Assembly (NCBI GenBank): GCA_028534125.1
Contig: CM052825.1
Coordinates: 26,040,001-26,104,000, forward strand
Direction: 5' to 3'
DNA length: 64,000 nt
From: Lama glama
Taxonomy: Eukaryota
A program made the position numbers and the translations under genes. The notes under the pieces were generated by a model that saw nothing but the letters and a program-made list of their open reading frames with translations, made no database searches and was not told where the DNA came from. Positions 1 to 64,000 of the stretch are shown one piece after another. How positions within the stretch are numbered: position 1 is the stretch's first letter; the number at the start of each line of letters is the position of its first letter.

Positions 1-1362
1 TGCAATCTGCACCCTGAGCACTTCTGTCTTTCTGATCATTTAAGATCAGCTGTTCCAGGTGGAAGTGCCAGGTTAAGCACCAGCTCCAAAGGCTCCTGAT
101 ACTGGGCACACACTGAGGGATGGAGCTGGTGGACAGGCAGCACCATCGTCCACACCTCTGCAGGAGCTCCCAGGATGGAGCCGCCAAGCCTAGTACAAGT
201 CTCCCCGGCCTCTCGCCACATCTGAGAGGCTCTGGCTCAGGAAGGCCCTGGGGAAAGGCTGGTAACATCAACACCTAAGCATACTGAGTCCAAGCCCTAC
301 TGCAGACTTTTGCCTGGTTCCTGCCCAGGTTCCATGGAGCAGAAAGAACAGCAAGATGGAGAGGTGCCTGGGCATCTGCAGATGTCATCGATTCCTGCTC
401 ACAAAGCCCTAACCAGGCTGCCCCCGTTCCTGCTGAGTGCATCCCTACACAGCCCCATAGGCCCAAATGCCTCCTCCTCACACAAGTGTGATCCTGGCAG
501 ATCATCCCACCTAGGGGGCAGGGCTGGGCAGGGCTGACTGCGGGGGTCTCCACAGCAATTCCAGAAGCTGTAGGCCCACCCTGTGTCACAGGCAGGACTG
601 GTCCCCAGACCCTGCATGTTGGAGCAGTGAGTCTACAGCGGGTCTGTTCACACAATTGCTTCATGCCCTCCCTCCAGGGACGAATCACCCACAGATTCGG
701 TCAGCACACAAGTATGCCGTGGGGGGCCCAGGAGACACAAAGAGGGACGAGCAAATCCCCACACGCCCCTCAGTCCTCACATACCCAAGCAAGTCCCCAC
801 ACCCCAAGCAAACCCCCACATTCCTCAGTGAGCCCCCTGGGACAGCCTCCATCTCTGGCTCCCTGCCGACAACCTGCCCGCCTAGGACCTGCAGTAATCC
901 CTCCCAGCCCTTCCCACTGCGAGTGGCTTGGACTCAAAGTCCCCGCAGCCTGATTAGTGATCCAGCCCAGCTGGCCCTGGGAGCCCTTGCCCTGAGACCA
1001 ACCTGGCTTCCCCAGCAGCCTCCTCACTCACTCAGCAAGTGGAGAAGTCACCTCGACTGAACCAGGTGATGGGGGACATCTCTACAGTATGGGGTCCCAG
1101 CACACCTCCTGCAGCAGCTCTGGGCAGTGGGGGCCACAGGAGCCCGTGAAGACACAGAGCTGGCTGTGGGGCCCTGGCACCCTCTGACAGCTGAGGCCCC
1201 TCCATTAGAGGGCAAACTTGTTTGGGCTCTTGGATGGAAGCCTAATGTTCAAATATCAAAACTTCTTGGGAAAGAATCCTGCAAGTGGGGTATCAGGTGG
1301 CCAACATGCATAAGGAGAGTGGCCCTACTGGAGAACAGCCCTGGCAGCACCCCTGGTCTTAC

Positions 1363-1423
1363 CTGTGCGCCCCTGGAGTAGGACCTGAAGATGGTGCAGA
1401 ACCTGCCCTGGCCCGACGTGTCC
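1363..1423 (-). CDS. RAB40C: RAB40C coding exon 3 (61 nt; G3 box WDTSGQ)
   Basis: tttcag|GGACACG...GCACAG|gtaag. Confidence 0.96.
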
Positions 1424-4400
1424 CTGAAACAAAGGAGGATTGGGGATACAGCCCGAGGGACCCCAGCATGCACCGTGTGATCCCTGCAAGGCACTCGCCA
1501 CCCATTCCTGTCCCACTCTGTGGGCCTGGGCACTCTGGAAGACTGCCCTGCGGGACTGGAGAACCTTAAACCTGTGCAAATTTACATCTTGACTTTGAGG
1601 CTCTGGAAATGCCCTTAACGTGGAGCTTAGCAAAGGCTGTGGAGATAGGGCCAGGGCCCCTGTGGAAATGAGTCTTTAAGGGCAAAAGGGAGCTAAGCTC
1701 TGTCAAGACAAGCAGCCCCAGACTGTCTGGGTCCTGCACCGCACTCCACTTCACATTCGCACAGGGGCGGTGTTAACAGCTACTCTAAGGGACACGTAAA
1801 TGGGGTCCTTTCTGCTTCTTTAAGGATTCCCAACTTACTTTGCCAGCCATCCTGGCCCCACACAACAACTGAAGTGCAGTAGCCCCGCCCCGGGCACCTA
1901 GGTTGCACCACAGACTCACCAGAGCTCCAGCTTGACCCGCCGGCCGTCCAGAAGGATGGTGGTGGTCTTGTAGTCGATCCCTGCAAGGAAGCAGAGGGCA
2001 ACTGAAGGAGCGCCATCTGGCCAGGGCCCAGTCCCTGTAGCTGAGCAGAAATGTGGCTCCAGCCCAGCGACCCCATATGGCTGCCCTCGTGTCATCCCAG
2101 AGGCCTGTGCTGGTGCTGATGGCACTGGCCAAAGGGAAGGCGGCCAGGCTGGGAACCAAACCACTTCAGGATAGCTACTCGGCTTTCTGAGTTCTTAGGT
2201 CCATTATAACTCCCAGGTCCTCACACTGGAGCATGTTTGGAGCACTGTCAAGGGTAAGGTAATTTCTAAAATGCCATTTCTCTGGAGCACTCTCTGGAGA
2301 ATCTCTGCTTGCCATGTCTTTAGTTTTTACTTTTTTATACTTTTATGCAAAAAAAAAAGAGTCAGTCCAAGAAAGGTTGGTGGGAGTGGAGGCAGTGCTG
2401 GACATTTTACCTTACATGTAAGATCTTCAGCTGGTTTATGGGACATCACAAAACTTCCTAAAAGCTGTCTTTCCTCCTCCTCTCTTAAGCCTTAAAAATG
2501 TCATCAGTTTCTTGGCTGTTTACCACACTTGTTCTAAGAAGGCTTGGAAATTGGTACTTTTAGCATGGATACTGCTCTCACACATTGTGTATGTGTATGC
2601 AAAGCCAACCTTAGAGCGCTGCATGTGTGGCTGCTACCACGATGGTCCTTCCACCTGGCTGACTTCTAACTGTGTCAAAACCTGGCTCCTGTGCATCAAA
2701 AGACAACTCAAAAGAATGAAAATGCAGCCCACAAAATGGGAGACAGTATTTGCAAGTCAAATATCTGATAAGGGANNNNNNNNNNNNNNNNNNNNNNNNN
2801 NNNNNNNNNNNNNNNNNNNNNNNNNNNNNNNNNNNNNNNNNNNNNNNNNNNNNNNNNNNNNNNNNNNNNNNNNNNNNNNNNNNNNNNNNNNNNNNNNNNN
2901 NNNNNNNNNNNNNNNNNNNNNNNNNNNNNNNNNNNNNNNNNNNNNNNNNNNNNNNNNNNNNNNNNNNNNNNNNNNNNNNNNNNNNNNNNNNNAAAACAAA
3001 ACCCAGAAAATAACCTGTATTGGTAAAGATGTGGAGAAATCAGAACCTTTGTGCACTGATGGTGGGAATGGAAAATGGTGTAGCCACCATGGAAAACAAT
3101 AATGGTAATTCCTCAAAGAATTAAACACAGAATTAGCATGTAATCCAAAAATTCCACTTCAGGTTTGTACCTCAAAAAAGTAAAAGCAGGGAATTAATAT
3201 GTATGTATCTGCACACCTGTGTTCACTGCAGCATTAATCACATTGTCAAACGTTGGATACAACCCAAGTGTCTATCAATGGAAGAATGAATAAGCAAAAT
3301 GTGGTCCATCCACACAACAAAATATTATTCAACCTTAAAAACGAAGGAAAGTCTGACACATGTTACAACATTGATGAACCTTGAAGACATTACACTCCAT
3401 AAAATAAGACAGATGCAAGAGGACACATCCTGTTTGATTCCACTCCTATGAGGCCCAAAGAACAATCGGATTTAGAGACAAGAAAGGAGATCAGAGGTTG
3501 CCTTGGGCTAGAGGAGGGGTGGGGAATTAGTGCGCGGGGACAGGTGTCAGTTGGAAAGAGGAAAAAGTTCCGGAAAGTAAACTCATTACTCATGACTTCA
3601 ACTTCAGGAAGGACGACCAGTCCTCACCCTCCAGGGGCTTTGCTCAACGCTCCACCAAATGCCCAAAAGGAGATGGATGGTGATGAATATACTGACTGCC
3701 ACTGAACTATACACCTAAAAATATTTAAAATGGTCAATTTTACATGGTGTGTATTTTACCACTATTTTTCTTTCTTCTGCACATATTCTCAAGCAAAATA
3801 AACATTCTTTAGGGGGAAACAGAACTCAGGCCTGTCTCCACTGTCCTTCCTCTGCATTTGCCCCTCCCCCCAACTCTCTGCTGATAACCAGCTTCTCTGG
3901 GTGGACACTCTTAGAATTCTCTGTCAAACGGACGCTCCAACTTGGCCCAGGACACCTTCCTTTCAGTCCTGGCTCTCCACCTGTGGTGAGCTGACTCCAT
4001 GAGGACAGTGTTGAAACAGTGATTTCCAGGAAGGCTGTGGATGTAGGCACCCATTCTCCAGGGGCCGTCACCTCCGTGCAGTCATGAGCCCAGTGAGCTT
4101 GGGCCATGGGGACTGGACAGGTGTCAGTTGGGAAGGCCAGCCCCCAGGAAAGGACCTCAAGGTCCACGGCTCAAGGGCATATCCTGGGCTGCAGGGAGGA
4201 GAGAGACATCCAGGAAGGGCCCAGGAGGAAGCAGGGGGCAGGGAGCTGTGCTGTTGCCCTTACTTGCCTCTGGGGAGGACGCCGGTCTCGGCGGTGGTGG
4301 CTCACTAGGCCTCCTCCCATAAATGGCACCGAGAGGCAGCTGGCGCCTCGCTGACCCACCTGCCTGAGTCCTGCCCAACTCATTACTCATGACTTCAACT

Positions 4401-7400
4401 TCAGAAAGGACGAATGGTCCCCACCCTCCAGGGGCTCTGCTCAACGCTCCACCAAATGCCCAAGAGGGACCTGTGGGGACAGGTACTCAGAGCTGGGAGC
4501 TGGCACCAAGGAGGGATCAGCTCTCTTCCCAAGCCACCCCCTCCCTGCCCCACTGCACAGCCCACCACCTGGGTCAGAGGGCTCATAGAGAACAGGACTT
4601 CCAGGGAAGAGACCACTAAATGACTCAGACTCACGGAAGGCAGCCGTTCTCTCTGAACACAACCTGCCCACGGGCCCTCCAGCCCCAGCTACAGCCTCTG
4701 GGGACAGGTGGCCTCCATGGCCTGGCTCGGGCACCCCCAGGAAGGCAGAGTGGCCTGTGTGAGGGGCCTGAGGAAAGTGGACGGCAGGTCCCTACAGTAG
4801 ACAGCAGGAGCCAGCTGAGGATGGCCAGGGAGCCCAAAGGCTGACATGCTCACCCGGATATCAGAAACATCTCAAGTATATTCATCATGCTGGCTCTGCC
4901 TCTCACCTGCCCATCTCCCAAATCTGGATAAAAATGTAAGGTGTGCTTTATAAATGCATAGAAAATACAGACTCACCAAGTTCAGAGAAGCCTGCCCAGA
5001 GAGGCAGCATCTACCACCGTAAGGACAGCACCAGCCAGATCTCACCACTGAACCAGCTCAGACAACTCTCAGAGCTTGACACTTCTTGCTGCAGAACTTC
5101 ACAATTATCCCTGCCCCTGCTTCACCCCACCAGTCCTTAAAAAACAAGTAGCTTTTTGAGAAAGGGACGACCAGACGTTTCACTGCAAGCATTTAACACC
5201 TCGTACAGCACAGGCATGACCGTTGAGAATACACACCAGCTCTCCAGAGCCAGAGCAGCTGCCCCGTGCACACAGGCCCATGAAGTCTCTTGAGGGCTGG
5301 GCCCAGGCACTCAGTGGTGTGTCCAATGCACAAGGAGGCAGGAGCAGCTCACACGTGGGGAGGGCTCAGGCCCTGGGACTGCAGACACTCCCTGGATGGA
5401 CACAGGGCTTGGGAGGCCGCCAGGGTGAGGGGCCAGAGCAGACCACTTGTGTCCCTGCTGGGGGCTGTTCAGCCCTGATTTCAGCCTACTGTCCCTGAGC
5501 TGAGTTCAGAGGGGTCCCTGTCGACCCTCACAGCCTAGCTCTCTGAACTTAGCAGTGGCAGTGGCACCTGCCCTCCAAACTGTCAGCCTCCCTCACCTGA
5601 CTGATACCCAAACTCATAGGAACATCTGTCTATTGTTTCATAAGGTTCCTGAAAGGAGTGCAATTCACTTGACACAAGTGGCTTCTACATTCTGACCCTC
5701 TACCAGGCACCCAGCTGTCTTGTACCTGCACCCAGCCAAGAGCTGCAGCACATCCCCTCAGGGGCACGGGAGCCTCCAATTCCCACCAGCGTGCCCACAC
5801 CCAGCTGGGGGTTCACACAGTGAAGACCTGGGGACCTCATTCTGAGCCAAGACCCTGACTCAGCCCATGTGGCGTGTGTGCCCCTCCCTTCACTCCACGG
5901 TGTGCAGGGGTGCTACTACCTTGTGAATCACAGCAGACTGCCTTGTTTGTTCAGAATTTTACTAAGAGTTGTTCACCATTCAGGAAAAAAAAATCAACCA
6001 TAGCCACAGCAGAGCAGGTACATTTTTTACTGTCACCTTCTCAGCATCAAGCACAACTGTCCCCAAGCACTGACTTACTCAACCACAAATGACTTTCTGA
6101 CATAGGACAGCACCCCTTTCTTCCTCCTTTATGTTACAGGTGCACATACACATGTGTGTGTGTTTAGTTCTGAGCACGAGTAGGACAGATTACTAATTTC
6201 TTTCCTTTTCAAGACAATAAAGGGGATGCTTCAAAGCGTTGGTCCACAAGGGCCTGCCAGCCTCTGATGCAGTGTCCCTGCAACACTCTGTCCCTCCTGA
6301 CGCTGTGTTCCTCCCACACCGTGTCCCTGCATCGCTGGCCTCACATCCAGCAGGGAGGAGCTGGGCACTGAGCAGCTCGCCAGCTTTGGGAAAACGCTGA
6401 CAGAGGCTGGAGAAGCAGAGACACTACAACTAATTGCCTGGTTGCTGACTCTGCCACCCTTCCTAGAGGTGCTTCAGAGCACAGACTCAGGGAAGGGAGG
6501 AGCAGGAAAGAAGAATACTACAAAAAAGGGCATTCAAGTTTCATCCAGACAGCTGCCCACACTGTAGTGATCTGGGGAGTCCACCAGGCACCCACTCCCT
6601 CAGGCCCCCTAAGACCCACTTCCCCAGGGCTGTAAGCAAAGTTGCAGGGACATGCAGGAGGAAGGCTGAGGATGGGGGGCACTGACCAGCAGGACACAAC
6701 CTCTGTCTTCTGCCTGCCCCTCTCCTCGGGAGTAGGACATTTCCACTTGAGTGAAGCATCCCCGGCCATGTGGCCAGCCTAGCAAGGACAACCTGGTACA
6801 AGAGCCATTCTCCTCGGGCACCCTTTTCTCTCACTGCCACAGCGTGGCAGGCCCTCCCCTCAGGCATCTCCCCACTCCCCACGTCTGCTGGCCCCAGCTC
6901 AGGACAACAGATCTCCAGAAAGCCCATCTTCACTCCATGTCTAGGAAGTTGCGAGGTGATTGGGGCGAAAGGAACAAACCAAGTTAGTTCTCAGCTGTCT
7001 GCCTAGACCTGCCCACTCAGCTGTATTTTGAGTGTGTGAGTCCAGACTGCGGAAGTTTCTAAACTCAGTTCTCCACTGCTCTGAGGCAGCAGGAGCTGTC
7101 AGGACAAAGCCCACTAGACACAGCCCGGCTGACCTGGAGGTGGAGGCACTTTCCACGCACCTATCCAGGCTCAATTTGGACCCACCTGGGGGAGTGGCAA
7201 GGAGGGTTGTCCTACCCCACACAGCATCCTTCCCAACCTCCCTTCAGTGTGAGGTCCAGTCTTCAGGAAAAAAAAGCCAACACTAAGTGTGTAACTATCC
7301 AGCTAATTTCCAACATGATTAAAAGCCATAGGAGAATTTCTTTTTTAAAAAGAATTTATTTATTTTGGTTTTTTGGGGTGTGGAAAGGTAATTAGCTTTA

Positions 7401-10400
7401 TTAATTTAATGGAGGTACTGGGGTTCGAACTCATGACCTCGTGCATGCTAAGCATGTGCTCTATCAGTGAGTTATTCCCTCTTCCCAGCCATAAAAGAAC
7501 TTCTTAAAAATTCAAAACAATTAATAAAAACTGAGTAATGAAAGATTGGATTAAAAATGAAAAAGATTGTGCTTTACATCAGAAATTGACATAACATTGT
7601 AAACTGACTATACTTCAATAAAAAAGTATATAAAAAATAAAATAAAAAGAATTGTAACAACAACAAAAAAGAATGAAAAAGAAAAAGCTAACTGATGCCT
7701 TCCTTTACATTGTTAAATCCAGCACCTGAAACTGGAATGGTACTCCCTGTAGGCTGGACCCCAAGCGCAGCACCCTCGCAGCCTAGTAGGTGACCCTGCG
7801 GCTTCACAGGAGGCTTCAGATGCAGTGTGGTCCCCTACCGTGGAGAAGATGCTGCTATGTCAAAAGCCAGGTTGTTGGTCTTCATGTAGAGCTCCCGGAT
7901 CTCCCCTCCTGGCCCCTAGTCAGGCTCCTGTGTGTTTCCAACATCAAGCTAGCACACAGCATGAGGGCACTGCCCCCAAAACCCAAGACAGGCAGCCACC
8001 GTCCCTTGATGTTACTCCTTAGGGAGAGAAAATAAGGTCTCACCAAGTTCCCAGAGATAGACAAAAGCAAAAAAAGATCTGGGTCTTCTTGGAATCAGAA
8101 GTGTTCCATAACACAGGTGAACACGCAGAAGTGCCTGGAATCCACAGGCTAGCTGTGCAGGCAGCCCCAGGCACACAGGTGACCTCCTGACCAGCTGTCA
8201 TACGTCTTCTGCCAAGGGGGAGACCACAGCACAGGCCTCTGCCAGGGTCATGTGTCTCTAGCCAGAGCATGCGCGAAGGGCAGAGGCAAGGCCTTGGCAC
8301 AGTGTGGTGGGCATTCCCACCACTAAGCACACCCCTCTGCCAAGGGTGGTGGGAGCTAAGACTGGCTTCTGACTCCTAGATGGGACCAGGTGACAGATAT
8401 CCCTCTGGAGTCACACCACACAAGACTGTCCCGTGGGCTCCATGAGGCTAGATGCCCCACAGAGAGGTCTGCGGCCAGGTGCTGACAATGAGCACACTTG
8501 AGCACAGTATGTGAGAGACCCAGGCCCAGATTCAGATGCACAGAAACTGGGCACTAATAAGTGGGTGCTGTTTTAAGCCACTTGGTATTTCTTGGTCGGC
8601 TCAGGTGGCTAGGACAGAATTCCACAGCTGGGGAATTACAAACAGCAGATGTTTATTTCCTACTGTCTGGAGGTTGGAAGTCCAAGACCACAGCACCTGC
8701 AGACTCTGTGTCTGACAGGGGCAGATTCCTGGTTCAGGGACGGTGCTGTCTTCCTGCAATGTTCTTGCATGATGGAGAGGGCAAGGGAGTTCTCTGGGAT
8801 CACTAAGGACACCAATTCACCCTCCTGACCTGATCACCTTCTGAAGACCCCACCTCCAAACACCAGCACCTTGGGGGTCAGGTATAAATGTGTGAATTTG
8901 GGGGGACACACATTCAGTTTCCAGCAGTAACTAACCCCAGCAGGACTGAACAGAAATGCAAACATGCACTCCTCTGATCAGACTACAAAAATCTATCAAC
9001 ACAAAACAACAAAAAGAACTTTTCATGAAGTTGTGGTGGGCCGAGGAAAGGCCCCCAAAGATGTCCCCATCCTAGTCCCTGGAACCTGTGACCATGCTTC
9101 CTAAGGGGCAAAGGGGCTTTGCTGATGTGACCTCAGTTATGGTCCTCAAGGGGAGAGGATCCTGGGTTACCCGGGTGGGGCAATGTCATCAAGAGTCCTT
9201 ACAAGTGGGGACCCTTTTCTGGTGAGTCAGAGAGATGAGATGGAAGAAGGGACCTGAGCTGGCTTTGCAGAGGGAGGAGGGGACTCGTACAGAGTGCAGG
9301 AAACTGGGACAACCCTCCGTTTACAGCCAGCAAGGAAACAGGGCCCTCGGTCCCACACCTTGACTGCTCACCACACCTTCAGGACTGTAAGATGACGGGC
9401 ACAGCAGCAACAGAGAAGGAACATCCAAGTGCACAAGCAACTAAAGGCCATTTATCTCAGCTTCATTTTCTATTATAGGTAAACTGGGTACAGGCTAACA
9501 ATCCATCCCCTCAGGAAGGTTAGGTAACGGCAGGAGACCCACAGGGTGGAGCGCCACCGGCCTCAGCAGGGCTAAAGTGGAAGCAGGCTGTGGAGCAAGC
9601 GGAACTCTCACACTCTCCTGGCAGGACAGAAATTGCTCAACTGCTCTGGAAAACTGGCAGGATCTACAAAGGCTGCACCTTGCAGCCCAGCAATCCCACC
9701 CCTCACTGTTTCCCTGACAGAAACACATATGTACATTCACCAAAAAATACGCATGAGAATTTTCATAGCAGCACTACTCAGAGTGACCCAAACACAGAAG
9801 CGTTCCCAAAGCCCATGTGCAGAGCGGAGGAACGCACGGTCTCCTCACACGTGGAAGGCTGCGCACAAAGGAGTGAACCACGACTACACACAGTGATATG
9901 GCTGAATCCAACCCAACATGGAGAAAAAAAGAAGCTATCATGAATACGCACCATGTGGTTCCACTCAGAGAAATTTTAGAAGTGCAAATCAGCCTGTGAT
10001 GTAAGTCAGCAGAGGCCAGGCCGGGCATAGGCCATGGTCTGCTAAGAGTGGAATGAGTGCACCTGTCCACAGACATCGAACTGCAAGCTTTACATGGATA
10101 CAGGTTCTTGGTACATAAATAATACCTCAATAAGGTCGATTAAAAGGAAAAGAACCTGACAACACCCAAAGCTGACTAAGATATAGAGCCACAGAACTCA
10201 TCATGTGGCCCAGAAACCCCACTCCCGAGACACATCCACACAGAGACTGGTGTGCTGGAATGCATTTTGTGCCACTGAACCTACACTTACAAAAGGCCAA
10301 CATGATAAACATGCATGTTGTCCCACAAAAATGAATTCAAAAAAATTTAAAGGATTTGTATAAGAATGTTCATGACAGCATTATTCACAGCAGCCAAAAT

Positions 10401-13400
10401 CTGGAAGTAACCTAAACCGTATTGATAGGTAAAAGGATGAAAAAATCCGGTGTATGCATGCAAAGGACTGCCACCGAGGGACAAGAACGCAGGTGGTATG
10501 TGAACGTGAGTGGACTTGCTGAGCAAAACAAGAAGAGACAAGACAGGCCACGCTGTGTGGTCCACTCACAGGAAGTTCTGGTAAAAGTAACCCACAGACA
10601 CAAGGAGCAGGCCAGTGGGGCAGGGGCCCAAGAGAACCTCTGGGGTAGGGGGAGCATTCCATACCTTGATCAGGGCTGTTCACTAATGTGCTGACCATGT
10701 GGACGTCTGGGAATAAGGATGACCCGCTGGCCCCAGTGCCTGCCCTCCCACACCAAGTGCACACACAAGCCTGCCGCTTGGCCAGGTCAGGGACAGAGAG
10801 TACATGGAGGCACCTGATACAGTTCAAGAAACCCTTCTAGGCTGGCAGGCAGGGGCTGGGGAGCTCCAGGGCAGTTACTTTGTGGGCTGGTTTCCTTAAT
10901 GACTGAAAAACCACACCAGACCAAACCAAAGTAAAAGCTTCCTGCTGTCCATATAGAGCAAGCTCACTTCACACACAAACCTGGCAAAACACAGAACCTT
11001 AAAAACAAAACTAAAAACAAACAAACAAAAAAACAAACAAAACTACTCACAACCCCAAAACTCAAAGGTTACCACCATTAATGTTCTCACATATTTCACT
11101 CAAAAATTCTGTCCATTTTATGTATATTTATACACTATGTAATAAGACGTGTTTTTCCCCCACTTAATGAGATAATAAAGATTTCCCTATATCATTGAAT
11201 ACTCACTAAATATTCCTGCAAACCTGCATTTTTTAAAGGCTATGGTAATATCTCACCCAACAAATATACCACATCTCTACTGCCAAACACTTAGGCTTTT
11301 TCAAGTTTTTCATTTTTATTAAAAAAAAAAAAAAGCCTTAACAAGGACAGATTCCTAATTGCTTGGTTGAAAAGGGAAGACTGTCACAGCTCGGGATATG
11401 TGCTGCTGAGTCCCTCAGAGAGAGCATGGCAGGCACCATCCCTGCGAGTGTTATCAGACTTACCCTGTGATAAGCTCACAGGTGAGCATTCCATTCCACT
11501 GAATTTTAAGGTTAAACATCTTCCCATGTATCTTTCATTAGAAGACTATCGTGGGACCCTTGCCAAGTGACTTAAAATGAGAAAAACACTCCCAGTGATG
11601 ATACCATTACCACGCTGCTCCCACTCACTGAGGGATCTGGCTGCTGCTAACCTGGACACAAATGAAACCACTGCAGCCCCAGCTGTGTGTTCATGTGTAG
11701 AGTGTATACAAACAAACAAGTATGTGAGTGTGCATGTGTCTGTGCCCACATATACACGTGAACGTATATGTGGTGTGCACAGGTGTGCCAGCACAGATGA
11801 CTGAAAGAGCATGCACAAAGGACTGTTACTCCACAGGAGGTGTCTGTCAGGTCAGGGTGGCAGCTGCTGCACGCTGATGAGGGCCTCTGTTGGCCACACC
11901 GCACCTGAGCCCTGTGCTCAGGGACACACCTCCTCCTGTCCAAACTACATCAGTAGGAAAATCAGACTCAGCTACTAATGCCTTCCAGCAGTGTGGAACA
12001 GGAAGCAAAGAGGACCCAGGAAGAGAGAGAGGAGTAAACACTGGGAAGCAGAGATTAATGCAAAACAACTGGGTAAAACTAGGTAGGGGATTCCTATAAG
12101 GGGCACCAGCCTGAGGGCTTAGGAGACAACAGCCAACAGTGAAAGGTGGGCAGGGTGGACAGCCAACACTGCTGCTGAGTTAGAGCTCCCAAATCCTCCG
12201 CAGTGGCTTCTGGAACTAATACAGAACCTTGGCACCCTGTTCGATGTCACCATGTTCCCTCAGTCACTCAAAGCTACACAAAGCGTTCTACATCCCTGTT
12301 ACCACTCCTCCCACTGAGGCATCGCACAGACCTGATCTGCAGGCACCCACCCCTACCTTGGCCCAAGTGATGGACAACTGCTGCCCAGGAAGATGCAGGC
12401 TGGCCACAGCCCAGCTTACACCCCCAAGAACTGCCTCGGGCCCAGCACAGCAACCCAACCTGTTCTGTCTGACCCACCTGAGTGGCCTCCCGGACTCATA
12501 AACATGTGTTTATCACCAGCCAAGATCTCTGTCCAGGGTTGACATTAACTGCCCTGACCAGATCTGATACCTGGTTACCTGCACTTAAATGCTTTTCAAA
12601 ACCTGTAGAGAGCCTGCCCACTTGCAGGATTCGGGCCTTTTCCACTCATTGTCCTCTATGGGGATGGGGGCATGCTCTCTCAGTATGCTGGCCTCCTGAC
12701 ACCACACCCTCTTCACTCCTTGGTTAAACCCTGGTCAGATCCCTCTTCACTTTCCTTCCCTCCTCATGATCCTGGAAGCCTGTCTTCCAGGCACCCCCAC
12801 CTTCTGCACGAGTCAGTTCTCTCTTCTGCAACCTAACCAAACCACCACGAAGAGCCAAGGCTTTCTGCTCATGTTCTTGGGTCCCCCACCTCCATCAGTT
12901 CTGGGTTTACCCAGTCACCTCTGTCCCCTGTCCCTCCTCTACCTTCTGAAGGACACATGTCCACAGCTGATGAAGTCTTCACCTTTCTGATCCTGGCAGA
13001 AGAAAAGTGAGTACCACGGACACCAGAGACCACCTGTCAAACAGCTCACACAACCACACCCATGAACCTTAGTTACTACCTTGTGCTTAGGGTTCAGGTT
13101 CACTTTATTCACTTTTATTTCCCAGTCTGTCCCCAAAGGACTGAAAGGACCCACTGTCCCACTGTAAGGATGACCGTACACATCCGGTCTTGGTGCAGCC
13201 AGTTCCTCTCCTGGTCTCTGACACTTTCACCAGTCCCAAGACCCTTCTCCTGAGCGCCGAGGGCTGTAAATCCAGTCCCACAAGCCATCTTTCTCTCCTT
13301 TCTAGCATTCCCTCTGCAGCTTGCTCCAAGCCAGGGTGCTGGACACTGAGACCTTCCCCACTTTCCTCAAATGTCTGATGGACTGTCCCTAACTGACTGG

Positions 13401-16400
13401 CTCCAGGCCCCACACCACCTCGTGAGAGGCATGTCCCCATGCCAGGTGCTGCTCACTTCCAGGCCTGGCTACAACTCTGTCCCCTCCTCCTCCCCCCTCC
13501 CCAAGGCCCAAAACAGGTAAGCAACCAGCTCTTCAGAGACCAGCCACTGTACACCCTGCAATTCCAACTCAAATAGAACAGAGGTGGAAGTACCCCATAA
13601 CCCTTCCTGTCTACTTCCCCGTCCCGTTTCCTTCCTGGTTCATCATCTAAGACACAAATACTCCTGCTGATAGAAACAATGACATGACACATGCATGATG
13701 ACATAGCAGTGCTGCTGCAACCACACAACCCTGGGAGGGAGGCCAGCTCTGCGTTGCCTGTTCCCGTGCCTAGCTTGAGCTTACAACAAGTGCTGAAAAT
13801 TGGGGAGAAAACCTTAAGTTGAAAATACTCTACCTATACATTAGTTTCCTGAAAATTTAGGAAAAACCACACCAGTCCAAATTACAAATCAATGTAATTA
13901 GCATAATCTGAAGTAGGTACCAAAATCTGTCCCTCCCAGCCAGTCACCCTCTCAGGTAGGGTAGGTTGGTCTTCACACCATACATAGCAGATGAGTGCCT
14001 CCTACAAAGGGGTGGACTGGAGGAATCCCGTCACACTTGCAGATGGGTCTACCCATGGCCCTTTCTGGACCTCTAGAAACTCCTCTGGAAACTAACAGGT
14101 TGCTGTCCTGGTCAGTGGGTGACCCTGGGCACTACTGGGTCTCTGCTCTGGTGGCACAGCCAGGAGGCAGGCAGGGCAGGACCAGCGTGGTGAAGGGAGA
14201 ACAAATGGGCCTCAGTGACTGGTCCCAGGCCCCAGAGCAGACAGAGGGGTCCCAGGATCTGAAAAAGAGATGCTGGGAGGAAGAGAAAGTACAAGAAGGA
14301 AGGAAAAAGCTTCATTTGCGATGCACTGAGGAGAGGAAGAGCTGGAGGGGAGGGCTGTGGCCATCAGAGAGGAGCCAGGCCCAAGCCCAGGGTGGAGGTA
14401 AGGGTGAAGGTATAAGAAGTGGTGAGAATGGGGTCACCCCCACAACCACAGTGCCAGGCTGGGGGAGCTAAGTGCCCAGCTGCCCAACCCCTAGGAGATG
14501 GTGGGCACCTGGCCCCACTTTGCTACGGCAGCTGCAGACTCTCAGCCTGTCTCAGCCTTGGTTTGTCATCTGTAAAATGGGAGAATGCTGGTGTCTCATC
14601 CAGGGTGGCAGGAGGACAGGATGAGAGGCACTGGGGACACATCACACCCAGAGCCACACCTCACTTCAGAATCTGTCACCTGACAGAAGAACAGCAAACC
14701 TGGTAACTCAGCCAGAAAAGAGTGAGATCCAAACAGCAGGCCCAGGCAAGCGCAAAGGTGACTGTCAGAACAAGGAACAGGCTATCAGGCTGCTCTTCAT
14801 CTAACACACACACTTAGTTTGTGCCTCCTGTGTGCAGGTCTCATGCTAGCACTGGGGACAAAGCAGCAAAGATAGTAGGGGCATACAGTCCAGAGACACG
14901 TCCTGACTTGGGAAAAAGCACAGAAACGCCTGAAGATGTGGTTTCCCCTTGGGTTCGCACTGAGAACAAAACCAACTTCCAGCGAGAGAAACACCTGGAA
15001 CTGCCCAGGGACACTGTGATGCTCTGGCACACTGGGTCCCAGAAACAGAAACAACCAGCAGACCCCACATGTTCATGGCAGGCCCCCACACCTGCCCTGC
15101 TTTGTGCACACCCGTCACCATGCCCCTGCTTCTCCTGCCCATCAGATCTCCTTCCTTCCCTCCCCAATGCCCTGGACTCAAAAAAGGTGAGCTTCTGTAT
15201 GCTGCATAGCTCCACCAACACTGACCCCGAGGAGATGGGGTGTGCCCACCCTCTAGTCTTCTAGGATGTGGGCTGATCAATCACAATCCTCCACTTAAAG
15301 ACTCATGGGAGCCAAGATGCAGAGGATACAACTGCCTTAATGGACGATGCTCACCACCCTCAGTAAAGGGGGAACAGCCCAAGACCCACAGTAATGATTC
15401 CTGGGCTCCGCAGAGCAGGGGCAGGTCTGGTGGTGACTGGGGAGAAAGTGCTCACAAAGCTCTGGAACCTCCCTCCCGCCAGCTTCCATAGCATACTTCT
15501 TGCTGCCTATGCTCTGGAATGAAAGTTCCCACTGGACGCACAGCCCAGGAGGAACCTCTGTGCAAAGTCCTGAAGAGAGAACAGACCCCTCCCCTAAAAC
15601 CACTGCCGTGGGTTACAAAGAAAGGGAAACCAAACCTCCTGAGGGGAGACTTCCAGACCTATGAGACCCCCAAATATGGAGTGTGTTAGCATGACCAGAT
15701 GCCAGAGCCCACGTAGGCTCCCAGGGCACTGGCAAGTTGTCACACATGGTTCTGCTGCTTCAGGTGCCAGTGCTAGAAAAGACCATCTGACGACTCACAT
15801 GTTGGTGAAGCTGGCGAGAGTGACGTGCCCTTAGGAATCTGCTGAGGAACAACCAAGGCAAGACTTTGATGTAGGGAAGTAATCTGGTGGGCCCAAAGAA
15901 AGGGGGTTTGGTTACACGCCCTTCAATAGGTGGAGACTTCCCTGCCATGGTCACCTGCTCCCACTCAGAGCGACTGTGCAAGTCTGGGGCAAACACAAAA
16001 AGCTTGAGACGTGGTGAGGGGCTCTTAACAGGAAAGAGGAAAGAAATACACGTGTACCCACCATAAGAGGACTAGAGAGCAAAAGCTCCTGAACAGTACA
16101 ACTCTTTCAAAGCACTAATTCACATGATGCCAAATCCTGAAAACCAGCAAGACGCCTTCAGCGGGGAAGGTAGTTCTCTGACTCACCCACCTCACACTGA
16201 TACAGAGCACTGGCCTGCCCAATGAGCTGATGCCTGGACCATGAGGACCCACTCCCCGCATGCGTGGCACAGGTCTTGACCTCAAGGACCCTAGACATGG
16301 GGCCCAGGCATCCTGCCTTCTCTACTGGGTGCCACGCAGACTTGCAAGGATCATCTGGGCATGTCCAGGCCCTACCAGCATACGGGACTTTCTAAGAGTG

Positions 16401-17796
16401 GGTTTTCCTCACCATTACTGGCAGAGAACCCTCCCGCTGGACCAGTATGCCATGAGTCTCTGACATCCCTGCCATCTCAGGCTGGCCTATGCCCTGCTTC
16501 ACCACTCACCATCTCCTAAGAAGTGTGGCAGCACACCGCACCCTGACAGCAGGGACAGGAGGCAGCTCCCCCGTCTCCACCTGTGGCTCAGTGTTACCTG
16601 AATGCTCCCTGCACCGAGCTGGAAGACCCTCAAAAGTGGAAATCAACGTCCTGGGAAGGCGCTGACAGAGCCCAACCCCTCAAGCTCTGCCAAACACCCC
16701 CCACCAGCCTCCTAAGAGCAGGGCTCCAGGAAGCAACACCACCTCTGGGAAAGCAACTTGGATGCCCAGTGTCTAATCCTCAACGGATACCAGTGAAGGG
16801 GCCAGCTAAGCCCCCTGGAGGCATCACTCTTACACCCCTTGGGGCCTCGCACTTTCTCTCCTTCCCCTAAAATGAATCCAGGGCTCCCATTCTCTCACCC
16901 TTAGGGATGTCTCCAAGCTGGGGCTGGGAACATGTGCTTGGGGAGGTGGCACAACTTCCAGCAGGAAGAGTGCTCAGCCAGCCCAGGTAACCCAACAACC
17001 CCAACGAGTCCTAAAACGAAAGGGTCAGAAAGAAGCTTCCACACTCAGCTGCCAGAGGCCAGCAATTTAGCAAACAGCAAAGGCTCACAGTGGTCAGGCA
17101 GGACTGACAAGAGCCCAGGAAACAAAGCCACAAAGGGTGTGGAGAACAAAAGCTCCACGAAGTAAATTTCGTCAGGTAGGACAGCCCTTCCAGAAGCACA
17201 AAGGTCCTCGGGAGGAGCCAACCCAGCGGCCTGAGATGGGCCGGAGGGCAGGGGGTACCGGCCACACCGCTTCACTGGTCACCTCAACTATGGAGGCGGA
17301 GGGGAGCTCAGGCAGGTACTATTGATGTGTATTTTCGCCACACATCCAGAGACGGGAAAAGAACGTTTAATCCCATCAGGAAGGGGTGTTTTCTTCCAAC
17401 ACAAGGTGTTGATGCCCTACGCAGTGAGCCAACGGCCTGCCTTTAAAGACGCCCAGGTGGATACACCTGGTGCGGGCCCGAGACAAGACCTTTCTAGGAG
17501 GTCCATGGTAAAATCTCCGCCCCCACGACGCCGTGGGCCCCAGAAGGGTCTCCGCGAGCTCGGGCCGCTGCTTCCCCCCACGACCCCGGCCCGAGATGCG
17601 AGTCGGACCGCAGGACGCCCGGCTGCGCCAGGTGCGCGCAGCGGCCGGCCTTNNNNNNNNNNNNNNNNNNNNNNNNNNNNNNNNNNNNNNNNNNNNNNNN
17701 NNNNNNNNNNNNNNNNNNNNNNNNNNNNNNNNNNNNNNNNNNNNNNNNNNNNNNNNNNNNNNNNNNNNNNNNNNNNNNNNNNCCCTGAGTCCCCAT
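1363..17796 (-). CDS. RAB40C: Ras-related protein Rab-40C, 5' part (coding exons 1-3; remaining exons lie beyond position 1)
   Basis: Exons 17655-17796 (mostly N-masked, starts MGTQG), 1920-1980 ([21 protein letters not shown]) and 1363-1423 ([20 protein letters not shown]). GT-AG sites and phases agree. Position downstream of PIGQ identifies the RAB40C paralog. Confidence 0.95.
1920..1980 (-). CDS. RAB40C: RAB40C coding exon 2 (61 nt)
   Basis: ttgcag|GGATCGAC...CTCTG|gtgag. Confidence 0.96.
2680..3765 (+). mobile_element. Old LINE-1 (L1M) 3' fragment: end of ORF2 plus 3'UTR; contains an N-run and an 87-bp foreign insert
   Basis: L1 hallmarks aaatgggagacagtatttgca...tctgataaggg, gatgtggagaaatcagaacc, caacccaagtgtctatcaatg, gccactgaactatacac. 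Confidence 0.9.
2776..2992. other. N-run (217 nt)
   Basis: Seen directly; other N-runs at 17653-17782 (130 nt) and 20016-20240 (225 nt). Confidence 0.99.
3580..4463 (+). repeat. 87-bp direct repeat pair (3580-3666 and 4377-4463), 81/87 identical
   Basis: aactcattactcatgacttcaacttcag...gctcaacgctccaccaaatgcccaa, aligned by eye. Confidence 0.95.
7343..7486 (-). mobile_element. Camelid-type (vic) tRNA-derived SINE with 19-bp imperfect TSD
   Basis: Reverse of ...taactcactgatagagcacatgcttagcatgcacgaggtcatgagttcgaaccccagtacctcc plus AT tail; TSD 7324-7342 / 7487-7505 (16/19 identical). Confidence 0.88.
7567..7671 (+). mobile_element. Heavily 5'-truncated young L1 3' tail with poly(A) and perfect 11-bp TSD
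   Basis: gaaattgacataacattgtaaactgactatacttcaataaaa; TSD aatgaaaaaga at 7556-7566 and 7672-7682; TT|AAAA nick site. Confidence 0.85.
8590..8925. mobile_element. MaLR LTR (MLT1/MST-like)
   Basis: aacagcagatgtttatttc...ctggaggttggaagtccaagacca...atcaccttctgaagaccccacctccaaacacca...gaatttggggggacaca. Confidence 0.8.
9030..9430 (+). mobile_element. MaLR LTR (MLT1-like)
   Basis: tgtggtgggc...ggcccccaaagatgtcc...tccctggaacctgtga...acagccagcaaggaaacaggg...acagcagcaacagaga. Confidence 0.8.
9590..10700 (+). mobile_element. Fragmented old L1M 3' sequences
   Basis: ggaactctcacactc...ctctggaaaactggcag...cccagcaatcccac; aagaatgttcatgacagcattattcacagcagccaaaatctggaa. Confidence 0.7.
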
Positions 17797-19300
17797 CGTC
17801 GCTCACGCGCGCGCAGGCCGCGCCCGCATGCCCACGGCGCCGCGGAGCCCGGCGGCGGAGGCCTCCAGCCCACCTGTGGGCGCGGGCGCGGGTGAGCAGG
17901 GCCGGCGGACGGCGAGGCCGCCCAGCCTGCACCTGCTCCGCCGCCCCCGCTTCGTTTCTCTTCGCTTTGCCTCGCCTCAGCGCCGCCGCCCCGCCGCTTC
18001 CCTCACGGCGCCGCGCAGCCCCGCCGCCCCGCCCCGCCCAGCGCGCCGCCATTGGGCTCCCGCCGCCCCACTTCCTGCGGCCATTGGCCTGCCCGCACGT
18101 CCGTCAGCACCACAAGCGCCCCTGCCCACCCCGCTCCCCAGACAGCGCCGCGAGACCTCCGGTCGCCCCGCCCCACGCTGTCGCCATTGGTCACCACCAC
18201 CCCTTCCAGCGTCCATTGGCCTGTGGGAACGTCCATCACAAATGCCCCGCCCCCACCAATTCCCACACAGCCTCCAGTCTCCCCGCCCCGTCTTCACGCT
18301 GTCGCCATTGGCCCCTCGACTCCCACTTTCCTGTAGAAAGCCACTGGTCCACAGGCACGTCCATCCGCACTACTACCGCCCCTGCCGTTTCCCGTAGAGC
18401 ATCCCAAAGTCACCGGCAACCCTACTCACTGACCCCGCAACTCTTCAGCCCTCGCCTGCCCCCTCCCCTTCTCCATTGGCCACTGCTGGCCAATCTCCCA
18501 GAGCCACTGGACTGCCTACACGTCGATCACAGCCCTCTAAGCCCGCCCCGCTCGCCCAGAGCTTCCCGCCCCCTTCCTTATACGCTCACCAATCAGGAGC
18601 TTAGAACTCCAAGTTGTTTGCATACGCCCCCTTCCTTCCCGCGGACGGAGCAGGATGGTGGCTGTCCCCGAGGTGAGGTGACGCGGCTAGACCTGGGAGG
18701 ACTAAACCCTCTAGCAAGCTGCAGCCGCAGAGACCCCGGAGAGAACGCGCGGCCCCACCGAACTGCGCCCTCGGAAACAGCCCTCTCCACAGCGGGGGCG
18801 TGGTGGAAGGACGACGGCCAATCGGCCCTCGGGGCTGCCGGGGAGGCGGAACTTCCGGCCTCGGTCTTGCGGGCGGGGCCGAGGTGGGTGCAGGGGTCTG
18901 TGAGGTGAGGCAGGGACCTGCGAGGGGGAACTGAGTGGGTTAGGGCGTAGGGAGCAGGGATTCAAGGCGGGGGGTGGGGGGAAGTCAAGTGAGTCAGGGT
19001 TACGGTGAGGGGCGCAGGGGGCGGCAAGGTGAGGCGCAGGTACTGGCGGGGGCGCGGAGTCCTCGGCGGGGCGGCTCTGCCAGGGCCCGTCGCGTCTGCC
19101 CCTTGCCCTGGGCAAGGCCCACAGGTGACAGCGCGGCTCCAAAGGCCCGACGCTGCAGAACGTTGGGGTCAGCGGACTGGTTGCCCTCCATCCCCAGAGA
19201 CGACGGCAGCACCGGCTCTGAACCGCCTATCGGGGAAGAGTCGGGGTCAGGCCAGGTGGGGAACCTAGGATGGGCCGGGAAGAGGGGCAGGGCGTGGGGC
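17480..19300. promoter_or_regulatory. CpG island / RAB40C promoter with GC boxes, 10 CCAAT boxes and ETS sites
   Basis: Dense CpG. CCAAT/ATTGG at 18051, 18083, 18186, 18215, 18256, 18307, 18475, 18490, 18589, 18818. CGGAACTTCCGG near 18848. Confidence 0.88.
17655..17796 (-). CDS. RAB40C: RAB40C coding exon 1 (ATG at 17796; 128 of 142 nt hidden in N-run)
   Basis: ATGGGGACTCAGGG (MGTQG) is visible inside the CpG island. A 142-nt exon plus GT fills the 130-N gap exactly and is followed by AAGG (GTAAGG donor). Exon end is inferred. Confidence 0.85.
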
Positions 19301-20240
19301 TCTGAGGCTTGACCAGGGGGGCCAACAGCAGGAAGTGACTTTGGGGTTGTTTACCGAATGGATGGGTTACGAAAAGCGTGTGAACACGTGTAAAAATACA
19401 GTTTTACTATGCAAAATGGAAAGTGAAGCAAAATAATACTCTTCACTTATTGGCAACATCGCTTGGGGGCCAAGATGTGGGGAATAGCCCACTGGGAGGG
19501 AGGTTGGACAGCCTAATTATTCCATATATCATTTAGCCTAAAGAAGTTCTCAGAAATTAGCTCAGAGAATGTCACTATTGCGTTATAGTTAGGGTGAAAC
19601 TAGTGAAACCACCTAGAGCCCCCATAGGGTCCCATTAAATCAACCAGGCTCATGCAGCCCCTACAGTGAACAAGGTAAGGTGCAGACAACACTGACCTGG
19701 GAAGACAAAAGTGCAAATTACCATACAGTATATCCAGTGTAATTTTAACGATTATGCTTTTGAAAACCTAATAAATCAATTCATTCGAGATTTATGTATA
19801 AAGAACATAATGTGTGCATAGGATAAAATCTGGAAGGATGCTCACCAAAATAGACAGCATCGTTTCCTTTGGGGTTGGAGATGGAGGGTGACTTTCTCCT
19901 CACTGATAAAATTTTTCAGGAGAATATAGTCACATATGACATGTAGCTAACAATTGGTAACTCAAAAAGTTCAGCATAAAAGTACCAAAGAACACAGCAA
20001 TGCTCCTTGAGAAATNNNNNNNNNNNNNNNNNNNNNNNNNNNNNNNNNNNNNNNNNNNNNNNNNNNNNNNNNNNNNNNNNNNNNNNNNNNNNNNNNNNNN
20101 NNNNNNNNNNNNNNNNNNNNNNNNNNNNNNNNNNNNNNNNNNNNNNNNNNNNNNNNNNNNNNNNNNNNNNNNNNNNNNNNNNNNNNNNNNNNNNNNNNNN
20201 NNNNNNNNNNNNNNNNNNNNNNNNNNNNNNNNNNNNNNNN

Positions 20241-20560
20241 AGACTAGTGGTTGCCAGGGTATGGGGGTTGGGGGAAATGGTGAGTGACTGCTTAATGGAT
20301 ATGGTGTTTCTTTTTGGGATGATGAAATGTTCTAAAACGTGATGGTCATACTACCTGGTGAAGGTATTGAAAATCACTGAATTTGGGGAGGGGTGCATAG
20401 CTCAGTGGTAGAGTGCATGCTTAGCATGCACGAGGTCCTGGGTTCAATTGCCAGTACTTCTATTTAAATAAATAAATGTCATTGAATTGTATGCTTGAAA
20501 TGGGTAAGCTTTATAATACATAAAATACACCTGTAAAATAATGAAGCTGTTAGAAATAAA
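20241..20560 (+). mobile_element. L1M 3'UTR fragment interrupted by a SINE
   Basis: agactagtggttgccaggg...gagtgactgcttaatgg...gatgaaatgttctaaaa...attgtatgcttgaaatgggt. Confidence 0.8.
20385..20476 (+). mobile_element. Camelid-type (vic) tRNA-derived SINE
   Basis: ggggaggggtgcatagctcagtggtagagtgcatgcttagcatgcacgaggtcctgggttcaattgccagtac (Pol III A/B boxes), AATA tail, TSD-like tcactgaatt/tcattgaatt. Confidence 0.9.
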
Positions 20561-22509
20561 CAATCAAAGGAGTGAGTTGTCAAAGCTGAGCCAAGCCTAG
20601 CTCTTACCAGACAAGGCGCTGAGGGTGCCTGCTAGGGACAGGCCACATGTGATTTGGGGCTCCCTAAGAAGCAGATCTGTGCAAAGGGAACCAGCATGTC
20701 ATCACAGCGGCTAGACTCTGGGCTGCACTGAGGACAGCCTGACTAGCACATTGTCAGTCAAGCAGGCAAGGAACAGGCAGCAGGGACTCTCTCCCAAGGG
20801 GTCACTGAGCCCGGGTGGTGTCTCCAGCAGTAGGTGACCTTCAAAGAGAGCAGACCTCTGTATGGGGGCCGTAACACCAAGTGACCACCCCCCACAAGCT
20901 GCCGCCAACCCCTTCTGGGGAGGCTTCCTAAGGAGCTGGTCCTTCTTTTGGGTGGGCAGCACCTGGTGAGCAAGCACCTGGGCTTTTCTCATGTGCCTTT
21001 ACAAAGAAACTCTCCTGGTGGCCTCCTGGCCCTCTGGGACACTCAAGGGCAGAGGCTGGCTAGGGATGGGCAGGGCCACTTGGCTCACTCGTAATCCCAG
21101 TACTCGTAATACCCTGAGTACTGGGTTATAGCAGACGCAGCTCCCAACATTTACAAAAAGGGCACAGCCACCCGCATCACACAGCGTTTACACAAACAAC
21201 AGCCAGTGAGCAGTCTTGTGAGCCCTCAGCCCGTGGAAGCAGGGAGTCGAGCCCCCACAGGGGCCAGAACTGAGCACCCATCACCTGCCACCCCCAAACC
21301 TGGCTTCACCTAACTCCCTGCTCTGAAGTCACTGAGGGACAGGACAGGAAGCACTGTGGGGCTGATGTTTCCTTCTTGGTTTCTGAGTCTGCCCAGAAAG
21401 AAGGGTAGGTGAGAAGCTGTCATCATTCTACTTTGCAGAGAACTTGGTCAAAAGTACCCTTTGTGCCTCAGGACTTCCCCTAGAAGGGGCTCTAGCAGCT
21501 GTAGGCTCTGCTGTCTGGTTCTCCATCACCCAGGACAGAGTGAGGCCAGCTGGGTCCTTCCCAGCACAACCTGTGCAGCAGGCAAGACCATCCCTGGTTT
21601 GTAGGCTGGGGACCTATATGTCCATGGGGGAACCTCAGGCCAAGGACAGAGCAGTCCAGGACAGCCCTCTGCTCACAAGTCCTGGGTCAGCCTTGCGAGG
21701 CGCCCAGGTGTTGGGTGGTCATGGGTAACCTTGGGCCCTCTAGAGGCCTGGGAAATGTCTGGTGAAGAGCCCCCTATGACGATCCCCCCTGCAGCTTCCT
21801 CACCCACTGGCTTTAGACAAGGATGGGGGCCAGGCCTCCAGACCCAGCGTCTGTCCAGGAAGGAACGAAGGAGTGGTCTGGGGTGTCTTTGCCCCTCCCC
21901 TCCAGGATACCCACTGCCCTCTGTGCTGTACCTCAAGCCCTCCTCTCTGAGAAGGTTCTGGTGATCACCCACTGGGGCAAACAGACCTTGGCCCTGGTGC
22001 TCTGGCAGCCCTCACACAAGTTTCAGCTTCTCGGCCCCCCAGCCCAGGCCTGCTGCCAAGGAGAGGCCCCACTGAAGTCCCACAGGTGGAGCAAGCCTGA
22101 AACCTGTGTGCACCGGCAAGAACCCATGGTGGATACGCAACCAGCGGGCCAAAGGGGGAAAGGGGACAAGATGGTCACATGGTCACAAATCACTTGTTAA
22201 TTAAAAGGGAAAGTAGCTTTACAGAGAAACTGATGGATCAGGCTGATGTCACTGGGATGGACAGACATGGTGTTCCTCCCAGGGCAATGCCTTAGAAGGA
22301 CACAGCGACATTTACCTGCTGTTCCGAAGAGCACAGGAGCTGAATCTCAAGAATCGTCAAAACGAACCCCATATAGGGACATGCTACCAAGTGACTGGCT
22401 GGACCTTCTAAGACCACAGGGGAGGCAGACGTGGGCACACTTGGGGTCAAAGGATCCTCCAGACTGGTGCCCAGGAGCACAGGAAGGTGCTGGGAACATT
22501 CAAGTGAGG

Positions 22510-22765
22510 TGGCCCCATCCATGTTATGTCCCTGGTTTTCCTCACTATGCTCTGGTTACATAGGTCAGTCCTTGGCCTTACAAGAGATACACTGGACATT
22601 TTAAGGGCACAATTAGGGGCAACTGATGATCAAATGGTTCAGAAATGTTAGACTGTGAGCATGAAAAAACAGCTGTGTCAAAATGTTAGCAACAGGGAAT
22701 CTGGTGAAGGGTGTGAAGTACTATGTTAGCTGACTCTCTGAAATTACATCAAAGTAAATTTTCAA
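22510..22765 (+). mobile_element. Old L1 (L1MC/ME-like) 3'UTR fragment
   Basis: caaatggttcagaaa...aaaatgttagcaacagggaatctggtgaaggg...ctctgaaattacatcaaagtaaa. Confidence 0.6.
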
Positions 22766-23968
22766 GCACAGGAGGGAGCTGGCAAGAATGGACTTCAACA
22801 GATCACCGTCCCTCTCTGAGGCCCTTCCCAGTGGGTGGCTGTGGGGGGAAACGTCCACTTCTCAGGGCAGCCTGAGGGTCAGCCTAGGAGAGGCTGCAGC
22901 TTGAGGTTCTGCCAAGTCAGTGAGGCAGGTGTGCTCAAGAGTCCTGGGTTGGGGATGAGAGCACAGATGAAGGCCATCCCTCAGCAGGGGCTGTATGGGT
23001 CCAGGGACGACAGACAGGACAGGAGCAGCCTGGGATGTGCAAGTGGCATCTCTTCGTGGCTGCCAGTGGCTAGAGTGACCAGTATTCCCTTGGCCAGCTC
23101 TGGTAGCAGGCTGGGGCTGGCCTTTGGGAGATGGGCAGGGAGCCCCACACCCGGCACAGATTGACAGCTGCCAGGCAAGGCCTGGGACATGGCCACCACT
23201 GCCTGGTGGGCTGGGCAGATCAGGGGAGAAAATTCAGTGGGAGGGGTGGCAGACCCCGTGTGCCATCTCCGAGTCTTGGCATTTGGTGACCGGGAAGGCG
23301 GCCCCAGAAATACAGGTGACAGAGGCTATTCTCAGCAGGTCTGGGTGTTAGTCTTGCCCTCCATGACTCGTGTGGGGCCCTCTGCTGACCCTTGGTGGAG
23401 ATGCAGGCCTGGGAGTTGCTGAGTGACCTCTTTGGGCTCCAACCCCTCCCCTCCACAGCCTGGACAACAGGCAGAGGAAGCTACCTGAGGGTCCCTGGAG
23501 GCTGCAGGACAGGTAGAGTCCATCAGGTAGTGCCCCTACCCTGCAGGGAGTCCTTAGGGTTCAGGCAATGACATATTCATCAGAGACAGGAGTGGCTCAC
23601 CACCACCACCACCCTGCTCCCAGACAGGCCTGCATCCCTGCCCTCGGCCCGGTCCTGGGAGCTCCCCGACACCAGGGCAAGGCCAAAAATGGAAAGGAAG
23701 TGGCCCTGGGTCCATCCACCCATGCCAGGACATCTTCAAGGGACCAGAGCCTACACATTCACCCACCTGACCTGCAAAGAGGCCTGCTTCAGGGGACAAG
23801 GTTCCCAGTGTCCCCCAGCTTAGCATCAAACAGGAAATGGGCATAGTAGTCAGCTCAGGACAAACAGTGGAAGCCAGCTGTCCCACTGCCCCAAGAGAAG
23901 GGGTGCCTCCCTAGACCCACTGCCCACATGGTGATGGGAGGCAGAGGTGTACTCCAAACACGAGAGGC

Positions 23969-23974
23969 TTTATT
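23969..23974 (-). terminator. Probable PIGQ polyadenylation signal AATAAA
   Basis: First minus-strand AATAAA noticed, ~1.2 kb after the stop. Confidence 0.7.
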
Positions 23975-25199
23975 GTCTCAGCAGAAAAAGGCAGAGCCAG
24001 GACCCCTCCCACCCAACACTGGGCTGGTGGGGACTCCCCCAGAAGCCCCCCCACTGTGGCCCATAGCCAAGGAGTGTGGGTGGCAGAAGTGGACAGCTCA
24101 GGCTGCCTGGGATGGACAGGGAGCACTGCCCTCCCCCACCCCACGTCCAACCCCAAGATGACACACTGAACGTGAAGCCATTCGCATCTCCATGCTTCCT
24201 CCCCCCGGGATTCTGGGCTTCAAAATCACACTTGATTCTGCCTGCAGTCAGCAAGCAGATGCAGCTTGAGTGCTAGGACCCCTCCCTGGGGGCTACAGAA
24301 GCATCTGCCCAGGAGCTGCCTGCTTCTGCGAGAAGTCAGTGAATGAAATGGAAGATTTGGCTCCGGTTCAGGGCAGGAACGGGGCAGCTGGGTGAGTAGT
24401 GCTCTGCTGCCAGCTCTGGGCACCCCATGTGGCCTGGTTTTACACACCCAAAGGCCTGTGGGCAGCTCCTCCTACAGAGTATCCTCTCCAGGAGCATCAA
24501 GTAAAGCCTGTGCAATTCAGGGCATGAGGGGCGCTGCCACTCAGCTTCCTGGAGGGCCCCTCCTGGCTCTCAGAGGCTGCTGGTTTCGGCTGGGGGTCAG
24601 CAGTGGTTTGGACCCCCTAGACTGGCTGGCTGTTGCTCCACTGAGACAGCTGGAAGGAACTGAGGATGCAGAAGGGTATCCTGCAGAAAACCGCTCAGGG
24701 AAGGAGATGCTTGGGGGCCAGAGTCTCAAGGACTGTTGAATGCACCCTAGGAAGGGTCCTTCTAACCCGTGACAGGGTCGGGCACCTGGGAGCAGCCGGA
24801 GAGGTCTGCCAGCTCACCCCACTGGGAACTGACCCAGTGGGTAGAGGCGGGGCTCAGTAAACCTCTGCTAGGGTCTGGTGTAGGGGTGGGGGCAGTCCTG
24901 GGAGGCTAGTGGGCATGGGCTAACAGTGCATCATAGCAGATCAGAAGGTGGGTCCCAAGGCAAACAAGCCAGTGCCAGAGTGGAGGCCAGCTGGCCTGGC
25001 TGGCCACTCCTGCATCCTCCAGTTCACCACTCCCACGACCTCAGAGTCAGGAGATGCGACAGGCAGGGCCCCAGCAGGGCCTGCAGAGGTCCCAGACAAC
25101 TGGGGGCAGGGAAGGCAAAGAGCAGGGACGTGTGCTGCCCTGACAGTCAAAGCCACCCTGGCAGCTGGTAGTGCTGGGGTTTCTGGTGGCCTGGTTCCC

Positions 25200-34128
<8,929 letters not shown>

Positions 34129-36911
34129 GCTGGGAACGCTAGAAGAGAGGAGCGGGGCTCAGCTCAGAGCTGCTGCCGTTGCTGCTGTGGTGCCCCAATG
34201 ACCCCAGGGTGGCTGGCAGTGCCAGGGCTGCAGGCCCTGGCTAATACATGACATGAATGGCCCTGACAAACACATCCACACAGCCACTGGGCCCATAGGT
34301 TGGGGCAATGCAGCTTTGGGTCTGGTCACAGGGCTGGTAGTGGGCCCAGGTATCCATCTCCAGTCCAGGCTGCTGTGAGCATAGGCCCAAGCTACCCCCC
34401 ACCGTTACCCTGAGAGAGGTCAGTGCTTTCCCTCCCATCCCCAGAGACAAGCAGGTAGAACAGGTGAGGTCACATGACCTTCTCACCAGGGCGCACAGGG
34501 CTGAACACAAGGGAACTGATTACAGTTCATGTGCAGCACGTGAAAAAATGCACAATCTCATTAACAATTAAAGTAATGTAGATTAAAAATCTTACAAACC
34601 TTGATTAACTTACTAAGCTAGCAAGAATAAAGATAAAAATTGACACAAATTGCTGCTGAACTGAGGGAAATCGCATGCTGCTGACAGCTGTGGGCATTGT
34701 TGCAGGTGCCCCAGAAGGTGCCTGGGGACACGCCTGGTGCCCAAGTCCATCTGCTGCCCAGTCAGCCCCTGGGGAAGCCTCAGTGCTCAGCCAACAGGCC
34801 CAGCTCCATGGGGCTCCTGCCTCTGCCCTGACCCTGCAGCCTCCAGTGGTGCCCATCCTTCCCTGGGAGCCCCATCCTCTTGTCACAGCCAAACACTGCC
34901 TTCAGGACCTATTCCCCAGCCAGGAAGTGTTCTAGAAAGGGGGGTGGGAGTTCTCCAGCCCTGGAGAATGGATGAGGGGACGCCCGCCTTCCTGGCCTCC
35001 ACTACCTTCACCTGACCCCTGAGCAGCAAGGACAGCCCCAAGTGGCTGTGACTCCTGAATTCTGTGTGACCCTGAGCCTTGCCCAGCCCCGGCTTCAGCC
35101 AGCTGTAGATGTGAACTCTCAGTAAGCACCCCATTTCCCACCTGAGCCCTCCCAGATGGGGCCTGATGGACAGCAGGTTTGCCTGGGTAGGGGTTTGCCT
35201 TGGGGCTGGCCCTTTCCCAGACACTGATGACCCCACTGCACCAGCACAAAGGGCAGAGCAGCTGCCCTGAGCAAAGACCCCTTCAAGTTGGAGCCACACC
35301 TGAGGAAAGGACACAGGTGAGGACAGGAGGACAGAGAGGGACACACGTGTTGGGGAGATGCAACTGGTACAGCTGCTTTCCTCCCCTGCAGGTGGTCCAG
35401 AGCGGGGCTGGAGGGGTGAGGCCTCTTCCACCTGTAGGTTCTGAGTAAAAAGGGTCCCTCTGAGTGAAGCAATAGCCAGACTCCCAAATGGCCCACCCCC
35501 CAGTGACCAGAAAGGGCAGGGAACATGGGTGTCGACAGGGGAAGTCCCTGTGGCCATCGGCAAGGGCATCAAGGGCCACCTTGTCTTCCTGACACTTCTG
35601 CAGGACCATTGTGAGAGGGACAGAGCGATTCTGTCAGGCTCCTGGAGCATCTGGCTTGGTGACCACTGTGGGGGATCAGCCAGCATGGTCCAAGTCTCTC
35701 AGCACCAGCCTGTCAGGACCACCAGCTCAGCCAAATGACAAGATCATACCCTGTTTGGGGACTCCTTTCACAGCAGCTAAGGAAAACTGCCAAAGCTACT
35801 GTCAGAAAAGAAACACAATTGGGCAAACAGTAATCAGATGCTCTGGGGGAAGCTGGTTACATGGCGGGTTCACTTTCAGAAAATTCATTGAGCTGTACAT
35901 GTACGATCTGTGCACTTTCTTTGTGTGTCTTATGCTTCATCTTCAAAGTTGACCTTAAAAAAAAAAACAAAACCTCCTCATGTCTCGGGAAGCGTGGAGG
36001 GCAGAGGTTGGTGTTCCCAACCATGGGGTAGTGAGAGAGAATTCAAATCACAGGGCAAGTTCCCATTCCCACCCTGCACCTCAGCCTCTGGGAGTAGCCA
36101 ACACAAAGAAGTCTGCTCTGATCAGACAGCCAGGAAAAGATGAAAGAGCAGGCAATCAATAGCAGAGGTACAGATGGGAGAAAGCAGGGCAGTAACTCGG
36201 TACCGTGTGCAGCTTTAAAGACTGTGATAAAAACAAGGGCGCAGGCCTGGGAATGCTGCCTCTGTTAAGAACGATGCCCAGTTCTCTGTGACCTGGCCCA
36301 CTCCCAGATCAGTCAGGTAACGCAGTCTCTGGGACGCCCCTTGTCACAAAACCTGAACTCAACAGTCTACCTTAGGAAGTGGACAGCCTCCCATCCCTTG
36401 CATGAACTGATTCAGGGCAAAAGCCCAGTTATGACTGGCCAGGGACATTTCACTAAGACCCTCCTTTGTAGAGTCTCACCCTCACTGATCCTCAAGAGCT
36501 CACAGGAATTCGTTTTCACTCCATGTGTTTGTGTTTAAAAAACAACAAGCATTCAGTAAACAGTACTTTTCCCCTCTCGTTTCAGAATGGACATGAATCT
36601 AGGACTCTTTTTCCACAGTTACTGCAGTCAAGGACACTACTACTGTAAAGCGCTGACAGCCAGTTCCATTGACCCTGAATGCTCTTCGAAAGAGTGCACA
36701 TCGGGACACAAGTTGGTTGGGCGCAGAAGAAACCAGCCAGGCCCTCTCCACCCCACAGGGCTGGGGTGCACCCCAGTGGGATGTACCCCGGCCAAGAGCA
36801 CTCACGCGGCCCTGCCGCAAACCCGGGGGTGGGTGGGCGCGCTCCTGAAGCGGGTGGCGGGGCCTCACAGCCCTCCCGAGTCTCAGACCCGCCGTTCCCA
36901 GCGGCCAGCAG

Positions 36912-36960
36912 AGCCCCCATTTTACGGATGAGGAAACAGACTCTCCGAGAGGCAAGAAGC
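36912..36960. mobile_element. MIR core fragment
   Basis: cccattttacggatgaggaaacagactc; similar remnants at ~14550-14585 and ~39660-39700. Confidence 0.6.
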
Positions 36961-37111
36961 CTGCGCAGCTCCGAGAGGAGGCTCCGGAGACCCTTGGGCT
37001 CCTCAGCCTGCGCCTGGGACCACCGCAGCGGGAGTCGGAGCCCGTGGTCCGGCGGGGGCAGCTCCCCAAGGTCGCGCCTCATGGACGCCGGCCCGCCCCC
37101 CAAGTGCTCAC

Positions 37112-37260
37112 CGGCTGCTCCCCGGGGCCGCGCCCTCGGGCGGCGGGGTCGAGATGAGGTTGGGGACCGCGTCGGGCGGGCGCGGGCGAACGGCGGCTCT
37201 CGCTGGCCCCAGCCCAGCCGCGGCTGTGCCGCGGGACACTAACCCCATTTCCGCCGGCTC
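37112..37260 (-). other. PIGQ: PIGQ non-coding exon 1 (5' end approximate)
   Basis: Donor AGCAGCCG|gtgagc at 37112 inside the CpG island; CCGGCGGAAATGG (ETS/YY1-like) near 37245-37257. Confidence 0.7.
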
Positions 37261-37790
37261 CAGGCGTTGCCGCGTGACGGTCCTCCTTGAAAGGCACCCG
37301 GGCTGCCCGCCAGCCCCTGGCCCGTGCGTTCCGTGTACGCAACGTTCCGGCCCCCGGAGCTAGAGGCCTGCGTGCGGCGCCCTTGTCCCCGCTCAGAATC
37401 TTTGTCCCCACTCCAGTCTACCTAGTGCCCCCAATACCTCTGCCTTCCAGTTCCCCACCTTCCCACAGCCACCAAACCTCCCCCATCCCTGCTTTCCTCA
37501 TGTAAGTGACTTAGTGGACTCGACATTTGAGGATCCCAGACCTTATCTTACACCCACCCTTCCAGATGATAGGGCCTCTAGGCCCTGGGTAGAGTCCCAG
37601 GCTGACCCCCTTGTACCCTGGTCCCTACATAGGGCCCCCCACCCAGGCCCCTCGAGGGCCAAAAGAGCTAGGAAGTTTGGAGGGCCAGCCTGGAGGCTGA
37701 AGCCATCTGATCTGATAATCAGGAGGCATCCCTGACCCTCCTGCTCCTGGGAACGGTATCCCTAATACCAGCAGCAACAACTAACTCATG

Positions 37791-37796
37791 TTTATT
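37791..37796 (-). terminator. Candidate NHLRC4 poly(A) signal AATAAA, inside an old L2/MIR-like fragment
   Basis: Plus-strand TTTATTGAGTACCTGCTA, ~810 nt after the NHLRC4 stop. Confidence 0.55.
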
Positions 37797-38607
37797 GAGT
37801 ACCTGCTACACATCTCCTTACACCGACCCACTTAATCCACCCTTTTCTCCACAGGTCCTTGTGATTGGTGCATCCCCTCACCAGCTCCCAGGGACAGGAC
37901 TAGGCACTGTCTCCTCCCTCTGAAGACCCCTCACTAGAACTAGAAGCCTGGCTGGGCCCCAGACTCAGTGTAACCCCAAACCTCCCCACCCTTTTCAGCT
38001 TCATTTTCGTGCTGCTTTTAAGCAGCAGGAGTCTGTCCTCACAGGAGGGCTCTCTTACACTTGACCACTGCCCATAACTCTCCCAGCACCCCCACATGAG
38101 CTTGCAGCTCTTTGATCCCATCTGCAGAGGAGAAAATGAAGGCTCAGTTTCACATGGGAGAAAGAGCCGGCATGGAGGCTTCCAACCCAGCCATGTGTCA
38201 CCACAGGGCTCCTCCAGGGTGGCCCCTCCTCTGCTCCCCCCTTACCTCAGCTGGGCCCAGAGAAGCTGCAGGAGACTCGGCACCTGGGGCCTCTGAGGAT
38301 GGGGGACAGTGAGGGGCCACACCCCTACCCAAACTACACTGCCCGGCCCAGCTCAGCCCAGCCATACCCTCCCTGCCTGCCTCTGTCTGATTAGGAGCTA
38401 GGACTGTCAAGGAAGTCTGAATCCTCTGTGAGAGAGACAGGAGGACAGTCCAAGGCCTGGCTCAGAAGTGTCACAAACATGCAGGGTCAGGAAGGCATGG
38501 CCAGCAGCCCTCCAGGACCCCACCAACCCTGAACATTCCTCCCATCATTGTCCGGGCCCTGGAGGCTGGGACCATGCACAGCTGGTCTCCCCTGCAAGCC
38601 CACCAGA

Positions 38608-39555
38608 TCAGGCCAGATCCAAAAGGTACTGGTACACTTTGATGTAGCCATCCCCTGCATCCGCCACCATGAGCTGGCCCTGGGGTGTACAGGCCACACC
38701 CAGGGGCTGCCCTAGCCCCTCAGACACCAGGCAGATGGGTGCCCTGTCCCGGGGGAACAGGGTCACCTGGCACTGCTGCTCGTCCACCACAATGACACTG
38801 CCCGCTGCATCAGTGCACACACCTGCTGGGCTGCCAAAGCTGTGCCCAGTCAGTCCTCTCAGGGAGCCCAGGGGCTGGCAGGCACTGCCAAACAGCCGCA
38901 CATCCCCAAACTCTTCACTCACAGCCAGGCCCCCATCAGGCCCTGGGCCCACCCAGCAGGGGCCCTCCAGGCCCAGTATGGAGGCAGGGGCCAGTGGCTC
39001 TAAGGCAGGGCCCAGTGTGAAGCTGTGCACAGCCCCGGGCACATAATCTGTCACCAAGACTCGACCAAAGGCATCCACAGCCAGCCCCTGGGGGGCCAAG
39101 AAGTTGCCCACTGTCACCCAGCGGCCCTGAGGGGCTCGGGCAGTGTGCTGGAGTGCACGGACAGTCCCGTGGACGAGGTCACTGACTACCACGAGGCCAG
39201 CAGCTGTCACAGCCACATCCTCTGGCACGAAGTCCCCAGCCCCTGGAATGTGGCAGGGCAGGTGGCAGACAGAGCGTCCCTCAAGGTCCAGCACGTGGAT
39301 GCAGGGTGCAGTCCCCGCTGTCAGGAAGAGCAGGCCATCTGGGGAGCAGTGCAGGCCCCGGGGCCCCCCTGCAGCCCCTTCAGGCACCGAGATCCGCCCC
39401 AGCAGCTGGGGCTGCCAGGAGTGAACAGGGTCTCCAGGCAAATCCAGTGTGAGGTGCAGTCCTTGGGGGGTGGCTGATGAACTGGTAGGGGAGGTCCAGG
39501 AGGTCGAAGTAGGTGGATGGACAGATGTCACAGCCTCAGCCTCTCCAAGCCAGTC
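38608..39555 (-). CDS. NHLRC4: NHL repeat-containing protein 4, main coding exon; open frame of 315 codons encoding six NHL repeats (true start not determined)
   Basis: The C-terminal 123 aa (38608-38979, ILGLEGPCWVGPGPDGGLAVSEEFGDV...IKVYQYLLDLA) match NHLRC4 as I recall it, in the syntenic position between PRR35 and PIGQ. The frame is open up to a TAG at 39556-39558. Confidence 0.88.
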   Translation of the reverse strand, partial: DWLGEAEAVTSVHPPTSTSWTSPTSSSATPQGLHLTLDLPGDPVHSWQPQLLGRISVPEGAAGGPRGLHCSPDGLLFLTAGTAPCIHVLDLEGRSVCHLPCHIPGAGDFVPEDVAVTAAGLVVVSDLVHGTVRALQHTARAPQGRWVTVGNFLAPQGLAVDAFGRVLVTDYVPGAVHSFTLGPALEPLAPASILGLEGPCWVGPGPDGGLAVSEEFGDVRLFGSACQPLGSLRGLTGHSFGSPAGVCTDAAGSVIVVDEQQCQVTLFPRDRAPICLVSEGLGQPLGVACTPQGQLMVADAGDGYIKVYQYLLDLA

Positions 39556-40089
39556 CTACAGCTGGGCCAAGTTTGAGGCTACAAGAGAAATAACACCCCA
39601 CCCCATGCCATGCAGCGCTACATTGGTTCCCCTGCACACTTCTTGGCAGGCAGGTGACCTCGTTTCACAGATGAGGAGATGGAGGCTTGGGGCATGAGAC
39701 GGATTCAACTCAGTTCCACCAGGTCCCAAGTACCAGCCATGGCTTGGGACCCCATTTTCCCAGATGTGGTCCCTGAACACAAATCTGGGAGACACACCCC
39801 AGGAAGGATACTGTGGGTTTTACTCTGAGGCCCAAATGATCTCAGGGGCACCTAGATGTCTGAGGTGGGGGTTGGGGTGACAGATGAGCGGTACTTCTCA
39901 GACTCATCTGCCTACGGAACCACTCCTTCAAGCAGGGAAAGTGACCCTTCTTGGGGGCAGCCCAAGCCCTCGCCCATTGCCCCAGATAGCCCTTGGAGAC
40001 TTCCAAGCCCTGAAGGGTAAAGCAGGGGCCCTTTCCTAGGCCTCTCTGCCCACTCCCACTGAAAGAGGCTGTGGGGAGGGGTCTCCTAC

Positions 40090-40176
40090 CTGGAGCCAGT
40101 CTCCCTGGTCCCTGCTGGGCATTAGCCTCTGTTGTTGGAAACCACAGCTCAAGGGAGTGGGAGGAGCCACCTCGGC
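40090..40176 (-). other. Candidate 87-nt upstream exon of NHLRC4
   Basis: cctccccgcccccgcag| acceptor, CAG|gtagg donor, length a multiple of 3, open in two frames. Confidence 0.5.
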
Positions 40177-40881
40177 CTGCGGGGGCGGGGAGGGGCAGGC
40201 GGAGCTCTAGCCATGGCTACCTTAGAGCCTCAGCCCAAAGAAGCTCTAAGGAATCCTGTCACTCAGCTGCTAAACCTCCCAGGTGCTCTCCAGTGTTGCT
40301 GCATTCCTGCCTCAGAGCCTTTGCACTGGCCTCTGGAACATTCTTCACTCTGCCCCTGAATAGCTAGATGTAATCCTGGTCCACCCAGCCCCTCTCCACA
40401 GGGGGCCCAGTGCCTCCACAACCTGCTGAATGTGAATCAAGGGCTTGGTACTCAGGAGACAGCACTCCCACCATCCTCCAGCAGGACCACAAGGTCAAGA
40501 CCTCAGGGAAGGAGCTGTGCCCCTGACCTGCTAGCTGGATCACCTACCAGAGTCCAGGGTGGGAGACCTCTAGGGGGTCCGTCCTGCCTCCCACAGACTA
40601 GGCAGGTTGAGTCCTGTCTCTCTGGTCCTGTTTCTGCACCTATGAAGCAGGGATCATGCCCTCCCCTCTCAGCAGGGACAGGCTTCTGTCTGTCCAGTGA
40701 TTAGAAACTGGGGTGCATAGGCACATGGGAGTGTTAACGGGAGGGCAAGGGGTGTCTCCCTCAGACTCAGGACCTGGGGATTCTCCAGACACCTCCTGAC
40801 TCAGCCCACAGCCCCCATAAGCCCATACAGGAAACCCCTGGAAGGTTGGGGGTCAGCCCATGTCTGTGACCCACTCCCTAC

Positions 40882-40909
40882 CTGGCCACCCGCAGCCCAT
40901 TTCTGGACA
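40882..40909 (-). other. Candidate 28-nt upstream micro-exon containing GAAATGG (MGCGWP)
   Basis: cactaacctgccctctgcag| acceptor, CAG|gtagg donor, ATG at 40900 with -3G/+4G. Confidence 0.4.
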
Positions 40910-41659
40910 CTGCAGAGGGCAGGTTAGTGATGCTATCTGCTGCTCGGCAGAGTTAATGGGGCAGCCGCGGGTCCTGATCCGACTGGCCCAGCCTGGTCAA
41001 CCCAGCTCAAGGAGCCAGGCGCAGGCAGGAACCGCACTCCCTAGGGCCATTCCTGGGTGGGCATGGAGGTGTGGCCAGCTCCCGGGGAGAGAAGCTGTTA
41101 GCTGGGTCCGACAGTCCCCCAGGCACCCCTCCCTACCTGTCCCCCGCCTCCCCTTCCAGCCCCCCACTGTGGGAAAGCCAAGTCTGGTGGTGCTAGGAGG
41201 TAGGCAGTGAGCTGTGAAGGCCACCCGATGCCTATCGTGGCTGCAGGGCCTGGCAGGGGCCCAGCAGAGGCCACGCTAGGCGAGCAGCCCCAGGCCACAG
41301 AATGTGGGGGGCACTGTTTCACCACAGGGGGAGCAGCCTCCCACATGAATCAGATATTAGGACTGCCTTGCCAGACGCGGGGGCTGGAGGCTTTCCTAGG
41401 GGCCCCCACCCACCCCCCACATGCAGAAACAGGCCTGACCAGCTCCTAGACCATGCACACCTGCCTCTGTACCCCTCCTTGCTCTGTCCCCTCCATGGAA
41501 AGCCCCCCACTCTCTCCCCAGACTTCGGCCCCCCCAGGAGGTCCCAGTCTACAAGAGGAGGCTGAGGACACTGCCCTCTATGTCCCATCTGGGGACATTT
41601 CCACGGAGGAAGCAGCAAGGGAAGGAGGCCCAGACAGAGTGTGTGAAGGTGGTTTCTAT

Positions 41660-41665
41660 TTTAAT
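41660..41665 (-). terminator. Probable PRR35 poly(A) signal ATTAAA
   Basis: Variant hexamer ~190 nt after the stop, in the only AT-rich patch nearby. Confidence 0.65.
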
Positions 41666-41851
41666 ATCCACACTGTGATCAGTAAAGAGCTGTGACTCTC
41701 TTCTGTGCCTGTGTGGCCCCAGACAGGCAAGGTCACAGCAGGTGGGGGTCTGTCCATGGGCATGCTGGGACAGGTAATGGGGCCAGGTGGTGGGCACAGG
41801 GTTAGAAGGGCCCCTGTCCCTTAAAGACAGAGGTGGCAGCAGGAGCTGTGG

Positions 41852-43796
<1,945 letters not shown>

Positions 43797-44029
43797 CTAG
43801 TGGGCTGGCCCTGGCACCATGGCGACCTGCGGAGGGGGGCTTCGGTCAGCACTGTCTGCTCTGACCAACGCCCCCTCCCCTCTGTCACAGCTCGAAGGAT
43901 AAGAGCTGGGACACTGTCACCCCTTGGCCCTCGGGCTCCCTGGCTTTGGCATGCGCAGCCCCGGCCTGGAACAGCCTCCCCGCCTCCCTCCTAGTTCATC
44001 TCACCCACACTTGTAGGGTCAGCAGACGT

Positions 44030-44170
44030 GGTGGATAAAAACACAGGATGCCCAGTCAAATCTGACACAGGCAAATAGTAAATACTTTTTTAGTATAAGT
44101 CTGGCCTAGCTAGTATTTGGAATGTACACTAAAAACGTATTTGTTGTTTATCTGAAATTTAGGTTTACTT
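44030..44170. mobile_element. MER53-like palindromic DNA-transposon (hAT) remnant
   Basis: gataaaaacacaggatgcccagtcaaat...ttttagtataagt...ctaaaa...tatttgttgtttatctgaaattt. Confidence 0.75.
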
Positions 44171-46269
44171 GATTGATGGAGCCTATACACACCTTGCCCC
44201 CCAGGCCTGGCCAGCCCCCAGGAGGCTCATTCCTGGGGTGATTCCATCCATGCCCATTGCCCCCACACCATCGGAGCTTGAGTCTCCATCTACCCAACAG
44301 GCATTTGGAGAGTGACGGGAAGAAGCCAAGTATGACCAGATTCCTTCCTAGGGTACACAGCCCTTCCTTGTCTTAGTTCCTCCAGAGACCCATGCCCGTG
44401 TGGGAACAGAGATATAAGCCATGAGATGAGAGACCAGCAGACGCTCTAAGCGCCTGATTAACAATGTGAGTTCTGCTCCGCAGGGCGTCAGGTGGGCACT
44501 GAGGTCTCAGAGGGGGCCAGCCTCACGTGGGCCAGTCCAGGCTGGGGGGCGTGGATGTCCCAACACGGCCCCATGGCACAGCCACCTGCTCAGCCTGGCT
44601 CCATCTGGGTGGCTGCAGGCATGTCAGCGGCCAAGCCTGCAGCGGCCCAGCTTGGCCAAGACCCTCCTCTCCCCACGCCCCACACAATCGCTCAAGACGC
44701 TCTCCATCTGGGTTGCCACCTGGGCCATACACCGCCCCAGTGCGCGTCTTAGCTGGGTGCTCGGTGAGTGTGTGCACACAAGCATGCAGGGCTTCCAAAG
44801 ACCCCTCACGTGGTGCCTGGAGGGACCACCTCTGCATGGCTGGGCTGACGTGAAACAGAGAACAGGGTGGGCCACCAAAATGCAAGGAGTCCGAGCACAT
44901 GTACACATGAGGCTCACACCCCACTCAGAGGGGCAAGGTCACTGCACACATGCATGCACTCAGCACAGCACGCACACACCCCCAACCCCAAAACACACAC
45001 AATCACAGCCACTCATAGTTGTGGACACACATACACTCGCCCTGCTACCCAGGGCTCAGGGATTGCCAGTGGGCTGAGCAGGGCAGGGCTGGGGCAGCTG
45101 GACATTAGGAGCAGGCCATCTTCCCTGTTGGTTTTTGGGCTCTGCACACAGCAGGCAGTCGTGTCTGCTGCCCCCAAACACTGGGTAGGCACCTCCATTA
45201 ATGGAAACGGCCAGAGGGGTGGAGAGTACTGCCCATCTGAATGGACCCTGCAGAGGAGAGGTTGGCATGGCTGTGGCCAGGGTGTGGAGGGTGGCACAAG
45301 CAGAGCTTAACTGATCGGCTTGTGAATGAATGTCTGTATCTAGGAGGGGACGGGGCTCTGAGAGGTGTGCAGGGGTTGAGAGGACGGGGCTGGGGCCAAG
45401 AAAGGAACTGCGGCTCTCCAAGGAGCTGCAGGCACTCACTGGACATGACGATGGGTGCAGAGGCAGGCCCCCTCCCCGCCCCCTACCCCCCCAAGATACA
45501 GATGACAAATGGGTGTGTGAGATCTGGAGACAGAGGCGGCTGTGCTGGGACCATCGATCACCCAGCCCTGGGAGCCACACAGCTGTGCTGCCTGGTGCCA
45601 CCACCCACCCCACCTCCCAGCCGAGCCCCTGGACTGGGGGGGGGCTCCTAAGCCTCTGGACTAAGGAAGCAAAGGGCTCTCCCTGTGCCCCCTTTTCAGA
45701 TCAGTCACCTGGTTGTGGGGTTGTTGGGGGGGGCTTGGTTGGGAACCATCTCAGCAGCTGCTGACTCCCCGGAGACCCAGAGGATGCCTGGCCCCAGCCC
45801 AGCATGCTTGTGCACAAGCAGAAGATACCCCCAGACACCAGCACACACCCCCACACACCCAAAGGCACATTCATTCGCACACGTGTCCCAACCCGTGACA
45901 AGGTGCATGCTCCCAGGGTGGCCTGCACCCGCAGTGTGCCTGCCCAAACACTTGGTTCCACTATCCTTTCCCTGTCTGGGAGAGAACTAGTGACTGGCCA
46001 GGAGCCGAAGGCCCCACCCCAGGGTGGGAGAGGGGGCACGCATCTCCTGGAGCCACCACCAGCCACCAGGGGATTATTGCTCACCCTTCCCTGCTGGCTC
46101 CCTTGGGACTTGGGGATCATCCCACAGGATGTGGTGCAGAGGAGGTGACCAGGCTCCTTGGCTGAAGTCGCGACCCCAACCTCCCTTCCCAACTGCTTTA
46201 TCCTACTCAACCTCGCTGGGGAGGGCGCCCTCCCACAGGGATGGGGCTGCTGTGCCCAAATGGTCCCGG

Positions 46270-47170
46270 TGCGCAAAGCCTGGACGCCGCGAGGTGGGGG
46301 ACATTGAGGATGGAGCTGACCCGCCCGCGCCCCAAAAATCCTAGCTTCCCGCCGTCCCCGCGCCCCTTGCGCCCAGCCCGGCCCCACGCAGCCCTTAAAC
46401 TTCGTCCGACGCGCGCCCGCCCGCCCTACCTGCGCCCCGGGTGGAGCGGAGCGGGCAGAGCCCGGGTAGGTCTGCGTGTGGCCCCAGGACCGGGCGGGAA
46501 CTTCCCGCTCCGCCTCGCCTGGCGCCCGTCCCCGCCCGGCGCCCGCCGCGACCCGGCACCCCGCGAGACCCGCACAGGCTCTCGGGGCCGCAACTCGGAC
46601 TCCCGCAGGGGAAACTGAGGAGCATCCTCCGCGGGGTCTGCGGTCACTCACTCGGCAGCGAGTCCCCGAAGCGTCAGCCACGGACCGCGTCCCCCCGACG
46701 CCGACTCGCACCTACCGAAGTTGGCGGCAGGAGCGGCCGCGCTTGCGCCACGGCGTCGGGCTCCGGGGGGCGCAGCGACCTCCGACCCGGGCTCGCGGGG
46801 GGAGGGGGGTGCGGGAAAGCCAACAGCCGTCTCCCCTCTGCCACCTCAGGTGTCCCCTGCCCCAGTCTCTTCCCGTCTACTGCCCACAGTCTCACGCCAT
46901 CCCCCGCGCACTCACCGGCCTTGCGCGCTCGGGAGCCGCTCAGCAATACCCGCAGCTCCCGTAACTCATGGATGGAATGGTGGCCGGTGACATCGGTGGC
47001 ACCACACGAGCAGGGCAAGGATGGGCGGCGGCGCGGAGGAGCCCGGAGTGGAGACGCAGGTGTGCGGCCGAATGAGGGGCGCCTGGCACGGTCTCCGCCC
47101 CCATTGCCTGCAGGCTGCCGCGGGGGTGCAGCAGAGGCGGTCAGGTCTCCCGGGGTCCACACAGCGGTGT
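46270..47170. promoter_or_regulatory. CpG island / PRR35 promoter
   Basis: Very CpG-dense ~0.9 kb, 2.5-3.3 kb upstream of the PRR35 coding exon. Confidence 0.85.
46430..46700 (-). other. PRR35: Probable PRR35 non-coding exon 1 (5' end approximate)
   Basis: Donor GCGCAG|gtaggg at 46430 in the CpG island; alternative donor CCG|gtgagt at 46916. Confidence 0.55.
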
Positions 47171-50100
47171 GATGGGGTGTCATTGGCCGAGGGCTCAGGG
47201 AGTGGGGACGTCAGCACTCATCTGTCAGGCTGAGGGCTGAGCCCCAGGACAGGGGGTCTTTGGGGAGCAGAGCCAGCCTAGGGAAAGCTGCAGCCCAGCC
47301 CAGAAGGGTACAGAGTTTGGCTCCTGGAGGGCTGGAGCCCGGTGCATACAGTGGAGCACATCTACTTCCCTGGGCAGGACTTGCCTTCAGTGCCCTTCCC
47401 TGTTCTCCAAACAGGAGGCTGAATGGGTCTGCATCCCAGACCCCTGCCCTGCCCACTGACAGCCACTGGCTCAGGAAGGGAGGGTCACATGCACTTACTT
47501 CCCCTTTCTGGAAGCATTACCCTCTAGCAATCACTCCTTACTCCCCTGCAGGTGCCCAAGGAAGGCTGCTGGGCTGGACGCTGCACCACTCATCTCTCCA
47601 CCAGCTGTCCCTCCTGGGAGGACCAGGGGTGAATGAGGTTGGGACAGAGAAAGGGCTTCATGGCCAGAGCTGCTCCCAGCCCCACGTCCCAGGGTACCAG
47701 GTTCCATGTTGATCTCCAAGCTGTCCAAACTTAACAGTCTGGGGTCCCACTTCTCAGCTGGATCCTAGCAGAAGTTTGTCTGACCAGCCAGTTCCATTCC
47801 AGACTTGGACACAGACACGTAGGACAGGACAGTTGGGTTTCTCAGGGAATTTCTGCCTTTGTTTAGGGTAAGGTGCCTTAACCCACAGATGTGTGGTGTG
47901 CCACTGCGGGCTTGGGACAGGGTCTGCCATTGGAGGGGTGCGTGCTGCTCCCAGCTCACTCCGTGGAGGCACAGAGGGCCCCATGAGGGTCCACTTGGCT
48001 CTCCTTGCAGGCTCAGCTACAGGTTCCTGGGGTATCCCAGCTCAGTTTGTGGAGCAGGGGCACTCTGGGGAAGGAAGGAGTACCCTGCAGGGGTCCAAGG
48101 GGTGGGGAACACTGGGTCCACAGTCTTTCATCTCCTGGGCCCTGTGAGCCTGGCCTTGGTCTCCCCATCTGTGCTGGAAGGTGACAAGTCACAGCCTAGT
48201 TGTTGGAGTTATGGTCAACCATGATGGGTGTCTGTAAGGAGCAGGGCACCGTGGTTCTGGAGGCATCCAGTGCAAGGACACTGAAGTGAGGGTGGCTACC
48301 CAGTGTCACCTTCCCTGATACAAGCGGGGGAGCCCCACTTCTCCCCATCAAGTCCCCGGGGCAGGGCAAAGCGCCCCAGACTTTTCCTCTCCACCCACCT
48401 GGCCTGGCCCAGCTGACCAGCTGACCGTGCAGGCTGCTTGAGGCCAGGAGACAGCTTGAGCAGTCGTGACGCCAGCAGCCCTGTGGAGAGTGGGGGCCGG
48501 GAGGTCTGCTCCTTCTGCCCATGAACCCCACTCCAGACATATTCAGCCAGGCCTGGGCCCCTTGTCTTGGGCACTGCTCACTCTGAGACAGTGGGGTGGG
48601 GGTCCCAGGGATGGCTCTGGGATTCCTGGCCCTGACTTCTGCCCCTTCTGAGGGCCTGGGAGAGGCCATGCTGCCAACATAGGGGGTGGGCTGGTTGGAG
48701 GCCATTGCCGTCCTCTAGGGGAAGGAAGGGGCTGGATTGGGAAGCCCTTGTTCTGGGCACCCCAGCCTCTCAGCATATGGAGAGGACAGCCAGTGAAGCC
48801 AGGTAACCAAGGAGTCCTGAGGAGGGGGAAGGGGCCAGGACTCTGGGCCTTGGGAAAAGCAGGAGGAGTCCAGAGAGGACAGCTCAGCAGCAGCTGTGGA
48901 GGCAGCCCCTGTGGATAGGCCTTTCCAGAAGTTCGAGTGGGAGGAACTCAGCAGCCAAGGAGACTCACGACCTGGGGAGTGTCTGGGCTTCCAGGTTGGG
49001 TATTGCTGGGAGTGCAGGGGGCCCTGAGCTTGCTCCTGGGGTCCCAAGATCTCTGCTGTGGCTGCAACCTAATGGGTTACACATGGGGGTGGAGTCAGGT
49101 CAGCCCATCGGTGCACGGATGACATCCCACCATCCGTGACCAAGCGAGGCTGGGACAGCAGTGCCAGCCCCTGGTGCCCCATGCTCTCTGCCTGAGGCAC
49201 TCCTAGGCACATCTGCTCCTTCACAGCTGGCACAAGTTGTGCCCGATGCCTGTCCCACTTTCCACCCGAAAAGGAGTGGTAGTAGTCATGACCCGCCTGC
49301 TGAGACCCGCCCCTGGCATGCTGGGATAAGCATGGGCCTGGGGAGGTAGCCCCTGCCCCCTGAGGTGGTGTCAGGAAGCCTCATGCTTTGGGGCTTGGTC
49401 CCCATTTGGCCCTGAGCCCTGAGAACCCTGCCCATGCTCCCTGGACCTCAGTCCCCTCGTCTGCAGATTGGCTGGTGGCAGATTTGGTCTCTGGGTGCTT
49501 CTGGCACCAGTGGGGTCCTAGGGAGCAGCCTTCTCTCCTCAGCTGGTCCTGGTGCAGGCAGCCCCTCCCTCTGCCCCCAGCCATAGGCATCTCAGCCATT
49601 AACCTCCTCTGCCCGCTTACCCACGGCCTCCTGCCTGTCACCTCCATTAATGCCAGTACTTGTGTGCCAGGGGCACGGTGGGCAGGACGGACAGTGGGCA
49701 CAGGGAAGGTAGGGAACAGTGGCGCAGTGCCTGGAGCAGGCCTGTCTCATCCCCTCAGTGTCCACAGATAGCCCTCACCAAGACAGGTGTAGGAGGTGGG
49801 CCAGCCTCTGCACGCCCAGTGGGTAGAGGGATAGGGTGTTGAGCCCCTAGACAGAGTCTCAGAGCCCCTGGGAGGGGTCAGTACCAAGCAGGATGATGGC
49901 CATGGCTCATATTCACCCTGAGGCACATGGTAGCCCCCAGAGGGTCTGAGCCCCACCCCCACCCCCAGGCCAGAGCACGGGCTGTGCTAGGCACTTCCTC
50001 CTCCTTGCCCATTCAAGGTAGCCTCAGGGACCCCCATCTCGTTCAAAGTGGGCAGGGCCATACCTGAGGGCCCTGGACACCAGTCTGAGTCCTGTGACCC

Positions 50101-52893
50101 TGAGAGCTCTGGGAAGCCATAGCAGGTTCACAGCAGGTTTGTGAGGGAGCAGTGGAGCCAGAGTGATGAGGCTGGGTGACTGTATGGTCAGGGCTGCAGG
50201 GAGGTTTGGGGGAGCACCCTTACTATAGACCTGTGAGGATGGGCAGAGTGTGGCCCACGGGGGCACACTCAAGGCCCAGGGATACTCCAGGGAGTGTTTG
50301 AGGGTCTGCCCAAGCTCGCCCAGGGACATGCGGTGGAGCAGGCCCACATGGAGGGAGAGGGCGTCCATCTTGGAGGCTCCTGGCACCCCAGGAGAAGGCC
50401 CCTGTCTGACTGCTGGGTGGCTGACCCCTGCCTAGTGACCCCAGCCTGCCCCATACCTGTTCACTGTAGTCCCTCCCCACAACTAGCTCCCTCCTTTGGG
50501 ACCCCCACCTGCTATCCCAAACCATCCCCCACAATGTGCTCCACCTCAGGACCTGTGTGATCATTGGACACCCCTGGGGCAAGGTATGGCGTGACCCTCT
50601 TCGCCTTAGACCCTGGGACAGATGGGCTCTAGGATGCTCTCTGGAGGCACCAAGGGGCTGCAGTGGGAGTGAGCTCCCCATCGTGGGAGGCATGCAAGCT
50701 AGGGGCAGGGGCCTTTCAAATCACAGAGGGAGCAGCCTGGCGAGGCGGGTGGGAGGAGCGGCTCAGGCCACGGAGCCCCCACCCAGCTTCAGAGCTGCAC
50801 TGGCCGAGCAGTGCCTGGGGCCGACAGCAACCATATGTTGGAAAAGGAGCTGTGTGCGTCCCTCTGCGGCCCCGGGGGCCCGGCCTTCCTGGGCCTGTCA
50901 CAGGCGATTTTCCCTGCCTGAGTGGCAGGCCGGCCAGCGGGCGGGGCGGGCGGGGGCTGCGGGGGCTGCGGAGCCGCTCTAGGTCCATCAGCACTGGTCC
51001 TGCCACTCGGGGAGATGCAGGTGCTGGGCCTGGAGCGTGAGACCACCCATATCCCACTGGACACTTCCCCCTGTGGTCATCCCCATCCAGGTCAAGGTCG
51101 GGGGCCCTGAGAGGAGCCCTGGACAGCAGGCAGGACCGGCCTGCTGCTCCATTGTGGGCAGGTGCCTGGAGCAGGCAGGAGAGTCAGCCCAGCGCCCAGA
51201 GCCCAAAGCTGAGCGGAGGAGGCGGGAGGCCGCGGCTAATTTGTACACTAAGTGCTTCTGACAGGGATGCCTCACAAGTGAGAACACACCACTACTCGCC
51301 TCAGGAAGGCTGCGGCCAACGGGTGGGCAACCAGGCGGCCTGGGTGAGGGGCTGGAAGAGGGACCGTAGGGGGAGCTGCCCAGCAGAGGGCCTGGCAGAG
51401 ATGGGGAGGGGGCCAGGGACATGGGAAGGGGAAGGTGGGGATGAGACAGGGAGAGAAGTGGGCTCAAGACCAGGAGCCCCAGTGGTCAGAGGGTCAGAGA
51501 CGCAGTAGGCAGTAGGCTGAGCAGGGAGCCAGGGCCAGACAGTGCAGAGGTGGCTCTCCCTTGTCCACTTCTCACACCTGGCCTGGGCCCAGGTGCCACC
51601 CTGTGATGGCCAAGGGCATGGGGGACAAAGTCCCCTCTCAGGCTGGCTCCCCCATCCTCTCCTCACAGGAGCTACCTCCCCAGGAGCCCCCGACCCTGGC
51701 CAGGCCTCCACCTCCACCCTGGCCAGCACTTCCCATGAGCTTTCACGTCCTGACAAAGCATCCCACCTGCAGGTCCCTGACTCCTCCTGACACTTTGTAC
51801 TCTTTGGGGCTGGGGGCTTCTGGCCCTCATTTCCCTCAGCCCCTCCCTGATGGAGCAGGGGTGGGAAGAGGGTGCTGGTTGGGGCAAGCTGGGCTCTGCA
51901 GGCCAGTTGACAGGGTGGGCACACAGCCCCATCCCACTGTGGAGACCCCTGCCTGGGTGCACAAGGATGTTGGACACCTGCTGTCAAATTTCGCTTCCTG
52001 GGCCTTCCTGGGGCTGGAGGAATGCAAGTCCAGTCTGCCCAGGAGGCCCCAGGGGTGGTGGAGCCAGCTCTGTGCCAACATGGGGGTGCACACGGCTGTC
52101 CCTGCAACCCCCACTCCTGGGACAAGGTCCAGTGTGGCCGGCGCAGCCATGGTGGAGGAAGGAGGGCGTTTGCGGGCGCCGAGGTGAGATGTGTTGTGGC
52201 AGCTCCCCCGCTGCCCGAGGCCCGCCCGGAGCGAACACTGCTGGTGGCTTTAATTGCTTTCACATTCGATAGGCTGGCCTGTGACAGGCCTCTTACACCC
52301 TCCAAGCGGCCTCTGCACCCTAGCTCCCCTCTCAGCAGCCCTCCGTCCAGGGAGACCAGCTTCTGCTGTGGATCCTGCCCAGGTGCCCAGTCTGAGACTG
52401 CCAACTGCGTGCCCAGCCTCGGCTACCACCTGTGCAACAAGGACGGCAGGGAAGGGGCACGCAGACCAACTTTTCTCTCCACACAGCCCCTTGCTCCATC
52501 TGCTTCTCTGAATGACTCTGATGGATTCAGACAGGCCCTCCGAACGCAGGTGTCTCTCTGGGAAAAGCTGCGCATGCATACAGTCTCTGCCTGCATGGGG
52601 CTGAGGCCTTGTGGGGATCAGTCTGCCAACCATCGTGAGGTCTGGCCTGAGCCTTCCCGCACTCCATCCTTCCTGGGGCACAGGCAGCTAGTGAGCAGGG
52701 TGTCCCTCAAGGCTCCCTGTGGGGCTGACCTCAGGCCCTGGCTGAGCAATCCCCACCTCCCAGGAGCTGTCGCCAGGTGGGCCTGGGTGCTCTCCAGCAT
52801 AGTTCTGCCCCTGAAGGGGAGGGGAGGGGCCTGGAATCCCTCGGGGAGAGGGGAACAGACAGATGAGGAGGAATCGTTACAAAACAAAACATT

Positions 52894-52899
52894 TTTATT
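52894..52899 (-). terminator. CAPN15 poly(A) signal AATAAA
   Basis: AATAAAAATGTTTTGTTTTG, ~1.25 kb after the stop. Confidence 0.8.
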
Positions 52900-54139
52900 T
52901 GGTCCTTCGGAGCCTGAGTCTGGGAACACCCATGGAGTCATCCTATAGGGATGGTACTGACAATTGATAAAATAGTCTCTGCGTCAGAAGAGCTGCCGTA
53001 TGTACAGGGTTAAAAATACTCACAGCTCAGGTAAAAGGAGAAAGTATAAAGGAGGTCCAAGGGGTAGCCTAGTGCTTCTGGTTGCTTCTCCAGGTGTAAG
53101 CCCACCCCCTGCAAGCCCCATGAGAAGTGAGGGGCAGTGGGCAGGGCCACCTGCTACCTGGGGGCCGCAGGACAGGGGGCCGGGTGGGCCTCGGGGAAGC
53201 TGGCCTCAGACATCCCTGGGCAGATACAGAACTCAGGGCAGAGCAGCCATGGGGAGGATGCTGGGCTTCTGAGGTGGGGAGAGGCTGGGAGGGGCCGCAC
53301 CCTGTGTGTGCCTGGATAGGGCTGGCCAAGGATTTCTGCTGGACTGTGTTCCTCCCGGCAGAGGTCAGGTGGTGCCTACCTCACCTAGCAGCAGAGCTGG
53401 GCTCAGGCCCACCTGACCTGCTGCCCCCACTGCAGCCCAGGACATGGCTTCGATCCTGGCTGGCACTCCAGGAATTGCATAGTGTCCCTCCCCACCCTTA
53501 CTTGAGCCCATGGTCACCAGGCACCTGCTTCCTGGGACACACTGCTGGACTTCAGGGACTCCTACGTGCCTCATGGGGGTTGAGGGGGGAGACAGGTACC
53601 AGGGCCAAACTGGGGAGAAAAAGCTCCTGATCTCATGCCCCACTAGGGGAGTAGTCCCTGCTCTTGCCCTGGGGTTCTGGCCTGTGACCCCCCAAAGAGG
53701 TGGTCCCTGTTCTCATCCTGGGGTCCCGGCTTCTGGTCCCTGCTCACCCCAGCGTCCTGGCCTCTGACTCCCACAGAGGAGCTGGTCTCTGCTCTCACCC
53801 TGGGGTCCTGGCCTTTGAACCGCCCAGATTTGGTTCTGTGAATGGAGCTCTTGGCTGCCTCACCCAGGAAGGAGGCCCTAGCAGTCTGAGCCCGACCTCA
53901 AGGTGGGCTGGTCAGAGGGGCTGCCACATAGCCCCTTTGAGCTAAAGGCCAGTTCGAGGTATTCTGCTTGGGCTGGGAGGCCCTGGACAGGAGGAAGGGG
54001 CAGGGAGGAAGGCCCAGGGGAAGCTGCACCCTGCGGCTGGCACTCCCTAGTTTGGGTCCTGAGATTCTGGTTCAAGCGTCCTGTGTTGGGGTCTCCCTCA
54101 TAAAGTGCGTGTGGGGGCAGGCAGGTAGGCGTGGGGCGG

Positions 54140-59947
<5,808 letters not shown>

Positions 59948-59994
59948 GGGCCCAGGCGAGTGCGTGTGGCTGCAAGGAAAGGCAGCAGTCAGGG

Positions 59995-60900
59995 AGTGTT
60001 GACAAGATTGTCAAGATCATTTGATGGGGAGTGAATGGTCTTTTCAACAAACGGTGCTGGGAAAACTGGATCTAAATGCTGAAAAATGAGATTGGACCCT
60101 TACCCTACCCCGTATTCAAAAACTAACTCAAGACAGACCAATGACCTAAGTGTAGGAATGAAAACTAGAAAACTCTTAGAAGAAGAGAGAAAAGTAAACT
60201 TTCACAACCTTGGATTTGGCAGTGATGACACCAAAAGCACAGGTAAATAAAGGAAAGTAAGAGGACTATATCAAGATTAGCAACTTTCATGCTTTAAAAG
60301 ACACCACTGAGAAAGTGAAGAGAACCCACAGCATAGAAAGTATCTGCAAATCATGTAACTGATAATGCTCTAGTATCCAGAATATGTAAATAGTTCTTCA
60401 AACTACACAACAAACAACCTGTCTTAAAAATGGGCAGAGGACTTGAAGACACAAAGAGATCCAGAATCAAAAGGGAGACTGAAACAGTGTTGGCAAGAAC
60501 ATGGAGAAACCAGAATCTTTCCTACATTGCTGGTGGGACTGGAAAACAGTTTGACAGTTACCCCAAAAGTTGAAGAGGACCACCATGTGACCCAGCAATT
60601 CCATCCCTGGGTCCACACTCGAAGAGCTGAACACTGGCGCACTTCACAAACACACACAGCAGATCTGCTCACAACAGTCAAAAAGGTGGAAACCACCCAA
60701 GTATCCATCAATGAATAAATGGATAAACAAAATGTGGAATGTTATTCAGCCACCATGGAGGATGAAGAACAACACACTACAACACAGGTGAGCCTTGAGA
60801 GACACAAAAGGCCATGTGCGGTGTGATTCTGTCTGCAGGAAATGTTCAGGACGGGCAAATCCAGCGGGAGAAAGGAGCTGGAAATCCCTAGAGGGGAGGG
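59995..60900 (+). mobile_element. Old L1M fragment (3' ORF2/UTR) in a CAPN15 5' intron
   Basis: tcttttcaacaaacggtgctgggaaaactggat...aaaactaactcaa...aaactcttagaaga...tatccagaatatgtaaa...acccagcaattcca. Confidence 0.88.
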
Positions 60901-61448
60901 AGGGAACAGGAGCATCTGGGGGTGGGCAGCGCTGGCCTTTTGACCTGCCTTTCGAGGGCTAATCCAGGTGCGAGCGGGTGTTTACACTCCTCAGCACACA
61001 CAGTCTCCCACACTGACTGGAGTCGCTCTGCTCGGCAGAAAAATCAGTTGTTCTTCACAACAAGGCATGAAGCTTGTGCTTCTCATGCTACGTTTGTGCC
61101 AAACCCTTCAGGAAGAAAGAAAACTTGCCTCTTCAAAAACAATAAACTAAAAACCTCCCCCGAGCAGCACGACTGTTTCTCGGCCCAGAGCAAACTGTGA
61201 AGCCGCCCTGTGTGGCTGAGACTTAAGAACTGCCCACAGCTTTGCCCAGGGCGCCCACGCGGATGGGTAGGGTGGGTAGGTGGGGGCATCCAGCACCAGC
61301 AGGGTGGCCTGGCTAGGTCAGCTTTGGCCTTGGCCTTTGTACTACGAAAAGCCAAAGAAATCTGCCTGGAGACGACCGGGGGTTCCCCTACAACCAGGGC
61401 TCCCCGCTCAGAGAAGGGTCCATGCTTAAGGCATGGGCACATGTGTGC

Positions 61449-61483
61449 CCACACAGACAGACACACAGACAGACACACACACA
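61449..61483. repeat. (CA/CAGA)n microsatellite
   Basis: acacagacagacacacagacagacacacacacac. Confidence 0.8.
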
Positions 61484-61687
61484 CTGGGTCCTGGGCAGCC
61501 TCCGCCCAGGCCCCAGGCTCAGAGGATGGTCACTCCCAGTGTGCCCCACCTGGCCTGGTCACATGGGCCTGCAGAGCTGGTCTGACCTTTTGTAGACCAC
61601 CTGCTGCTGGGAGAGGTCTCCAGGGACAAGATTCAGGCCCCTGCCCCCAGCACAGGACAGGTGGGCTGGGGCCCTCCTAGGACACAC

Positions 61688-61729
61688 CTGCCCTTGGCTC
61701 CCGATGGTTCCAGATGCGCTGAGCAGACC
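61688..61729 (-). other. Possible CAPN15 5'UTR exon (42 nt)
   Basis: ctctcccccag| ... GGGCAG|gtgtgt; splice signals only. Confidence 0.3.
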
Positions 61730-63359
61730 CTGGGGGAGAGAGGGAGCCCAAGTCTCACCCACCCTCACGACCCCATGATGGGGTGTCACGACCAGGACAG
61801 GCGTGACACAGGGCAGGTTTCACAGCAGTTCTGGTGTACCAGCTGAATCAGGAAGATTGTGTGTGGAGTTCAGAAAGTTTGCCTGAAAACACTGCCTGGA
61901 GGTCAAATACAGCCCCAGGGAGGCAGAGGGAAGCCCAGGGCTGGAAGGAGGCAGTGGGGGCTGCGTTCTCTCACCCCTGTGGCCCACACCTCAGTCCGTA
62001 CCTCAACATCACCGGCTGGGCTGAGACAAGGTGACCCAGGGGTTGGTGATCGGGTGTCCTGAGGAGCCCTGAGCAGGGAGCTTGCCAGAGGGGATCCTGG
62101 GCCTGAGTCCCACTCAGTTCCCCAGCTCCCCAGCTCCAGTCTCTACAACCCAGGGTCACTCTCACGGCCACCTTGCCTCACTAGGGGCCCAGGCCTGGGA
62201 TCCTTACAATGTGTGAAGGTGAGGGCAGACCACAGACAAAGCCTGGAACTAAGAGATAGGCACCCAGAACCCAGGGTCAAACCAAAGCCTCAACCCAACC
62301 CCTCCCATGCTCATGCAGAGGCCACCACACCCACCTCCAGGACATAGAGGAAACGACTCAAGTTACTCCTCACGACAGAAAGGCTGAGTGGGAAACTGAG
62401 GTGACTGTCCAGGAAAACCCGACACCGAATGCCTGCTCTGCTCTCAGTTATCTGGGAGCAGCAACACTTGGCCCCAACTCAAGAGAGAGGTGATGGAGGT
62501 GCCCAGGACATTCCGGGGACACCTGGGGACAGGCAGGGATGGCCTACCACCACCTTGGGTGCAGCCCAGGCCTGGGAGATGGCCTCCTCCTTCCCAGGGA
62601 AGCTGAGAGCAGTTAGTGGTCTCTGCACTCAAGGACCTCAGTCAGGCCACCAGACCTGAGGCCAGGCTCCTGTGCAGGATGTGGCTACCTGTCCCCTGAC
62701 CCTCGCTGGTTCTGAGGTATACCTAGGCGCCTCCCTCTGAGATCACCCTCAGCTTGCCTCGGTTGTCCTCTGTCTGTGTCCCCAGGGAAGGCCTGGAGCT
62801 TGCAGGTGGTTGACACCCATATCAATGGGGATGGGTGACATGCCCAGACATGGAGGCTCTTCAGTGAGTGGGGCAGCCTAGGGCTGGTTTCTTCACCGTG
62901 CGCATGCCCACTGGAGCAGGGGAAGGGTCTGCCTGACTGTGTCCCATGCACGTGCCCAGCTGCCCCTGAGGTGCCAGAGCAGCACATGTGCGTGTCCAGG
63001 TATCCAGGTGTAGGTGCAAAGAGGGGTTCTGCTGGGCCGCCTGCCTTTCTGCCCTTCTTCCCACCATCTGCCACGTCCAGCTCCCTGCACTGTCCCTTCT
63101 CACTGCTAGCCTGGGTGTCTGGACTCCTCGAGGTCACTAACAGCACTTCCTCCTGATCCGCTCTCAGTGGTGTCTGGTGGTCGGGCCGCCTGCCTTCATT
63201 GCCTGGGGAGGGGCCTGGCAGGAGGGAGAGAAGGAGAAAGGGCAATGTCACCCAGGCCACCCGCAGGACAGTGTGAGCCAGGGTCCAACAGGCCCGAGCA
63301 GCCTGGGGTACGGGGTCTCCATCTCACTGCTGCTTGCTTCAGGCCCAGCCTCCCTCCTC

Positions 63360-64000
63360 AGACCCAGTAATTCTACTCCTAGCAATTTATCCTGAGGAAA
63401 CAAATATGTGGAAATAAATGCCATGTGTGCTGGAGAGAGGTGTGAAGAGATGCACCAGCCACCAGGGAGACGCAGACCAAACCACCGGGAGGCTGGGACC
63501 GCGGGCAGTAACAGCTTCGGAGCGTGTGGAGATACCAGGGCCCTCCCCACACGGCTGCTGGGGACGCAAAACAGCACAGCCGCTAGAGAAAACAGCCTGG
63601 CAGTTTCTCAGAAAGTTAATCATAAACTTAAATAAACCTCAGCAATTCCGTTCGAGGTGTCTACCCAAGAGAAGTGAAAAAATGTCCACGCAAAAACCCA
63701 CACAGAAACTTTCACAGCAGCAGATTCATAAAATCCAAACTCAAACGTCCATCAGCTAATGAGCAGGCCAACTCCATGCGTGGTGTGTCGCTTGGCTGTA
63801 AAGAAGGGAAGCACCAACACTCGCTATAACGTGGATGAGCCCTGAGAACACGAGGCTCAGTCACAAAAGCAGACACAGCAGGTCACACATTGCGTGATTC
63901 CCCTGATACCAAGCGTCCAGAACAAGCAATCCACAAACACCAAAAATGGATGAGTGGTTTCCAGGGGCTGGAGGGGAGGGGGTGACTGCAAGTGGGCAGG
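63360..64000 (+). mobile_element. Old L1M 3' fragments
   Basis: gacccagtaattctactcctag; gaaaacagcctggcagtttctcagaaagttaa; gagtggtttccaggggctgg. Confidence 0.75.

Follow-up and report, generated by a model that had tools for sequence, protein, structure and literature searches.

The last exon of llama NHLRC4 is predicted to encode a complete, stand-alone six-bladed NHL beta-propeller, spanning about residues 45-312 of an uninterrupted frame. The exon lies on the minus strand of a 64,000-nucleotide stretch of Lama glama DNA (GenBank assembly GCA_028534125.1, contig CM052825.1), referred to here as the window. Taking all the evidence together, we consider it very probable that NHLRC4 is a full propeller read from one frame, that the short form found in databases is half of that fold, that translation starts upstream, and that the protein has a protein-binding role. 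The long form is already known from camel annotation and from a published prediction for the human gene.

The open frame and its orthologues

By ORF translation, 315 sense codons form a single open frame at 39555-38611 (minus strand) that ends in TGA (38610-38608). Together they make up the coding part of the last NHLRC4 exon (38608-39555), which shows 97% identity to residues 12-326 of Camelus ferus NHLRC4. On the 5' side the frame is shut by a TAG (39558-39556, minus strand), whose AG (39557-39556) serves as the splice acceptor in the RefSeq-type model. At the position where 123-aa models put their Met, the llama exon carries an ATA codon (38979-38977, Ile193 of the exon-2 frame, context ..PAS-I-LGLEGPCW), and the sole in-frame ATG of the exon encodes Met296 (38670-38668), 20 codons before the stop. 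In the unspliced exon, the TAG is followed by 295 codons without an in-frame AUG. The original prediction had described an ATA 123 aa before the stop, a frame open for 192 codons further 5' and a lone Met about 20 aa from the C-terminus; all of this was borne out, and the frame was found to be closed by the TAG.

In the protein similarity search, the best match was NCBI 'NHL-repeat-containing protein 4 [Camelus ferus]' (P0001, 326 aa), with 97% identity and E = 4.6e-203. All named matches at E < 1e-30 were NHLRC4 except for three labels, namely a TRIM3-like protein, a sheep 'Uncharacterized protein' and a black rhinoceros 'hypothetical protein'. The upstream 192 codons alone (38980-39555) matched named NHLRC4 proteins at E = 5e-121. 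Judged by these sequence matches, the frame is the camelid orthologue of NHLRC4, a little-studied gene. A chance open frame was rejected in view of the match to NHLRC4 proteins at E = 4.6e-203. A sequencing slip that turned ATG into ATA was also rejected, because the Camelus ferus protein has the same Ile and orthologues often have Val, Ile or Leu at this position.

The identity to P0001 extends across all 315 exon-2 codons, with nine residues differing from the llama frame, a divergence that probably reflects a camelid genus other than Camelus; the camel model shares the 11-codon first exon and its junction. Its start is computational, and models from other orders lack that start. Long models with the N-terminal half in frame were found for camel, horse, sheep, buffalo, bat, two rodents, a monkey and wallaby; those of horse (330 aa), bat (338 aa) and wallaby (336 aa) represent the same gene. 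For many other species, the databases hold NHLRC4 models of 123-150 aa. Some bat and colugo models are flagged as low quality or are visibly broken. In the Plecturocebus cupreus model P0012 (356 aa), blade 2 reads ..HGDCPCTPAHSPGPGGRW.. where other mammals have ..HGAVRALQHTARAPQGRW..; the sequences suggest a short frame shift with later compensation, or else a model or assembly error.

Coding character of the upstream half

On the 315-aa product, the Pfam NHL profile (PF01436; curated cut-off 20 bits) scored 44.3 bits; run separately on residues 1-192 and on residues 193-315, it scored 23.0 and 29.5 bits, respectively, so that the whole frame and each half exceeded the cut-off. An NCBIfam profile search of the frame gave sub-threshold matches only. 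Among PDB sequences, the NHL domain of TRIM3 (7qrw) matched residues 64-311 and Drosophila Thin (6d69) matched residues 50-301, each running through both halves, and designed Pizza6 proteins matched the frame at up to E = 3e-21.

Selection was judged by protein conservation, with alignments of orthologues that included the 295-aa ORF P0006, possibly a primate sequence. Comparison of residues 45-192 with residues 193-315 gave identities of 87 vs 85% in horse, 84 vs 79% in sheep and 84 vs 77% in bat. Among these eutherian sequences, the N-terminal half is conserved to an equal or greater degree than the C-terminal 123 residues. The wallaby keeps the frame (51% identity in the N-terminal vs 58% in the C-terminal half), and two non-mammal relatives, P0053 and P0056, can be aligned from residue 48 to residue 311, with 45% and 44% overall identity, respectively. 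GC content by codon position was also alike in the two propeller halves (.77/.53/.70 and.72/.50/.72), unlike that of the intron read in the same frame (.57/.55/.55).

The 192 upstream codons are therefore coding sequence for NHL blades 1-3 and the strand that closes the ring, in support of the earlier claim that the annotated 5'UTR is coding, which now rests on the Pfam score of the N-terminal half alone, the AlphaFold2 fold and protein conservation. Coding-type conservation ahead of the first AUG, with no AUG back to the stop, is the pattern of the class described by Ivanov et al. 2011, and it was found here at the protein level and for the unspliced exon.

Predicted propeller structure

An AlphaFold2 model was built from 20 orthologues (mean pLDDT 82.5, pTM 0.79). 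pLDDT was about 85-96 for residues 50-310 and above 90 over most of the propeller. The model contains 24 strands, one of which is N-terminal (residues 50-56, QLLGRIS, 39408-39388, minus strand) and conserved down to the wallaby and non-mammal orthologues, with 23 others following it. Blades 1-3 were placed at 39363-39256, 39225-39103 and 39093-38977, all absent from the 123-aa form, and blades 4-6 at 38961-38863, 38829-38725 and 38706-38629 (minus strand). Blade 6 has just three C-terminal strands of its own. A count of 1 + 23 strands therefore gives five full blades of four strands each, with the N-terminal strand filling the gap in the sixth, and we infer from this count that strand 50-56 is the fourth strand closing blade 6. 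Because blades 1-3 and the closing strand are coded upstream, translation has to begin 5' of about nt 39408.

In Foldseek, the best matches were the NHL domains of TRIM2/TRIM3 at E about 1e-17, with TRIM2 (7qrv) at E = 1.6e-17, TM 0.78 by target and 288 aligned columns. The absence of a propeller fold had been named beforehand as an outcome that would speak against the full-length reading; a confident six-bladed propeller was obtained instead. The earlier proposal of three NHL-like repeats ahead of the three known ones agrees with the predicted blades, and the six repeat segments quoted with it correspond to the first strands of those blades.

The leader (residues 1-44, 39555-39424, minus strand) is predicted to be disordered and is poorly conserved. 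Its pLDDT was 31-38 for residues 1-41, and its identity to other orders was 27-58%, vs 72-87% for residues 45-192. The leader's codon-position GC (.61/.64/.50) lacks the pattern of the propeller, and its composition has a non-coding look.

The run of 295 codons without an in-frame AUG, the missing Met of the short form and the low-quality or broken bat and colugo models could be taken as signs of a decaying or non-coding locus in camelids, from which no functional full-length NHLRC4 is made and in which the open frame survives as a recent relic. We regard such decay as very unlikely, since the 315 codons are free of stops and frameshifts at 97% identity to Camelus ferus, the N-terminal half retains 72-87% identity across orders, the predicted pLDDT exceeds 90 over most of the propeller, and sheep and buffalo retain the frame, also without any Met.

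The 123-residue short form

According to the predicted model, the 123-residue form would comprise blades 4-6 without the closing strand, that is, half a fold. Of 53 orthologue rows, 23 have Met at the 'start' of this form, 14 have Val, 8 Ile and 4 Leu, and the projected 123-aa model P0032 begins with Val. In the AlphaFold2 model, the Ile193 position is the final residue of the fourth strand of blade 3. The variation among Met, Val, Ile and Leu therefore marks a hydrophobic strand position and not a conserved initiator. The original prediction had taken the annotated protein to be 123 aa long; this holds for human and for the projected models, but Camelus ferus, the closest annotated relative, already has the long form.

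A different reading would make the three-bladed C-terminal half the functional unit, pairing into a six-bladed ring in the manner of designed three-blade Pizza proteins, with the upstream half conserved for some non-coding reason. The designed three-blade protein Pizza3 (3ww8) is indeed among the sequence matches, and 123-aa models are common in databases. However, the llama codon is ATA, so that such a product has no start, and the corresponding position is variable across species to the point that P0032 starts with Val. The upstream half, moreover, carries NHL sequence, is coding-like in composition and has a fold predicted with confidence, and in the C-terminal half blade 6 is one strand short of four. 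We find this reading barely credible and retain the full propeller as the product of the frame.

Where translation starts

Translation of the full propeller would begin upstream of nt 39408. A near-cognate start within exon 2 (CTG 39447-39445 or GTG 39531-39529) has about an even chance of being correct, an exon-1 AUG (40122-40120) spliced to 39555 somewhat less than that, and a start in some other upstream exon only a small one. The whole propeller is made from any of these candidate starts.

Among the in-frame near-cognate codons, CTG 39447-39445 (residue 37, minus strand) has the best context, with A at -3 and G at +4, and lies at the onset of cross-species conservation (..LTLD..); its product would be 279 aa. 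GTG 39531-39529 (residue 9, minus strand) has G at -3 and A at +4 and would give 307 aa. A composition scan listed CTG 39459-39457 and TTG 39441-39439 (minus strand) as the other in-frame near-cognates of the leader. The original prediction of a protein longer than 300 aa therefore stands if the exon-1 AUG or the GTG is used, but not for the CTG. A near-cognate start in exon 2 would parallel the prediction for the human and mouse gene. In orthologues, the ORFs P0020/P0025 have an ATG (residue 36) one codon 5' of the CTG 39447-39445 position, and ORF P0124 has an in-frame ATG at leader residue 10.

The NCBI Camelus ferus model would make non-AUG initiation unnecessary: in it, splicing of 40090 to 39555 removes the TAG and yields 326 aa from ATG 40122-40120. 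The coding part of the candidate exon 1 (40122-40090, minus strand; ATG + 10 codons, MPSRDQGDWLQ) is identical to the start of P0001 in 11 of 11 residues. The intron of this RefSeq-type computational model (40089-39556, minus strand; 534 nt) runs from GT 40089-40088 to AG 39557-39556, and P0001 joins ..DWLQ to DWLGEAE.. exactly at that AG. The junction, checked exon by exon against the camel protein and by hand frame arithmetic, is canonical GT...AG in phase 0 and leaves the frame uninterrupted. Exon-1 DNA is furthermore conserved enough to show up in bat and gopher models.

Several observations weigh against this start. The context of the exon-1 ATG is weak (T at -3, C at +4). An alternative and stronger-looking acceptor AG (39580-39579, minus strand), the first AG after the pyrimidine run TTATTTCTCTTGT, lies 23 nt upstream of AG 39557-39556; by hand arithmetic, its use would keep the TAG in the mRNA and put the exon-1 ATG out of frame, giving a 27-codon ORF that ends at TGA 39530-39528. 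In other species, the models have unrelated N-termini or read exon 1 in other frames, and those of buffalo and sheep are partial and lack a Met. Such a pattern is typical of a predictor hunting for an AUG. The horse model, for example, takes as its start an ATG that aligns with ATT near 39590, and its frame continues across the TAG position. The human and mouse genes have also been published as non-AUG candidates. On balance, the exon-1 start remains somewhat short of an even chance, and the 326-aa camel model could, judging from the sequences, be an artefact of gene prediction.

The bat (P0004) and pocket-gopher (P0008) models contain VSNNRG, which corresponds to 40142-40125 (minus strand), where the llama frame runs into a TAA. 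Exon 1 is thus conserved across orders as DNA and not as a frame, as expected of a 5' untranslated exon. The unrelated N-termini and the shifting leader ATGs suggest that this ORF has no AUG shared across species. Further 5' than the exon-1 ATG, another ATG in strong context (40214-40212, GCCATGG) opens a 21-codon ORF (40214-40152, minus strand), and a CCCCGCCCCC box lies at about 40190-40181; their presence in the transcript would depend on where transcription starts.

In the wallaby model P0021 and the non-mammal P0053 and P0056, the propeller is preceded by a shared, conserved N-terminal segment of 60-75 residues (MD..KE.LLRT.R.LQ..). Eutherian NHLRC4 models do not have this segment, and a tblastn search with the wallaby and non-mammal N-terminal 60-75 residues found no remnant of it in window positions 36001-44000. 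From these comparisons, the ancestral start seems to have been lost in the eutherian lineage. A fuller scenario, in which eutherians lost the ancestral AUG segment and camelids and ruminants translate only from a near-cognate codon, likeliest CUG 39447-39445, is plausible to us, if a little more likely wrong than right. Were it true, NHLRC4 would be among the few mammalian genes whose sole product begins at a non-AUG codon, with in-frame leader AUGs coming and going in other lineages.

Genomic neighbourhood

Upstream of NHLRC4 and on the same strand, a 363-aa ORF with a Pfam zf-C2H2_7 match (E = 1.4e-29) lies at 43787-42696 (minus strand), followed by a second long ORF at 42688-41852 (minus strand). 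The motif ATTAAA occurs near 41665, after the second ORF. Downstream of NHLRC4, three exon-like tblastn matches with 57-81% identity to the C-terminal part of P0094 lie at 27775-25203 (minus strand). P0094 is a 278-aa marsupial-like model in which a hydrophobic tail follows the last NHLRC4 blades, and this tail is probably PIGQ. The two flanking regions would fit an order with PRR35 upstream and PIGQ downstream on the same strand, both names being putative. Human NHLRC4::PIGQ conjoined transcripts have been reported (PMC9315513), and the downstream matches to a fusion of NHLRC4 with a membrane protein fit them.

Implications for annotation

For the llama genome, the gene is an ordinary orthologue whose long form is already annotated in a close relative. 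The wider issue is one of annotation: the human reference CDS and many projected 123-aa models represent half of a fold. Studies of NHLRC4 that rely on antibodies, knock-outs, variant effects or structures should accordingly be based on the product of about 280-330 aa. The Human Protein Atlas localisation of NHLRC4 is 'Mitochondria', as quoted in PMC9789052 Supplementary Data 6; the target of the antibody behind it would be the short annotated form. The camelid ATA and the ruminant CTG/TTG-type Leu codons are natural experiments in which the annotated Met is dispensable. With lineages that have no in-frame AUG in the exon, NHLRC4 would make a clean test gene for exclusive non-AUG initiation.

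Comparison with known systems

The literature search found no publication devoted to NHLRC4; the 36 papers that mention it do so in gene lists, partly judged from titles and abstracts. One of them, a gene-list hint, reports reduced NHLRC4 expression in a Klf1 mutant erythroid model (PMC11327367). Human NHLRC4 (NM_176677.3, MANE Select) is among 28 genes in Supplementary Data 3 of Fedorova et al. 2022 (PMC9789052), for which, as cited there, a conserved non-AUG N-terminal extension had been predicted by Ivanov et al. 2011 (PMC3105428). Its extension was still unannotated in GENCODE v35 (PMC9789052), and NHLRC4 is not listed in the supplements of Rodriguez et al. 2024 (PMC11317171). By this listing, human NHLRC4 likewise has coding-like, AUG-free sequence upstream of the AUG of the 123-aa CDS; the 2011 study compared human and mouse mRNAs, and the propeller fold is not discussed in the part of its text that was consulted. 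Our comparison with human draws on publications and annotation. To the 2011 prediction, the present analysis adds a modest structural argument: the short form is missing three blades as well as the strand that closes the ring.

UFSP1 and R3HCC1, as described in PMC3105428, need a CUG for the full-length product, and their annotated AUGs lead to truncated products without essential parts. They resemble NHLRC4 in that mammals differ in where the first in-frame AUG falls and the frame is bounded upstream by a stop. NHLRC4 differs from both in that a spliced AUG may serve as its start in this camelid.

With respect to fold, the closest known systems are the NHL domains of TRIM2, TRIM3, TRIM71/LIN-41, Brat and Thin (7qrv, 7qrw, 7qrx, 1q7f and 6d69), which are six-bladed, comprise about 270 residues and have an N-terminal closing strand. 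NHLRC4 matched them in Foldseek at E values of 1e-17 to 1e-12 with TM scores of 0.74-0.79 by target, but with only 19-24% sequence identity. Unlike these TRIM-NHL-type proteins, NHLRC4 has no RING, B-box, coiled coil or filamin domain. The Pfam search of the frame returned NHL only, with no RING, B-box or coiled coil, and at most about 55 residues precede the propeller. NHLRC4 is therefore not a TRIM protein, even though its propeller is closest to those of TRIM2/TRIM3. The NHL domains of Brat and LIN-41 have a basic RNA-binding face. Residues 45-315 of NHLRC4 have a pI of about 5, with 1 Lys, 11 Arg and 24 Asp+Glu, and such an acidic propeller would serve as a platform for binding proteins. 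From charge and domain content alone, NHLRC4 is thus most likely a protein-binding platform and not an RNA-binding module of the TRIM-NHL kind.
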